From positions 4,368 through 68,367 of the forward strand of contig CABYZT010000003.1 in assembly GCA_902523515.1 (NCBI GenBank): a stretch of DNA of 64,000 nt, given 5' to 3'. This DNA is from an uncultured Pelagibacteraceae bacterium. Its GTDB lineage: Bacteria > Pseudomonadota > Alphaproteobacteria > Pelagibacterales > Pelagibacteraceae. The notes under the pieces were generated by a model that saw only the letters and a list, made by a program, of their open reading frames with translations, was not told the origin of the DNA and did not search any database. Shown piece after piece: positions 1 to 64,000 of this stretch. Numbering within the stretch: position 1 is the stretch's first letter; every line of letters begins with the position of its first letter. Position numbers and translations under genes: made by a program.

Positions 1-1
1 A

Positions 2-1687
2 GGCAAAGTAAGTAGAATTGAACCTTCTTTGCAAGCAGCCTTTGTTGATTTTGGAAGAGAAAGGCATGGGTTTTTATCTTTTAATGACATTCAATCAGAT
101 TATTATCAGATACCAAAAGCAGATTTAGAAAGAATTAAAGAGGAGGAAGAAAAAGCTAGAGAAGAACTTTCAAGAGAAGTTGAGGCTAAAGAAGAGGAAA
201 ATATTGCCGAAGGAAAACTAGAAATTGATGATCCTATAGAAAAGATATCAGAAGAACAAATAGAAGAAGATTCAAATAATAAAGAAAATATTACTGAAAA
301 AGTTAATTTAGATGATGGAAAAGAAAAAAAGAAAGAAAATAGATTTAAGTTTAAAAGATATAAAATTCAAGAAGTAATTAAACCTAACCAAGTAATTCTT
401 GTACAAGTTATTAAAGACGAGAGAGGTCAAAAAGGTGCAGCTTTAAGTACTTTCATTTCTATTGCTGGTAAGTATATAGTATTAATGCCAAACACTCCTA
501 AAGGAGGAGGTATATCAAGAAAAATATTTAATCCTGCTGATAGAAAAAAAATAAGATCAATTTTAAATGAAATTGAAATACCTAAAGAGATGGGATTAAT
601 TGTCAGAACTGCTGGAAGCAATAAAACAAAAAATGAAATAAATAATGATTTAGAAACTTTGATTAATTCTTGGAGTCAAATAAAAGAAAATGCAATAAAC
701 TCTATTGCTCCTTCTTTAATACATCAAGAAAGTGAAATAATAAAAAGAACATTAAGAGATATGTTTGACGAAAATACCCAAAATATAGTTGTAGAAGGTA
801 ACGAGGGTTATAAAAAAGCTCAATCATTCATGAAAACAATGATGCCATCAAATGTCAAAAAAGTAAAAAAATATAGAGGAAAAATTCCACTATTTATTCA
901 GGAAAATATCGAACAAAAGTTAAATCAAATTTTTGACTCTGAAATTAAACTAAAGTCAGGAGGATATTTAGTTATTAACCCGACAGAGGCTTTAGTTTCT
1001 ATAGATATAAATTCTGGAAGTTCAATAAAAGGAAAAAATGTTGAAAGCACTGCTCTAGATACGAATATTGAAGCTGCAGAAGAAATTGCAAGACAAATAA
1101 AGATAAGAGATTTATCTGGTTTAATCATTATAGATTTTATTGACATGCTAAGTTATGGAAATAGAAGATTAGTAGAAAGAAAACTTAAGGAAAAATGCAG
1201 ATCAGACAGAGCTAGAATTCAAATAGGAAGAATAAGTAATTTTGGTCTTCTGGAGATGTCAAGACAAAGACTGAGGGAAAGCGCAATAAAATGGAAAGTT
1301 ACATTAACAGACGAGTCTTTTGCTCAAAAACTTTTAAAAATTGTTGAGTTAAAAGCTGTAATTAACAAGGCTAAATTTGTTGAATTAAAAGTTTGTAAAA
1401 AAATTTCAGATTTCCTTAAAGAAAATTTTGTTAATGACCTTACTTATTTTGAGAAAAAAAATAAAATGAAAATAGATATTATTAGTGATAATTCTTTAAT
1501 TATACCTGAGTACATTATAGATATTAAAAATAAATCAAAAAAGACGATAGATCTAATAGAATATTATGAAAAATTAAAAAATTTAGAAACGCAAAATAAA
1601 GAGGATAAATTTTCAGAAAAAAAAGAAAATAAAAAGATTAATAAAAAAAAATATATTAAAAAAAGGTATTATAAAAAGACTAAATAA
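2..1687 (+). CDS. rne: Ribonuclease E/G family endoribonuclease (5'-partial; frame is open to the window start)
   Basis: GKVSRIEPSLQAAFVDFG S1 motif, KDERGQKGAALST, IDINSG, DLSGLIIIDFIDM, FGLLEMSRQR; acidic S1 insertion typical of alphaproteobacteria. Confidence 0.95.
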   Translation, partial: GKVSRIEPSLQAAFVDFGRERHGFLSFNDIQSDYYQIPKADLERIKEEEEKAREELSREVEAKEEENIAEGKLEIDDPIEKISEEQIEEDSNNKENITEKVNLDDGKEKKKENRFKFKRYKIQEVIKPNQVILVQVIKDERGQKGAALSTFISIAGKYIVLMPNTPKGGGISRKIFNPADRKKIRSILNEIEIPKEMGLIVRTAGSNKTKNEINNDLETLINSWSQIKENAINSIAPSLIHQESEIIKRTLRDMFDENTQNIVVEGNEGYKKAQSFMKTMMPSNVKKVKKYRGKIPLFIQENIEQKLNQIFDSEIKLKSGGYLVINPTEALVSIDINSGSSIKGKNVESTALDTNIEAAEEIARQIKIRDLSGLIIIDFIDMLSYGNRRLVERKLKEKCRSDRARIQIGRISNFGLLEMSRQRLRESAIKWKVTLTDESFAQKLLKIVELKAVINKAKFVELKVCKKISDFLKENFVNDLTYFEKKNKMKIDIISDNSLIIPEYIIDIKNKSKKTIDLIEYYEKLKNLETQNKEDKFSEKKENKKINKKKYIKKRYYKKTK

Positions 1688-2468
1688 TTCCTTTTGATGG
1701 TGAGGATGGATTGCCCATTAAAATTTTGTCTATTCTTCCAGATTTGTAAGATTGTCTTCCTGCAATAACAGCATTTTTAAATGCTAAAGCCATTTCAAAT
1801 GGTTTTTTTGCTTTTGCTATAGCAGTGTTTACAAGCACTCCGTCACATCCTAATTCCATTGCAATTGTAGCGTCTGAAGCTTGACCCAAACCAGCATCAA
1901 TAATTAATGGTAGTTTGGTTTGTTTTCTAATTATTTGAATATTGATTTTGTTTTGTATGCCAAGTCCTGATCCTATTGGCGCAGCTAGGGGCATAATTGC
2001 GTCAGCACCTGAATTCTCTAAACGCTTAGCCATTAAAGGATCATCATTACAATAGACCATAACTTTAAAACCTTCTTTAGCGAGAACTTCTGTAGATTTT
2101 AAAGTTTCAATCATGTCAGGAAATAAATTCTTTTTATCTCCTAAAACTTCTAATTTAACTAACTTCCAACCACCTATTTCTCTTGCTAATCTCAAAGTTC
2201 TCAAAGCCTCTTTTGAATTAAAACATCCAGCAGTATTGGGTAAATATGTAATTTTTTTTGGATCAATATAATCCATAAGCAAAGGCTTATTTTTATTTGA
2301 AATATTAACCCTTCTTACGGCAACTGTTACAATTTCTGCTCCTGAGAGTTTAATTGCTTTTGCGCACTCAGACATACTTTTATATTTTCCAGTTCCAACG
2401 ATTAATCTGGAATTAAATTTTTTATTCGCAATAAGTAGACTATCTTTCTTCAAATTAACCACCTCCAA
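1680..2468 (-). CDS. thiG: Thiazole synthase
   Basis: SRLIVGTGKY, LPNTAGC, VKLEV, MPLAAPIGSGLG, DAGLG motifs; follows thiS. Confidence 0.97.
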   Translation of the reverse strand: MEVVNLKKDSLLIANKKFNSRLIVGTGKYKSMSECAKAIKLSGAEIVTVAVRRVNISNKNKPLLMDYIDPKKITYLPNTAGCFNSKEALRTLRLAREIGGWKLVKLEVLGDKKNLFPDMIETLKSTEVLAKEGFKVMVYCNDDPLMAKRLENSGADAIMPLAAPIGSGLGIQNKINIQIIRKQTKLPLIIDAGLGQASDATIAMELGCDGVLVNTAIAKAKKPFEMALAFKNAVIAGRQSYKSGRIDKILMGNPSSPSKGII

Positions 2469-2673
2469 TAAAATGAACTATTTCAATTTTATCATTTTTA
2501 TTTAATTTTATTTTATTAATTTTTTTTTTATCTATTATTTCTTCATTAAGCTCAATAGCTACTTTATTTAATGGTATTTTTAGATTTTTTAGCACTATAG
2601 AGAGGTTAGAATCTTGAGTTATAGATTTGATTTTACCGTTTATTTTAATTTTTATTTTTTTTATTTTTTTCAT
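2455..2673 (-). CDS. thiS: Sulfur carrier protein ThiS (start moved to ATG at 2673)
   Basis: 72 aa; IKINGK...VAIELNEEII...DKIEIVHFIGGG with C-terminal GG; overlaps the thiG start. Confidence 0.93.
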   Translation of the reverse strand: MKKIKKIKIKINGKIKSITQDSNLSIVLKNLKIPLNKVAIELNEEIIDKKKINKIKLNKNDKIEIVHFIGGG

Positions 2674-2689
2674 CGTATATAAGTGCTGA

Positions 2690-3139
2690 ATGAATAATAA
2701 AATAATTATTATTAATGGTCCAAATCTTAATCTATTAGGAGAAAGAGAACAATCACAATATGGATCAACTACGTTTGAACAACTTAAAGAGAATTGTTCT
2801 AAAAAAGCACAAGAAATTGGTCTTGATGTTGAATTTGCCCAATCTAATGTTGAAGGAGAACTTGTTAACATAATTCAAGATGCTAGGAAAAAATTTGATG
2901 GTATGATTATAAATGCTGCTGGATTTACTCATACTTCTGTGGCCATAAGAGATGCTCTAGATTTATTTAAAAAACCCATAATCGAGATACATTTATCTAA
3001 TATTTATAAAAGAGAAGAATTTAGACATAAATCACTTATAAGTGGTGTCGTAAGTGGAGGAATTTTTGGATTAGGTGCTGAAGGATATATTTTGGCCATA
3101 ATTTCATTAGAAAAGACTTTGCAAAATGAAAATAGATAA
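2690..3139 (+). CDS. aroQ: Type II 3-dehydroquinate dehydratase
   Basis: INGPNLNLLGERE...YG, INAAGFTHTSVAIRDA, EIHLSNIYKREEFRH. Confidence 0.97.
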   Translation: MNNKIIIINGPNLNLLGEREQSQYGSTTFEQLKENCSKKAQEIGLDVEFAQSNVEGELVNIIQDARKKFDGMIINAAGFTHTSVAIRDALDLFKKPIIEIHLSNIYKREEFRHKSLISGVVSGGIFGLGAEGYILAIISLEKTLQNENR

Positions 3140-3560
3140 AAAAATAATTAAAGAATTAAGTGATTATTTAAAAGAATTTAATCTTACTGAAATAGAGATA
3201 ACTGAGAAAGATACTAAAATTAAAGTATCAAAAAATAATGTTTCAATTAGTAACCAACCACAAGTTATTTCGCCCTCATCACCTTCAATAAGTTCAACGC
3301 CTACTCAAGCTCAAAATATTAAATCAGGAACTGAAATTACTTCACCTATAATTGGAACTGCATACCACGCTCCAGAACCTGGTGCTAAAAAGTTTGTTGA
3401 GATTGGAAAAAAAATTAAAAAAGGTGACACAATAATGATTGTTGAGGCAATGAAAACAATGAATCATGTTCCTTCAACAGCAGATGGTGTAGTAAAGGAA
3501 ATTTGTGTTGAAGATGGCCAACCTGTGGAATTTGGCCAAACTATTATTATCCTACAATAA
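3126..3560 (+). CDS. accB: Acetyl-CoA carboxylase biotin carboxyl carrier protein
   Basis: EAMKTMN biotinylation motif; aroQ-accB-accC order. Confidence 0.97.
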   Translation: MKIDKKIIKELSDYLKEFNLTEIEITEKDTKIKVSKNNVSISNQPQVISPSSPSISSTPTQAQNIKSGTEITSPIIGTAYHAPEPGAKKFVEIGKKIKKGDTIMIVEAMKTMNHVPSTADGVVKEICVEDGQPVEFGQTIIILQ

Positions 3561-3563
3561 ATA

Positions 3564-4901
3564 ATGTTTAAAAAAATTTTAATTGCAAACCGTGGGGAGA
3601 TTGCAGTTAGAATTATTAGAGCATGTAAAGAATGGGGAATTCCTTCAGTCGCTGTTCATTCTGATGTAGATAGAGAGAGTATGCATGTTAGAATGGCTGA
3701 TGAAAGTGTATGCATCGGTTCTCATCAACCAGCAAATAGTTACTTAAATATTCCAGCATTAATGTCAGCAATTGAACTTACAAATGCTGATGCTGTTCAT
3801 CCAGGCTATGGTTTTCTTTCTGAAAATGCAAATTTTGCAAAAATTTTAGAGGAGAACAAAATTAATTTTATTGGAGCCTCGTCAAAACATATTGAAATGA
3901 TGGGTGATAAAATCCAAGCAAAAAAAATAGCTAAAGATAATGGATTGCCTGTTATTGAAGGGTCTGAAGGAGGTGTAAAAGATGTTGTTGAAGCAAAAGA
4001 AATTTGTAAAAAAATTGGTTTTCCTGTCTTAATCAAAGCCTCAGGTGGAGGTGGAGGTAAAGGTATGAAAATAGTTTATAAGGAAGAAGAATTTGAAATG
4101 TTGTTTTCAACTGCAAAATCAGAAGCACAAAAATACTTTGGTAATGACGAGGTTTATATTGAAAAATTTTTTCAAAATCCAAGACATATTGAGGTTCAAA
4201 TTTTAGCTGGAAAAAATAGAGTTGTTCACCTTCATGAAAGAGATTGTTCAGTTCAAAGAAGACATCAAAAATTAATAGAGGAAACACCAAGTCCAGTTTT
4301 AAATGATGAAATAAGAAAAGATTTATTTGAAAGAACTGTAAAAATGGTAGCCAAAATAGGTTATATGGGAGCTGGGACTGTTGAGTTTATATATGAAGAT
4401 GGGAAATTTTATTTCCTTGAAATGAATACAAGAGTTCAAGTTGAACATCCAGTAACAGAAATGGTTACAGGGATCGATATAATCAAAGAACAAATTTGGA
4501 TTGCTTTTTCAGGAGAAACAGCTTTGAAACAAAGTGACGTAAATCCTAGAGGACATGCAATTGAATGTAGAATAAATGCTGAGGATGCCAGTAAAAACTT
4601 CCAGCCATCGCCTGGAGTTATTACGATGTGTCATCAACCATCTGGTTTTAGAACCAGAGTTGATGGTGCAATATTTCAAGGATATAAAGTAACACCTTAT
4701 TACGACAGTATGGTTTGTAAATTAATTTGTCATGGAAGAAACCGAACAGAAGCAATTCAAAGAATGAATAGATCTTTAGATGAATTTGTCATTGAGGGAA
4801 TAACAACAACAATACCTCTGCATAAAAAAGTACTAAATCACAAAAAATTTATTAATTCAGACTTTAATGTAAGTTGGCTAGATAAAGACTCAATTGTTTA
4901 A
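3564..4901 (+). CDS. accC: Biotin carboxylase
   Basis: KILIANRGEIA, HPGYGFLSEN, GGGGKGM, ERDCSVQRRHQK, EMNTRVQVEHPVTE. Confidence 0.98.
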   Translation: MFKKILIANRGEIAVRIIRACKEWGIPSVAVHSDVDRESMHVRMADESVCIGSHQPANSYLNIPALMSAIELTNADAVHPGYGFLSENANFAKILEENKINFIGASSKHIEMMGDKIQAKKIAKDNGLPVIEGSEGGVKDVVEAKEICKKIGFPVLIKASGGGGGKGMKIVYKEEEFEMLFSTAKSEAQKYFGNDEVYIEKFFQNPRHIEVQILAGKNRVVHLHERDCSVQRRHQKLIEETPSPVLNDEIRKDLFERTVKMVAKIGYMGAGTVEFIYEDGKFYFLEMNTRVQVEHPVTEMVTGIDIIKEQIWIAFSGETALKQSDVNPRGHAIECRINAEDASKNFQPSPGVITMCHQPSGFRTRVDGAIFQGYKVTPYYDSMVCKLICHGRNRTEAIQRMNRSLDEFVIEGITTTIPLHKKVLNHKKFINSDFNVSWLDKDSIV

Positions 4902-5305
4902 TAACAGCTTACCAACCATACGTCATAGACAGGGTGGTCAAAAGGTTCTATTGAAGGACTAGATGAAAACATCCAACCATTAAAAACAAAAACTTCATCA
5001 TTGTTTTTATTTGTTAAGTCTCTAACTTGAATATAGGCTGTTATTTCTGGATTATCGTCAAATTCAGAATTTTTACATTTAATGCTTTTTATTTCTAGGT
5101 CTTTAAATTTTTTTAATTTTCCATTTTCTAATTTAAGCAAAGTATTTTTTGAACTTATTTTGTCCAAAATTTTAATATCAGTAAAAACTCCTTCTAAATT
5201 ACTTTTTGAATTTGAATTCAAAACTAAACAAAAATAAAATAAAAAAACTAAATAGATTAATTTAAATTTATTCTTTCCAACTTGAGTATTTCTTTTTAAC
5301 ACCAT
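4898..5305 (-). CDS. DUF2155-family exported protein
   Basis: LDKIS..., FNGWMFSSSPSIEPFDHPVYDVWLVSC C-terminus; signal-like N-terminus; usual neighbour of the NDUFA12 gene. Confidence 0.8.
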   Translation of the reverse strand: MVLKRNTQVGKNKFKLIYLVFLFYFCLVLNSNSKSNLEGVFTDIKILDKISSKNTLLKLENGKLKKFKDLEIKSIKCKNSEFDDNPEITAYIQVRDLTNKNNDEVFVFNGWMFSSSPSIEPFDHPVYDVWLVSCY

Positions 5306-5627
5306 CTTTATTTTTATTTGGATAATATGCTGAGTCAGTTCCAGTTAAATTTTCTTGATGTGGTTTTTGCCAGTCATATTTTTCTAAGGTATGTTTTTTC
5401 TCAATTTTATTAGGTGTAAAATGTATCCAAGAAAACCACTCAACAGGAATTTTTGATGCGTCAATTGTGTTTGAATATATAACCCATCTTTTTCCGTTTT
5501 TACTTTCATAATATTTATTACCTAGCTCATCAGTACCGACCAGTTTTCCAAAAAAAATAGTTTTTAGTCTAGTTCCAAAAGTATCTTGATTCCACCATGT
5601 GAAAATTTTTCTTAAGAGTGTCAACAT
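5268..5627 (-). CDS. NADH:ubiquinone oxidoreductase NDUFA12-family subunit
   Basis: FTWWN...GKLVGTDELGNKYY...RWVIY...ASKIPVEWFSWIH...WQKPHQENLTGT. Confidence 0.92.
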   Translation of the reverse strand: MLTLLRKIFTWWNQDTFGTRLKTIFFGKLVGTDELGNKYYESKNGKRWVIYSNTIDASKIPVEWFSWIHFTPNKIEKKHTLEKYDWQKPHQENLTGTDSAYYPNKNKDGVKKKYSSWKE

Positions 5628-5741
5628 AATATTTTTTTATTTATTCAATTAAAAATTGTAAAATTTAAATTAGACTAAAATATGAATATGTATATAAATT
5701 AATTGATTCATTATTCAAATTAAAATTTAAATTGAGGTTAA

Positions 5742-6566
5742 ATGGCAAAGTATTTAGTTGAAACTTATTATACATGTACCTTTAAGGTAAATCATTATTT
5801 AGATGATATTAACGAGGCAGAATTAAATAATTTAGAAAAGAGAGATGATGGGAAATTCGAAGTTTTAGATGTAAAACTTGATAACAGAAAAACAAAAAGC
5901 CTAGACCCCAAAAACAATAAAGTCCTCGAAAATAACAAAGTAGAGGTAGTTAAAGAAACAAATAATAAAAGCGTGATAGGTAAAGAAAGTATAATAAGAA
6001 GTATAAACACAACTAATGAAAAGTCAGGTAAAAGATTTAGCATGCCTGACAGAAGAAAAGGATATATTCAAAAGGCTACTATTGGTGATCACAAAGTCTA
6101 CCTTCATACTGGAGAATATGAAGATGGAAAAATTGGAGAAATATTTATTGATACTAGTAAAGAGGGCGAACTTGTTAAAGCTTTAATGAATAACTTTGCA
6201 ATTGCTGTTTCTTTGGGCCTTCAATATGGTGTTCCGTTAGATGAGTTTATAAGTGCATTTGTTGGTACAAAATTTGAACCATCTGGCAAAGTCCATGGTA
6301 ATGATAGGATTTTAAGCGCCACATCAATTTTGGATTATATTTTCAGAGAATTGGCTATTTCATATCAAAATAGAGAAGATCTAGCCCATACTCCAGCTAT
6401 TGGAGGAAATGATGCTATCAGTGGAGAAGAGCAAAATTCTGAAGATCAAAATCAATTATTAAAAATTGTAAAAGATATTACTAGTAAAGGTTTCGTTAGA
6501 AATAATTATAAAAAAAATCTAGTTGACCTTTCTGATGTAAAAATAAGTTTAAAAGGTAAAAAATAA
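5742..6566 (+). CDS. Stand-alone protein matching only the C-terminal (TSCPD-like) region of class II ribonucleotide reductase NrdJ
   Basis: [37 protein letters not shown]...[23 protein letters not shown]...FEPSG...[14 protein letters not shown]; no catalytic barrel. Confidence 0.8.
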
Positions 6567-6567
6567 T

Positions 6568-8352
6568 TTATTTTTTATTTTTTAAAATTAGATTTAATTC
6601 TTTCAATTGATCTGAATTTACCTCAGATGGTGCATTCATCATCAAATCTTGCGCGTTTTGATTCATTGGAAACATAGTAACTTCCCTAATGTTTTTCTCA
6701 TTAGCAAGTAACATTACTATCCTATCAATACCAGGTGCTATTCCTCCGTGTGGTGGTGCACCATAACTAAGTGCATTAATCATGCCACTAAATTTTTCAT
6801 CTACTTGATTTTTGTCATATCCTGCAATGGAAAAAAGTTTATACATAAGTTCTGGTTTATGATTTCTAATTGCTCCTGAAGATAATTCTATACCATTACA
6901 AACTATATCGTATTGATATGCAAGTATGTCTAATGGGTTTTCATAATCTTTTTCACTCAATTCACCTTGAGGCATTGAAAATGGATTGTGACTAAATTCA
7001 ATCTTGTTTGTTAATTCATCTTTTTCAAACATTGGGTAGTCTACAATCCAGCAAAATGCGAAAACATTTTCATCAATTAAATTTAGATCTTTTGCGATTT
7101 TATCTCTTGCTAGTGCAGTAATTTTCTCTAATTCGTCTTGTTTTCCACAAGCCATGAAAATACTATCCCCTATTTCACAGTTTGTTTTTTGCATGATTTC
7201 AGCCAATGCATCATGAGAAAAAAATTTTCCTACAGGGCCTTTTGCTGAAATATCTTTATCTTTTTCAAAAGTAAAATAAGCTAAACCAGAAGCACCTTCT
7301 TCTTTTGCCCATTTATCAATATTATCAAAAAAACTTCTTGGCTTATCTTTCGTATTTTTTGTAATAATACATCTTACTTTAGATCCAGATTTTACTAATT
7401 TTTTAAATATTTCGAATGAAACATCTTGTCTAGTAAAAATTTCAGTTATATCATTTATAATCAGCGGGTTTCTTAAATCTGGTTTATCAGTACCATATTT
7501 AAGCATTGCGTCCTTGTAAGAAATCTTTGGAAATTTATCAAACATCAGTTTTTTAGTAGAAAAATTTTTAAATGTATTAACCATTAACTTTTCAACAACA
7601 TTAAATACATCTTCTTGCTCAACAAATGACATTTCCAAATCTAATTGATAAAACTCTCCAGGACTTCTGTCTGCTCTTGCATCTTCATCTCTGAAACAAG
7701 GTGCAATTTGAAAGTACCTATCAAAGCCAGAAACCATAATTAATTGTTTAAATTGCTGAGGTGCTTGAGGTAATGCGTAAAATTTTCCTGGATTTAAACG
7801 ACTAGGTACTAAAAAATCTCTAGCACCCTCTGGACTAGATGATGTTAAAATAGGTGTTTGAAATTCTAAAAAACCTAATTTAGTCATTTCATTTCGGATA
7901 TATGAAATAACTTTAGATCTTAAAATAATATTTTCATGAATTTTTTTTCTTCTTAAATCTAAAAATCTATATTTCAATCTTATTTCTTCAGCATACTCTT
8001 GATCACTAAAGATTGGCATAGGGAGCTCCTTACAAGTACCTAAAACTTCATGATGCTCAATAACAACCTCAATTTCACCAGTGTCAATCTCAGAATTAAT
8101 TGTTTCTTTAGATCTGTTAACAACTTTCCCCTCAACTTTAATTACTGTTTCTAATTGCATTTTTTCTAAATCAGAAAAATATTTATTATCTTTATCAATT
8201 ATACATTGGGTAATTCCATAATTATCTCTCAAATCAATAAATAATAAATTCCCATGGTCTCTTTTTTTATTTATCCAGCCAGAAAGAGAAATTTTTTTAT
8301 CTACATCCTCTTTTCTTAATTCATTACACTTGTGCGTTCTGTATTTATTCAA
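6568..8352 (-). CDS. aspS: Aspartate-tRNA ligase (probably non-discriminating Asp/Asn)
   Basis: YRTHKC, RDHG (His typical of the non-discriminating type), PEGARDFLVPSR, LPQAPQQFKQ, CFRDED, GAPPHGG. Confidence 0.97.
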   Translation of the reverse strand: MNKYRTHKCNELRKEDVDKKISLSGWINKKRDHGNLLFIDLRDNYGITQCIIDKDNKYFSDLEKMQLETVIKVEGKVVNRSKETINSEIDTGEIEVVIEHHEVLGTCKELPMPIFSDQEYAEEIRLKYRFLDLRRKKIHENIILRSKVISYIRNEMTKLGFLEFQTPILTSSSPEGARDFLVPSRLNPGKFYALPQAPQQFKQLIMVSGFDRYFQIAPCFRDEDARADRSPGEFYQLDLEMSFVEQEDVFNVVEKLMVNTFKNFSTKKLMFDKFPKISYKDAMLKYGTDKPDLRNPLIINDITEIFTRQDVSFEIFKKLVKSGSKVRCIITKNTKDKPRSFFDNIDKWAKEEGASGLAYFTFEKDKDISAKGPVGKFFSHDALAEIMQKTNCEIGDSIFMACGKQDELEKITALARDKIAKDLNLIDENVFAFCWIVDYPMFEKDELTNKIEFSHNPFSMPQGELSEKDYENPLDILAYQYDIVCNGIELSSGAIRNHKPELMYKLFSIAGYDKNQVDEKFSGMINALSYGAPPHGGIAPGIDRIVMLLANEKNIREVTMFPMNQNAQDLMMNAPSEVNSDQLKELNLILKNKK

Positions 8353-9015
8353 TTAAACCTCTAATGCTTCTTTTATAATTTTAAAATCGATTGGTTTCTT
8401 TCTTTTTAAACTAATTTCGTCGATTTTATATATGAAATCGGAAATTTTGCCATAAGTTCTATGAATTCTCTTAATTATAAATTCAATAAGTTTTTGGTCT
8501 ATTGATATTTGACGATCAGAAAGATTTTTTAATATTAGTGCATAAATTAAATCATCACCAGGTTTTTCAATTTGAGATAAAATAAAATTAGTAGATCTTG
8601 AATTGAGATCATTTAATTTAAATTTAAATTCAACTATTGGTATTTTTGAGGTTACTATTAAATACTTATTATCCTGATCAATTATATTTATAAGTGTAAA
8701 TAATAAGTTTTCATTTATCTTTTCAGTCAAATCCTCAACAATAATATTTTCATGTATTTTAATTTGTTCAAGAAAGTCATTATTAATATCTTTTGCATTA
8801 ATTTTAATTCCTCTATACTTTTCTAAAAATATATTTATTAAATGACTTTTTCCTGAAAACTTTTCACCTATTAAGTTTATAAAATTTTTATCCCATTTTG
8901 GCCAACTATTTAAAAGGCTAAAAGAGTGTTCATTGCTGCTTGAAACATAAAAATCCTGATCTTTAAAATTTTGCTCATAATCAAATTTAATTATTTGCTG
9001 ATTAAGATTTGTCAT
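8353..9015 (-). CDS. HdaA/DnaA-related regulatory inactivator (AAA+)
   Basis: FYVSSSN, Walker A GEKFSGKS, DLNSR; DUF2066-hda pair divergent from purM. Confidence 0.8.
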   Translation of the reverse strand: MTNLNQQIIKFDYEQNFKDQDFYVSSSNEHSFSLLNSWPKWDKNFINLIGEKFSGKSHLINIFLEKYRGIKINAKDINNDFLEQIKIHENIIVEDLTEKINENLLFTLINIIDQDNKYLIVTSKIPIVEFKFKLNDLNSRSTNFILSQIEKPGDDLIYALILKNLSDRQISIDQKLIEFIIKRIHRTYGKISDFIYKIDEISLKRKKPIDFKIIKEALEV

Positions 9016-10090
9016 TTAAAGCCCAAATTTTATTTTTAATTTCAAAATAATAATTTTGATTGCGCATAACTTCTAAAAACTTATCAGGTGTTCCATTAAA
9101 AATAACTTTATAAAAATTATTTCGATTATCAAACTTATAAATTGAAAAATTATATATCAGATCCATATCAGATAAAATTTTTTCAAATTTATTAATTTTT
9201 ATATTATTGGAATTATCAATAGAAATATTTAAAGATAACTTTACTGAAGTATTGATTTGATTTTGTGATTTCCAAAAATCCTCGTAGACTAATTTTAAAT
9301 AATCAATAAATTCAAATAACTGATCTTCATTATCAAAATTAACCTCATTATAATTTAAATTTTTTAAATTATTATTTTGATTAAAAAAGATTTTGTTAAA
9401 TACTCTTATTTTATTATTATACTTAAATACAATCATGACAATGTGGTCATTTATATTGTATTTTTGTATAATTTCTTTGAAGTCATAAGTTTCCAAAATA
9501 TTAATATTTTGTTTTATCAATCTAAAATCATCTAAATCTTCAGTAGGTAAAATATAATTTAAAAGACTGTATTTTTTATTATTTAAATTCCAACTGGAAA
9601 ATAACTTATTCTCAGAGAACATTAAAACTTGATTTTTATTTTGATCAATGATTACGGGTATGAATAATAAATCTTTTTTCACAGGTAAAGAGGGAAAAAT
9701 ATTTTTCGTTTCTAATAAATCAAATATATTTTTTTTATTAAATGAAACATTTAGGGAAAGATAATAAATTTCATCAATAAACTTTTCTTCTTTAATTGAG
9801 AAAGTTTCTATCATTCCTTTTATTTGATTAATTGATATTTTTTTTAATTTTACCTGATCTTTGCTTTGGACAATTGAAAATATTAATTCATTAAATGCCT
9901 TTATAAATCCTTCATCGATAATTTCATTTTTATTAAAATTTATTTCAAAAGGTGTTGATATTTCAATATCATTTATAGAAAATGTATTTGCATGACTTTT
10001 TCCTGTGGAAAAGAAAATATTTATTAAAGCAAGAAATAAAAAAAAATTATATAAAAGCTTTAAATTACTAAATTGGGAAATAAATTTCAT
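9002..10090 (-). CDS. DUF2066-like exported protein
   Basis: Signal peptide; IETFSIKEEKF...LSLNVSFN; position between purM and hda. Confidence 0.6.
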   Translation of the reverse strand: MKFISQFSNLKLLYNFFLFLALINIFFSTGKSHANTFSINDIEISTPFEINFNKNEIIDEGFIKAFNELIFSIVQSKDQVKLKKISINQIKGMIETFSIKEEKFIDEIYYLSLNVSFNKKNIFDLLETKNIFPSLPVKKDLLFIPVIIDQNKNQVLMFSENKLFSSWNLNNKKYSLLNYILPTEDLDDFRLIKQNINILETYDFKEIIQKYNINDHIVMIVFKYNNKIRVFNKIFFNQNNNLKNLNYNEVNFDNEDQLFEFIDYLKLVYEDFWKSQNQINTSVKLSLNISIDNSNNIKINKFEKILSDMDLIYNFSIYKFDNRNNFYKVIFNGTPDKFLEVMRNQNYYFEIKNKIWALNDKS

Positions 10091-10101
10091 AAAACATATT
10101 A

Positions 10102-11133
10102 ATGAATAAAAAAAAATTTACCTATAAAAAAAGTGGAGTTAATATTAAAGCTGCAGACAAGTTTGTTGATTTCATTTCTACAGTTTCAGCAAAAAAAAGA
10201 GGCAAAAAAAAGTTCTCTAATATAGGAGGGTTTGGTTCAATCACAAATATACCAGGTAATATTAAACAACCTAGAATAGTTGCTTGTACTGATGGGGTGG
10301 GAACTAAAATTGAAATTGCTAATACATTAAATAAATTTGATACTATTGGTATTGATCTAGTTGCTATGAGTGTAAATGATTTAATTGTTCAAGGAGCTAA
10401 ACCTTTACTTTTTTTAGATTATATTTCGATAAATAAAATTGATCTTAAAAAGCTTAAAGCAATTATAAAAGGAATTAACAAAGGGTGCGATCAATCAGAA
10501 TGTGAACTCGTTGGTGGAGAAACTGCCGAAATGCCAGGTACGTATGAAAAAGGTAAATTTGATATCGCTGGTTTTGCTGTAGGAGTTGTGGGAAAGAAAA
10601 GAATTTTAGATAAAAATAAAATAAAAAAAAACGATCTAATAGTTGCAATTCCTTCAAGTGGTTTACATTCTAATGGGTATTCTCTTGTAAGATATTTATT
10701 AAAACAAAAAAAAATAAATATTCAAAAAAATAAATTTTTAAAATCTGAGCTTCTAAAACCAACTAAAATATATGTTAAAGAAATAATGAATTTGACAAAA
10801 AAAAACTTAATAAATGGCTGTGCAAATATAACTGGGGGAGGTTTGCCTGATAATATTAAAAGAATTATACCAGATAAGTTCTCTGCGCATATAAATTTAA
10901 ATAAAATAAAAACTTCTAAAATATTTAATTGGCTTAAAAATAATGGCATTTCTGATAAAGAAATGCTTAAAACATTTAATTGTGGGGTTGGTTTTTGTCT
11001 TATTGTTGAAAGTAAAAATTTAAAAAAAATAAGTAAATTTTTTTCAAAAGAATACAAACCATATGTTATTGGAAAAATTTTAAATGGTAAAAACAAAGTT
11101 AAGTTAAATGGTTCTATCAACTGGCATCAATAG
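10102..11133 (+). CDS. purM: Phosphoribosylformylglycinamidine cyclo-ligase
   Basis: TYKKSGVNI, TDGVGTK, GIDLVAMSVND, GGETAEMPG, SSGLHSNGYSL, TFNCGVG. Confidence 0.97.
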   Translation: MNKKKFTYKKSGVNIKAADKFVDFISTVSAKKRGKKKFSNIGGFGSITNIPGNIKQPRIVACTDGVGTKIEIANTLNKFDTIGIDLVAMSVNDLIVQGAKPLLFLDYISINKIDLKKLKAIIKGINKGCDQSECELVGGETAEMPGTYEKGKFDIAGFAVGVVGKKRILDKNKIKKNDLIVAIPSSGLHSNGYSLVRYLLKQKKINIQKNKFLKSELLKPTKIYVKEIMNLTKKNLINGCANITGGGLPDNIKRIIPDKFSAHINLNKIKTSKIFNWLKNNGISDKEMLKTFNCGVGFCLIVESKNLKKISKFFSKEYKPYVIGKILNGKNKVKLNGSINWHQ

Positions 11134-11689
11134 AATTAGAACAGCTGTATTTATTTCAGGAACAGGCAGTAATTTAAAATCTTTAGTTAAATTTTCTCAA
11201 AGTAAATTTTCTCCTATATCAATTAATTTTATTTTTTCAAATAACTCTAAAGCAAAAGGTTTAAATTATGCAAAAAAATTTAAAATTAAAAAAAAAGTTT
11301 TAAATTTTAAAAACAAAAAATTAAGTGAAAATAATCTACTTTCTATTTTAAAGAAAAATAATATTGAAATGATTTGTCTAGCTGGATTTATGAAAATTTT
11401 GTCAAAAAATTTTATAAAAAAATTTAAAGGAAAAATTTTAAATATACACCCCTCTTTACTGCCTAAATATAAAGGATTAAATACTCACCAAAGAGTATTA
11501 AATAATAAGGAGAAATACTCAGGATGTACAGTTCATTTTGTTAATGCTAGATTAGACTCGGGGAAGATAATTCTACAAAAGAAAGTAAAAATTTCAAAAA
11601 AAGATACGGAGTTGTCTCTTGCTAAAAAAATTTTGGTTCAAGAACATAAGCTGTACCCAAAAGCTATATTAAAAGTTTTTAATCTTTAA
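11108..11689 (+). CDS. purN: Phosphoribosylglycinamide formyltransferase
   Basis: ISGTGSNL, CLAGFMKIL, NIHPSLLPKYKG, GCTVHFV...LDSG. Confidence 0.97.
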   Translation: MVLSTGINRIRTAVFISGTGSNLKSLVKFSQSKFSPISINFIFSNNSKAKGLNYAKKFKIKKKVLNFKNKKLSENNLLSILKKNNIEMICLAGFMKILSKNFIKKFKGKILNIHPSLLPKYKGLNTHQRVLNNKEKYSGCTVHFVNARLDSGKIILQKKVKISKKDTELSLAKKILVQEHKLYPKAILKVFNL

Positions 11690-12089
11690 AGAAAAAATCT
11701 ATTTCAATTTTAGCATTTTCAACACTATCTGATCCATGAACTGAATTTTTATCAATTGAAATTCCATATTTTTTTCGAATAGTGCCTTCTTCTGCATCTT
11801 TTGGATTTGTAGCACCCATTAATTTCCTGTTTCCCAAAACTGCATTATCTTTTTCAAGAACCATAACTACAATTGGGCCTGATGATAGGTAGTCACATAA
11901 ATCACTATAAAATGGTTTTGTTTCATGAACTTTATAAAACTTTTCTGCTTCTGATTTTTCAATTTGAATTTTTTTTTCTTTTAATATTGAAAAGCCATTA
12001 CTTTTAAACATTTGTTTAATCTCGTTCTCAAGATTTCTTTCAACAGCATCAGGTTTAATAATCGATAATGTTTGTTCTAAATCACTCAT
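11679..12089 (-). CDS. ndk: Nucleoside diphosphate kinase
   Basis: TLSIIKPDAV, MGATNP, GTIR, NSVHGSDS. Confidence 0.98.
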   Translation of the reverse strand: MSDLEQTLSIIKPDAVERNLENEIKQMFKSNGFSILKEKKIQIEKSEAEKFYKVHETKPFYSDLCDYLSSGPIVVMVLEKDNAVLGNRKLMGATNPKDAEEGTIRKKYGISIDKNSVHGSDSVENAKIEIDFFFKD

Positions 12090-13551
12090 AATTATCCTCT
12101 ATTAGTTTGTTTAATAATCTTACTCCATAACCAGTAGCACCACCTGAATTTAGTGCTCCGCCATATTTTGAAAAAGCCATACCAGCTATATCTAAATGAG
12201 CCCAAGGTGTTTTATTTAAAATAAATCTTTGTAAAAATTGAGCAGCTGTTGTAGATCCTGCTCCACCAACATAGTTAATATTTTGCATATCTGCATTTTT
12301 TGAATTAATTAGTTTATCAAAATTTTTATTTAAAGGCATTCTCCAAACTTTCTCTTCAACATTCTCACCTGCTTTAATCAATTCATTTGATAATTTATCA
12401 TTATTTGAAAATAGACCAGCGTACTCTGACCCAAGAGAAACAATAATTGCTCCTGTTAGAGTTGCTAAATCTACAATAAATTTTGGTTTAAACTTCTCTT
12501 CCGTATAAGTTAAAGCATCAGCTAAAACCAATCTTCCTTCAGCATCAGTATTTAAAATTTCAACTGTCTTCCCACTGTATGACTTTACGATATCACCTGG
12601 TCTTTGTGCATTGCCCCCAGGCATATTTTCTACAAGCCCGACTACACCCACAGCATTTATTTTTGCTTTTCTCAAAGCTAAACTTTTCATTAAACCAACC
12701 ACTACGGCAGAACCTGCCATATCATATGTCATATCTTCCATGAATTTGGCTGGTTTAAGAGAAATTCCTCCTGTATCAAAGCAAACGCCTTTTCCTACAA
12801 ATGCTAATGGTTTTGATTTATTATTTAATCCATTCCACTCCATTGTGACTAGATAAGAGCCTCTTATACTACCCTGGCCAACCCCAAGCAGAGTATTCAT
12901 ACCAAGTTTTTTTAGTTTTTTTTCATTATAAATGTTTATTTTTAAACCAATTTTTTTAAGTGAACTTAATCTTTTTGCATATTCATCAGGATGCAAAACA
13001 TTTCCAGGTTCAGAAACAAGATCTCTAGTATAAAACGTTCCCTCCTCAATTGATTTAAATTTTAATTGCTCTTTTTGAGTCGGTATATTCTTTCCAGTTA
13101 CAGTTACTGATAGCTTTTTTTCATTTTTTTTACTTTTGTATTTATCAAACTTATAAGATTTTAATTTTAAGCCATGTAAAAAATATGCAACTACGTTATT
13201 TAAGCCATTTGAAATCGTATCTGAATTCAATTCATATTCATATTGTTTATTATCTTTAAATTTTTCATAAAAATTTGCTCCTAAATTTTCTAAATCAGAG
13301 CTATTGATATTTTTTTTTATAGAAACCAAAATTATTTTTTTTTTTGAGTCTATGTCAAAATGAATAATTTTCTTTTTGAGGTCTCTTGTTTTTAATAAAT
13401 CATATATAAATGAATATTGATGATTAGAGATATGTTTTTTTAAGCTTTTAACATTAAATTTTTCGTCAACAAATAAAACCAAATTAGGCTTGTTTTTTTT
13501 TGCTAAAGTCTTCTTATAAATAATTTGAACTGACATAAATTTTAAATACAA
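12082..13551 (-). CDS. pepA: Leucyl aminopeptidase (M17)
   Basis: VGKGVCFDTGGISLKP, DMAG, NTDAEGRL, ATLTGA, WAHLDIAG. Confidence 0.96.
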   Translation of the reverse strand: MYLKFMSVQIIYKKTLAKKNKPNLVLFVDEKFNVKSLKKHISNHQYSFIYDLLKTRDLKKKIIHFDIDSKKKIILVSIKKNINSSDLENLGANFYEKFKDNKQYEYELNSDTISNGLNNVVAYFLHGLKLKSYKFDKYKSKKNEKKLSVTVTGKNIPTQKEQLKFKSIEEGTFYTRDLVSEPGNVLHPDEYAKRLSSLKKIGLKINIYNEKKLKKLGMNTLLGVGQGSIRGSYLVTMEWNGLNNKSKPLAFVGKGVCFDTGGISLKPAKFMEDMTYDMAGSAVVVGLMKSLALRKAKINAVGVVGLVENMPGGNAQRPGDIVKSYSGKTVEILNTDAEGRLVLADALTYTEEKFKPKFIVDLATLTGAIIVSLGSEYAGLFSNNDKLSNELIKAGENVEEKVWRMPLNKNFDKLINSKNADMQNINYVGGAGSTTAAQFLQRFILNKTPWAHLDIAGMAFSKYGGALNSGGATGYGVRLLNKLIEDNYE

Positions 13552-13596
13552 TCTCTACGAGATGATGTTATATAAGTGTTTAAATAGCATATTTCA

Positions 13597-14727
13597 ATGA
13601 AAAAAATTTTATTTAGAAAACTGTTACTTGACTATCTTACATTTGCTTTTTTTGCTCTTATTTCTACGAGTATAGTAATTTGGGTTTTTCAAGCTGTAAA
13701 CTATCTTGATATCATGATTGAAGACGGTAGAGATTATTTGGTTTACTTAAAATTTTCTTCACTTAATTTCCCAAAAATTTTAAGTAAAATTTTACCTTTT
13801 GTTATATTTTTTAGTATTTTTTATTTAACCACCAAATATGAGCTTAACAATGAATTAATAATATTTTGGAATTTTGGAATTCATAAAATGCAATTGGTAA
13901 ATTTTATTTTTAACATTTCAATATTCTTAATGTTATTTCAGATATTTTTAACATCTTATGTTGTGCCAAAATCACAAGATATGGCTAGATCTTTTCTTAG
14001 ATCTTCTACAGTAAATTTCTATGGCAACTTTATTAAACCACAAAAATTCAATGACACTATTAAAGGTGTCACAATATATAGCGATGGTAAAGAGCAGGAT
14101 GGAACTCTTCGTAATCTTTATCTTAAGAGAGAGCTCAAAGATAAAAAATATCAAATCACTTATGCAAAATATGGAAAATTTAAAGAAATTTTAGATACTA
14201 CAGTTCTTGTTCTTTATGATGGCGCTACAATAACAGCTAAAGATAAAGAATATTCAAATATAACTTTTTCTAAGTCTGATTTTGTATTATCAAATCTTGA
14301 AACAAACACAACTACTTATAAAAAAACACAAGAGATCTCTTCTCAAAAATTAATAAGATGTATTTTCAACTTTTATAAATATAAAAAATATATTTCAGAA
14401 GTTGAAAATTGTGGAGAAAGTAATTTTCATAATATTTTAAAAGAGTTTTATAAAAGATTTGTAATACCCATTTATATTCCACTCCTTTCTCTAATCTCAT
14501 TCATTTTAATAATTACATCTAAAGAAAGTTCTAACTATCAAAAACTTAGATTAATTACTTTTTTGATTGGTTTTGGAATTATTATTTTTTCTGAAACTAC
14601 TATTAAATTTATATCTGAATTAATTATTCACAATATTTTTTTAGGACTAATTCCATTGTTATCAATTTTATTAGTTTATTTATTTTTATATTTTAAATTT
14701 AGAGTAACCTTTAAAAGTCAAATATAA
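13597..14727 (+). CDS. lptF: LPS export permease LptF
   Basis: YjgP/YjgQ-type TM-periplasmic-TM layout, NNELIIFWNFG motif; divergent from pepA and upstream of lptG-lptD. Confidence 0.85.
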   Translation: MKKILFRKLLLDYLTFAFFALISTSIVIWVFQAVNYLDIMIEDGRDYLVYLKFSSLNFPKILSKILPFVIFFSIFYLTTKYELNNELIIFWNFGIHKMQLVNFIFNISIFLMLFQIFLTSYVVPKSQDMARSFLRSSTVNFYGNFIKPQKFNDTIKGVTIYSDGKEQDGTLRNLYLKRELKDKKYQITYAKYGKFKEILDTTVLVLYDGATITAKDKEYSNITFSKSDFVLSNLETNTTTYKKTQEISSQKLIRCIFNFYKYKKYISEVENCGESNFHNILKEFYKRFVIPIYIPLLSLISFILIITSKESSNYQKLRLITFLIGFGIIIFSETTIKFISELIIHNIFLGLIPLLSILLVYLFLYFKFRVTFKSQI

Positions 14728-15800
14728 TGAAAACTTATATAAAATTTATTTCACTAATTTATCTAAAATCACTTTTTTTTGTTTTTTTTATCATGACCAG
14801 CCTAGTTTTTATTCTTAATCTATTAAGTGAAATGGAATTTTTCAAAAACGAGAATGTTACTGTTAGTTTTACCTTGTTTTTATCTTTGCTAAATTCACCA
14901 TCTTTAATTTTTGAGATGTTTCCGTTTATTATGCTAATAACTATTCAGCTTTTCTTTATAAAAATTTTTGAAAATAAAGAGTTAGATATATTTAAATATT
15001 CTGGATTAAAAAATTCATCAATAATTTATATAATTAGTGTCTTGAGTATAATTACTGGTATTTTAACTGTTTCATTATTTTACAATGTTTCATCAAATAT
15101 GAAAAACATATATTTAGAACTTAAGTCAAAATATACAAGTGACGGTAAATATCTTGCTGTAATAACAAAAAATGGACTTTGGATAAAAGATAATATTGAT
15201 AATCAAATCATAATGACAAATTCAGCTTCAGTGGAACAAAATTATCTTATTAATAGCTTTATTACTATTTTTAACGAAGATTTTAGCGTTATTAAAAATA
15301 TAAAAAGTGAAAAAATAGATATTTCTACAAAAAATTGGAAAATAAAAAATCCTAGAATATATCAATTAAATAATTATGTTGATAAAAGTGAAATTCAGTT
15401 AAAAACAAATTTTGATTTAAATAGAATTCAAACTCTTTATTCAAATCTATCGTCACTAAATCTATTTGAGCTATATGAATTAAGAAAAAATTATAAAAAA
15501 TTAAAATATTCTTTAACGGATATAGATTTGCATATTTTAAAACTTATTTCATTTCCAATATATTTGTTGTTGATGGCTTTATTTTCTGCACTAATAATGC
15601 TTAATATAAAAAAGATTAAAAGTACTACATTTAAGATATTTATAGGTTTATTTTTTTCAGTGATAATTTATTATTTAAATAATTTTTCTTTTGTGTTAGG
15701 CGGAACTGAAAGAATACCTGTGACTTTTTCAATTATTACGCCCTTGTTATTTTTGGCAACAATAAGTTGTTTAATGTTATATAGAGTGAATGATAAGTGA
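14727..15800 (+). CDS. lptG: LPS export permease LptG
   Basis: ELDIFKYSGL, GLWIKD periplasmic motif; second YjgP/Q paralog. Confidence 0.85.
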   Translation: MKTYIKFISLIYLKSLFFVFFIMTSLVFILNLLSEMEFFKNENVTVSFTLFLSLLNSPSLIFEMFPFIMLITIQLFFIKIFENKELDIFKYSGLKNSSIIYIISVLSIITGILTVSLFYNVSSNMKNIYLELKSKYTSDGKYLAVITKNGLWIKDNIDNQIIMTNSASVEQNYLINSFITIFNEDFSVIKNIKSEKIDISTKNWKIKNPRIYQLNNYVDKSEIQLKTNFDLNRIQTLYSNLSSLNLFELYELRKNYKKLKYSLTDIDLHILKLISFPIYLLLMALFSALIMLNIKKIKSTTFKIFIGLFFSVIIYYLNNFSFVLGGTERIPVTFSIITPLLFLATISCLMLYRVNDK

Positions 15801-18390
15801 AGTGATGAAGTTTATTTTATTTTTATTTATCTATTTGGTTAGTTCAAACGTTTCTGCCGAACAGTTTAATTTTGATGTAACTGAATTAGAAATTCTTGAA
15901 AATGGCAATAAATTTATTGGATCTGAAAGAGGAAAAATTACAACAAAAGATGGGATTTATATTGAGGCAGATAGATTTGAATTTATTAAAAATCAAAATT
16001 TATTGAATGCAAGTGGAAGTGTAAAAGTAGTTGATGAGCTGAAAAATTATATAATTTTCTCAGATAATATAATTTATAAAAAAAATGAGGAATTGATTTT
16101 TACTAAAAGTAATTCAAGAGCAATAAGTATAAACGATAGTTTAGAGATTAATGCAAATGATTTTAAATTTTTCAGAAATAAAAATATTTTGAGAGCAGAA
16201 AAAAATGTAACATTAGAAGATAAAATAGAAAACTACAAAATAAACTCTAATTTTATCTCTTATGATATAAATTTAAATAAAATAAATTCAAAAGGTAAAA
16301 CTTCAGGGGTAATACACTCAAAGTATAATTTCAATTCTGAAGATGTGATTTTTCTAAGAAATAGTATGGAAATTAGTTCAAAAAAAAATACATCCTTAAG
16401 AGATAAGTTAAATTTATATAATTTAACAAATTTCAAATATTTAATTAACAAAGAGGAGCTTAGAGGAGAGAATATAACTGTACAATCAAATTATAATTTA
16501 CCTAAAAGTGATAAATTTTATTTTGATAGAGCAATAATTGATTTAAAGAGTCAAAATTTTCTTGCTGAAAATACAGAGATTAAAATTCATAAGGATATAT
16601 TTAATAACACAGAAAATGACCCTAGATTAAAAGGAGTTTCGTCAAGCAAAAAAGGTGAAATAACTAAAATTAAAAAAGGAATTTTTACTAGTTGTGGTAA
16701 AAGAGACGGATGTCCACCGTGGAGTATACAAGCAGATGAAATAATTCATGATAAAGAAAAAAGGAATTTATTTTACAATAATGCTACAGTTAAAATTTAT
16801 GATATCCCTGTTTTTTATTTTCCAAAATTTTTTCATCCTGACCCAAGTGTAAAAAGACAAACAGGTTTTCTTAAACCTAAAATAAATAAATCAAATGTGA
16901 TAGGAAATACGATAAATTTACCTTATTATCAGGTTATTTCAGACAATAAAGACTTTACTTTTAGCCCAACAATTTCTGATAGTGGAGCTAAAATTTTTCA
17001 GGGTGAATATAGACAAGAAAATAGATATTCTTCTTTAATAGCTGATGTAGGATTTGTTAATAATTTCAAATCAAATTATTCAAATAATAAAAAAAATATA
17101 ATTCATCTATTTGCTAAATCAGAGTTAGAATTAAACTATGAAAACTTTAATAGCTCGAAGTTAGAATTATTTATTGAAAAAACAAATAAAGATACTTATT
17201 TGAAAATTTTTGATAGTCATTTGATTAACAATAAAACAAAGCCTAAAGATCCAAATGTTTTATCTTCAGGAGTAAATCTTAACTTAAGTAATGAAAAATT
17301 TAGTCTAGAAACTGGCTTCTCAGCATATGAAGATTTAAACAAGCGTCAAAACGATAGATATCAATATACATTACCTTATTTTAAGTATGACTCATTTTTA
17401 CCAAATAAATATGGAACAATTAATATATTTTCTAATGGTAATAATACTCTTCAGAATACAAATAACCTAAGAACAAGAATAATTAATGATATTAACTTTT
17501 CTTCAAATGATTATCTAATCAGTAATTCAGGTTTTAAAAGTAATTTAAATTTTTTTATTAAAAATGTAAATACAGTCGCAAAGGAAGATAGTATTTATAA
17601 ATCAAGTCCACAGTCAGAGATTATGAATATTTTAGAATTTAATACAGCATATCCTCTTAAGAAAAACACAGAGAATAAAATTAAATTATTAACACCTAAA
17701 GCTTCTTTTAGATTTAACCCTGGAGATATGAAAAATCACTCAAATTCAGATAAAACAATTAATATAAATAATATTTTTTCAGTTGATAGATTGGGAATAG
17801 AAGACTCTCTTGAGAGTGGCAAATCATTAACGTTGGGGTTAGATTATACAAGTGATAACACTGAACAAAAAAATACAATCAATGCTAAACTTGCCACTGT
17901 AATAAGAGATAAGGAGGAGAACACAATTCCTAAAAAAACATCACTAAATAATAAAAATTCGTATCTTTTTGGTGCAATATCCTATGAAAGAAATAATTTA
18001 ATTGATTTAGAATATAACTTTGCCTCTGACGATAGCTTAAATAATGTTAAATATCATGATTTAGGAATTAATATTTCATTAAATAATTTTGTTACAAATT
18101 TTAATTTCATTGAAGAAAATGATTTAGTAGGTACTGCACATATAATTGAAAATACCTCAACATTTAATTTTAATGAAAATAATTTTTTATCTTTTAAAAC
18201 TAGGAAAAATAAAGAAATTAATTTAACTGAATATTATGATTTAATTTATGAATATAAAAATGATTGTTTAACTGCAGGTTTAAAATTCAAGAAAACATTT
18301 TATCAAGATAGGGATCTTCAGCCATCAGAAGATATATTTTTTTACATAACCTTGATACCACTAACAACAATAGAGCAAAGTATTAATTAA
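15790..18390 (+). CDS. lptD: LPS-assembly outer-membrane protein LptD (start may be ATG 15805)
   Basis: FTSC...CPPWSIQA, PVFYFPKFFHPDPSVKRQTGFLKP, YEYKNDCL; precedes surA-pdxA-rsmA. Confidence 0.92.
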   Translation: MISEVMKFILFLFIYLVSSNVSAEQFNFDVTELEILENGNKFIGSERGKITTKDGIYIEADRFEFIKNQNLLNASGSVKVVDELKNYIIFSDNIIYKKNEELIFTKSNSRAISINDSLEINANDFKFFRNKNILRAEKNVTLEDKIENYKINSNFISYDINLNKINSKGKTSGVIHSKYNFNSEDVIFLRNSMEISSKKNTSLRDKLNLYNLTNFKYLINKEELRGENITVQSNYNLPKSDKFYFDRAIIDLKSQNFLAENTEIKIHKDIFNNTENDPRLKGVSSSKKGEITKIKKGIFTSCGKRDGCPPWSIQADEIIHDKEKRNLFYNNATVKIYDIPVFYFPKFFHPDPSVKRQTGFLKPKINKSNVIGNTINLPYYQVISDNKDFTFSPTISDSGAKIFQGEYRQENRYSSLIADVGFVNNFKSNYSNNKKNIIHLFAKSELELNYENFNSSKLELFIEKTNKDTYLKIFDSHLINNKTKPKDPNVLSSGVNLNLSNEKFSLETGFSAYEDLNKRQNDRYQYTLPYFKYDSFLPNKYGTINIFSNGNNTLQNTNNLRTRIINDINFSSNDYLISNSGFKSNLNFFIKNVNTVAKEDSIYKSSPQSEIMNILEFNTAYPLKKNTENKIKLLTPKASFRFNPGDMKNHSNSDKTININNIFSVDRLGIEDSLESGKSLTLGLDYTSDNTEQKNTINAKLATVIRDKEENTIPKKTSLNNKNSYLFGAISYERNNLIDLEYNFASDDSLNNVKYHDLGINISLNNFVTNFNFIEENDLVGTAHIIENTSTFNFNENNFLSFKTRKNKEINLTEYYDLIYEYKNDCLTAGLKFKKTFYQDRDLQPSEDIFFYITLIPLTTIEQSIN

Positions 18391-18437
18391 ATTTAGTAAA
18401 GATGGAATTAAAATTAAGCATTATTTATAAATAACTC

Positions 18438-19367
18438 ATGAAATTTGTAAAATTAATTATAATTTTGTTATTATTTGGATTGATTTCTAATGTCTCTAAA
18501 AGTGTTGAAAATAAAATTGAGCTAAAAATTGACAACCAAATTATTACTAGTTTTGACATAAAAAAAGAGAAGCGCTATCTAGTAAGTCTAAATCCTAATA
18601 TTAAAAAATTGTCTGATGATCAATTATATATTATGTCCAAAAATTCACTTGTTAGGGAGAAAATAAAAAAAATTGAAGTACTTAAAAATTTTAATTCTAT
18701 TGATGTAAATCAAGAAATTATAGATCAATTTATTCAAGATATGATTTATAAAGTCAATCTTAGTTCAAAAAAACAATTTCTAGATTATATAAAAACAAAA
18801 AAATTAAGTTTGGATTATCTGGAAGAAAAAATAAAAATGGAAATTATGTGGAATAGATTAATTTATTTTAGATATAGTGATAAAGTAAAAATTGATACTG
18901 ATGAAATAAAAAAGCAAATTTTAAAGAATAAAAAAACAGAGTCAAAACAATATTTTTTACAAGAAATTCTCTTTGATGTTAAAGAAAATGAAAATTTAAA
19001 TTTAAAACATAAACAAATTAAGAAAAGCATTGAAGAGGAAGGTTTTGAAAAATCTGCTTTGCTATATAGCGTATCTGATACATCAAAAAATAATGGAAAT
19101 ATTGGATGGGTTGATTCAAATGTATTAAATAAAAATATTTATAATGAAATAAAAGAACTTAATATTGGTGATTATTCAAATATTATTACTATTCCAGGTG
19201 GTTTTTTAATTTTAAAAATAATAGATACAAAAAAAATAGAAAAAGAAATTGATATTGAAAAAGAATTAAAAAAAGTAGTACAAAAGAAAATGAACGAACA
19301 ACTAAATCAATATTCTTTAATTTATTTTAATAAAGTAAAAAAAAATATAAATATAGATGAGCTATAA
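18438..19367 (+). CDS. surA: SurA-like periplasmic chaperone/PPIase
   Basis: Signal peptide, IITSFDI, FEKSALLYS...NGNIGWV parvulin-like motif; synteny. Confidence 0.82.
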   Translation: MKFVKLIIILLLFGLISNVSKSVENKIELKIDNQIITSFDIKKEKRYLVSLNPNIKKLSDDQLYIMSKNSLVREKIKKIEVLKNFNSIDVNQEIIDQFIQDMIYKVNLSSKKQFLDYIKTKKLSLDYLEEKIKMEIMWNRLIYFRYSDKVKIDTDEIKKQILKNKKTESKQYFLQEILFDVKENENLNLKHKQIKKSIEEEGFEKSALLYSVSDTSKNNGNIGWVDSNVLNKNIYNEIKELNIGDYSNIITIPGGFLILKIIDTKKIEKEIDIEKELKKVVQKKMNEQLNQYSLIYFNKVKKNINIDEL

Positions 19368-20322
19368 GCCAATTATAATAATAAATGGAGAGCCTAATAG
19401 TATTTTTTTAGAAATTTTTTTGAAATCCTTAAAAAAAAAAATTAAAAGCCCTATCATTTTAATATCATCACTTAAGCTTTTAATGTTTTATATGAAAAAA
19501 TTTAAATTTAATGATAAGAAAATAAACTTAATTAATTATGAAAACATATATGAGAAAAAATTAAACAATAGTTCTATTAACTTAGTTGATGTTGAATTTA
19601 AATTTGAAAAAAATATTAACAAAATTTCTTATAGATCAAAAAACTTTATTGAAAAATCCTTTGAAATTGGTTTAAAAATTATTAAAGAGGGTAAAACACA
19701 TAAATTTATTAATGGACCAATATCAAAGAAAAGTTTTCTTAGTAAAAAATATCCTGGAATAACAGAATATATCGCAAGAAAAACTGGCATTAAAAAATAT
19801 GCAATGCTAATCTATAATAAAGATTTATCTGTTTGTCCCCTTACAACACACATTCCTATTAAAAATGTTCCAAAAAAAATTAATAAAAAAAATATTTGTG
19901 AAAAAGTTTTTTTGATAAATTCATTCTACAAAAAATATAGAGGTTTAAAACCCAAAATTGGTATATTGGGTCTTAATCCTCATTGTGAAAGTATTAACAA
20001 GTTTAACGAAGACGAAAAAATTATAAAACCAACAGTTAAATATTTAATTAAATTAGGTTATAAAGTATCAGGTCCTTATTCAGCAGATACAATATTTTTA
20101 AAACAAAATAGAAAAAAATTCGACGTAATTTTAGGCATGTATCACGATCAAGTTTTAACTCCTCTTAAAACATTATATGAATATGACGCTTTCAATATCA
20201 CTATTGGCTTACCCTTTATGCGAATATCGCCTGATCATGGCCCTAATGAAAAAATGCTAGGAAAAAATATCTCTGATCCAACAAGTCTTATCAATGCAAT
20301 AAAATTTTTGGATAAAAATTGA
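19357..20322 (+). CDS. pdxA: 4-hydroxythreonine-4-phosphate dehydrogenase
   Basis: TTHIP, GLNPHC, GPYSADT, MYHDQ, RISPDHG. Confidence 0.93.
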   Translation: MSYKPIIIINGEPNSIFLEIFLKSLKKKIKSPIILISSLKLLMFYMKKFKFNDKKINLINYENIYEKKLNNSSINLVDVEFKFEKNINKISYRSKNFIEKSFEIGLKIIKEGKTHKFINGPISKKSFLSKKYPGITEYIARKTGIKKYAMLIYNKDLSVCPLTTHIPIKNVPKKINKKNICEKVFLINSFYKKYRGLKPKIGILGLNPHCESINKFNEDEKIIKPTVKYLIKLGYKVSGPYSADTIFLKQNRKKFDVILGMYHDQVLTPLKTLYEYDAFNITIGLPFMRISPDHGPNEKMLGKNISDPTSLINAIKFLDKN

Positions 20323-21104
20323 TCAAAGCAAAAAAAAGCTTAGGTCAAAATTTTTTAATTGACAAAAATATATTAGAAAAAATTACAAGCATAACTGACA
20401 TTGAAAACAAAACAATTCTTGAAATTGGACCAGGCACTGGAAACCTGACATCGCATATACTTAAAAAAAAACCAAAAAAAATGATTGTAATTGAAAAAGA
20501 TAATGAGCTTGCAGCTAATCTTGAAAATAAATTTAAAAATCAGGTTACAATTATAAATAATGATGTTTTAAAAGTAGATGAAACAAAACTCTTTAAAGAT
20601 AAGGTCATAGTTTTTGGTAATTTACCTTATAATGTTTCAACTGAAATTTTGAGTAAATGGATAATAAATTTAAAAGAGCATTTTTGGTTTGAATGCCTAA
20701 TTTTAATGTTTCAGAAAGAAGTCGCAGATAGAATAATTGCTGAATTTAATACATCAAACTATGGAAGACTCTCGATAATTTGCAATTGGAAACTAAATAT
20801 AAAAAAAATTATTGATATAAAGCCAAGCGCATTTTTTCCAAAGCCAAAAATAGATAGCTCCTTATTAATTTTTTACCCAAAAAAAAAATTTGTTAAAATT
20901 AAAGATCCATATAACTTAGAAAAAATTACTAGAATTTTTTTTAATCAAAGAAGGAAAATGTTAAAAAAACCTTTTAATCAACTTTTTAATGGAGATCAAA
21001 GAGTTTTAGATAAACTTAAGATTGATTTAACACTGAGACCACAAAATATAAATTTAGATACCTATTACAAACTAGCATTTGAATATGAAAATCTAAACAG
21101 TTAG
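20319..21104 (+). CDS. rsmA: 16S rRNA m6,2A dimethyltransferase
   Basis: [39 protein letters not shown]; TTG start. Confidence 0.96.
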
Positions 21105-21725
21105 TTTGTCAACATGGCTTCTAATATAATCTATATCGTAATCTTTAGAGCCATTGTTTATTACTGCATCTATCAAATTAGTTATTTTGTTATAGCATTC
21201 ATTTAAATCATTATTTATAACTACATAGTCATAATTTATCCAATGCAATACATCTCTTTCAAATTGTTTCATTCTTTCTTGGGCAATTAAATTATCAGTT
21301 GAATGTCGTTTAGATAATCTTTCAAACAAAACTTCTTTACTAGGAGGAAGTATAAAAAAAGTGATCAATTTATAATCTAATTTTTTATTCTTAATTTGAT
21401 CTGCTCCCTGCCAATCAATATCGAACAGGACATTTTTTCCTTTATTTAATTTGTCAATAACTGGTGTTCTTGTTGTACCATAAAAATTATTGAATACTTT
21501 TGCATATTCAAGAAACTCTTCATTTTGTATTAATCTTTTAAATTCTAACTTATCAACAAAAAAATAATCTACGTTTTGGTTTTCATTAGGTCTAGGCTGT
21601 CTAGTAGTATGGGATATGGAGATTTCAAAATTATTTTTTTCGGAAAGCTTTTTAACCAGAGTAGTTTTTCCCGCTCCCGACGGAGAGGATAAAATTATCA
21701 TTACCCCATCTTTGTGTGAGGGCAT
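21093..21725 (-). CDS. gmk: Guanylate kinase
   Basis: [29 protein letters not shown]. Confidence 0.97.
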
Positions 21726-21733
21726 TAAAAATT

Positions 21734-21973
21734 CTAGTTAGCTTTTCCTTCGATGAATTTAACAGCATCACCTACAGTTAAAATTTTCTCAGCTTCACTG
21801 TCTGAAATTTCAGATCCGAATTCTTCCTCGAAAGCCATAACTAATTCAACTGTATCTAAACTATCAGCACCCAAATCGTCTATAAAACTAGACTCTTCAG
21901 TTACTTTTGCTTCATCGATACCTAAGTGATCTGCTACAATTTTTTTTACTTTGCTTGAAACGTCTTCTGACAT
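21734..21973 (-). CDS. acpP: Acyl carrier protein
   Basis: [20 protein letters not shown]. Confidence 0.98.
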
Positions 21974-22021
21974 ATTGATCCTTTTTGTTATAAATTCTTA
22001 ATAGTTTAAAAACCTATTTTG

Positions 22022-22759
22022 TCAAGCCATATACATGCCCCCATTAACATGTAAGGTTTCTCCATTTATATAACTTGAGTGACTAGAGCATAAAAAAAGT
22101 ACAGCATTTGCAATATCATCTGGCTCTCCTAGTCGGGCAGAAGGAATTTTTGATATTATAGCCTCTTTAAATTTGTCATCCAATTTTTCCGTCATAGCTG
22201 TTTTAATAAAACCAGGTGAAATACAATTTATATTTATATTTTTCTTTGCATATTCTATTGCCAAACTCTTAGACATTGCAATTATACCTGCTTTAGAAGC
22301 GGTGTAATTGGCCTGTCCTAAATTACCTGTGTGTCCAACTACTGACGTAATATTAACAATCTTTCCAGATTTATTTTTAAGCATTTTTTTTATTGCTGAT
22401 TTGCTCATCAAAAAAGTTGATGTTAAGTTAATATCAATTACTTTTTTCCACTCATCTAGGCTCATCCTAATTGCTAAATTGTCTTGGGTAATGCCTGCAT
22501 TATTAACGATGCAATCTAAACTGCCACCAAGTTCTTTAGTTGCGTTTTCAACAAACTCCTCAATTTTATCGCTTTGAGAAATATCAAACTTTAATATTTT
22601 AATATTTCCATATTTACTTTTTATTTCCTCAAGTTTTTCTATTCTTGTACCTGAGGCTAAAATATTTGCTCCTGATTGATTTAATTTTTTAATTATTGAA
22701 TTCCCAATCCCACCTGAAGCACCAGTAACAATAATATTTTTATCTTTTAAATCAGTCAT
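22022..22759 (-). CDS. fabG: 3-oxoacyl-ACP reductase
   Basis: TGASGGIG, NNAGITQD, GQANYTASKAG, PGFIKTAMT. Confidence 0.95.
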   Translation of the reverse strand: MTDLKDKNIIVTGASGGIGNSIIKKLNQSGANILASGTRIEKLEEIKSKYGNIKILKFDISQSDKIEEFVENATKELGGSLDCIVNNAGITQDNLAIRMSLDEWKKVIDINLTSTFLMSKSAIKKMLKNKSGKIVNITSVVGHTGNLGQANYTASKAGIIAMSKSLAIEYAKKNININCISPGFIKTAMTEKLDDKFKEAIISKIPSARLGEPDDIANAVLFLCSSHSSYINGETLHVNGGMYMA

Positions 22760-23682
22760 ATTTTTAGACCTTCAATATCGCCTTGAGAATTAATTGTATC
22801 AATTTTTACATTTCTATTAATTCTTTTTACCAAACCTGACAAAACTTTCCCAGGTCCAATTTCTATAAAATGGTCTACATCATTTTCTATCATATTAATC
22901 ACACTTTCTCTCCATCTAACTCTATTCTCTATTTGCTTAATTAAGAGATTTTTAAGCTCAACTGGATCTTTAATTTCATTTGCAGTAACGTTTGAAATTA
23001 ATTTATTTTGCCCATTTTTAAAATTAAGCTTATTTAACTCTTTTTTCATAATTTTTGTTGCATTATTCATCAGTTCGCAGTGAAATGGTGCACTTACAGG
23101 AAGTTTAATATTTTTTATTGAATTATCCTTAAAAATTTGAATTAATTTTTCTAAATCCTCAGTTTTTCCACTTAAAACAATTTGACCTTCAGAATTATCA
23201 TTTGCAATTTGTGCATTTAAATTTTCTTTATTTTCTATCAAAATTTTTTCAATCACATCAACTGATGAACCTAATACCGCAACCATCCCTCCTTGCCCTT
23301 TAGGCACAGCGTTTTGCATTGCATCTCCTCTAGTTCTTAGTATTTTTAAAGTATCTGAAAAATCAAGATATCCCGCGCATGATAAAGCGGAATATTCACC
23401 TAAAGAGTGTCCTGCAAAGTATTTCGCTTTATTTAAATCCAAGTTAAATTCATTTTTTACTAAATTAAATATTGAATAACTAATTAAAAATATTGCAGGT
23501 TGCGTATTTACTGTCAAATCTAACTTTTCTTTTGGACCCTCTAAAATAAGCTTAGAAATACGAAAATTTAATGTGTCATCTGCATGTTTAAAGAGGTTTT
23601 TAACTATATCAAATTTTTCATACAGTTCTTTTCCCATACCTACTATTTGAGATCCCTGCCCTGGAAAAATTACTGAAAACAT
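22756..23682 (-). CDS. fabD: Malonyl-CoA:ACP transacylase (start moved to ATG at 23682)
   Basis: MFSVIFPGQGSQ, TQPAI, AGHSLGEY, VSAPFH, EIGPGKVL. Confidence 0.96.
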   Translation of the reverse strand: MFSVIFPGQGSQIVGMGKELYEKFDIVKNLFKHADDTLNFRISKLILEGPKEKLDLTVNTQPAIFLISYSIFNLVKNEFNLDLNKAKYFAGHSLGEYSALSCAGYLDFSDTLKILRTRGDAMQNAVPKGQGGMVAVLGSSVDVIEKILIENKENLNAQIANDNSEGQIVLSGKTEDLEKLIQIFKDNSIKNIKLPVSAPFHCELMNNATKIMKKELNKLNFKNGQNKLISNVTANEIKDPVELKNLLIKQIENRVRWRESVINMIENDVDHFIEIGPGKVLSGLVKRINRNVKIDTINSQGDIEGLKI

Positions 23683-23770
23683 ATAAAAAAAAACTAATAA
23701 TTTTGCTTTTTTAACTATTGTAATTAAACTTTTATAATAGTATATCCTCACTTTTTATTAAAGAACTTAA

Positions 23771-24124
23771 ATGAATTTATACGAACATACTATAATTGCT
23801 AGGCAAGACACTTCACCGAGTGAACTAAAGCAACTTACAGAGAAATATTCTAAAATTGTTGAAAAAAATGATGGAGAAGTTGTTAAAACTGAAAACTGGG
23901 GACTATTAAACTTATCTTATTTAATTAAAAAAAATAAAAAAGGAAGCTACATTCATTTTAAAATTAAAGGCAAAGGTAATGTTATTGATGAATTAGAAAA
24001 AAGTGAAGCTATAGATAAAAAACTTCTTAGATATTTAACTGTTAGAGTAAAAAAATTTGACCTACAAAAAAACTATTTTGGAAAGAAAGAAGATAGTGAC
24101 AAAAAAGAAAGTGTTAAAAATTAA
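23771..24124 (+). CDS. rpsF: 30S ribosomal protein S6
   Basis: [32 protein letters not shown]. Confidence 0.95.
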
Positions 24125-24396
24125 TGCCAAAAAGACAAAGTGGAAATAAAAAAGGGAAACAAAGTAATTTTTCAAAGTTAAGTATTTTTCAGCCAAACAA
24201 ATACAAATTTAAAAAAAGTTGTCCACTATCAGCAAAAGGTGCTCCAGAAGTAGATTATAAGAATATAAAACTTCTAAAAAAATATGTTTCTGAGAATGGT
24301 AAAATTTTGCCTTCAAGAATTACAAATGTATCACAAAAAAAACAAAGAGAACTTTCTCTTTCAATCAAAAGAGCAAGAAACTTAGCATTAATATAA
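24124..24396 (+). CDS. rpsR: 30S ribosomal protein S18
   Basis: [25 protein letters not shown]...[12 protein letters not shown]. Confidence 0.96.
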
Positions 24397-24397
24397 A

Positions 24398-24856
24398 ATG
24401 AAAGTAATCTTATTAGAAAATGTAAAAAGAATTGGGTCTATTGGTGAAGTAATAGATGTGAAAAGAGGTTTCGCTAGAAACTTTCTAATTGCTAATAAAA
24501 AAGCTCTTTATGCATCAAAAGAAAATATAAAAGAAGTTGAAAAAATTAAAGCTGAATTATCTAAAAAAGATAACGAAAAGAAAAAAGAAGCCTCTCAAAT
24601 TGCAGAACAAATTAATGGTAAAGAGTATTCTGTAAAAAAACTTAGTACAGAAAATAATGAATTGTATGGTTCTGTTAAACCAACTGAAATTTCAAAACTT
24701 ATTCAAGAAGAGAACAAAATTGATATTAAACCTTCAATGATACAACCAGTTGAAGAAATAAAAGCTTTAGGGAAATTCAAAGTTAAAATTTCTTTACACT
24801 CAGAAGTTGATGCTGAAATTACAATCAATGTTTCTTCGGCTGATACAATTCAATAA
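24398..24856 (+). CDS. rplI: 50S ribosomal protein L9
   Basis: MKVILLE...VKRGFARNFL, LYGSV, IKALG. Confidence 0.96.
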   Translation: MKVILLENVKRIGSIGEVIDVKRGFARNFLIANKKALYASKENIKEVEKIKAELSKKDNEKKKEASQIAEQINGKEYSVKKLSTENNELYGSVKPTEISKLIQEENKIDIKPSMIQPVEEIKALGKFKVKISLHSEVDAEITINVSSADTIQ

Positions 24857-24924
24857 TTATACATTCTTTTCCCCAGTAGAAATATACAATTTGATTAAAT
24901 TATTTTTCATGTAAATTTATTTTC

Positions 24925-26343
24925 ATGGAAAACAATTTAAGTATAGTCAAAGATCAATTTAAAGAGTTACCAAATAACATTGAGGCGGAGCAGGCAGTTA
25001 TAGGATCTATCCTTGTAAGCAATGATATTTTTGATGAAATAAATACAATAATATCTAGTATTAACTTTTATGATCCAATGCATCAAAAAATATTTGAGGC
25101 TGTTGAAAGTCTTATCTACAAAGGAATGTTAGCCAACCCAATTACTTTAAAAAATTATTTTGAAGATGAAAAAGACGATCTTAATGTTCCAGAATATTTA
25201 GTAAAAATCACAAAATTTTCTACATCAGTTAGACAAGCAATAGAATACTCAAAAATAATTTATGATATGTTTGTAAGAAGGGAATTAATCAAAATTTCTG
25301 AACAAACTATTGATAGCGCAAAATTAAATGACCTTGATACTAACGGGCAATCTATAATCGAAAGTTCTGAAAGATTGTTATTTGATTTAGCTGAAAAAGG
25401 TTCTTTCAATTCTTCTTTAGTAAAATTTGATGAAGCAATGAAACAAACAATTCAAATGGCTTCAGCTGCTTATAAGAACGAAGAAGGAATCGTTGGTGTT
25501 CCAACTGGTTTAAGAGATTTAGATGATAAGCTTGGTGGTTTACATCAATCAGATTTAATTATTATTGCTGGTCGACCATCAATGGGTAAAACCTCACTAG
25601 CAACAAATATTGCATTTAATGCTGCTCAAAAACTACAAGAGAGTGGTAAAAAATCATCTATAGCCTTCTTTTCACTTGAAATGTCCTCAGAACAATTGTC
25701 TACAAGAATTATATCTGAACAGGCTCGAATTAGTTCTAATGATATTAGAAGAGGAAGAATATCAGATGATCAATTTGATAAATTTTTAGAAACATCAAAA
25801 AATATTTCTGAATTACCCCTTTATATTGATGAAACTCCAGCAATAAGTATTGCTGCCCTAAGTAATAGAGCTAGACGTATTAAAAGGCTTTTCGGCCTTG
25901 ATATGATAGTAGTTGATTACATCCAATTAATGAGAGGAACTACATTCAATAAAGATGGAAGAGTTCAAGAAATATCACAAATTACCCAAGGACTTAAAGC
26001 AATAGCCAAAGAACTTTCTGTTCCTGTTGTTGCTCTTTCGCAGTTGTCAAGACAAGTAGAACAAAGAGATGATCATAAGCCTCAATTGGCAGACTTAAGA
26101 GAGTCTGGATCTATTGAACAAGATGCAGATGTTGTAATGTTTGTATATAGAGAAGGATATTATTTACAGAGAAAAGAGCCAAGAGAAGCGACAGTTGAGC
26201 ATGCAGAGTGGCAAGCAAAAATGAATGAGGTTGCGCATTTAGCTCAAATTATAATTGGAAAACAAAGGCATGGCCCTATTGGTAATGTAACTCTTGAATT
26301 TGAGGAAAGATTTACAAAATTTAAGGATACTCAATCAAGTTAA
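24925..26343 (+). CDS. dnaB: Replicative DNA helicase
   Basis: PNNIEAEQAVIG, AGRPSMGKT, SLEMS, VDYIQLM, LSQLSR, DLRESGSIEQDAD, KQRHGP; no intein. Confidence 0.98.
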   Translation: MENNLSIVKDQFKELPNNIEAEQAVIGSILVSNDIFDEINTIISSINFYDPMHQKIFEAVESLIYKGMLANPITLKNYFEDEKDDLNVPEYLVKITKFSTSVRQAIEYSKIIYDMFVRRELIKISEQTIDSAKLNDLDTNGQSIIESSERLLFDLAEKGSFNSSLVKFDEAMKQTIQMASAAYKNEEGIVGVPTGLRDLDDKLGGLHQSDLIIIAGRPSMGKTSLATNIAFNAAQKLQESGKKSSIAFFSLEMSSEQLSTRIISEQARISSNDIRRGRISDDQFDKFLETSKNISELPLYIDETPAISIAALSNRARRIKRLFGLDMIVVDYIQLMRGTTFNKDGRVQEISQITQGLKAIAKELSVPVVALSQLSRQVEQRDDHKPQLADLRESGSIEQDADVVMFVYREGYYLQRKEPREATVEHAEWQAKMNEVAHLAQIIIGKQRHGPIGNVTLEFEERFTKFKDTQSS

Positions 26344-26364
26344 TTTCCAATATAAAGAGCTTGA

Positions 26365-28761
26365 ATGATAGCTCATTTTTATCAAAACGTTATCCTTAAA
26401 AATCCCAAAGCAATATTTGTATTGTTGATTATTGCTATTTTAAGTTTTGGCTATTATTCAAAAAATTTTAGACTAGATGCTTCATCAGAAACCTTATTAA
26501 TAGAAGGTGACCCAGATCTAGCATACTTAAAAGAAGTCTCTGAAAGATATGGATCCAAAGAATTTTTAATTCTTACTTATACACCAAATGAGGGAATGGC
26601 CACTGACTCGTCAATTAATAATTTATTAAGTTTAAAATATAAAATTCAGAGCCTCAATTGGGTTCATAGTGTGATTACATTATTAGATATTCCACTTTTA
26701 AATAATTCAGAAGCCCCCCTTCAAGAAAGACTAGAAAGTTTTAAAACCTTAAAAGATGAAGATGTTGATAGAGATCGAGGTTTTAAAGAGATTTTAAATA
26801 GTCCTGTTTTTCGAAATTTTGTCATTAGCGAAGATGGTAAAACTAGTGGCATTATTGTTAATATTAAACAGTCTCAAAAATTAGAAGATATAAAAAATAA
26901 ATCAAAAGAACAAGTTGAACTAATTAAAGATCAAATCAAAAAACAAAACCACCAGAATATTTTAGAAATAAGACAAGTTATTCAAAGTTATGATGATGTT
27001 GGAAAAATATATCTTGGAGGAATACCAATGATTGCTGATGATATGATGACTTTTATCAAAAGCGATATAATTGTTTTTGGTTTGGGGGTTCTATTATTTA
27101 TAATTGTTACTTTATGGTTTGTTTTTAGAAATCTTCTTTGGATTGTGGTTCCTATAAGCAGTTGTCTTTTTTCTGTGGTAATAATGATGGGATTACTTGG
27201 ATTGCTAGGATGGAAAGTTACAGTCATCTCCTCAAATTTTATTGCACTGATGTTGATTTTAACAATGGCAATGAATATTCATATGAGTACAAGGTTTCTT
27301 CAGATTAAAAAAGATTTTCCATCAAAAAATAATTTTGAAATTATTTCCTTAACCACTTCAAAAATGTTTTGGCCAATCCTTTATACTGTTCTAACAACAA
27401 TTTTTGCATTCTTATCTTTAATTTTTAGTGAAATAAAACCTATTATCGATTTTGGTTGGATGATGACTTTTGGGTTAATTACATCATTCATCATTACATT
27501 TACACTGCTACCTACCCTTTTAAACTTTGCACCCACAAATAATATTACCGTTAAAAAAGAACAGAAATCCAAAATTACAAATTTTCTTGGTTTAATTTCT
27601 TTAAATAACAAAAACTCTGTCTTCTTAGTAACTGGAATAGTAATAATATTTAGTGTTATTGGAATAAGTAAGCTTGAAGTTGAAAATAGTTTTATAAATT
27701 ACTTTAATAAGAATACTGAAATTTACAAGGGTATGAAGCTTATAGATGAGGAGTTAGGTGGAACCACTCCTTTAGAGGTTATTATAAAATTTCCTGAGAA
27801 AGAGAAGGTAAAAAAATCTGAAGAAGATGATGAATTTGATGATTGGGGCGAGGAAGACAATTCAAATGATGAAAAATATTGGTTTACCAAAGATAAAATT
27901 GATCTAATTACATCTGTTCATAATTACTTAGATAGCTTGCCTGAAATTGGTAAAGTTTTATCTTTTTCATCAATTATAGAAGTAGCTACTCAATTAAACA
28001 ACAACAAGCCTTTAGGTACTTTAGAAATGGGAGTGCTTTACTCTAAAATTCCTGAGAGTATTAAAGCTGAAATAATCGATCCTTACCTTTCTATCAAAGA
28101 TAATGAGGCTCGAATTAGTTTAAGAATTATAGACTCGCAGGAAGATTTAAGAAGAAATGATTTAATTAACAAAATTAATTTTGATTTAAAAGATAAATTT
28201 GGTTTAGAGGATAAGGATTATAAATTAGCAGGTGTATTAATATTATTTAATAATTTATTGCAAAGTCTATTTAAATCTCAAATTTTAACATTGGGATTGG
28301 TTATGATTGGAATATTTTTAATGTTCATAATCTTATTTAGAAATATTAAACTTTCATTGATTGGCGTTGTTCCAAACTTTATTGCTGCTTTTTTTATACT
28401 AGGAATAATTGGATTATTAGGAATACCTTTAGATATGATGACAATAACTATTGCAGCAATTACAATAGGAATTGCAGTGGATAACAGTATTCACTATATT
28501 TACAGATTCAAAGAAGAGTTTAATAAAATAAAAGATTATAACAAAACTTTAAAAACGTGTCATTCTACTGTTGGGGTTGCTATATTAAACACTTCAATTA
28601 CGATTGTTTTTGGATTTTCAATTTTGGTATTATCGAAGTTTATCCCAACGATTTATTTTGGTGTGTTTACAGGACTAGCTATGTTGTTAGCTATGATATC
28701 AGTATTAACACTACTTCCTGCTTTAATCTTAATTATTAAACCTTTTGGCAAACCATCTTAA
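26365..28761 (+). CDS. MMPL/RND-family membrane transporter
   Basis: Two repeats of TM + large periplasmic loop + 5 TM; GGTTPLEV, GIAVDNSIH. Confidence 0.88.
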   Translation: MIAHFYQNVILKNPKAIFVLLIIAILSFGYYSKNFRLDASSETLLIEGDPDLAYLKEVSERYGSKEFLILTYTPNEGMATDSSINNLLSLKYKIQSLNWVHSVITLLDIPLLNNSEAPLQERLESFKTLKDEDVDRDRGFKEILNSPVFRNFVISEDGKTSGIIVNIKQSQKLEDIKNKSKEQVELIKDQIKKQNHQNILEIRQVIQSYDDVGKIYLGGIPMIADDMMTFIKSDIIVFGLGVLLFIIVTLWFVFRNLLWIVVPISSCLFSVVIMMGLLGLLGWKVTVISSNFIALMLILTMAMNIHMSTRFLQIKKDFPSKNNFEIISLTTSKMFWPILYTVLTTIFAFLSLIFSEIKPIIDFGWMMTFGLITSFIITFTLLPTLLNFAPTNNITVKKEQKSKITNFLGLISLNNKNSVFLVTGIVIIFSVIGISKLEVENSFINYFNKNTEIYKGMKLIDEELGGTTPLEVIIKFPEKEKVKKSEEDDEFDDWGEEDNSNDEKYWFTKDKIDLITSVHNYLDSLPEIGKVLSFSSIIEVATQLNNNKPLGTLEMGVLYSKIPESIKAEIIDPYLSIKDNEARISLRIIDSQEDLRRNDLINKINFDLKDKFGLEDKDYKLAGVLILFNNLLQSLFKSQILTLGLVMIGIFLMFIILFRNIKLSLIGVVPNFIAAFFILGIIGLLGIPLDMMTITIAAITIGIAVDNSIHYIYRFKEEFNKIKDYNKTLKTCHSTVGVAILNTSITIVFGFSILVLSKFIPTIYFGVFTGLAMLLAMISVLTLLPALILIIKPFGKPS

Positions 28762-29306
28762 TGTTAGAAATCATAACAGATTTTTATAAAGCAATATCAA
28801 TAATTGATTTAATTTATTTAATTTTAACAATCCTTTCTTTAATAAATTGTTATAAAAAGGGCTTCATCTTAAGTATCCTTTCAATGGCTAAATGGTTGCT
28901 GGCATACATAATTACATTAATTCTATTTCCAAGAATTAAACCCTATGTAAAAGATATAATTGATAATGAGTATGTGCTTGATGTTGGTTTAGGAATAGTA
29001 ATATTTGTGATTGTTATCTTTTTAGTTTTGTTGATTAATAAAGGAATCAGTAAAGCAGTTAGATATACGGGAATCGGTGGCTTAGATACAACATTTGGAT
29101 TCTTTTTTGGTTTTATAAGAGCTTACATTATTTCTGTATGTATCTTTTCAGGTGTTCATATCGTTTATAATTATGATAAATGGCCAATAAATTTTGACAA
29201 ATCATACATCTTTCCATATTTAGAAAAAGGTAGTAGTTATCTGATAAAAGAATTTCCTAATGAAAAAACATATCAAGATTCTAAAGAAAAAATTACAGAT
29301 CTATAA
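28761..29306 (+). CDS. cvpA: CvpA (colicin V production) family membrane protein
   Basis: IDLIYL...KGFILS...LDTTFGFFFGFIRA; directly upstream of purF. Confidence 0.88.
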   Translation: MLEIITDFYKAISIIDLIYLILTILSLINCYKKGFILSILSMAKWLLAYIITLILFPRIKPYVKDIIDNEYVLDVGLGIVIFVIVIFLVLLINKGISKAVRYTGIGGLDTTFGFFFGFIRAYIISVCIFSGVHIVYNYDKWPINFDKSYIFPYLEKGSSYLIKEFPNEKTYQDSKEKITDL

Positions 29307-30741
29307 TCCTAAACTAAAGGAAGAATGTGGAGTTTTTGGTATTAGCAATGCAAAAGATGCTTCGGCTCTAACTGCACTAGGACTTCATGCTCTACAACAC
29401 AGAGGTCAAGAGGGATGTGGAATAGTTACTTTTGATGGAGAGAAATATTATTCAGAAAAAAGATTTGGTTTAGTTGGAGATAATTTCAATAAAGAAAAAG
29501 TCCTTAATAATCTTAAGGGAAATTATGCAATTGGCCATAACAGATATAGTACAACTGGAAACAATATATTAAGAAACATCCAACCCTTTTTTGCTGACAC
29601 CAATGCAGGCGGCATTGGAGTTGCACATAATGGAAATCTTACTAATTCAATTGCTTTAAGAAATAAACTAGTTGAGGATGGAGCTATATTTTACACTACT
29701 TCAGATACTGAAACGATTGTTCAATTAATTGCTAAATCAAAAAGACCAAAAACAATTGACAAAATAATTGATGCAATTTTTCAAATTCAAGGTGGTTATG
29801 CATTAGTGATGTTAACTCAAAACTCGTTAATTGGTGTTAGAGACCCTTATGGAATTAGACCTCTTGTTATTGGTAAGCTTGGTAATAGTTATGTTTTAGC
29901 TTCTGAAACTTGTGCATTTGATATTATAGGTGCAAAATTTGTTAGAGAAGTTGAAAATGGTGAGATTGTTTTAATTGAAAATAACGAGCTGAGAAGTATT
30001 AAGCCATTCCCTGCTAAAAAAGAAAGGCCTTGCGTATTTGAATATATTTATTTTTCAAGACCAGACAGTTTAATTAGAAAAAAAACAGCATATGAGCATA
30101 GAAAAAATATTGGTATAGAACTTGCAAAAGAAAATGATACTGATGCTGATATAGTGGTTCCAGTCCCAGATTCTGGGAATGCCGCTGCTATGGGTTTTGC
30201 TCAAGAATTAAAAATGAATTTTGAACATGGGTTAATTAGAAATCACTATGTTGGAAGAACTTTCATTGAACCAAGCCAGAAAATAAGAAGCTTGGGTGTC
30301 AAATTAAAATTAAATGCAAATCAAACAACAATTAAAAATAAAAAAATAATTTTAATTGATGACTCTCTTGTTAGAGGAACTACATCTTATAAAATAGTTA
30401 AAATGCTTTATGAAGCTGGTGCAAAAGAGGTTCATGTTAAAATTGCATGTCCAGAAATAAGATATCCGGATTTCTATGGTGTAGACACACCTACAAAAAA
30501 AGAACTATTAGCAGCAAATAAAACAAATGATGAAATTTGCGAATATATTGGAGCTAAATCTTTGAGATTTTTATCAATAGAAGGTTTGTATAGAGCTATT
30601 GGTTTTGAAAAAAGAAACGAAACTTATCCTCAATTAACAGATCATTATTTCACGGGAGAATATCCTGTAAAATTAGTGGATGAATTAGGAGATAATAAAA
30701 TAACTCAATTATCTTTGTTAAGCACAGGATCAAATAATTAA
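29260..30741 (+). CDS. purF: Amidophosphoribosyltransferase
   Basis: Propeptide then EECGVFG, LQHRGQE, GHNRYST, HNGNLTN, PVPDSG, DDSLVRGTT. Confidence 0.98.
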   Translation: MKKHIKILKKKLQIYNPKLKEECGVFGISNAKDASALTALGLHALQHRGQEGCGIVTFDGEKYYSEKRFGLVGDNFNKEKVLNNLKGNYAIGHNRYSTTGNNILRNIQPFFADTNAGGIGVAHNGNLTNSIALRNKLVEDGAIFYTTSDTETIVQLIAKSKRPKTIDKIIDAIFQIQGGYALVMLTQNSLIGVRDPYGIRPLVIGKLGNSYVLASETCAFDIIGAKFVREVENGEIVLIENNELRSIKPFPAKKERPCVFEYIYFSRPDSLIRKKTAYEHRKNIGIELAKENDTDADIVVPVPDSGNAAAMGFAQELKMNFEHGLIRNHYVGRTFIEPSQKIRSLGVKLKLNANQTTIKNKKIILIDDSLVRGTTSYKIVKMLYEAGAKEVHVKIACPEIRYPDFYGVDTPTKKELLAANKTNDEICEYIGAKSLRFLSIEGLYRAIGFEKRNETYPQLTDHYFTGEYPVKLVDELGDNKITQLSLLSTGSNN

Positions 30742-30744
30742 AAT

Positions 30745-31302
30745 ATGAAAACAGTAAATTTTACTGAAATGAAAAATGGAACTAAGGAAGATTATGAACT
30801 TCTCGAAAAATTTGAAAAAAACTTTGAAAGACAAACTGCTGAAAGAGTTTTAAATTATTTATCTAAACAAACTACTACTTTAGAAGGTTACAAAATCACT
30901 AGACTAGAGCATTCATTGCAGGCCGCAACAAGAGCTTTTAAAAATAAAGAAAGTGAAGAAATGATTGTTGCAACTTTACTGCATGATATTGGAGATGATT
31001 TAGCGCCAATGAATCATTCTCAATATGCTGCATCTATACTAAGACCCTATGTTTCTGAAAGAACTTATTGGATTATTCTACACCATGGTCTTTTTCAAAC
31101 TTATTATAGTGCTCATCATTTAGGTGGTGATAGAAATGCAAGAGATAAATTTAAAGACCACAAGTATTATCAAGACACTATAGATTTTTGTGAAAAATAT
31201 GATCAATGCTCTTTTGACCCTGATTACAAAAGTATGACTTTGAATGATTTTAAGCCATTAGTTAAAAAAATATTTGCAAAAGAGCCTTATTATTATCTTT
31301 AA
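30745..31302 (+). CDS. HD-domain metalloprotein (PhnZ/TmpB/MIOX-like subgroup)
   Basis: LEHSLQAA, LLHDIGD, NH, HH and YD ligand pattern. Confidence 0.75.
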   Translation: MKTVNFTEMKNGTKEDYELLEKFEKNFERQTAERVLNYLSKQTTTLEGYKITRLEHSLQAATRAFKNKESEEMIVATLLHDIGDDLAPMNHSQYAASILRPYVSERTYWIILHHGLFQTYYSAHHLGGDRNARDKFKDHKYYQDTIDFCEKYDQCSFDPDYKSMTLNDFKPLVKKIFAKEPYYYL

Positions 31303-31331
31303 ATTTATCTATAAATCACTATTTACAGCGC

Positions 31332-32627
31332 ATGATTGATTCAAAAAAAAAAATTATTAATTATTTTAAGTCAGGTGTTAAAGAGCCCAAAAATTTTAAA
31401 ATTGGGATAGAGCATGAAAAGTTTTTATTTAATAATTCTGACAATAAAAGGATTGATTATTCAAAAATAAAAGAAATGTTTTCAGCCTTACTTGAGTTTG
31501 GCTGGAATCCAATTTTTGAAAAAGAAAATATCATTGCTCTTAATAAAGGTGGTAAAAATATAACTCTTGAACCAGGCAATCAAATAGAATTGTCGGGAGA
31601 TAAATTAAATCATATGCACGAGGCTTGTGCAGAGTCCCAAGATTATTTATTTGAACTTAAACAGGTAACAAAAAAATTAGATATAAAAATTGTTAGCGCA
31701 GGATTTGATCCTATTTCTAAATTAAATGAAATCCCAGGCAATCCTAAGCAAAGATATGAATTAATGACTAAGGATATGCCTCTAGGTGGTGAGCTTAGTT
31801 TAGATATGATGTATCGAACTTGTGGTACTCAAATAAATTTAGATTATAAATCAGAGGAAGATTTTATTAAGAAGTTTAGAGTAGCAAACTCAATTGTACC
31901 CATTTCAATTGCTTTGTTTGCTAATTCATCAATTGTAGAGAAAAAAAATAGTAATTATTTATCTTATAGATCTAAAGTATGGCAAAGCACTTCAAGGGGT
32001 GGTTTGCCTAAATTATTTTTCGAAAATATGAATTTTGAAAAATATGCTGATTTTGTAATTAATTTTCCAATATTATTTATACAAAATAAAGATCAATATA
32101 TTTCAGGTAGGAAATATATTTTTAAAGATTTTATGGAAGGAAAAATCCAAGAAATTGGAAATAAACTTCCTACTGAAACAGACTTAACAACTCACTTAAG
32201 TACGATATTTACTGAAAACAGAGTTAAAAAATATATTGAATTTAGATCTATGGATACCTGTGGCTGGGATTGTTTATGTGCGGGACCGGCTTTCAATATT
32301 GGTATGCTTTACGGAAATTTAGATGAAGTTCATGAATTAATTTCAAAATGGGATGTCGATAAAATAATTAACGCTTATCTAGAGGCACCAAAAAAAGGAT
32401 TTAATACTCAATTGATGGGTAAAGATCTTCTTTATTGGTCGTCTATACTTTTAGATCTTTCGAGAAAAGGTTTAGAGAACAGAGATATTTTAAGTAAAAA
32501 AGGTAATAACGAAACTATATTTCTAAATCATCTACAAAAAGTAATTGATAATAAGACAACAAACGCAGATCATATGATTAGTAAATTTTCAAAAAACGAA
32601 AATTTAGACGAATTATATGATAAATAA
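31332..32627 (+). CDS. gshA: Glutamate-cysteine ligase (plant/alphaproteobacterial type)
   Basis: IGIEHEKF, ITLEPGNQIELSG, PKQRY, MMYRTCGTQINLD, ALFANS; upstream of gshB. Confidence 0.93.
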   Translation: MIDSKKKIINYFKSGVKEPKNFKIGIEHEKFLFNNSDNKRIDYSKIKEMFSALLEFGWNPIFEKENIIALNKGGKNITLEPGNQIELSGDKLNHMHEACAESQDYLFELKQVTKKLDIKIVSAGFDPISKLNEIPGNPKQRYELMTKDMPLGGELSLDMMYRTCGTQINLDYKSEEDFIKKFRVANSIVPISIALFANSSIVEKKNSNYLSYRSKVWQSTSRGGLPKLFFENMNFEKYADFVINFPILFIQNKDQYISGRKYIFKDFMEGKIQEIGNKLPTETDLTTHLSTIFTENRVKKYIEFRSMDTCGWDCLCAGPAFNIGMLYGNLDEVHELISKWDVDKIINAYLEAPKKGFNTQLMGKDLLYWSSILLDLSRKGLENRDILSKKGNNETIFLNHLQKVIDNKTTNADHMISKFSKNENLDELYDK

Positions 32628-33543
32628 AATTGTTGCTGTTCAAGGAAATCATCCTTCTAAACTAAATCCTTTAACGGATACAAGTGTTTTTTTAGCAAAC
32701 GAAATTCAGAACAAAAAATATAAAATTTTCTATTACGATCCAAAAGATTTATCAATTATTAATTCAAAAGTTATAGCTAAGGGTTTTTTCATAAAACTTA
32801 ATTATAGCCGAAAAAAATTCTATAAAGTCTTAAAAAAACAAAGTTTAGATTTAACAAAATGTAAATTTATTCTTATTCGCCAGGATCCACCTTTTAATCT
32901 TGAGTACATTTCAACTACATACATTTTGGATACAATTAAGACTAAAGTTAAAATAATTAATCACCCTACCTCTGTTAGGAATATTTCTGAAAAATTGTAT
33001 TCATCTAAATACCAAAAATACATGCCAGCTACTATTTTTAGTCAAAATATGGATGAAATTAAAAAATTTTTCAAAAAAAACAAAAAAGTTATTTTAAAAC
33101 CCATCCATAGTTTCAGTGGAAATGATATTCATTTGTTAACTAAATTTAACCCAAAATTGGTTAATAAATTTATAAAAAAACATGATCATATCATGTGCCA
33201 AAAATTTCTTCCTAAAATAAGTAATGGAGACAAAAGAGTTTTTATTATTAATGGAAAAGTATGTGGTGCAATTTCAAGGGTTCCAAAGAAAGGTTCAATT
33301 TTAAGTAATATGAGTAAAGGAGCAAAACCAACTAATATCAAATTAACAAGTAAAGAAATTAAAATTTCAAAAATTATTGCAAAAGATTTAAAAAAAGAAA
33401 ATATTTTTTTTGCTGGAATTGATTTTATAGATCAAAAACTCAATGGAGATATAAATGTTACATCTCCAACTGGACTTAAAACACTATATGATCTATCGGG
33501 AATAAATTTAGCTAAAACTTTTTGGAAAGAACTTAAAGCGTGA
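32617..33543 (+). CDS. gshB: Glutathione synthetase
   Basis: RQDPPFNLEY, SEKL, GDKRV, SNMSKG, GIDFI, INVTSPTG. Confidence 0.94.
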   Translation: MINKIVAVQGNHPSKLNPLTDTSVFLANEIQNKKYKIFYYDPKDLSIINSKVIAKGFFIKLNYSRKKFYKVLKKQSLDLTKCKFILIRQDPPFNLEYISTTYILDTIKTKVKIINHPTSVRNISEKLYSSKYQKYMPATIFSQNMDEIKKFFKKNKKVILKPIHSFSGNDIHLLTKFNPKLVNKFIKKHDHIMCQKFLPKISNGDKRVFIINGKVCGAISRVPKKGSILSNMSKGAKPTNIKLTSKEIKISKIIAKDLKKENIFFAGIDFIDQKLNGDINVTSPTGLKTLYDLSGINLAKTFWKELKA

Positions 33544-34415
33544 ATAATTTAAGTGATCAACAAAAAGGCTCTTTAATGGCATTTGTAGCTATTATGTTTA
33601 TAACTCCTGACTCATTACTAATTAGATTATCAAATATTGATACTTGGGGGATGCTTTTTTACAGAGGGGCAATACCGTTTTTAGTAGTTTTCGTTGGTCT
33701 TCTTTTATTTTATAAAAATAATTTCTTAAAAGCTTTATTTAAAATTGGTTATCCAGGTATTTTTTATGTAATTAGTTTTTCCATATGTAATATTACTTTT
33801 ATTATCTCAATACAAAACACCAATGTAGCAAATACTTTATTAATGGTAGCTCTTGCGCCGATGCTATCTGCAATATTGGGAGCTATTTTCCTAAAAGAAA
33901 AACCTGATAATAAGACTTGGATCGCTATAATAATTACCTTTATTGCTTGTGTTTATATTTTTTATGACTCATTAAGTCTTGGCAATTTTTATGGAGATTT
34001 ATTTGGTTTAATTACCTCTTTTGGGTTAGCCTGTAACGCAAACATTGCAAGATATGCAAAATCAACTGACTTGGTACCTGCTGCTGTAATTGGAAAATCA
34101 TGTGTCGCTATATTTGCCTTTTTCTTTGTAAAAGACTTTGCTTTAGTAGGAAATGATCTTTTTTATATACCTTTAATGTGTGTAATGTGCGTAGCTATAC
34201 CTTTTGTTTTGGTAACTATAGCACCAAGATTTATAACTGCTGCTGAAGTTAATCTGTTTTTTCTTTTAGAGACAATTCTTGGACCTTTATGGGTTTGGAT
34301 GGTGATCAAAGAACAGCCTTCTCCTGAAACGATCTATGGGGGCATTGTTATCATTATCACGATAGCAATTCATTCTTTACTAGCCATAAAAAAAACACAA
34401 ACCAAAACTACCTAG
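33540..34415 (+). CDS. DMT/EamA-family transporter
   Basis: About 10 TM helices, TPDSLLIRL, FLKE, LLETILGPLWVW; GTG start. Confidence 0.85.
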   Translation: MNNLSDQQKGSLMAFVAIMFITPDSLLIRLSNIDTWGMLFYRGAIPFLVVFVGLLLFYKNNFLKALFKIGYPGIFYVISFSICNITFIISIQNTNVANTLLMVALAPMLSAILGAIFLKEKPDNKTWIAIIITFIACVYIFYDSLSLGNFYGDLFGLITSFGLACNANIARYAKSTDLVPAAVIGKSCVAIFAFFFVKDFALVGNDLFYIPLMCVMCVAIPFVLVTIAPRFITAAEVNLFFLLETILGPLWVWMVIKEQPSPETIYGGIVIIITIAIHSLLAIKKTQTKTT

Positions 34416-34445
34416 CGAAGAATTATTAAATTTTAAAAACAAAGC

Positions 34446-35750
34446 ATGCAAAAAGAAGTAAAAAAGTCTTGGGCTCTATTTATTGGGATAGGAGTAATGA
34501 TGATTGCTCATGGATTGCAAATGCAAATTATGGGTATTCGGTCAGTACTTGAAGATTTTAGTGTTTTTACAACTGGTATCTTCATGTCTGGATATTATGT
34601 TGGCTACTTTATAGGCTCAAAAACTACTCCTAATTTTGTTTCAAAAGTTGGTCATATAAGAGTATTTGCTGCATTCGCTTCGCTTGCATCTTTAAGTGCT
34701 TTAGTAGCAGTTGTTTATGTAAATCCACTTATGTGGACAATTAGTAGATTTATAACAGGTATAAGTTTAGTTAGTTGTTATGTCGTTACTGAGAGCTGGT
34801 TAAACGATAGAGCAACTAATAAAAATAGAGGGCAACTATTATCTGTATATATGATGGTAATTTATTTTGGTTTAGCTCTAGGTATGCTTCTACTTAATAT
34901 AAGTAAACCTGAAGCTTATGAACCCTTTATTTTGGTTTCTGTTTTACTTTCTGTTGCTCTAGTTCCTATTTTATTAACAAAAAGACCCGCTCCTAAATTT
35001 AAAAAAATTGAAACAATAAGTATTCTAGAACTTTATAAAATCTCACCTCTTGGTTCTTTAAGCTCTTTCTTTACAGGAATAATTCATGCAGCTTTCTTTT
35101 CTTTAATTTCTGTTTATGCAACGATCGCAAAATTTACTTTATTTGAAACATCTATACTTTTGTTTGTTGCAACAATTGCTGGTGTTTTAGGTCAGGGTCC
35201 TATTGGTTATTTTTCAGATATTTTTGACAGAAGGAGAGTGATAGTCATAACAACATTTGGAAGTTCTCTTTTAGCATTAATTGCAATTTTAACTTCAAAT
35301 GATCCTATACAAAATATTTACTATATGGATGAATTTGCTTTTAGAAAAATAATCTTTTTTATAGCTGTTGGACTTTATACAAGTTTATGTCTACCATTAT
35401 TCTCACTTAACCTTGCACATACTAATGACTTTGTTCCAAAATCTAAATTTGTTGCTGCAGGTGGTGGACTACAATTAATTTTTGGTGTAGGAGCTATTAG
35501 TGGTCCTATTTTGTGTGCAATTTTCATGGAATGGTTTGGATTAAATGGTTTGTTTGTATTTTTAATTATAGCACACTCAATAATTGGTGTATTTGGTTTG
35601 TATAGAATGAAGGTTAGAAGTACTGTTGAAAATCCAGACTCAACATTCACACCAGTTCCAGCAACAATTACACCTGCTGGATTAGAATTAGATCCTGATG
35701 CGCCTGCAACACTAGATGAAACTCAAGTTAATGAAACTGCGAAAACTTAA
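34446..35750 (+). CDS. MFS transporter (YcaD-like)
   Basis: 12 TM helices, VGHIRVFAAF, ESWLN, RGQLLSVY, GYFSDIFDRRRVI. Confidence 0.88.
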   Translation: MQKEVKKSWALFIGIGVMMIAHGLQMQIMGIRSVLEDFSVFTTGIFMSGYYVGYFIGSKTTPNFVSKVGHIRVFAAFASLASLSALVAVVYVNPLMWTISRFITGISLVSCYVVTESWLNDRATNKNRGQLLSVYMMVIYFGLALGMLLLNISKPEAYEPFILVSVLLSVALVPILLTKRPAPKFKKIETISILELYKISPLGSLSSFFTGIIHAAFFSLISVYATIAKFTLFETSILLFVATIAGVLGQGPIGYFSDIFDRRRVIVITTFGSSLLALIAILTSNDPIQNIYYMDEFAFRKIIFFIAVGLYTSLCLPLFSLNLAHTNDFVPKSKFVAAGGGLQLIFGVGAISGPILCAIFMEWFGLNGLFVFLIIAHSIIGVFGLYRMKVRSTVENPDSTFTPVPATITPAGLELDPDAPATLDETQVNETAKT

Positions 35751-36196
35751 ATATTAGATAATTCTATTTTATCACCAATATTAATTTTTGAAGAAGTGAG
35801 AATTTGACACCTTAGTCCACCTTTCCTCATAAACTCTTTAAGTATATTTTTTTGGTCAAGCATTTCAGTTAAATGTCTGCATGGACGACATAATTCAATC
35901 GCTACTAGTTCTACATTTCCAACCTTAAGTTTTTTTCCAATTAAATCATTTAATTTAATGCCTTTTGTGACTACATTTCTTCTGAAATCTATATAAGGAA
36001 TATTAAGACCAAATTTAATATTATAGTCATCTATATTCTCAGACTCTATTAATGACAATTGATTGTAAGGATCATTAGACTCATGAAAATGACGATCTCC
36101 TACTATTCCTTTATTTGCTAAAACTTCAATTGAATGTACTTCCGAGATGGGTTGATTATTGTCAGCAGCAATTCCTAATTTAAATACTTCGGCCAT
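35747..36196 (-). CDS. MOSC-domain protein
   Basis: GIVGDRH, FRRNVVTKG, CRPC, GGLRCQIL. Confidence 0.88.
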   Translation of the reverse strand: MAEVFKLGIAADNNQPISEVHSIEVLANKGIVGDRHFHESNDPYNQLSLIESENIDDYNIKFGLNIPYIDFRRNVVTKGIKLNDLIGKKLKVGNVELVAIELCRPCRHLTEMLDQKNILKEFMRKGGLRCQILTSSKINIGDKIELSNI

Positions 36197-36243
36197 AAAT
36201 TATTGAAGAAATGATTAAGCTCATATAATCTTTTCAGAATAAT

Positions 36244-37068
36244 ATGACTTATCTATCATCAAATCAACTTAAACAGTATGAAGATCAAGGGTACATATCC
36301 CCTATTGAAGTTTTGTCTAGTAGTGAAGCATTAGAAGCAAGAAAAGAAATAGAATTAATTGAAAAAAAAATGCCCAGTGAAATAGATAATGCAGGAAGAT
36401 ATAATGTCCATCTAATTTCGCCAAAACTTGATTCGATTGTTCATAATTCAAAAATTTTAGATGCAGTAGAAAGTATTATTGGAAAAAATATCTTAGTTTG
36501 CAGTACTACTTTATTTATTAAAAACCCTAACGAGCAAGGTTTTGTAAGCTATCATCAAGATGCAAAGTACATAGGATTAGAGCCACACAATTGGGTTACA
36601 GCATGGGTAGCTTTAACAGACTCAAATGAAAATAATGGGTGTATGAAAATGTGGCCTAAATCACATTTAAATATTAAGGATCATAATGAGAAATTTAATG
36701 AAGGAAACTTACTTACTAGGGGTCAAACAGTAGAAAATGTGCCTGAAGATAAAGTTAAAACTATAGAACTTAAAGCTGGTCAAATGTCTTTGCATCATCC
36801 AAGAGTAGTACATGGATCAGGAATAAATAGAAGTAATGACAGGAGAATAGGATTTGTTATCCAAAGTTATATAAGCACAAATGTAAAACAAACTCTAGGT
36901 AAAAATAGTGTTCAGGTTGCAAGAGGTGAGGATAAATTTCATTATCATGAGGTTATACATAGGACTAACGCTTTAATGAGTGATGAAAGTATTTTACTTA
37001 GAAAAAAAGAAAATGATCACTTGCAAGAAATTTTTTATAAAGGTGCAAAACAAAAAGGTTCTTATTAA
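36244..37068 (+). CDS. PhyH-family Fe(II)/2-oxoglutarate dioxygenase
   Basis: HQD...H facial triad (YHQDAKY, VVHGSG), TAWVALTD, NGCM, RRIG. Confidence 0.88.
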   Translation: MTYLSSNQLKQYEDQGYISPIEVLSSSEALEARKEIELIEKKMPSEIDNAGRYNVHLISPKLDSIVHNSKILDAVESIIGKNILVCSTTLFIKNPNEQGFVSYHQDAKYIGLEPHNWVTAWVALTDSNENNGCMKMWPKSHLNIKDHNEKFNEGNLLTRGQTVENVPEDKVKTIELKAGQMSLHHPRVVHGSGINRSNDRRIGFVIQSYISTNVKQTLGKNSVQVARGEDKFHYHEVIHRTNALMSDESILLRKKENDHLQEIFYKGAKQKGSY

Positions 37069-38082
37069 TTGATGAAAAAAACGCTCAACCTTGGGGTAAT
37101 TGGAATAGATCATGGACATATTTTCGATATGTTAGATGAAATGATTAAAGAAGGTTGTAGTTGTAATTTTTTTTGGACAGAAGGAGATCCTTTAACTCTT
37201 CAGGAATTCAATAAAAAATACCCTAATGTTAAGAGAAAAGAAAATAAAGAGGAAATATTAAATGACTCGTCTATTGATATGATTTTAATATCTTCGATCC
37301 CTGTAGATAGAGCTGGTCATTCAATAGATGCATTAAAAGCTGGTAAAGATGTTATGGTAGATAAACCAGGCTGTACTACCCTAGATCAATTAAATAATTT
37401 GAAAAACACAGTTAAAGAAACTGGAAAAATATGGTCTGTAAATTTTTCTGAAAGATTTCATGTTGCTGCAGTTGCTAAAGCTGAAGAATTAGTAAATGAA
37501 GGTAAAATAGGAAAAGTAAAACAAACTATTGGTACAGGTCCACATAGGCAAGGAAACTATGAGAGACCAGATTGGTTTTATAATCGTCAGAGTTATGGAG
37601 GAATTATTACCGATATTGGTTCCCACCAAATTCATCAATTTTTAGTTTTTACAAATTCAAATCAAGCAAAAATCAACCATGCATTAGTAGAAAATACGAC
37701 AAAGAAAGATATGCCTGGTTTTCAAGACTTTGGTGAAGTGAACCTTACTGGTAATGGTGGGCACGGATATGTGCGCCTAGATTGGTTTACTCCAGATGCC
37801 CTTCCAACCTGGGGAGATGGAAGATTATTAATACTTGGAGACAAAGGTTTTATTGAAATAAGAAAATATACAGATTTAGCAAAATCAGAAAAAGGTAATC
37901 ATTTATTTTTAGCAAATAATCATGAAGTGAAACATATTGACTGCTCTAATGTAAAGTTACCCTACTTTAATAATTTAATAAACGATGTTTTGAACAGAAC
38001 TGAAACTGCATGTCCTCAAGAACTAACCTATCTTTCAATGGAACTTGCTATTAAAGCTCAGGAGCAGGCTGAAAAAAAATGA
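37069..38082 (+). CDS. Gfo/Idh/MocA-family oxidoreductase
   Basis: GVIGIDHGH, GKDVMVDKPG, GGIITDIGSHQI. Confidence 0.88.
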   Translation: MMKKTLNLGVIGIDHGHIFDMLDEMIKEGCSCNFFWTEGDPLTLQEFNKKYPNVKRKENKEEILNDSSIDMILISSIPVDRAGHSIDALKAGKDVMVDKPGCTTLDQLNNLKNTVKETGKIWSVNFSERFHVAAVAKAEELVNEGKIGKVKQTIGTGPHRQGNYERPDWFYNRQSYGGIITDIGSHQIHQFLVFTNSNQAKINHALVENTTKKDMPGFQDFGEVNLTGNGGHGYVRLDWFTPDALPTWGDGRLLILGDKGFIEIRKYTDLAKSEKGNHLFLANNHEVKHIDCSNVKLPYFNNLINDVLNRTETACPQELTYLSMELAIKAQEQAEKK

Positions 38083-39152
38083 AAAAATATCAAGTAGCTA
38101 TAATTGGAACTAATATAGGAGCAAAACATTTCGAGGATTTTCAAAAAATATCTCAGAGATTTAATGTTCACACCTTATGTGGTTTAACTAGAGAGTCTAT
38201 TGATAAAATATTAAAGTCAAATACAGAAACAAAAGTTTCTCTTAATTTTGAAGATGTATTAAAAGTTAAAGAAATTGATATAATTGATATTTGTCTTCCA
38301 CCTCACTTACATTTTTCTGCTTGTAAAAAAGCTATGGAGGCTGGAAAGCATGTAATTTGTGAAAAACCTTTAGTCTCTAGTCTTAAAGAAGTAGATGAAT
38401 TAGAAAAAATTAGCAAAGAAACTAGTAAAATTATTTTTCCGGTATTTCAATATCGATATGGTCTAGGATTTTCAAAGTTAAAAGCATTAATCAAATCTGG
38501 TTTGGCAGGAAAACCATTAATTGCATCTTTAGAAACTCACTGGAATAGAGGAAAAGATTACTATTCAAAACCATGGAGAGGAACCTGGAAAGGTGAACAA
38601 GGTGGAGCAATTTTAAGTCACTCTATTCATATTCATGATTTAGTTAGTATGATCCTGGGTCCTGTATCAAATGTTTTTGCAAAACTAACGACTAGAGTAA
38701 ATGATATTGAGGTTGAGGATTGTGCTGCTCTTTCAATTGAAATGGAAACTGGAGCTCTTGTTACAAGTTCTATTACATTGGGTGCTGCAAACGACACTAG
38801 TAGACTTAGATTTTGTTTTGAGGGATTAACTGCTGAGTCTGCTGCTTCTCCTGAAAAACCCTATAGCCCAGCTGATGATGAGTGGACTTTTTTACCAAGA
38901 GCACCAATAACACAAAGTCAAATTGAAGATGTATTATCTAAAGTAAAACATACTAAATCCTGGTATGCTGGTATGTTTGAGGAAATAGCAAATAAACTAA
39001 ATGGTTTGCCTAGTGAAGAGGTAACCTTAACGGACGCTAGAAATTCTTTAGAATTTGTCACCGCAGTCTATGCTTCATCAAGACAAAATAAAACAATTGA
39101 AATTCCAATAGATAAAAAAAATAAACTCTATAATTCCTGGCTCCCTAATTAA
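38079..39152 (+). CDS. Gfo/Idh/MocA-family oxidoreductase
   Basis: CLPPHLH, GKHVICEKP, WRGTW...GGAILSHSIHIHD, VED. Confidence 0.9.
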   Translation: MKKYQVAIIGTNIGAKHFEDFQKISQRFNVHTLCGLTRESIDKILKSNTETKVSLNFEDVLKVKEIDIIDICLPPHLHFSACKKAMEAGKHVICEKPLVSSLKEVDELEKISKETSKIIFPVFQYRYGLGFSKLKALIKSGLAGKPLIASLETHWNRGKDYYSKPWRGTWKGEQGGAILSHSIHIHDLVSMILGPVSNVFAKLTTRVNDIEVEDCAALSIEMETGALVTSSITLGAANDTSRLRFCFEGLTAESAASPEKPYSPADDEWTFLPRAPITQSQIEDVLSKVKHTKSWYAGMFEEIANKLNGLPSEEVTLTDARNSLEFVTAVYASSRQNKTIEIPIDKKNKLYNSWLPN

Positions 39153-39157
39153 ATTAA

Positions 39158-39895
39158 TTAATTTTTGAATGTTTTAAATATGCTTACAGATATAAAATAA
39201 ATATTTGAAACAACCCATAAAAACATTAAGAAAACCTCATATACTGGGTTTATGTTTAAATCCTTTATTAAAATTAACAAAATTGAAGTAATGAACCAAA
39301 ATATTGCAAAAATAATTGATAAACTTTTAAATTTTTTAACTCTTAAAGGATGAATGCATTTTAAAGGAGAAAATTTTAATAATATTAATAAAATTAAAAA
39401 TACTAAGTTAAAATTTTGGCTGGTGCCGAAAATATAAAAGTAAAGTACGATTACATTCCAAATAGCTGGAAAACCATTATAGTAATTATCATTTGTTAAA
39501 ATATTCAAATTCACATAAGAATAAATAGAAATAAAAATCAAAATTACAGGAATTAATAAAATAAACTGGTCTGGTACATACCTAAACCAATAAATCATTA
39601 CTGATGGTATTATAACATAGTTAAAAAAATCAATTATACTATCCAGCATTTTACCATCAATATGTGGTAAATTTTTTTTCACATTAAATTTTCTAGCTAA
39701 AGTTCCATCAACACTGTCTATTAAAAATGCAAACCCAAGCCAAAGAAAAGCCGCTTTTTGGTTATTATTCATAACAGCAATTAAAGCAAAAAAACCAGCA
39801 ACAATTCCTAATCCAGTCAATAAGTGAACAAGAATACCAAGAAATCTATCTTGTTTAAAAAGTTCATAGGTTTTAATATTTTTTTCTTTACTCAT
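39158..39895 (-). CDS. pcs: Phosphatidylcholine synthase
   Basis: Exact Pcs-type motif DGx2ARx8Px3Gx3Dx3D (DGTLARKFNVKKNLPHIDGKMLDSIID); VHLLTGLG, GFPAIWN, IHPLRV. Confidence 0.85.
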   Translation of the reverse strand: MSKEKNIKTYELFKQDRFLGILVHLLTGLGIVAGFFALIAVMNNNQKAAFLWLGFAFLIDSVDGTLARKFNVKKNLPHIDGKMLDSIIDFFNYVIIPSVMIYWFRYVPDQFILLIPVILIFISIYSYVNLNILTNDNYYNGFPAIWNVIVLYFYIFGTSQNFNLVFLILLILLKFSPLKCIHPLRVKKFKSLSIIFAIFWFITSILLILIKDLNINPVYEVFLMFLWVVSNIYFISVSIFKTFKN

Positions 39896-39908
39896 TTTTT
39901 TTCTAAAT

Positions 39909-40601
39909 TTATCTTGCCAATTTTATAAAAATATCTCCCATCCCACTTTGTAATTGTTCATCAGGCGTATTGTTTCTAAATTCACAAAATAAACCAGTCA
40001 CTTGATGATTATCTATTTTGACAATTTCGGATTTATCACAAGATTTAGCTTGATGGAATAGTCCAATTACTAGCCTATTATTTAGTTCTACAACTTGATC
40101 TTTTGATAAATTTTCACCATCACAAAAATAATCTCTATTTACTTGATTAGGAAAATTTTTTTTACCACACGGGTTTTTAATGGTTAAAACATAAAACTCT
40201 TTTTCTACATCTTTAAATTTATGTTTCATTTTATCAACTTTTGAATATTTCATTACATCACAAGAACATGGAATACAGCATCTGTAATAATCCCCACAAA
40301 TTTTTTTATTTGTACCAACTTCTTTTAAATATACTTTTTCAGGATCAGCATTAGGATCTATTAAAGAACCAGATACAGCACAATAAAGTTTATTAAACTC
40401 TACAAACTCTTGATAAGTAATGTCTTTATTTAATATATGTTTAAAAAATTTTGGACCAGCAGCGTTTCTATTTCTATCTGGAAATATCTTACTCCACTCA
40501 TTTACTAATTCTTGATAATAATTTCTTTCTTGTGCTTCTAAACTTGGGTTATGAGAAAAAACTAAAAATACGGTAAATATTATAAAAAAAAATTTTTTCA
40601 T
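39909..40601 (-). CDS. Secreted Cys-rich hypothetical protein
   Basis: Signal peptide; NRNAAG, YCAVSGS, CGDYYRCCIPCSCD. Confidence 0.75.
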   Translation of the reverse strand: MKKFFFIIFTVFLVFSHNPSLEAQERNYYQELVNEWSKIFPDRNRNAAGPKFFKHILNKDITYQEFVEFNKLYCAVSGSLIDPNADPEKVYLKEVGTNKKICGDYYRCCIPCSCDVMKYSKVDKMKHKFKDVEKEFYVLTIKNPCGKKNFPNQVNRDYFCDGENLSKDQVVELNNRLVIGLFHQAKSCDKSEIVKIDNHQVTGLFCEFRNNTPDEQLQSGMGDIFIKLAR

Positions 40602-40608
40602 AAAAACA

Positions 40609-42036
40609 TTAATTATTTTGTTTAATTTCCAATGTTTTATTTAATTCATTAATTTCAAAAGTGTTTTCTTCTCCATTTGTCCAAGTAACAATAATCTTAA
40701 TATTTCTCTCATTTTTTCGAATTCCGTAATGTGCCACTGGCTCCATTTGACACAAGTATCCTGAGCCTGAATCTATTGTTTTAGAATGAGTTCTTAAATT
40801 TGAAACAAGAGTTACAGTAGCACCTCTTGCTGGAGCACCGTGCATATTAATTGGTTTAATCCTTAAGAAATTATTTTTTTTTGAATTTGCCTTATATAAA
40901 GTTAAAGGCTGATAACCAGATTCTCCATGAGATATTAAAAGCTCAAGTATTCCATCACCGTCTATGTCAGCTACTGCAGCTCCTGTTCCTAATCCATTAG
41001 TTTCTAAAGCATTTGCAATATTTATTTCTTTGAACTCGCCATTATCTAAAATTTTAAATAATTTATTTGGCTCGCCAATATTATTCATGAATACTTCATC
41101 ATAACCATCATTATCAAAATCAGCAGAGATTACTGTTCTAATTCTCGATGGGGCGCTAAATTGTTTGTCAGCTATATCTACAAACTTATTATTTTTTAAA
41201 ACAAATGCTCGATGAGGCCCTTCCCAATTTGAAGTTAATATATCTAACCTACCTCTATAATAAATATCACTTAGCGCAGTTCCACGGCCGTTTTGAAAGG
41301 TATCATCAACAGCATAATCTTTCGCAAGTTCAACAAAATTTCCATTATTATTGTAATATAAAAAATTCTCCCCTCTTTCATTTGCAGCAAAAATATCAGA
41401 TCTTCCAGATAAAATATTACCTGAAATAACCGCTCTACCTCCAGTAATTTTATCAATACCTAGCTCTGAAGCTTTGTCTATTATTTCATTTCCATCTTTT
41501 TCATAAAATCTTGTAGGCCCTCCATAATTTGCAACATATATTCCATAAGCTCCATTTCCATTTCTATCTACACATACAACTGATCTACCTGCTGTAAGAT
41601 TTAAATTTTCCTGGTTTATTTCTAATTCAAATAAATCAAAAAATTTATTTCCATCAAAATCTAATAATCTGTCTGAATATCTTTTGTTTCCACTATATGT
41701 GTCTGTATTTAAAAAATATATTTCCTCATAACCATCCTGATCAATATCACACGATGCTACTCCTATAGTTTTACGATTTTTGTCTATAAATATACTTTGG
41801 TTAATTGAATTGAACAAAATACCCTTTTTGTGAGCTAAGGCTAAATTATTAAATCCAAATCCAGTTACAATAAATTCAAAATTTCCATCGTTGTTTACAT
41901 CTGAAACGGACACTCCATAACTTAATCTAGGTTGATTTTCTAATATTTGATAAGTTATATCTTCAAAGAAATCGTCTGACTTGGAATAATTAACAATATT
42001 TAAAAATATAAATAAAAATATAAATAATTTTTTCAT
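40609..42036 (-). CDS. CRTAC1-like secreted protein (FG-GAP repeats + ASPIC/UnbV domain)
   Basis: Signal peptide; repeated DxDxDG loops (DVNNDG, DIDQDG, DFDNDG, DIDGDG); DSGSGYLCQMEPVAHYG. Confidence 0.88.
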   Translation of the reverse strand: MKKLFIFLFIFLNIVNYSKSDDFFEDITYQILENQPRLSYGVSVSDVNNDGNFEFIVTGFGFNNLALAHKKGILFNSINQSIFIDKNRKTIGVASCDIDQDGYEEIYFLNTDTYSGNKRYSDRLLDFDGNKFFDLFELEINQENLNLTAGRSVVCVDRNGNGAYGIYVANYGGPTRFYEKDGNEIIDKASELGIDKITGGRAVISGNILSGRSDIFAANERGENFLYYNNNGNFVELAKDYAVDDTFQNGRGTALSDIYYRGRLDILTSNWEGPHRAFVLKNNKFVDIADKQFSAPSRIRTVISADFDNDGYDEVFMNNIGEPNKLFKILDNGEFKEINIANALETNGLGTGAAVADIDGDGILELLISHGESGYQPLTLYKANSKKNNFLRIKPINMHGAPARGATVTLVSNLRTHSKTIDSGSGYLCQMEPVAHYGIRKNERNIKIIVTWTNGEENTFEINELNKTLEIKQNN

Positions 42037-42136
42037 TTAATTTTCACTAGACTAAAAATTTAAAATTAAAACTGTTAATATTGGCATAGTTAATTTAGTG
42101 TAATTTCAATAGTAAATTTTAAAAATTTTATTAAAT

Positions 42137-42604
42137 ATGAATGATGTTAACAAAGCACCAAATGATTTTTTCAATAATTGGAATAAAATTAATTCTATGT
42201 CATATAGAAATGTTGTTGAACTACATGTTAAGAGAAGTAGCGAAAAAAAAATATTAGCTTTAATTCAATTTGAATTAGATCAGTTTTCAGAAAATGTTCA
42301 AAAGGATTTGGTTATTTCTGAAACGAGTTCTTTCTATCAAGAAATATCTAATCTTTTCAGAGACTCAAACTGGTGGTCAACCGCTACAGTAACAGATGCT
42401 TGTAAATATTATTTAAAATGTGCAAGAGATAATATTTCTCATTTTGAAGACTATGTAGAGGCAGATAGTGATTTATCCCAAAATGAAAAAAATGAGATAT
42501 TTGCCTTGTATCAATTGTGTACTTTATTTGTTTCTTGGAATGCTATTAAAGAAAAAAAGATCAGAGAAATTATAGATATTAGAAAAAGTTTATTTTTTAG
42601 ATAA
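42137..42604 (+). CDS. Hypothetical protein
   Basis: 155-codon ATG ORF in AT-rich DNA with no competing ORF; no motif recognised. Confidence 0.6.
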   Translation: MNDVNKAPNDFFNNWNKINSMSYRNVVELHVKRSSEKKILALIQFELDQFSENVQKDLVISETSSFYQEISNLFRDSNWWSTATVTDACKYYLKCARDNISHFEDYVEADSDLSQNEKNEIFALYQLCTLFVSWNAIKEKKIREIIDIRKSLFFR

Positions 42605-42615
42605 AAATCATCAAT

Positions 42616-42684
42616 ATGAATAAAGAAAATGCAAGTAAACTTTGGAAAATTATTCAAGAGGCTGGTGATTATTTGGGGTGCTAG
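42616..42684 (+). pseudogene. Truncated 5' copy (MNKENASKLWKIIQEAGDYL-GC*) of the ORF at 44458; left junction (attL-like) of the islet
   Basis: First 20 codons encode the same residues as 44458-44517; similarity stops after GATTATTTGG (42667-42676); TAG follows two codons later. Confidence 0.9.
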
Positions 42685-42690
42685 TGGTAC

Positions 42691-42730
42691 ACCCTACCTC
42701 ACACTACCTCACACTACTTCGCACTAGTTA
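42691..42730. repeat. Four tandem degenerate decamers
   Basis: ACCCTACCTC ACACTACCTC ACACTACTTC GCACTAGTTA. Confidence 0.9.
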
Positions 42731-42791
42731 TGCGGATAATTAAAATTTGATTGAAAATAATTCGCATTAAGACTCATCAATTTAAGCAAAA

Positions 42792-42829
42792 AACTATACC
42801 CCAAACTATACCAAGTTGAGATAAATCAA
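42792..42829. repeat. 38-bp structured site, copy 1 (two ACTATACC at 12-bp period + TTGA-N6-TCAA)
   Basis: AACTATACCCCAAACTATACCAAGTTGAGATAAATCAA; 33/38 identical to 44407-44444; palindrome extends to AAGTTGA-gataaa-TCAACTT. Confidence 0.9.
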
Positions 42830-42844
42830 CTTAATATAATATCT

Positions 42845-43297
42845 TTATTCTACTCGTGAATATTCTGATTTAACTCTACGTAAAGGTATGGAGGTTTCAA
42901 CTGAAGAAACACCATCTATTACAGTAAGTTTTTTTGTTAAAAAATCTTCAAATTCCTCAACGTCTTTAACCGCAATTCTAATTAAGTAATCCTTAGCACC
43001 TGTCATTAACCAACATTCAACAACTTCAGGAAAATTTAAAATTTTTTTCTCAAATTTATCAAAATTTTTTGATTGTTGTTTTTCTAAGCTTATAAATATA
43101 AATGCAGGAAATTTGTAACCAAGTGAAGTTTCATCAATATTTATTGAATAATTTTTAATTATATTGTTTTCTTCTAATTGGTTTATTCTTCTTGCGGTAG
43201 GAGCAATACTTAAATTTATTTTCTCACTAATATTTTGAAGTGTAGTTTTGCTGTTATTTTTAAGTATTTTTACAATCTTTTTATCAACTTCATCCAT
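42845..43297 (-). CDS. Lrp/AsnC-family transcriptional regulator
   Basis: MDEVDKKIVKILK...HTH...RRINQLEENNIIKNY; PEVVECWLMTGAKDYLIR. Confidence 0.93.
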   Translation of the reverse strand: MDEVDKKIVKILKNNSKTTLQNISEKINLSIAPTARRINQLEENNIIKNYSINIDETSLGYKFPAFIFISLEKQQSKNFDKFEKKILNFPEVVECWLMTGAKDYLIRIAVKDVEEFEDFLTKKLTVIDGVSSVETSIPLRRVKSEYSRVE

Positions 43298-43414
43298 ATT
43301 TTTAATAAATTTTATTAATATTTATAAAATATCTTATAAAATTTACTAATATTCAACTATAAATTAGTAATAATAGAGAAAATTTATTTTTAATTTCATG
43401 TAATTAATAATTAT

Positions 43415-44383
43415 ATGAATAAATCTAAATCATTTGATCCAATCTGGGTTCCAATTATTTCTCAATATCAAAACACAAAAAATTTAGAGCTAGATGAAAA
43501 GCTTATTCAAAAACATATCAATTGGTTAGACCCACATGTAAAACAATTCTTGGTATGCGGAACTACAGGAGATGGATGGAATTTAACTGATAAATTAATT
43601 TTAAATTGGTTAGATATATTAAATGATAACTCTTTAATCAAAAAAGATAACAAAATATTATTTGGAGCATTTGGAAAAACAACAGAAGATGTTCTAAGAC
43701 GTGCAGATATCATAGAAAGACATATAGATAAAAATGGATCATCTGCAGGTTTTTTTGGATTAACTTTATGTGCTCCCGTTGACGAAAACATCAAACAAGA
43801 AGGAATTATTTCACATTTTAAGCTTATCATTGAAAATACACATTTACCAATTTCTATCTATCAATTACCTCAAGTAGTAAAATGTAAAATTGAACCTGAA
43901 ACATTAAAAATATTAAAAGATAATTTTCAAGACAGAATTCAATTATTTAAGGATACTAGTGGTGAAGATGATGTTGTGAATTCTAGAATTAATTTTAATG
44001 ATTTAATATTTTTAAGAGGAGCAGAAGAAAATTATTTTGATCATTTAAAACCTAATGGGAAATATGATGGATTTTTATTAAGCTCAGCAAATTGTTTTGG
44101 TAAAATTTTAAGAGAAATTTATAATAATGTAGCAAAGGGTAATTTTAAAGATGCAGAAAAAATGTCTGAGGAACTAAGCGATATAATTAGAATTTCATTC
44201 TCAGAAGGTCAAAAACTAGATTTTGGAAACCCTTTTTCTAATGTAAATAAAGCATTTGCTCATGTCTTAATTAATAAAGATAATCTTAGTTGCAAAACAT
44301 GTTTTGACAGAAATATACCTAATGAATTTTTAAATGATATGTTTCTATTGCTATCTAAATATAACTTAAGAAAATCCTTATAG
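43415..44383 (+). CDS. DHDPS/NAL-family class I aldolase-like protein (divergent)
   Basis: CGTTGDG, PISIYQLP, FKDTSG with the Schiff-base Lys. Confidence 0.82.
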   Translation: MNKSKSFDPIWVPIISQYQNTKNLELDEKLIQKHINWLDPHVKQFLVCGTTGDGWNLTDKLILNWLDILNDNSLIKKDNKILFGAFGKTTEDVLRRADIIERHIDKNGSSAGFFGLTLCAPVDENIKQEGIISHFKLIIENTHLPISIYQLPQVVKCKIEPETLKILKDNFQDRIQLFKDTSGEDDVVNSRINFNDLIFLRGAEENYFDHLKPNGKYDGFLLSSANCFGKILREIYNNVAKGNFKDAEKMSEELSDIIRISFSEGQKLDFGNPFSNVNKAFAHVLINKDNLSCKTCFDRNIPNEFLNDMFLLLSKYNLRKSL

Positions 44384-44406
44384 GAATTTGTAAAATTTTG
44401 TGGGAT

Positions 44407-44444
44407 AACTATACCCAGGACTATACCAGATTGAGATAAATCAA
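44407..44444. repeat. 38-bp structured site, copy 2 (direct orientation)
   Basis: AACTATACCCAGGACTATACCAGATTGAGATAAATCAA, ending 13 bp before the restored ORF start. Confidence 0.9.
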
Positions 44445-44457
44445 GGTTTGAAGTAGT

Positions 44458-44685
44458 ATGAATAAAGAAAACGCAAGTAAACTGTGGAAAATCATACAGG
44501 AAGCTGGCGATTATTTGGTAGGACAATTACCGGACCATCCAAATCATCCTAAGGGAAGAAACCCATATGCTCATGTTGCCATTTGTGTAAAAAGTAAATT
44601 CAATGCAAGCTACAAAGATATCCCTGATGAAAAATATAATGACGTTATTGAATATATTGAATTTTTAAAACAAAATCCAAGTTAA
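44458..44685 (+). CDS. Small hypothetical protein (75 aa); intact target gene of the islet; C-terminus resembles the ORF6C domain
   Basis: Synonymous-only divergence from the 42616 copy indicates coding constraint; FNASYKDIPDEKYNDVIEYI. Confidence 0.82.
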   Translation: MNKENASKLWKIIQEAGDYLVGQLPDHPNHPKGRNPYAHVAICVKSKFNASYKDIPDEKYNDVIEYIEFLKQNPS

Positions 44686-45801
44686 TTATTGTTTTGGAAA
44701 ATAATCTTTTAGCTCACCTTCTCGGTAAACATCAGCTGTACAACAGTGTAGACCTCCGCCAAAAGCATAAGCATCTCTAAGTTCTACTGGTATAACTTCC
44801 ATTCCTAATTTATCCAGCTGTTCAGCTTGATATGTTTCACTTTTTTCCACACATACAGTCTTAGGGTCTAATACTAAAACATTCATTGATAGCCACGTTG
44901 ATGAATAACATAATGGTGGTGGTTCGTTATGTGCTGGTTGAGCACTATCAACAATTTCCCAACCATTGTCTTCAAATAATTTTCTTTGTTCCTTAGGAAG
45001 TCTTCTTTGTGGGTTATTGATAATTAAACCCTCTTTAATTGGGGTAAAGGTAGCATCAATGTGAATTGGATATGGATCTCCTGGGAAATTTACAGCATGT
45101 ACTCTGTGATCTTTATAGTGTCTCTTTAGCCAATCAATTCCTTTTAAATTAGTTGTAAATCCATGCTGAACAACTAGATCTTTTCCAAATCTCAATACAT
45201 CTGCTGCATCAAACAATGGCTCTTCTTCAGTAGTTACGAAATATTTTTTCTCAGTCCACTCTAATCTTTTTTGAACACCAATTTTATCTGATAAATAATC
45301 TTTTCTGTAATCTGCATCTGTTAATCTTGGCTTTGGAGCAGACTCGTGTCTCATGTTTGGATCTTGATTATAATAATCTTTTAAAAGTGGTCGGTAACAT
45401 AAATATTCAAACCAACGACAACGATAACTCATTGTTGCTTCTAAAATTTCGTTTCCTACTGTCAACAAAACATCTCTTGGAGGCATGCAGCCAAACATGG
45501 TTTCTGCTTCCCAATCAGGTGTAGATGTTTTTTGATTAAAATCTATTGGTGTTGGTCGATCAACTTTAATACCTCTTTTTTCAAGCATGTTTGAAAAGTT
45601 ATTTAATAATTCATTTGCTTTATCGACAGTATCTTTTGTTCTTGGTCCAAACTGACCTCGCATATCACTATCTTCTGGAACTTTTGCATCTAATGCTGGC
45701 TCTGGTGCTGGAATACAAGTTCCATCTGCTCTTCCAACAATTACATGTTTTAACGGATCCCACTCATTCCAACTGTTAACAATAGTTTTATTCTTGCTCA
45801 T
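44686..45801 (-). CDS. Amidinotransferase (arginine:glycine amidinotransferase-like)
   Basis: VNSWNEWDPLKHVIVGRA, MPPRD; Asp/His/Cys triad in FDAAD, HIDATF, GGGLHCCT. Confidence 0.88.
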   Translation of the reverse strand: MSKNKTIVNSWNEWDPLKHVIVGRADGTCIPAPEPALDAKVPEDSDMRGQFGPRTKDTVDKANELLNNFSNMLEKRGIKVDRPTPIDFNQKTSTPDWEAETMFGCMPPRDVLLTVGNEILEATMSYRCRWFEYLCYRPLLKDYYNQDPNMRHESAPKPRLTDADYRKDYLSDKIGVQKRLEWTEKKYFVTTEEEPLFDAADVLRFGKDLVVQHGFTTNLKGIDWLKRHYKDHRVHAVNFPGDPYPIHIDATFTPIKEGLIINNPQRRLPKEQRKLFEDNGWEIVDSAQPAHNEPPPLCYSSTWLSMNVLVLDPKTVCVEKSETYQAEQLDKLGMEVIPVELRDAYAFGGGLHCCTADVYREGELKDYFPKQ

Positions 45802-45806
45802 AAAGA

Positions 45807-47024
45807 CTAGTTTTTTATAATATTATGCTCAGGGCCGAAAGGAAATTTTGTAATATTCTCTGCTCCATCTTTGCCAATCACTAAAATATCATGTTCTCTA
45901 TATCCACCTGCACCAGGATTACCCTCTGGAATCATGATCATTGGCTCCATCGACACAACCATATTTTCCTCAAGAACAGTATCAATATCTTCCCTTAATT
46001 CTAAACCAGCTTCTCTTCCATAAAAGTGAGAAAGCATACCAAATGAATGTCCGTAACCAAATGTTCGATACTGAAGATAGCCAAGTTCAGCAAAAAGTTC
46101 GTTAAGCTCATGACAAATATCAGAACACTTCACACCTGGTTTAATTAATTCTAATCCACGCTTATGCACTTTAACATTAGCTTCCCAAGCTTTATGTGAA
46201 GCATCATCAGCATGATCTAAAAATAAAGTTCGCTCCAATGCAGTGTAGTATCCTGATATCATTGGAAAAGTATTTAAAGATAAAATATCTCCTTTAACTA
46301 ATTTTCTATTTGTCTTTGGATTATGAGCTCCATCTGTATTGATACCTGATTGAAACCACACCCAAGTATCCATGTACTCTGCATCTGGATAACTTTTAAC
46401 AATCTCTCTTTCCATTCTATCTCTTGCTGCAATTGCTACTTCTATCTCCGTATTATTTTCTCTAATATTTTTAACTATTTCTTCACCACCAATGTCTGCA
46501 ATTCTTGCACCATTTCTAATGATCTCTATTTCTTCGTTCGATTTAATCATTCTAAGTTTCATTAAATCTTTTGAAACATCACTAAACACAGAAAAAGTAA
46601 AAATAGACCCTATTTTTTCTCGCATATCTAAAGTGACATGATCATTTTCAATTCCAATATTTTTTGGAGGTTCATCTCTTCCAATAATTGAAACAATGGC
46701 CCTTAAAAAATTATCTCTTTTCCAATCGGTATAAATAACGTTATCACAATGGGATCTTCGCCATGGTTGGCTTGCATCAATGTTAGCTGAAATTGTTGAG
46801 ATTTTATTTTGAGTAATCACACATCCGTATGGTCTACCAAAGGAGCAATAAATAAAACCTGTGTAATATGCAACGTTATGCATTGAGGTTAAGATGAGCA
46901 TATCAAGACCATTTTGATCCATCACTGATCTAAGTTTACTTACTCGATCTTTATACTCTTTATCTGTAAATGGTAATTTTACTTTTTCACCATTTTTAAG
47001 TTCAAAAAAATCTGGTCGTTCCAT
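45807..47024 (-). CDS. Creatinase (creatine amidinohydrolase, M24 fold)
   Basis: KNGEKVKLPF, YCSFGRPYG, WFQSGINTDGAHNP, YTALERT, RTFGYGHSFG, SMEPM, GYREHDIL. Confidence 0.92.
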   Translation of the reverse strand: MERPDFFELKNGEKVKLPFTDKEYKDRVSKLRSVMDQNGLDMLILTSMHNVAYYTGFIYCSFGRPYGCVITQNKISTISANIDASQPWRRSHCDNVIYTDWKRDNFLRAIVSIIGRDEPPKNIGIENDHVTLDMREKIGSIFTFSVFSDVSKDLMKLRMIKSNEEIEIIRNGARIADIGGEEIVKNIRENNTEIEVAIAARDRMEREIVKSYPDAEYMDTWVWFQSGINTDGAHNPKTNRKLVKGDILSLNTFPMISGYYTALERTLFLDHADDASHKAWEANVKVHKRGLELIKPGVKCSDICHELNELFAELGYLQYRTFGYGHSFGMLSHFYGREAGLELREDIDTVLEENMVVSMEPMIMIPEGNPGAGGYREHDILVIGKDGAENITKFPFGPEHNIIKN

Positions 47025-47025
47025 A

Positions 47026-47931
47026 TTAATTTAATGCTATATATCTTTTGTTCCATCGCATTATGAGACTATAGTAAAATATAGATACAAATAGGAAAAA
47101 TCCACCGACTATAGTGTTAGTGGATGGTACTTCATTAATTCCAAATAATGGCAGCCAAACCCAAAAAATTCCTCCTACAACTTCAGTTAAAGATAATAGA
47201 GTCAATTCTGCTGCTGGTATTGCTTTAGATCCAATTGAATATAAAATTAACCCAAAACAAACTAAGGTCCCATGCAAAGAAAACAAAGTTCCATTATAGC
47301 TAGATGAAAAGAAAACTAAGTTGTTTGATAAAATCATAATTGTTGCAAACACAAAACAAAAAAAACCTGCGAAAGCTACAGTTGTGAATTTTGGTGTTTC
47401 TTTTCTCCATCTTAAAGTTACAGAAAAAACTGAAAAACCAATAGATGATGTTAATCCAAAAACAAAACCAATTAATGATTTTTCACCAGTATTATCAAGA
47501 GCCATAATGATAATACCAACTGTTGCAATTATGATTGAAATCCAAACATTAAGAGAAATTTTTTCTTTTAAAAATAAAAATGCCAACAATGCAGTAAAAA
47601 AAGGCATTGCTGCTAAACATAATAAAGTAACTGCAGCACTAGTATTTGTAATTGAATAAATAAATGTAATCATAGCGATCCCTAATCCAGATCCACCGAT
47701 TACTCCAGATAAACCTATTTTATAATAGTTTTTGTAAAAATTTTTTCCTTCCTCGAAAAATAAATAAAGATTTAATAAGATGAAAATTGTTAAGCCTCTG
47801 CCAAAAATATACTGCCAAGGTACCAATTGAGGATTATCCATATATCGAACTACTAATGGACCAAACGACCATAATAGACCGGCAAAAAGTACAACAGGGA
47901 TGGCTATTCTTGGATTTCGCAGCTCTAACAT
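47026..47931 (-). CDS. DMT/EamA-family transporter
   Basis: About 10 TM helices, FLKEKI, PAAELTLLSLTEVV; 1 bp upstream of the creatinase gene. Confidence 0.85.
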   Translation of the reverse strand: MLELRNPRIAIPVVLFAGLLWSFGPLVVRYMDNPQLVPWQYIFGRGLTIFILLNLYLFFEEGKNFYKNYYKIGLSGVIGGSGLGIAMITFIYSITNTSAAVTLLCLAAMPFFTALLAFLFLKEKISLNVWISIIIATVGIIIMALDNTGEKSLIGFVFGLTSSIGFSVFSVTLRWRKETPKFTTVAFAGFFCFVFATIMILSNNLVFFSSSYNGTLFSLHGTLVCFGLILYSIGSKAIPAAELTLLSLTEVVGGIFWVWLPLFGINEVPSTNTIVGGFFLFVSIFYYSLIMRWNKRYIALN

Positions 47932-47980
47932 AATGAGAAATCTAATTGTAAATAGAATTTTCTACAACAAAAATACGTTT

Positions 47981-49225
47981 CTAAACTAAATTTTGATTTG
48001 AAAGGTTGGGGAAAAAACAATCAACAATATCTCCTTTTTTAAATTTTGATTTACCAGCCGGTAATAAAACCCAAATATTTGATTTTACAAATGATTTAAT
48101 TCTAAAAGACTCTTGACCTTTTAAAATTTCAACATTTAATTTTCCATTCTTAGTTGTGCTTAATTGACTCTTCACAAATCTTGTGAAATTCTTTTTTTTA
48201 TTAAAACTGTTTATCAAATTAGCTTTAATTGATTTTTCTTCTGACAATCCTAAAGCATTTAAAATATATGGGATTACAAAAAATCTAAAACATGCAGCTG
48301 AGGAGATTGGATTTCCAGGGAGTCCAAATATTGCCTTTTCTTTTGCTTTAATTTTTGCAAACATTATTGGTTTTCCAGGCCTTATTGCAGCACTTTTAAA
48401 ATAGCTTGATAAATTAAATTTTTTAACAACATCAGGTATGAAATCAAACTTACCTGCAGATACTGCGCCTGAAGTAATAATAATATCATCTTTAGATTTA
48501 ATTAATTTATTTATTTTTTGTTTAAAAATATTTTGATGATTATCTCTCAATATACTCCCACTTTTAAAATTAAATAAAAAATTTTGATTTAAGTTTTTTA
48601 TATAGTGTGTATTTGAATTTCTTACCATCCAATTTGGAATATTGTCTTTGTTTGATATTTCGTTTCCAGTTGAAAAAAATAATATATTAATCTTTTTTTT
48701 TACTTTAATTTGTTTAATACCCAAGCTCTTAAAAGCTAAAATATGATTTGGTTGAACAATTGTATTTTTGTTTATTATAACCTCCCCTTTTTTATAATCT
48801 GAACCTGCAAACCTAACGTGATTAAATTTGTTTATTTTTTTGTCAACTAAAACATACTTTTTTTTAGGCGCAAAAATTATTTGTTCTATAGGAATAATTG
48901 TATCAAAACCTTTTGGTATAATTCCCCCAGTCATTATTTCAGCAGTGTCAAATTTTTTTATCTTTTTTTTAAATGGTTTCATTCCTGCAGCAATTGAACC
49001 AATTATTTTAAATTTTTTTGGAAATTTTTTTTTTAATCCATTAGTGTCTTTTGAGTTAATTGCGTACCCATCAAATGCAGCATTGTTCCCCGCTGGATAA
49101 TTTATATTAGAATAAACATTGGTAGAAACTACTCTATTTAGAGAATTTACACTCTTTATAGTTTCATCTTTAATTTTAATTTTTGCTTTTTTTAAAATTG
49201 TCTTTGATTTTTCGTAACTAATCAT
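47981..49225 (-). CDS. moeA: Molybdopterin molybdotransferase
   Basis: NAAFDGYA, IMTGG, STGNEI, TSGAVSAGKFD, IRPGKP, GLPGNPIS. Confidence 0.94.
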   Translation of the reverse strand: MISYEKSKTILKKAKIKIKDETIKSVNSLNRVVSTNVYSNINYPAGNNAAFDGYAINSKDTNGLKKKFPKKFKIIGSIAAGMKPFKKKIKKFDTAEIMTGGIIPKGFDTIIPIEQIIFAPKKKYVLVDKKINKFNHVRFAGSDYKKGEVIINKNTIVQPNHILAFKSLGIKQIKVKKKINILFFSTGNEISNKDNIPNWMVRNSNTHYIKNLNQNFLFNFKSGSILRDNHQNIFKQKINKLIKSKDDIIITSGAVSAGKFDFIPDVVKKFNLSSYFKSAAIRPGKPIMFAKIKAKEKAIFGLPGNPISSAACFRFFVIPYILNALGLSEEKSIKANLINSFNKKKNFTRFVKSQLSTTKNGKLNVEILKGQESFRIKSFVKSNIWVLLPAGKSKFKKGDIVDCFFPNLSNQNLV

Positions 49226-49826
49226 TTTTGAGTATTTCTTCAGCTTTTTTTAAATCTTCTTTTGTATTTATATTAAAGAAAGGATCATTATTTGAAAACT
49301 CCATATTAATTATTTTTACCCCAATATTATTAGCCCATAACTCTACTTTTCTTTCTCCATTGCTTATATCCTTCTCTAACTTATCTAATAAATTAATAGA
49401 CCATAAGCCAAATATATTGTGTCGTGTGTTGTTTGATTTAATGAAAAATAAATCACTTTCATTAAAATTAATATTTTGAATAAAATCTTTAAGTATTTGT
49501 CTCTTAAAAAAAGGTGTATCAACAGGGAAAGTTGCTATCCATTTGTAGTCTTTTCGATTTTCTTTTATCCATTTCATAGCTGATAAAACTCCACCTAACG
49601 GACCAAGACCTTTTTCAAAATCTTCAATTATTGAAATTCTTTCTGAGTTATGAAAACTAATTTTATTATTTGATACTATTAAGAGTTCCTTGAATTCATC
49701 AATAATTTCAGTCAACATGTGATCAATTAACAATTTGCCAGCTAACTTTACTTGGGATTTATCTTCTCCAAACCTTTGTGACTTACCGCCTGCTAGCACA
49801 GTGCCTAAAATATTGTTATGATCCAT
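49218..49826 (-). CDS. mobA: Molybdenum cofactor guanylyltransferase
   Basis: LAGGKSQRFGEDK, GPLGG, PVDTPF, FFNINTKEDL. Confidence 0.94.
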   Translation of the reverse strand: MDHNNILGTVLAGGKSQRFGEDKSQVKLAGKLLIDHMLTEIIDEFKELLIVSNNKISFHNSERISIIEDFEKGLGPLGGVLSAMKWIKENRKDYKWIATFPVDTPFFKRQILKDFIQNINFNESDLFFIKSNNTRHNIFGLWSINLLDKLEKDISNGERKVELWANNIGVKIINMEFSNNDPFFNINTKEDLKKAEEILKND

Positions 49827-49868
49827 CTATAAAATATAAAACATTCAAAGTTGAATTAAAGAAATTAA

Positions 49869-50267
49869 ATGGATTTAAGAATTTTAGAAATAGCGGCCCA
49901 TACTGAAAACAATAAAGTTGTTGAAAACTATACTCATAAGTCAAAACACAAAAACCCATTATGTGGTGATGAGATGGAAATAAGCTTAATTGTTAAAGAA
50001 GATGTCGTAAAAGATATGGGTTATCAGTGTAAATCATGTGTTTATTGTCAGGCATCAGTTAGTCTATTGTCCAGAAAAATTAAGGAAAAAAAAGTTGATG
50101 ATATTAAAAAATTTATAAAAGTTGGTGAGCAACTTTTTGAGGACGCAAAAGTAAGTATGGAAAAACATTGGAAAGATTTTAAAGAAATTTTAGATAAAAA
50201 AAATCTTTCAAGGAAAGAATGTTTGCTTTTACCTTTAAGAACTATTGCGAAAGCATTAAAAATATAA
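49869..50267 (+). CDS. IscU/SufU (NifU_N)-like protein
   Basis: KNPLCGDEM, CKSCVYCQASVS, RKECLLLP. Confidence 0.8.
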   Translation: MDLRILEIAAHTENNKVVENYTHKSKHKNPLCGDEMEISLIVKEDVVKDMGYQCKSCVYCQASVSLLSRKIKEKKVDDIKKFIKVGEQLFEDAKVSMEKHWKDFKEILDKKNLSRKECLLLPLRTIAKALKI

Positions 50268-50744
50268 ATGATCAAAATTACAAAACCATTATTGCAAAAA
50301 GCATTAATTGCAGGTTTTTTTTCAGCACTTACAATTGGTGTTCTAACAGTCCTTACTTATAAAAGTACACTCGGATATTTTATTGCAGCCTCTTTCGGTT
50401 CTTCAATGGTTTTACTATTTGGTTTTCCTGAAAGCCCATTTGCACAACCAAAGAATGTTTTTTTTGGACATTTGGTAACTGCTTTAGTAGGAGTAATTTT
50501 TGTAAACTACATTCCGCTTCCGATTTATATCAGTATTGCAATTGCAGTAGGAGCAGGAGTTTTTTTAATGATTTTATTTAATATTGTTCACCCACCTGCT
50601 GGTGGAAATCCAATTATAGTTATTATTGGAAGTGCTTCTTATGATTATTTAATTAATCCAATAATTTTTGGTTGTATAATTATATTGTTTTTAGCAATTG
50701 TAATTAACAAATATTTATTAAAAAAGAACTATCCACTAAAATAA
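50268..50744 (+). CDS. HPP-family membrane protein
   Basis: ASFGSSMVLLFGFPESPFAQPKNVFFGH, VHPPAGG. Confidence 0.92.
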   Translation: MIKITKPLLQKALIAGFFSALTIGVLTVLTYKSTLGYFIAASFGSSMVLLFGFPESPFAQPKNVFFGHLVTALVGVIFVNYIPLPIYISIAIAVGAGVFLMILFNIVHPPAGGNPIIVIIGSASYDYLINPIIFGCIIILFLAIVINKYLLKKNYPLK

Positions 50745-50748
50745 TTTT

Positions 50749-51588
50749 ATGAACTCCAAATACAAAGTTTTAAAATATTCATCTAATAAGTTTGAAAATA
50801 TAGATGACTTAATTTCAATTGAAGAACCATTAGAGATTTCATTAAAGTATAAAGAATCTGACAAATGGATAAATCAAAGTTTATCTATAACAATGAGAAC
50901 TCCTGGCGATGATGAGGATCTTGTAAGAGGATTTTTATATAACGAACAAATTATAACAAATATTGGTGATATTGACTCAATAGAAAGTTATGGAGATAAA
51001 GTTGGTCAACACAATATTCAAAACAAAATTTTAGCAACTTTAAATAATTCTAAAAATATAAACATTGCAAAAATAAAAAGAGAATTTTTAACTAATTCCT
51101 CATGTGGTGTATGTGGAAAATCTTCTCTTGATGCTCTAGAAATAATTAAAAAAGATAAAACAAATCCATCAGAACCTAAAATCAAAAAAGAGGTAATTGT
51201 TAAATCACCAGATATATTGAGAGAAGGCCAATCAGAATTCAGTAAAACAGGTGGAATTCATGCAAGTGGTCTTTTTAATAGCAATGGAGAATTAGTTACT
51301 GTCAGAGAGGATGTAGGAAGACATAATGCTCTAGATAAACTTATTGGTTGTGCATTAAAGAACAACCAAATTGATCCGAAAAACCAATTTATAACATGCT
51401 CAGGTAGACTAAATTTTGAATTGGTTCAAAAGGTCTTGATGACGGATATAGGTATAATGATCGGTGTTGGTGCGCCAACTAGTCTAGCTATCGATTTAGC
51501 GAATAAATTTGACATTACCCTTATTGGTTTCGTAAAGAGGGACAGTTTTAATATTTACACAAATAACAAAAAAGTTATTGTGGGCTAA
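50749..51588 (+). CDS. fdhD: Formate dehydrogenase accessory sulfurtransferase
   Basis: EEPLEI, TMRTPG, SSCGVCGK, TGGIHA, EDVGRHNALDK, SGR. Confidence 0.95.
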   Translation: MNSKYKVLKYSSNKFENIDDLISIEEPLEISLKYKESDKWINQSLSITMRTPGDDEDLVRGFLYNEQIITNIGDIDSIESYGDKVGQHNIQNKILATLNNSKNINIAKIKREFLTNSSCGVCGKSSLDALEIIKKDKTNPSEPKIKKEVIVKSPDILREGQSEFSKTGGIHASGLFNSNGELVTVREDVGRHNALDKLIGCALKNNQIDPKNQFITCSGRLNFELVQKVLMTDIGIMIGVGAPTSLAIDLANKFDITLIGFVKRDSFNIYTNNKKVIVG

Positions 51589-51606
51589 ATTAATAAAAGG
51601 GTATTT

Positions 51607-53262
51607 GTGTCAAAAAATATAAGTAATTTATCAGGCAGAATAGGCTTAAAAGATAACCTATTTAAACAAATCTCAGAAAATACCTTAAGCGATAATCCAC
51701 AAGATATTAAAGAAATTGCGAAAAAACATAACCTAGGCGTTTCAACACTCCATGGTGCAGAATCCTTTTATGAATTTTTGAGACCCTCTCATAGAGAAAA
51801 GAAAGCTTTTGTTTGTAACGGTAGTGCATGCATGTGTGCAGGCACTCAAGACAAATTAAAAGATAAACTAAAAGAAAAACTGGGTGATGACAAAGTTGGA
51901 GAAATGTTCTGCTTAGGTCATTGTTATGAAAACTATGCATTTCATTATGATGGAGAAAATTATGCTGGCAAAGATATAGAAAAAATTGACCAAATAATTA
52001 GAGGTGAAGAAATTAAACAAGATAAGTTTTTCTCTAAAAGTTATGCAACAACAAGTTTTTTAATGGATGACAAGTTATCTTCAACAGATCAATTCAAAGA
52101 GCAATTAAGTAAATTTTTAAAAACAGATAAAAAAGAAATAGTAAAATCATTATTAGATTCAAATTTAACAGGGAGAGGCGGTGCTGGTTTCCCAACAGGA
52201 ATGAAATGGGATTTTTGTAGTAAAGCAAAAGGAGATAAAAAATATGTTATCTGTAATGCAGATGAGGGCGACTCTGGTGCTTTCTCAGATAGATATTTAT
52301 TAGAGGATCAACCTTTAAAAGTTATTTTTGGAATGGTAATTTGTGGTTATGTGATAGGAAGCAATGAAGGAGTTTTATACATTAGAGGTGAATATCCTAA
52401 ATCTATTGAAGCAATTAATGGCTGCATCAATGAACTTAAAAAATTAAATTTACTAGGTGAAAATATTTTAGGAACCGATTTTTCTTTTGATCTTGGAATT
52501 TGTATTGGGCAAGGTGCTTATATTTGTGGAGAAGAAACAGCTTTGATTGCATCTATTGAAGGAAGAAGAGCTGAGGTAGATGTAAGACCTCCCTTCCCTG
52601 TTACCGAAGGGTTATATAAAAAACCAACTGTGGTTAATAATGTTGAAACATTGGCTGCTGCAACTGGAATTTTATTAAATGGATCAGAAAAATTTTCTTC
52701 AGTTGGAAATAAAAAATCAGCTGGAACAAAATTAGTTTGCTTAGATAGTTTCTTTAACAACCCAGGTGTTTATGAAATTGATATGGGTACACCAATGAAA
52801 AAAATATTTAATGAAATTGGTGGTGGATATAAAGAGCCTGTTAAAGCCTTTCAAATAGGTGGTCCACTTGGTGGTGTGGTTCCATTAAGTGAAATAGAAA
52901 ATCTTAATTTAGATTTTCAGGAATTTACTGCAAAAGGTTTCATGTTAGGTCATGCTAGTGTGGTGAGTATTCCTAAAGATTTTTCTATGTCTGAATACAT
53001 TCATCATCTTTTTGAATTTTCTGCTGAAGAATCATGCGGAAAATGTTTTCCTGGAAGACTTGGATCTTACAGAGGTAAAGAAATGTTTGACCAAGCTAAA
53101 AAGAAAACTGCCAAAATACCTTTGAAATTGCTTGAAGAATTGCTTGTTACAATGAAAAAAGGTTGTTTGTGTGCTTTATGTGGAGCTATTCCCACTCCTA
53201 TTCAAAACATCCTAAAATACTTTGGGGATGAAATGAAAAATGATATGGTTAAAGATAATTAA
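51607..53262 (+). CDS. NAD-dependent formate dehydrogenase diaphorase subunit, NuoE-like/NuoF-like fusion (FdsG/FdsB-like)
   Basis: N-terminal CNGSAC...CLGHC 2Fe-2S motif; GRGGAGFPTG, CNADEGD, GAYICGEETAL, ESCGKCFPGR, CALC; GTG start. Confidence 0.88.
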   Translation: MSKNISNLSGRIGLKDNLFKQISENTLSDNPQDIKEIAKKHNLGVSTLHGAESFYEFLRPSHREKKAFVCNGSACMCAGTQDKLKDKLKEKLGDDKVGEMFCLGHCYENYAFHYDGENYAGKDIEKIDQIIRGEEIKQDKFFSKSYATTSFLMDDKLSSTDQFKEQLSKFLKTDKKEIVKSLLDSNLTGRGGAGFPTGMKWDFCSKAKGDKKYVICNADEGDSGAFSDRYLLEDQPLKVIFGMVICGYVIGSNEGVLYIRGEYPKSIEAINGCINELKKLNLLGENILGTDFSFDLGICIGQGAYICGEETALIASIEGRRAEVDVRPPFPVTEGLYKKPTVVNNVETLAAATGILLNGSEKFSSVGNKKSAGTKLVCLDSFFNNPGVYEIDMGTPMKKIFNEIGGGYKEPVKAFQIGGPLGGVVPLSEIENLNLDFQEFTAKGFMLGHASVVSIPKDFSMSEYIHHLFEFSAEESCGKCFPGRLGSYRGKEMFDQAKKKTAKIPLKLLEELLVTMKKGCLCALCGAIPTPIQNILKYFGDEMKNDMVKDN

Positions 53263-56030
53263 TGAGCTCAGAAAAAAGAAAAATTGCTTATATTGATGGA
53301 AAACCATACGAAATTGGTCCTAAACACACATCTATTTTAAAATTTGTAAAAAGCTATGTAAGTGAAAAAAAAGTACCTACTTTATGTGATGATCCAAACC
53401 TAGCTCCTTATGGTGCTTGCAGAGTTTGCTCTGTAGAAGTTGCTTTAGAAAAAGATGGTCCAACAAGAGTGGTCGCATCTTGTCATACTCCAGTTGCTGA
53501 AAACCAACATATCTTTACTTCAAATGAAGATTTAATAAGTCTAAGAAAAAATATTGTTGAATTAGTTTTAACAGACCATCCAATGGAATGTGATACTTGT
53601 GAGGTAAATAATAATTGTGAATTACAAACAGTTGCAAACGATTTAGGAGTTGCTGATCACAGATACAACAGTCCTAAACAGCATAAAGGTATACCAAGAG
53701 ATACTTCTCACGATTACATGAGAATGAATTTAGACAATTGTATTAATTGTGGAAGATGTGTCAGAGCTTGTGACGAAATTCAAGGTTCATTTGTACTTAC
53801 AATGAGCGGAAGAGGTTTTGAATCTAGAATAACAACTGATAATGATATGATGTTTGGAGATAGTTCATGTGTATCTTGTGGAGCATGTGCGCATACATGT
53901 CCAACAGATGCAATTTCAGATGTTTTTCAATCTAAATCTGCAGCTGTAGATAAAAAAGTTAGGACAACTTGTTCATACTGTGGTGTTGGATGTAATTTAG
54001 AAGCATCAATAAAAGATGATAAAGTTGTTGCAATAGATACTCCAAAACAAACAGAGGTAAATGCTGGTCATACCTGTATTAAAGGAAGATATGCATTTAG
54101 TTTTTACGATCATCCAGACAGATTAAAAACACCTTTAATTAAAAGAAATGGAAAGTTTGAAGAAGCTTCGTGGGATGAAGCTTATGATTTTATTAAAAAA
54201 GAAATGAACAGAATTACAAAAGATAACGGTCCAGATGCCTTTGCTGGAATTTCTTCTGCAAGATGTACGAATGAAGAAAATTATGTTTTTCAAAAAATGA
54301 TTAGAGCGGCTGTGGGAACTAACAGTGTAGATTGTTGTGCAAGAATTTGTCATTCACCAACAGCTTGGGGAATGCAACAAACTTTTGGGACTGGGGCAGC
54401 AACTAACTCTACAGAAGATATTTATCATGCGGATTTATTTTTGGTAATTGGAGCTAATCCAACAAATGCTCATCCTGTAACAGGAGCAAAAATAAAACAG
54501 CAAGTGATGAAAGGTAAAAAATTAATTGTACTTGATCCAGTTACAACTGAACTAGCAAAACTTGCTGATTATCATATTAAACTTAGACCAGGAACTAATG
54601 TTGCGGTTTTAAATATGATGTTACACTTTATTATTAAATCAAAACTTTATAATGCAGATTTTGTTAGAGATAGAACTGAAGGTTTTGACAATTTCTTAAA
54701 GGAAATTGAAAGACAAGATGTTGATCATTTAGCAAAAGTAGCTGGTGTAGATAAACAATTAGTTAAAGAAGCAGCAATTGCATACGCTACTGCAAGAAAT
54801 TCAATGGAGTTCCATGGTTTAGGAGTTACTGAACACGAACAAGGATCTAAAACTGTAATGTTAATTGCAGATCTAGCAATGATCACTGGAAACATTGGAC
54901 GAAAAGGTGTCGGGGTTAATCCTTTAAGAGGTCAAAACAATGTTCAAGGTGCTGCGGATATGGGATGTCAACCACACCAAGGTGCTGGATATTTTCCTGT
55001 AGCTGATGAAAAACATCAAGAATTCTATACAGAAAAATATGGAGTAACTCACCCAACTAAACCAGGATTAAAAATTCCTCAAATGTTTGAAGCTGCAATA
55101 AACAAGGAATTAAAAGGTTTATGGATCATTGGTGAAGATATTGTTCAAACAGATCCTAATAGTGCTCATGTAATTGAAGCTATGAATTCTTTAGAACTTT
55201 TAGTTGTTCAAGAGATATTTATGAGTGAAACAGCAAAATTAGCAACTGTTGTTCTGCCAGGTACTACTTTCTTAGAAAAAGATGGAACTTTTACAAACAC
55301 TGAGAGAAGAATTCAAAGAGTGAATAGAGCTGTACCTCCACTACCAGGCACTAAACCTGATGGATTAATTGTAACTGAGATGATGCAGAAATTAGGTTTT
55401 GACCAGCCAACTTATGATGCAGATCAAGTTCTAGCAGAAATTGCTGATATTGTTCCCTTCTTTAAGGGAGTTACCAGAGAGAGACTTGGAAAATTTGGAT
55501 TACAATGGCCAGTTCAAGAAGATGGAACTGATACGAAAATTTTACATACAGAAACATTTAAATTAGGTAAAGGCAGACTTAAAAACTTTGATTGGAAAGA
55601 ATCGTCAGAAATAGAAGCTAATCAAAAAGACTATCCTTTGATTTTGACAACTAGTAGAGTTTTACAACATTACAACGCTGCAACAATGACTAGAAGAACA
55701 AAAAATATAAATATTGTAGATGAAGATGTTTTATTAATTCATCCTAAAGATGCTGAGTATAGAGATCTAAACACTGGTGATATCGGAAGACTTTATTCAG
55801 GTAGAGGTGAGGTTGCTCTTAAGGTTGAGGTTACAGATAAGGTTAAAGAAGGAATTGTTTTTACTACATTCCATTTCCCAGAACATATGGTTAATATGGT
55901 TACAGGTCATGGTAAAGACGAAGAAACAATGTGTGCAGAATACAAAGTATCTTCTGTTGAAGTACAAAAAATTTCTAATCAATTTAAAACAGAAGTTAAA
56001 CCAAAAGAAAATCAAGCTGAAGTTAGTTAA
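53262..56030 (+). CDS. fdhF: Mo-bisPGD formate dehydrogenase alpha subunit (FdsA/FdhF type, Cys ligand)
   Basis: N-terminal Fe-S motifs (CRVC, HxxxCxxCxxxxxC, two CxxCxxCxxxC), CSYCGVGC, ARICH, LRGQNNVQG, EKDGTFTNTERR. Confidence 0.93.
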   Translation: MSSEKRKIAYIDGKPYEIGPKHTSILKFVKSYVSEKKVPTLCDDPNLAPYGACRVCSVEVALEKDGPTRVVASCHTPVAENQHIFTSNEDLISLRKNIVELVLTDHPMECDTCEVNNNCELQTVANDLGVADHRYNSPKQHKGIPRDTSHDYMRMNLDNCINCGRCVRACDEIQGSFVLTMSGRGFESRITTDNDMMFGDSSCVSCGACAHTCPTDAISDVFQSKSAAVDKKVRTTCSYCGVGCNLEASIKDDKVVAIDTPKQTEVNAGHTCIKGRYAFSFYDHPDRLKTPLIKRNGKFEEASWDEAYDFIKKEMNRITKDNGPDAFAGISSARCTNEENYVFQKMIRAAVGTNSVDCCARICHSPTAWGMQQTFGTGAATNSTEDIYHADLFLVIGANPTNAHPVTGAKIKQQVMKGKKLIVLDPVTTELAKLADYHIKLRPGTNVAVLNMMLHFIIKSKLYNADFVRDRTEGFDNFLKEIERQDVDHLAKVAGVDKQLVKEAAIAYATARNSMEFHGLGVTEHEQGSKTVMLIADLAMITGNIGRKGVGVNPLRGQNNVQGAADMGCQPHQGAGYFPVADEKHQEFYTEKYGVTHPTKPGLKIPQMFEAAINKELKGLWIIGEDIVQTDPNSAHVIEAMNSLELLVVQEIFMSETAKLATVVLPGTTFLEKDGTFTNTERRIQRVNRAVPPLPGTKPDGLIVTEMMQKLGFDQPTYDADQVLAEIADIVPFFKGVTRERLGKFGLQWPVQEDGTDTKILHTETFKLGKGRLKNFDWKESSEIEANQKDYPLILTTSRVLQHYNAATMTRRTKNINIVDEDVLLIHPKDAEYRDLNTGDIGRLYSGRGEVALKVEVTDKVKEGIVFTTFHFPEHMVNMVTGHGKDEETMCAEYKVSSVEVQKISNQFKTEVKPKENQAEVS

Positions 56031-56035
56031 TTAAA

Positions 56036-57481
56036 ATGACCATTGGTTGGCATTTTGATAATACGTATTCAAAGTTATCAAATACTTTTAAAGAAAATAT
56101 TAAACCAACTCCTGTTCATGATCCTGAATTAGTAATTTTAAATGAGGAACTAGCATCTACTTTAAATTTAGATTTTTCAAAAACTGACAAAAAAAAATTA
56201 GCAGAAATATTTTCTGGAAACTCTATACCGGAAGAAACTAATACTATTGCACAAGCATATGCGGGTCATCAATTCGGACACTTTACTATGTTAGGAGATG
56301 GTAGAGCAGTTTTATTGGGTGAGCATTTAGTTAACAATGATAATCGATTTGACATTCAGTTTAAAGGTTCAGGAAGAACTTCTTTTTCTAGAGGGGGTGA
56401 TGGAAGAGCAGCACTAGGACCTATGCTTAGAGAATATATTATCAGTGAAGCGATACATTCATTAAATATTCCAACTACTAGAAGCCTAGCTGTAGTAAAA
56501 ACAGGAGAAAAAGTTGTAAGAGAAAACCTTTTACAGGGTGCAATATTAACAAGAGTTGCATCAAGTCATCTTCGAGTTGGAACATTTCAATATATTGCTG
56601 CAACTCAAAACATTGAAAATTTAAATACTTTAGTCGACTACACAATAAACAGACATTATCCAGAAATTAAAAAATCAAATTCAAAAGGATTAGACTTGTT
56701 AAATCTTGTAATGGAAAAACAATGCCAGCTAGTAATCAATTGGATGAGGGTTGGATTTATTCATGGGGTTATGAATACTGACAACATGGCAATTTCAGGT
56801 GAAACCATTGATTATGGTCCTTGTGCATTTATGGATCATTATGATCCGAAAACTGTCTTTAGCTCAATAGATAAATTTGGGAGATATGCCTTTTCTAATC
56901 AACCACCAATTACAAAGTGGAATTTAGCAAGATTTGCAGAATGTTTAATCCCTCTAATTGATAAAAATGAAAATACTGCAACCAAATTAGCTACAGATTT
57001 AATAGATAATTTCCAAAATATTTATGAGGATAAGTGGTTAAATATGATCAGAGATAAGCTTGGTCTATTTGGTGAGGAAAAAAATGATAAAAAATTAATT
57101 AATGATTTGTTTAATTGGATGGAAAAAAATAAAGCAGATTACACAAATACTTTTTGTCATTTAATGGGTATTAATTCTGATGAAGTTTACAAAAATGTTG
57201 AATTTGTCAATTGGAAAAATGAATGGAAAAAAAGATCTGAGTTAAATAATTCAACTAAGGAAAAACAAATCAAACTTATGAAATCAAATAATCCAATTGT
57301 TATTCCTAGAAATCATAAAGTAGAGGAAGCCTTAGCTGAAGCAGACAAAGGAAGTTTAGATAAAATGAAAAAATTATTAGCTATTTTAAAAAATCCTTAC
57401 GACAATCAAAATAATATTGAGGAATATCAAACGCCTGCTCCATCAAACAATGAAAAATATCAAACTTTTTGTGGAACTTGA
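56036..57481 (+). CDS. selO: Protein adenylyltransferase SelO/YdiU
   Basis: AQAYAGHQFG, LGDGRA, QFKGSGRT, DGRA, HGVMNTDN, IDYGP, C-terminal TFCGT. Confidence 0.94.
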   Translation: MTIGWHFDNTYSKLSNTFKENIKPTPVHDPELVILNEELASTLNLDFSKTDKKKLAEIFSGNSIPEETNTIAQAYAGHQFGHFTMLGDGRAVLLGEHLVNNDNRFDIQFKGSGRTSFSRGGDGRAALGPMLREYIISEAIHSLNIPTTRSLAVVKTGEKVVRENLLQGAILTRVASSHLRVGTFQYIAATQNIENLNTLVDYTINRHYPEIKKSNSKGLDLLNLVMEKQCQLVINWMRVGFIHGVMNTDNMAISGETIDYGPCAFMDHYDPKTVFSSIDKFGRYAFSNQPPITKWNLARFAECLIPLIDKNENTATKLATDLIDNFQNIYEDKWLNMIRDKLGLFGEEKNDKKLINDLFNWMEKNKADYTNTFCHLMGINSDEVYKNVEFVNWKNEWKKRSELNNSTKEKQIKLMKSNNPIVIPRNHKVEEALAEADKGSLDKMKKLLAILKNPYDNQNNIEEYQTPAPSNNEKYQTFCGT

Positions 57482-57483
57482 AA

Positions 57484-58587
57484 TTATAAAACGTAAGGCT
57501 CTGGCCTAGCTGATTTACCCAAAACTCTTTCAACTGCAAAATCACTTATATCAATTGTTTGGTATGATCCTGTTGTGATTAGTTCAGTTAAGGCCCTACC
57601 GATACCTGGTGCCTGCATTAAGCCTCGTCCGGTAAACCCAGATGCCATGTATACATTCTCATATTTTGGATGTTTACCGACTACTGCGTTATTATCCAAT
57701 CTATTACAATCATAGTAACCTGCCCATCCACCAGTTAACTTTAATTCCTCAAAAGCAGGTATTCGTTTAGCTAGAGCTGGCCAGACTAATTCTTCAAAGT
57801 CATTCCAGGCTGGTTCTAAATCTTCTGCGTCGAATACAGAAATAGGTGAGCCTGCTAAATATTCTCCTCCTTCTGGTCTCCAATAAACACCCGTTGTTAA
57901 ATCTCCACTTAGTGGCATCTCTTTTATATATGTTGGGCATTTTACTCTAAACACAGTATGCTTTTGAGGAACAACAGGAATATCCTCTAACAATTCTTTT
58001 GTCCAACAACCAGCCGCGGAAACAATTGTTTTGGCATTTATTTCAGAAATACTTTTTACTTCACCCTTAATAAATTCTGCTCCAAGCTCTATTGCTTTGC
58101 TTTTAAGAGCGCTATGAAACATAAATGGATCAATCCATCCTTCGCTTTGGTTATCTGTATAGGTTGCTGTTTCAATTCCCTCACTATTAACATAAGGAAA
58201 AACTTTTGATAATTCTGAGCCTTTAATATTTTTTGTTCCTGCATCACAATCTTTATGGTTTTCTAATGCTCTATATTGCTCTTCAGCATGTTCAGGGCCA
58301 AACATTAAAAGATATCCATTGGTTACCATACTAGCTGTTGGATTAGGATTTTTTTCTGTTTTTAATAATTCTGGTATTTGAAAAATAAATTCTCTTGCAA
58401 ATTTTCCTAATAAAATATTTTCTTTTTGGAAAAATTGTCTTCTAAAACCTCCTAGAGATAATGGGAATGAAGCTGTTTTATAAGTAGGATCTCTTTCAAT
58501 GACTTTTACTTTTCTACCTTCTTTGGATAAAAAATAAGCAGTTGCTGCCCCTATTATTCCACCACCAATTACTACAACATCATCCAT
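57484..58587 (-). CDS. FAD-dependent oxidoreductase (DAO family, FOXRED1-like)
   Basis: VIGGGIIG, ERDPTY...SLGGFRRQF, EGWIDP, WAGYYD, GFTGRGLMQAPGIG. Confidence 0.85.
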   Translation of the reverse strand: MDDVVVIGGGIIGAATAYFLSKEGRKVKVIERDPTYKTASFPLSLGGFRRQFFQKENILLGKFAREFIFQIPELLKTEKNPNPTASMVTNGYLLMFGPEHAEEQYRALENHKDCDAGTKNIKGSELSKVFPYVNSEGIETATYTDNQSEGWIDPFMFHSALKSKAIELGAEFIKGEVKSISEINAKTIVSAAGCWTKELLEDIPVVPQKHTVFRVKCPTYIKEMPLSGDLTTGVYWRPEGGEYLAGSPISVFDAEDLEPAWNDFEELVWPALAKRIPAFEELKLTGGWAGYYDCNRLDNNAVVGKHPKYENVYMASGFTGRGLMQAPGIGRALTELITTGSYQTIDISDFAVERVLGKSARPEPYVL

Positions 58588-58589
58588 AT

Positions 58590-59072
58590 CTAATTTAACA
58601 TAATTAAGCTTGTATTGAGAATTAGTGCAAAGCTACACCAAAGTAAATATGGAATCATTAAGTAGGCGCTCAACATCTTGACGCGTTTAAACCTTAAAAT
58701 TAAGTTAATTATCAATGCTATTAGAGTGATTAAAACTAATAAAGCCAAGACCATATTGTGAAAAACAAAAAAAACTACACTCCAAGTTGTATTGAAAATT
58801 AAATGAATGAAGTAAATATAAACAGTATTCATATCTCTATTTTTAGTATGCCAATAAAGCCATATAGAGAAAGTCATCATTAAATAAAGAGATGTCCAGA
58901 CAGGACCAAATATCCAATCTGGAGGATTAAAAGTTGGTTTATTTAAAAGTGAATACCAAGGTTCTTTAAATGTAATTGTAGACAAACCTCCAATGAATGA
59001 GGCAGAGAATGTAATAGCAAGAAACAACAGAAATGTTAAAAATTTGTTTTTAAGCATATTAAATATATACAT
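58590..59072 (-). CDS. tspO: TspO/MBR tryptophan-rich sensory protein
   Basis: WYSLLNKPTFNPPDWIFGPVWTSLY, NTTWS, PYLLW. Confidence 0.93.
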   Translation of the reverse strand: MYIFNMLKNKFLTFLLFLAITFSASFIGGLSTITFKEPWYSLLNKPTFNPPDWIFGPVWTSLYLMMTFSIWLYWHTKNRDMNTVYIYFIHLIFNTTWSVVFFVFHNMVLALLVLITLIALIINLILRFKRVKMLSAYLMIPYLLWCSFALILNTSLIMLN

Positions 59073-59080
59073 AACAAAAA

Positions 59081-59839
59081 ATGAGTAAAAAAACTATTTG
59101 GATTACTGGAGGAAGTACTGGCATTGGTAAAGCTTTAGCAATTAAGTTTGCAGCCATGGGATGGAACGTTGCTATATCTGCAAGACGAGCTGAATTATTG
59201 AATGAGCTTTCAAATTCTTATGAAAATATTTCAGGTTTTCCTCTAGATGTGACTGACAAAGAAAAGTGTAAAGAAGTATTTAATGAAATTAAAAACAAAT
59301 TTGAAAATATAGATATTTGTTTTTTTTCAACAGGAACATGGGATCCAAAAAAAGAGAAAGAAATAGATGTCGAGCAAATGGAAGACGTATTTAAGGTAAA
59401 TTTTTTTGGAACAGTTAATTGTATTAAAGCTGTTGAACAGTACTTTAGAGATAAAAAAAAAGGAATAATAACTATTGTGTCATCAATTGCGGGATATAGA
59501 GGATTACCTAATTCAACTGGATATGGACCATCAAAGTCGGCATTAAATAACTTAGCTGAAAGTTTGTACTTTGATTTTAAAAGACACAATGTACGTGTTT
59601 GTTTAGTGTCTCCTGGTTTTATTAAAACTCCAATGACAGATAAAAATGATTTTAAAATGCCTTTTTTAAAAACACCCGAGTATGCAGCAGATCAAATTTT
59701 TGAAGGTTTAGTAAACAAAAATACATTTGAAATACATTTTCCAAAATCACTTACAATAACATTAAAGCTGCTTAGTTTTTTACCAAGTAAAATTTATTTT
59801 GGATTAGTTGGAAAACTCACAAAATATCAAAAAAAATAG
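59081..59839 (+). CDS. Short-chain dehydrogenase/reductase
   Basis: WITGGSTGIG, SSIAGYRGLP, YGPSK, PGFIKTPMTDKNDFKMPF. Confidence 0.9.
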   Translation: MSKKTIWITGGSTGIGKALAIKFAAMGWNVAISARRAELLNELSNSYENISGFPLDVTDKEKCKEVFNEIKNKFENIDICFFSTGTWDPKKEKEIDVEQMEDVFKVNFFGTVNCIKAVEQYFRDKKKGIITIVSSIAGYRGLPNSTGYGPSKSALNNLAESLYFDFKRHNVRVCLVSPGFIKTPMTDKNDFKMPFLKTPEYAADQIFEGLVNKNTFEIHFPKSLTITLKLLSFLPSKIYFGLVGKLTKYQKK

Positions 59840-60400
59840 TTAATCTTTTACAAATACAACTGTTAATTCTGCTACTTTAAAACCAAACTTTGTCATAGTT
59901 GCTCTATTTATTGCAACTCTATCATCTTGTTTAAAAATCCAATCATCAAAAGTGATTTTTATCTCTTTACCTTTGACTGGAACTAATAAAACATATTCAA
60001 ATTTAAATGCAGGTCCGTAAGAATAACCTTTCGCTTTACCAACAACATCACCTGCTGTCCCTTCATAATTGTTTTCATCAATTTTATTTATTTTCCATTC
60101 TCGGTCTTGAACTTCACCATCATCCCAATTAAATTTTTCTTTAAGAATTAGCTGCTTTCCATCCCAAGTTCCATTTAAGTCTGCAGAAAATTGTCTTGTA
60201 ACTTTTCCTGATCTATTTTGTAAAACACCCCAAGCCTTAACATTTCCAGATAAATATTCTTCAATGATTAATCTCGGTTCTTTATTTTTAAAATCTTCTG
60301 GTTTCATAGCGCTATTATTCGAGCAACTTGTAATTAAGAATAATAAAATTATCAACGAAATTGGCTTAATAATTTTTATATGTCGCATAAATATCTCCAT
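59840..60400 (-). CDS. DUF3833-family lipoprotein
   Basis: LITSC lipobox; AWGVLQNRSGKVTRQF, YEGTAGDVVG, FDDWIF. Confidence 0.85.
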   Translation of the reverse strand: MEIFMRHIKIIKPISLIILLFLITSCSNNSAMKPEDFKNKEPRLIIEEYLSGNVKAWGVLQNRSGKVTRQFSADLNGTWDGKQLILKEKFNWDDGEVQDREWKINKIDENNYEGTAGDVVGKAKGYSYGPAFKFEYVLLVPVKGKEIKITFDDWIFKQDDRVAINRATMTKFGFKVAELTVVFVKD

Positions 60401-60404
60401 TATT

Positions 60405-61583
60405 TTATTTATTTTGCATTGAAAACTGAATTAGATCTATATTTTTTGACTTAAATCCTGCTTCACAATAAGAAAGGTAAAACTCCCACATTCTTTTAAA
60501 TGTTGAGTCAAAACCCTGATTTTTTATTAAATCCCATTTTTTTAAAAACTCATTTCTCCATATAGCCAATGTATTTGCATAATGATCAGCGTAAGAAATA
60601 TATGAATTAACAGTTAAACCATTGTCAGAAACGTATCGATTAATGCTATTTTTATTTGGCAAAAAACCACCTGGAAAAATATATTTTTGAATAAAATCTT
60701 GTTTGTTTTTATATCTATCAAATAACCTATCATCGATAGTAATTGCTTGAATAGCTGCTTTGCCACCATCAGATAAGTTATTTTTAATAGTTTTAAAATA
60801 ACCCTCTAAATAATTTTGACCAACTGCCTCAATCATCTCTATAGAAGCAATTGAATTGTATTTGCCTTTAAGATCTCTGTAATCTTTTATTTCAATATTT
60901 ACTTTTTCGTTTAAACCACAATTAAAAATTCTTTCTTTTGCGTATTCAAATTGTTTTTTTGATATTGTAATACAGTCTAGTTTAACATCGTATTTTTTAC
61001 CTAGATACTCGGCAAAACCTCCCCAACCACATCCAATTTCTAAAATTTTGTCACCATTATTTGGTTTAATTAGATCAATTAATTTTTGATATTTGTTATT
61101 TTGAGCATCTGATAGATTTTTTGATTTATCATCAAAAATAGCGCTAGAATATGTAAGTGTGTCGTCTAACCAAAGAGAAAAAAAATCATTACCTAGATCA
61201 TAATGTCTAGCAATATTTTCTTTGCTTCTGCTTTTTGTATTTTTAATAATTTTATTTTTTACAAAATTAATTATTGGAAAATCAAGAAGGCCTGAGAATT
61301 TATGTATTACTTCTATATTTCTTGCAGTTAATTCGATTAAATTTGATAAGTTATTAGTTTCAAATTCACCTCTCATGTAGCTCTCAGCAAATCCAATACT
61401 ACCACCTCTAATTAAATTATAATTAAAATCTGGTTTTTTGATTGAAATATTTGCATGCAATTTTTCATTTGGATTTCCAAACTTTAAAACTTTTCCGTCA
61501 TGTGTAGTAAGCTCTAGATAACCATAATTTATTTTATTAAGAAATTTAAAAACTAATTTATCTGCAGTGTTATTTAAAAACAT
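60405..61583 (-). CDS. Cyclopropane-fatty-acyl-phospholipid synthase-family SAM methyltransferase (UfaM-like)
   Basis: NIARHYDLGNDFF, TYSSA, LEIGCGWGG, SIEMIEAVG, YIFPGG, WEFYLSYCEAGF. Confidence 0.9.
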   Translation of the reverse strand: MFLNNTADKLVFKFLNKINYGYLELTTHDGKVLKFGNPNEKLHANISIKKPDFNYNLIRGGSIGFAESYMRGEFETNNLSNLIELTARNIEVIHKFSGLLDFPIINFVKNKIIKNTKSRSKENIARHYDLGNDFFSLWLDDTLTYSSAIFDDKSKNLSDAQNNKYQKLIDLIKPNNGDKILEIGCGWGGFAEYLGKKYDVKLDCITISKKQFEYAKERIFNCGLNEKVNIEIKDYRDLKGKYNSIASIEMIEAVGQNYLEGYFKTIKNNLSDGGKAAIQAITIDDRLFDRYKNKQDFIQKYIFPGGFLPNKNSINRYVSDNGLTVNSYISYADHYANTLAIWRNEFLKKWDLIKNQGFDSTFKRMWEFYLSYCEAGFKSKNIDLIQFSMQNK

Positions 61584-62347
61584 TAATTTTCTACTGTTAT
61601 ATTATTTTTAATTTTAAATTTTTTCTTAATTAATTTAATTCCTTTAAACCACAATTTAAACGCTTCAAAATGTATCGCAGAGATAATTTTAAATGTCATT
61701 AAAGGGTGTTTAAGATAAGAATTCATTAAGTTTTTACTTGTCAAAGCAGATCTTTCACCATCTTGAGATGCAAAAAGAATTTTTCCTTCTTGATCATATT
61801 GATTAATTACAACTGATAACTTCTGCTCTGGATTCAATATCCTAAAAAAATAATTACAATCCATTTCAATGAATGGTGAAACATGAAATTTTTTTGAGCA
61901 ATTATTTTGAATTAATTTATTTTGTCCCTCAACTTTAAAAACATATGTGTGTTGCTCACCAAATGTATTTTTAACCTCATATAATATAGAAATTAAATTA
62001 TCATTATTATCGTATACAAAAAAAATACTTAGTGGATTAAAAACATAACCAAATATTCTTGGATAGCATAAAAGTTTAACTTTTATATTATCTGTTGTGA
62101 TTTCGTTACTAATTAGATTTTTTTTTACCCACTCAAAAAGAGATGAACCATCACGGTCACCATGATCTTTTTCGTAAAAACTGATAAGATTAAATTTATT
62201 TAATGAAAAAAATTTTAATTTATTATTAAGCTCATTTAACTCTGATAGATCAATGAAAAGTGAAAATACTTTATATTTAAAAAAATGTTCTTTTGGTTTA
62301 AATCTCTTATGGATTACGTTTCCATTATATATACAAGAACTAATCAT
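61583..62347 (-). CDS. DUF1365-family protein (UfaO-like)
   Basis: HKRFKPKEHFFKY, PRIFGYVFNPLS, EVKNTFGEQHTY, KKFHVSPF, IHFEAFKLWFKG. Confidence 0.88.
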   Translation of the reverse strand: MISSCIYNGNVIHKRFKPKEHFFKYKVFSLFIDLSELNELNNKLKFFSLNKFNLISFYEKDHGDRDGSSLFEWVKKNLISNEITTDNIKVKLLCYPRIFGYVFNPLSIFFVYDNNDNLISILYEVKNTFGEQHTYVFKVEGQNKLIQNNCSKKFHVSPFIEMDCNYFFRILNPEQKLSVVINQYDQEGKILFASQDGERSALTSKNLMNSYLKHPLMTFKIISAIHFEAFKLWFKGIKLIKKKFKIKNNITVEN

Positions 62348-63578
62348 TAAGGTTTTTCAGCATTTCAAGAGATGATTTTATTCCATCTTCATGAAATCCG
62401 TAACCAAAATAACTGCCACAAAAAAGTAAATCTTTTTGATTTTGTATTTTAATAAGCTCTGATTGAGCATCTAATGCTTTTTGATCGTAATATGGATGTG
62501 TAAATTTTACTTTTTTCAATATTTTTTTCTCATCAATGTTGAAGTAAGGATTTAGTGTTAAGAAAATATTTTCATCACACTTTAAATTTTGCAATAAATT
62601 TAACCAGTAGGTTATTGAATTTTTCTCTAAATTCTTGTCATCTATTGATGAATTCCAAGAAGACCAAGCCTTTTTATTTTTTGGCATGGCACGCTGATCT
62701 GTATGTATGTAAGCTATATTTTCTTTGTAGCTAAAATTCGAAAGAATATTTCTCTCATCCTCAGTTGGATTTTCTATTATCTCTAAGGCTTCATCAGCAT
62801 GTGTTGCCAAAATAACCTTGTCGTAATCAAAAAATTCACTTTCTCCACCGTAATATAAATCTAGTCCTGACATTTTTCTTTTTATTTTTGTAACTTTATA
62901 ATTTTTATAATGTTCCCCACTTAATTGTGAAATTATTTTACTAACATAGGTTCTGCTTCTATTGGTTACTGTGTACCACTGTGGTCTATTTTTCAATTTA
63001 AACAAACCATGATTTTGGAAAAATCTAAGAAAAAAACTAATTGGCATTTTGCTTGCTTCATAAGGAGGCATAGACCAAATTGCAGATACCATTGGTATTA
63101 TATGATAATCAACAAATGTTTTGGATAATTTATTAATTTTTAAATATTCACCTAAGGTAATTTTGTCATTGGATATGATTGCTTGATCACTTTTTTTATA
63201 AAATTTAATTATATCAAAAAACATTTTTAAGAAATCAATGTTAAATAGATTTGATTTATTGCAGAAAATCCCACTCAATCCTTTTCCACAATATTCAAAT
63301 TTCGTATTATCTACTGAAACTGAAAAAGACATGTTGCTTTTTTCAATTTGAATATCATTTTCTTTAAAAAAATTAATTAAATTTGGATAAGTTTGAAAAT
63401 TAAAAACAATAAAGCCAATATCAACTGATACTTTTTTTTCATCAAAAAACAAATCTATAGTATGAGAATGTCCACCAAAATGGTCTTCTCTTTCGAAAAG
63501 ATCTACATGATGTTTTTTAGATAAATAATAAGCAGCACTTAGTCCAGAAATACCTGACCCAACGACAGCAATTTTCAT
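62340..63578 (-). CDS. FAD-dependent amine-oxidase-like oxidoreductase (UfaD-like)
   Basis: VVGSGISGL, GGHSHT, VDIGFIVFN...YPN, MSFSVS, AWSSWN, GYGFHEDG. Confidence 0.88.
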   Translation of the reverse strand: MKIAVVGSGISGLSAAYYLSKKHHVDLFEREDHFGGHSHTIDLFFDEKKVSVDIGFIVFNFQTYPNLINFFKENDIQIEKSNMSFSVSVDNTKFEYCGKGLSGIFCNKSNLFNIDFLKMFFDIIKFYKKSDQAIISNDKITLGEYLKINKLSKTFVDYHIIPMVSAIWSMPPYEASKMPISFFLRFFQNHGLFKLKNRPQWYTVTNRSRTYVSKIISQLSGEHYKNYKVTKIKRKMSGLDLYYGGESEFFDYDKVILATHADEALEIIENPTEDERNILSNFSYKENIAYIHTDQRAMPKNKKAWSSWNSSIDDKNLEKNSITYWLNLLQNLKCDENIFLTLNPYFNIDEKKILKKVKFTHPYYDQKALDAQSELIKIQNQKDLLFCGSYFGYGFHEDGIKSSLEMLKNLND

Positions 63579-63584
63579 TAATTA

Positions 63585-64000
63585 TTATGCTGCATCTTCT
63601 TTAAACTCATCCATACTTGGACAAGTACAAAAAATATTTTTATCTCCATACACGTTATCAACTCTTGCAACCGGAGGCCAAAATTTATTTGCTTTTAAGA
63701 ATTTTGCAGGATATGCAGCTTGCTCTCTTGAATATTTATGATTCCATTCATCTGAAGCTAATTCAATATCGGTGTGAGGTGCATTTTTAATAGGGTTATC
63801 AACTTTGTCAAACTTACCTGACTTAACCATATCTATTTCCTCTTTAATGCTAATCAATGTGTCACAAAATCTATCCAGTTCAGATAAACTCTCACTCTCT
63901 GTTGGTTCAATCATCATTGTTCCAGCAACTGGCCATGACATTGTTGGCGCATGAAATCCATAATCAATTAATCTTTTAGCTATATCTTCTTCTGAAATAC
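63585..64000 (-). CDS. gcvP: Glycine dehydrogenase (decarboxylating) P-protein, 3' end (partial)
   Basis: [32 protein letters not shown]...NAPHT...[15 protein letters not shown]. Confidence 0.97.

Follow-up and report, generated by a model that had tools for sequence, protein, structure and literature searches.

An integrase-less cargo cassette in a Pelagibacteraceae genome, most likely inserted into a small protein-coding gene by the integrase of satellite-like elements of about 9 kb

A two-gene islet in the genome of an uncultured Pelagibacteraceae bacterium is, with a probability that we put at roughly 0.8, an integrase-less cargo cassette that was inserted into codons 19–21 of a small conserved gene, ORF75, by the integrase of elements of about 9 kb. 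This figure also covers the possibility that the cassette travels only as a passenger beside such an element, since the integrase mechanism would be the same and only the route would differ. The comparisons presented below demonstrate the anatomy of the attachment (att) sites, a cognate integrase, tandem arrays, an empty allele and a copy of the same cassette at a second site.

Results

The islet and its direct repeats

The islet lies in the window, i.e. the whole stretch of 64,000 nucleotides that was analysed, between two direct repeats (42616–42676 and 44458–44518) that are identical at 54 of 61 nt. The seven differences are all synonymous third positions, located in codons 5, 9, 12, 13, 14, 15 and 17; the left copy carries G or C at one of these sites and the right copy at five. 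The pair is recovered by BLAST with an E-value of 1.5e-16 against the 1.2-Mb genome, which holds no third copy. The left copy encodes MNKENASKLWKIIQEAGDYL-G-C-stop, ending two codons past Leu20, while the right copy runs on into an intact open reading frame of 75 codons (ORF75). Between them are solely an Lrp/AsnC gene (PF01037) and a gene of the dihydrodipicolinate synthase (DHDPS) family (PF00701). The first-pass annotation had described these repeats and their synonymous differences, the gene pair and the lack of any integrase or transposase in the window; re-measurement bore out the former, and Pfam the latter two, with zero matches to integrase or transposase families across the 65 window ORFs of at least 90 aa. 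Likewise, no Pfam family of transfer or integration genes was found in the islet, and there is no tRNA at the insertion site. In the genome, which is 89.6% complete and was assembled from a diverse population into 23 contigs, a single tyrosine recombinase was found (317 aa, encoded on contig C2), and no match to a resolvase.

Three features had been overlooked in the annotation: 10-bp tandem repeats directly after the left core, a second pair of repeats (42792–42829 and 44407–44444) and, encompassing these, the attachment arms of the islet, 153 bp on the left (42677–42829) and 37 bp on the right (44408–44444) (Table 1). No further degenerate stub or arm was found elsewhere in the window or the genome, nor a right-arm motif upstream of the left stub.

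Table 1. Features of the islet and of its target gene, in window coordinates
Feature	Position	Strand	Evidence
Displaced ORF75 5′ end, codons 1–18; host side of attL, dead stub	42616..42669	+	Comparison with empty allele G018
7-bp overlap of attL, TATTTGG; putative crossover region	42670..42676	+	G188 identity starts at 42670; G697 native second site
Core-proximal left arm with 10-bp tandem repeats	42677..42727	+	49/51 nt identical to attP of L216
Spacer typical of integrase-less units	42728..42792	+	Core-to-arm distance kept
Left arm-type motif: two repeats 12 bp apart, then GAGATAAA	42793..42829	+	
Lrp/AsnC-family regulator, 150 aa, cargo	42845..43297	-	PF01037, E 3.8e-22
DHDPS/NAL-family aldolase-like protein, 322 aa, cargo	43415..44383	+	PF00701
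Inner right-end motif: degenerate TATAGGAT units, 10-bp period	44379..44406	+	
Right arm-type motif	44408..44444	+	Variable letters match left motif of same cassette
13-nt leader and element-supplied replacement 5′ end (codons 1–18)	44445..44511	+	Same layout in attP of L101 and L216
7-bp overlap of attR	44512..44518	+	Second-site comparison
ORF75, restored target gene, conserved 75-aa SAR11 protein	44458..44685	+	

ORF75 as a reusable target

ORF75 is present in 46 of 61 related genomes and in 17 of the 20 near-complete ones. Its homologues fall into 5,684 protein clusters, one match among those listed being named Candidatus Pelagibacter. The predicted structure comprises three helices (pLDDT 92), and its best match in the PDB (Z 7.0, rmsd 2.9 over 64 aligned residues) is in the range of common helical bundles. 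Searches of Pfam, PHROGs and NCBIfam returned no match; the resemblance to ORF6C is weak (no match to PF10552, Atlas score 0.91, Foldseek TM 0.66 with E 0.95).

An empty allele, which the annotation had predicted, exists in genome G018, where the same 155-aa gene is directly followed by intact ORF75. Several genomes carry extra 20-codon stubs of ORF75, three of them in tandem in G026. Among 23 loci of the genus, ORF75 has 17 different upstream neighbours as against 4 downstream, which indicates that it forms the edge of an additive island.

The left repeat had been considered of host origin and the right one foreign on the basis of their third-position G+C content. The counts of one and five stand; the interpretation does not. 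The mean number of G/C at the seven sites is 3.83 in displaced left copies (n = 47) and 3.85–3.90 in those that stand behind a right arm (n = 78), so that this measure fails as a test of origin, and the 5′ end of the empty allele in G018 is identical to the right copy of the window. Intact genes without an arm average 2.53 (n = 36, another family included), and the left copy of the window is alone among the 47 displaced copies in having a single G/C. It is the geometry of the locus that shows the left copy to be the displaced one. The apparent recoding amounts to allelic variation at synonymous sites, with selection acting on the protein. The replacement fragment differs between copies of the same cassette, more so than the cargo does, and in some elements it includes non-synonymous substitutions (e.g. 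MSPEKSQKLW in L101).

The ends of the islet match those of integrase-bearing elements

A pattern built on the replacement fragment retrieved two viral-database records. One, L101, is 9,070 bp long and is classed as having direct terminal repeats; the other, L216, is 9,003 bp long with a terminal repeat of 81 nt. In L101 the right motif comes first, followed after 13 nt by the replacement codons, the core, the 10-bp repeats and a 568-aa integrase, and L216 has the same attP layout, intact and directly before the integrase. L101 was the sole match to the attP junction pattern in viral contigs, among which the left-arm pattern had none. Both elements, referred to here as helpers, encode a primase-helicase and a RusA-like gene. 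No structural (virion) family was detected among 12 proteins of L101 with PHROGs, and no conjugation family among those of its proteins that were scanned.

The helper integrase (about 568 aa) has 352 relatives. Residues R383, K410, R507, H531 and Y541 are invariant in 30 of 30 aligned homologues, as is K504, which occupies the usual position of a histidine. The protein matches phrog_1 (E 8e-23), and the top Foldseek matches of its model are tyrosine recombinases. The arm-binding domains of the HPI, HAI7 and P4-like integrases match weakly (3ju0, 3jtz and 3rmp; Foldseek E 0.008–0.07), and so does Arm-DNA-bind_3 (PF13356), found in 5 of 30 members with a best E of 6.9e-5, below the cut-off. Integrases at least 65% identical occur in 3 of 401 genomes, each directly after an ORF75 stub, and in these three SAR11 genomes the gene is flanked by the arms, the core and the 20-codon replacement. 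Nine more of the 401 genomes contain relatives at 26–35% identity, several of them beside tRNA fragments. Accordingly, the predicted larger elements with the same ends and a tyrosine integrase do exist, and the core idea of the annotation, that a small ORF serves as attB for an integrative islet, is supported.

Each stub is followed by a conserved block of about 153 bp, in which the 10-bp tandem repeats come first, then a spacer and then a 37-bp motif whose two repeats lie 12 bp apart. The core-proximal part of this arm in the window (42677..42727) is identical to the attP of L216 at 49 of 51 nt, to that of G540 at 48 and to that of L101 at 41. The left arm motif corresponds in helpers to the first 14 or so codons of the integrase gene, and the spacer (42728..42792) takes the place of the promoter and start codon of that gene, with the distance from core to arm motif being 116 bp in the window and 117 bp in three helpers. 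The 317-aa enzyme encoded on contig C2, the sole tyrosine recombinase found in this genome, might have been thought to mobilise such cassettes much as in an integron or a dif module; this is very improbable, since the cassette ends correspond to the attP of another integrase, of 568 aa, and the agreement extends to an arm motif embedded in the first codons of its gene.

Sequence comparison reveals core sites in inverted orientation that are separated by a short overlap and flanked on either side by arm repeats, the site in L239 being symmetric. We infer from this arrangement that the arm motifs are integrase-binding sites and that the overlap is 7 bp long. The 10-bp tandem repeats are likely to be sites for an excisionase or an accessory protein, a role proposed by analogy with the Xis arrays of lambda and L5.

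A family of armed cassettes without integrase

The left arm was detected in 44 of 301 genomes of the genus at E < 1e-12 and in 63 of 301 at E <= 0.001, two candidates being scored per genome; the units often stand in tandem with varied cargo. They outnumber helpers about ten to one (44/301 versus 2/136 genus genomes). A scan of metagenomes added at least 115 loci. Of the 139 distinct left arms, 96 are preceded by the ORF75 site, 16 by a terminator-like hairpin, 22 by other sequence and 5 by a contig end; Rfam gave no match at the alternative target sites. Where enough downstream DNA was available (104 arms), three were followed by a full integrase, one by a truncated integrase and 100 by none.

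Complete units (n = 55) range from 227 to 3,537 bp, an upper size bounded by the length of the loci fetched. Five of them are scaffolds of 227 bp that contain no cargo and one arm motif, and 42 are cassettes with two motifs, belonging to 37 cargo families and all devoid of an integrase. Other cargo between the same ends does occur, as had been anticipated. No right-arm motif was scored in the remaining 8 units, and it is lost from the cassette copy of G697 described below; both observations mean that many cassette copies are decaying.

Arm motifs were scored with position weight matrices. Among the 42 two-motif cassettes of 37 cargo families, the 8 units without a scored right motif being excluded, the left and right motifs of one cassette differ on average at 2.4 of 16 variable columns, as compared with 7.2 ± 0.4 of 16 for shuffled pairs; the observed value was reached in 0 of 10,000 shuffles, a test that overstates significance because related sequences are not independent. 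Cassettes also have end signals of their own. A TATAGGAT-type pair precedes the right motif in 22 of 39 cassettes as against 0 of 42 control windows, and this inner motif is absent from the five helper-type right ends inspected. At the other end, an early plus-strand ORF starts 36–38 or 56 nt past the left motif in 19 of the 29 cassettes that have such an ORF. DNA encoding a signal peptide of the MKKLLGIVVLG type was considered as a second recombination site, an idea that gained no support other than its counts, namely 9 of 37 cassettes with such DNA at the left end, 8 at the right end and 4 at both. The genome that contains the window has one copy of DNA of this type.

Cargo and further copies of the cassette

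The Lrp/AsnC-family cargo scores below the NCBIfam cut-offs for named equivalogs. The DHDPS-like cargo has the motifs GTTG, Y149 and K179 and is not the housekeeping DapA; a separate member of the family, 26% identical, is encoded on contig C2. The stop codon of the cargo gene falls inside the right-end motif of the cassette. The gene is present in 8 of 401 genomes. The cargo pair occurs without arms in G200 and G698 (92% identical), and more distant homologues, also without arms, in G106 and G144.

In genome G143 the cassette lies at ORF75 behind another cassette and is 99.2% identical, as against 91–94% for the flanking genes. Both-ended copies were further found in metagenome loci L117 and L170, and the cassette was detected in 20 runs from 13 studies. 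An assembly of 23 contigs from a diverse population could join two strains at a repeat, and no contig examined covers the whole stretch; with both-ended units in independent genomes and metagenome contigs, a chimera of this kind is nevertheless exceedingly improbable, a concern of the annotation that can be set aside.

The most informative copies are those of G188 and G697, in which a cassette 98.8% identical is located between purK and a gene of the SRAP family, with intact ORF75 elsewhere in both genomes. The other and neighbouring genes of G188 are about 69–77% identical to those of the window's genome. The attL of this second site ends in the element 7-mer TATTTGG and its attR carries the host 7-mer TTATTAG; in the native second site, represented by a duplicated copy in G697 and by relatives, the host 7-mer stands between the same flanks. 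From this swap of 7-mers, the exchange can be located to the left edge of the 7-bp overlap, and the insertion shows that three mismatches in the overlap are apparently tolerated. The shared core in which the annotation had placed the breakpoints holds, the crossover most likely being confined to its last 7 bp rather than extending over all 10. Of 19 loci examined, 7 have purK together with the SRAP gene and lack the cassette, and one metagenome contig has the same left junction at purK.

These copies also bear on whether the cassette is an immobile relic, i.e. the decayed remains of a satellite spread solely by homologous recombination of the surrounding island. Such recombination could account for the copies at ORF75 in G143, L117 and L170; a replacement fragment more variable than the cargo and the eroded end in G697 would be consistent with it. 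It does not, however, account for a 98.8%-identical copy with precise junctions at a non-homologous site of a genome about 75% identical elsewhere, which implies at least one recent site-specific event on an integrase-less unit. We therefore regard the relic hypothesis as unlikely.

A circular form had also been predicted. None of the joints listed in eight runs, for which contigs only were searched, links the right end to the left arm; a circle junction is indistinguishable from a tandem junction, and circles may exist even though no such joint appeared. In five of the eight runs there are joints that lead from 42606 to 44456, past the cassette. Their short side is only 28 nt long and other letters lie between, so they were rejected as excision products and are read as other alleles.

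Discussion

The att anatomy suggests how the cassettes may move. The attP consists of the right arm, 13 nt, 18 replacement codons, the 7-bp overlap, the 10-bp repeats and the left arm. After integration the stub to the left is dead and the gene to the right is complete, which makes the site reusable and allows cassettes to stack in tandem. The integrase would bind the paired arm motifs through an N-terminal arm-binding domain and cleave the DNA across the 7-bp overlap, which lies between core sites that form an imperfect inverted pair, while the 10-bp repeats may bind a directionality factor. Upon entry of a helper, the cassette would be excised as a circle of about 1.84 kb, alone or with an adjacent helper, possibly be carried in phage particles or vesicles, and be reinserted at ORF75 or at similar sites, the SRAP gene beside purK offering one at its 3′ end. 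Homologous recombination may in addition spread filled alleles and swap synonymous 5′ ends.

The structure found in G188 does not discriminate between mobilisation in trans, as the annotation had proposed, and in cis, since both modes would leave it. In the cis scenario, the cassette moves only while it lies beside an integrated helper; the composite reinserts, and the helper later leaves. A cassette and a helper do stand in tandem in G200, at 466 and 469 kb, and a composite minus its helper would give the G188 structure; moreover, no gene for replication or packaging is recognisable in the cassette, and mobilisation in cis is documented for cis-mobilisable elements (CIMEs) in the available text of PMC5704250. 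Counting against a helper in either mode, its integrase was not found in G000, G143, G188 or G697, genomes that are 65–92% complete. On the other hand, both arms lie at helper spacing with matched letters, and the possession of a spacer and inner motifs of their own suggests that the units have been selected individually as substrates. Movement exclusively in cis is, in our view, a serious possibility that falls somewhat short of even odds.

The integrase-less cassette with helper-derived ends, our preferred reading, combines traits of several known systems. As with CIMEs, the islet lacks integration genes, has kept attL and attR and takes part in tandem accretion at a target gene (PMC5704250). 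It differs in that the parent is a satellite-like element encoding an integrase and a primase rather than an ICE or IME, the parents named in the accessible part of that source (PMC5704250); in that the units form a stereotyped family, from 227 bp when empty to 3.5 kb, that shares a conserved spacer and inner motifs and has matched arm letters; and in that one unit occupies a second site where no helper is present. In dusA-associated islands, a tyrosine integrase likewise inserts into the 5′ end of a gene and supplies a replacement, the old 5′ end becoming the outer boundary (PMC4482086). However, the integrase is the one universal gene of those islands as they are described in the text available (PMC4482086), whereas the present islet has none and its target is ORF75.

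The helpers themselves resemble the VEIMEs and the integrase-primase elements of Pelagibacter: they are about 9 kb long, encode a tyrosine integrase, a primase-helicase and a RusA-like gene, are represented by viral-database records with terminal repeats and are integrated in Pelagibacter genomes (PMC9618062, PMC11876622). As in VEIMEs, a small genome combines integrase and replication genes with no full set of virion genes. Packaging in phage particles as concatemers is a further trait of such satellites; what was observed in the helpers is their terminal repeats. The sections available of the two reports describe neither integrase-less derivatives nor a protein-coding target of this kind (PMC9618062, PMC11876622). 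In tycheposons and additive islands, successive integrations at the same site also leave partial targets between cassettes; by contrast, the targets there are tRNA or tmRNA genes, the mobile units encode the integrase, and integrase-less material is regarded as a remnant, as far as the accessible portions of these papers go (10.1101/2020.12.28.424599, PMC11796062, PMC10872708). Another parallel is CR2-sul2, a sub-unit of GIsul2 bounded by att cores that is excised and integrated by the integrase of the island (PMC9376610). In what could be consulted of that work it is a single resistance unit in an enterobacterial island, unlike the present cassettes, which are minimal, form a family and carry dozens of different cargoes (PMC9376610). 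In six nosocomial species, according to the part of the report that is available, 6% of att-delimited islands are without vestiges of a recombinase and integrative elements are almost all larger than 4 kb (10.64898/2026.01.13.699239), in contrast with the 0.2–3.5-kb units of SAR11. Taken as a whole, the locus would work like a CIME at a dusA-type, 5′-replacing site served by a VEIME-like satellite. A literature search retrieved no description of this target gene or of armed integrase-less SAR11 cassettes, which subscription papers and supplements, notably the VEIME datasets, may list.

SAR11 pangenomes are very large, yet mobile-element genes are rare in their islands; the accessible text of PMC11796062 mentions one integrase among the islands of the reference genome. 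The view, expressed in the annotation, that this lineage is poor in mobile elements does not fit with the VEIME satellites and the 585 recombinase-associated mobilised regions of Pelagibacter already published, judging from the available parts of these reports (PMC9618062, PMC11876622). The locus described here shows a helper-dependent route that combines a reusable protein-coding attB, complete arms free of a recombinase and a cognate integrase. It adds to the above systems the occurrence of one cassette at two unrelated sites in genomes about 75% identical, together with a mapped overlap. With att sites and integrase defined to the base, the mechanism is testable in E. coli, and the same components might serve as an integration tool in SAR11 genetics. 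It is tempting to speculate further that SAR11 bacteria possess a MITE-like cassette system, in which scaffolds of about 230 bp, retaining nothing of the satellite but its att arms and having their own motifs for the start of expression and for the end, capture single genes, carry in their arm letters a code that pairs them with particular integrase variants, and are moved by helpers in trans between species. We advance this generalisation tentatively, as one that is less likely than not to hold. If true, MITE-like cassettes would be a main route of gene turnover in the most abundant bacterium of the ocean.

Surroundings and ends of the cassettes

In the window, variable genes fill the segment that runs from a conserved MFS gene to ORF75, the 75-aa SAR11 gene targeted by the integrase-less cassette; this segment, in which no recognisable arms remain, is older island content. 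The genes that follow ORF75 are convergent on it.

Many of the cassette cargo genes start with MKKLLGIVVLG, at a constant distance from the left arm-type motif, and the right motif is often preceded by a dead stub of the DNA coding for this start. One copy of this DNA also lies on another contig (C2) of the window's own genome. Similar right ends are found before a tRNA-Leu fragment (L227), as well as in the related genome G685. In G697, where the window's cassette lies between purK and SRAP, a duplicate of the 3′ end of purK together with the native, uninserted site stands where the right arm of the cassette was; the right arm having thus been replaced, the cassette is stranded there.

Features and their coordinates
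Feature	Locus	Position
Variable genes: MOSC, PhyH, two GFO oxidoreductases, CDP-alcohol transferase, FG-GAP/ASPIC protein, unknowns	window	35750-42604
EamA transporter, creatinase and amidinotransferase-like genes	window	44686-47931
Copy of the MKKLLGIVVLG-coding DNA	C2	136258
purK 3′ duplicate with native site	L274 (G697)	2477-2575
ORF75 site of the second integrase	L236	393-500
ORF75 site of the second integrase	L102 (G685)	9823-10050

Related elements and the target gene

Empty units of 227 bp, each with a single arm motif (L100/L237 in G171, L118, L136, L190 and L203), could be products of deletion between two motifs or, alternatively, scaffolds for cargo capture. Integrase-encoding helper elements of 21–22 kb (L231–L234) carry big metabolic blocks; in G200 these hold putative cytochrome bd-like as well as sulfur-related genes, and in G537 putative CoA-ligase and hydratase-like genes, all names being guessed from N-termini.

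At some left junctions (L239 in G200, 274 kb; L240, L233, L148), the sequence on the host side equals the right-hand core site of ORF75 read on the opposite strand. This supports the existence of inverted core sites and suggests that inversions have taken place inside arrays.

Cassette-type arms are also present at a terminator-like inverted repeat (L238 in G171, L241 in G066, L112 and further metagenome loci), likely reflecting a sister integrase with a different core specificity. In G171 they occur there three times in tandem, each unit bringing its own substitute for the stretch that precedes the hairpin. L112 has a truncated integrase at this type of site.

Finally, a second, distant integrase (28–31% identity) also inserts in ORF75, near codon 42 and in the opposite orientation, the 3′ end of the gene being duplicated at its site (134/135 nt identical). 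Accordingly, ORF75 is used as a target by two integrase lineages.
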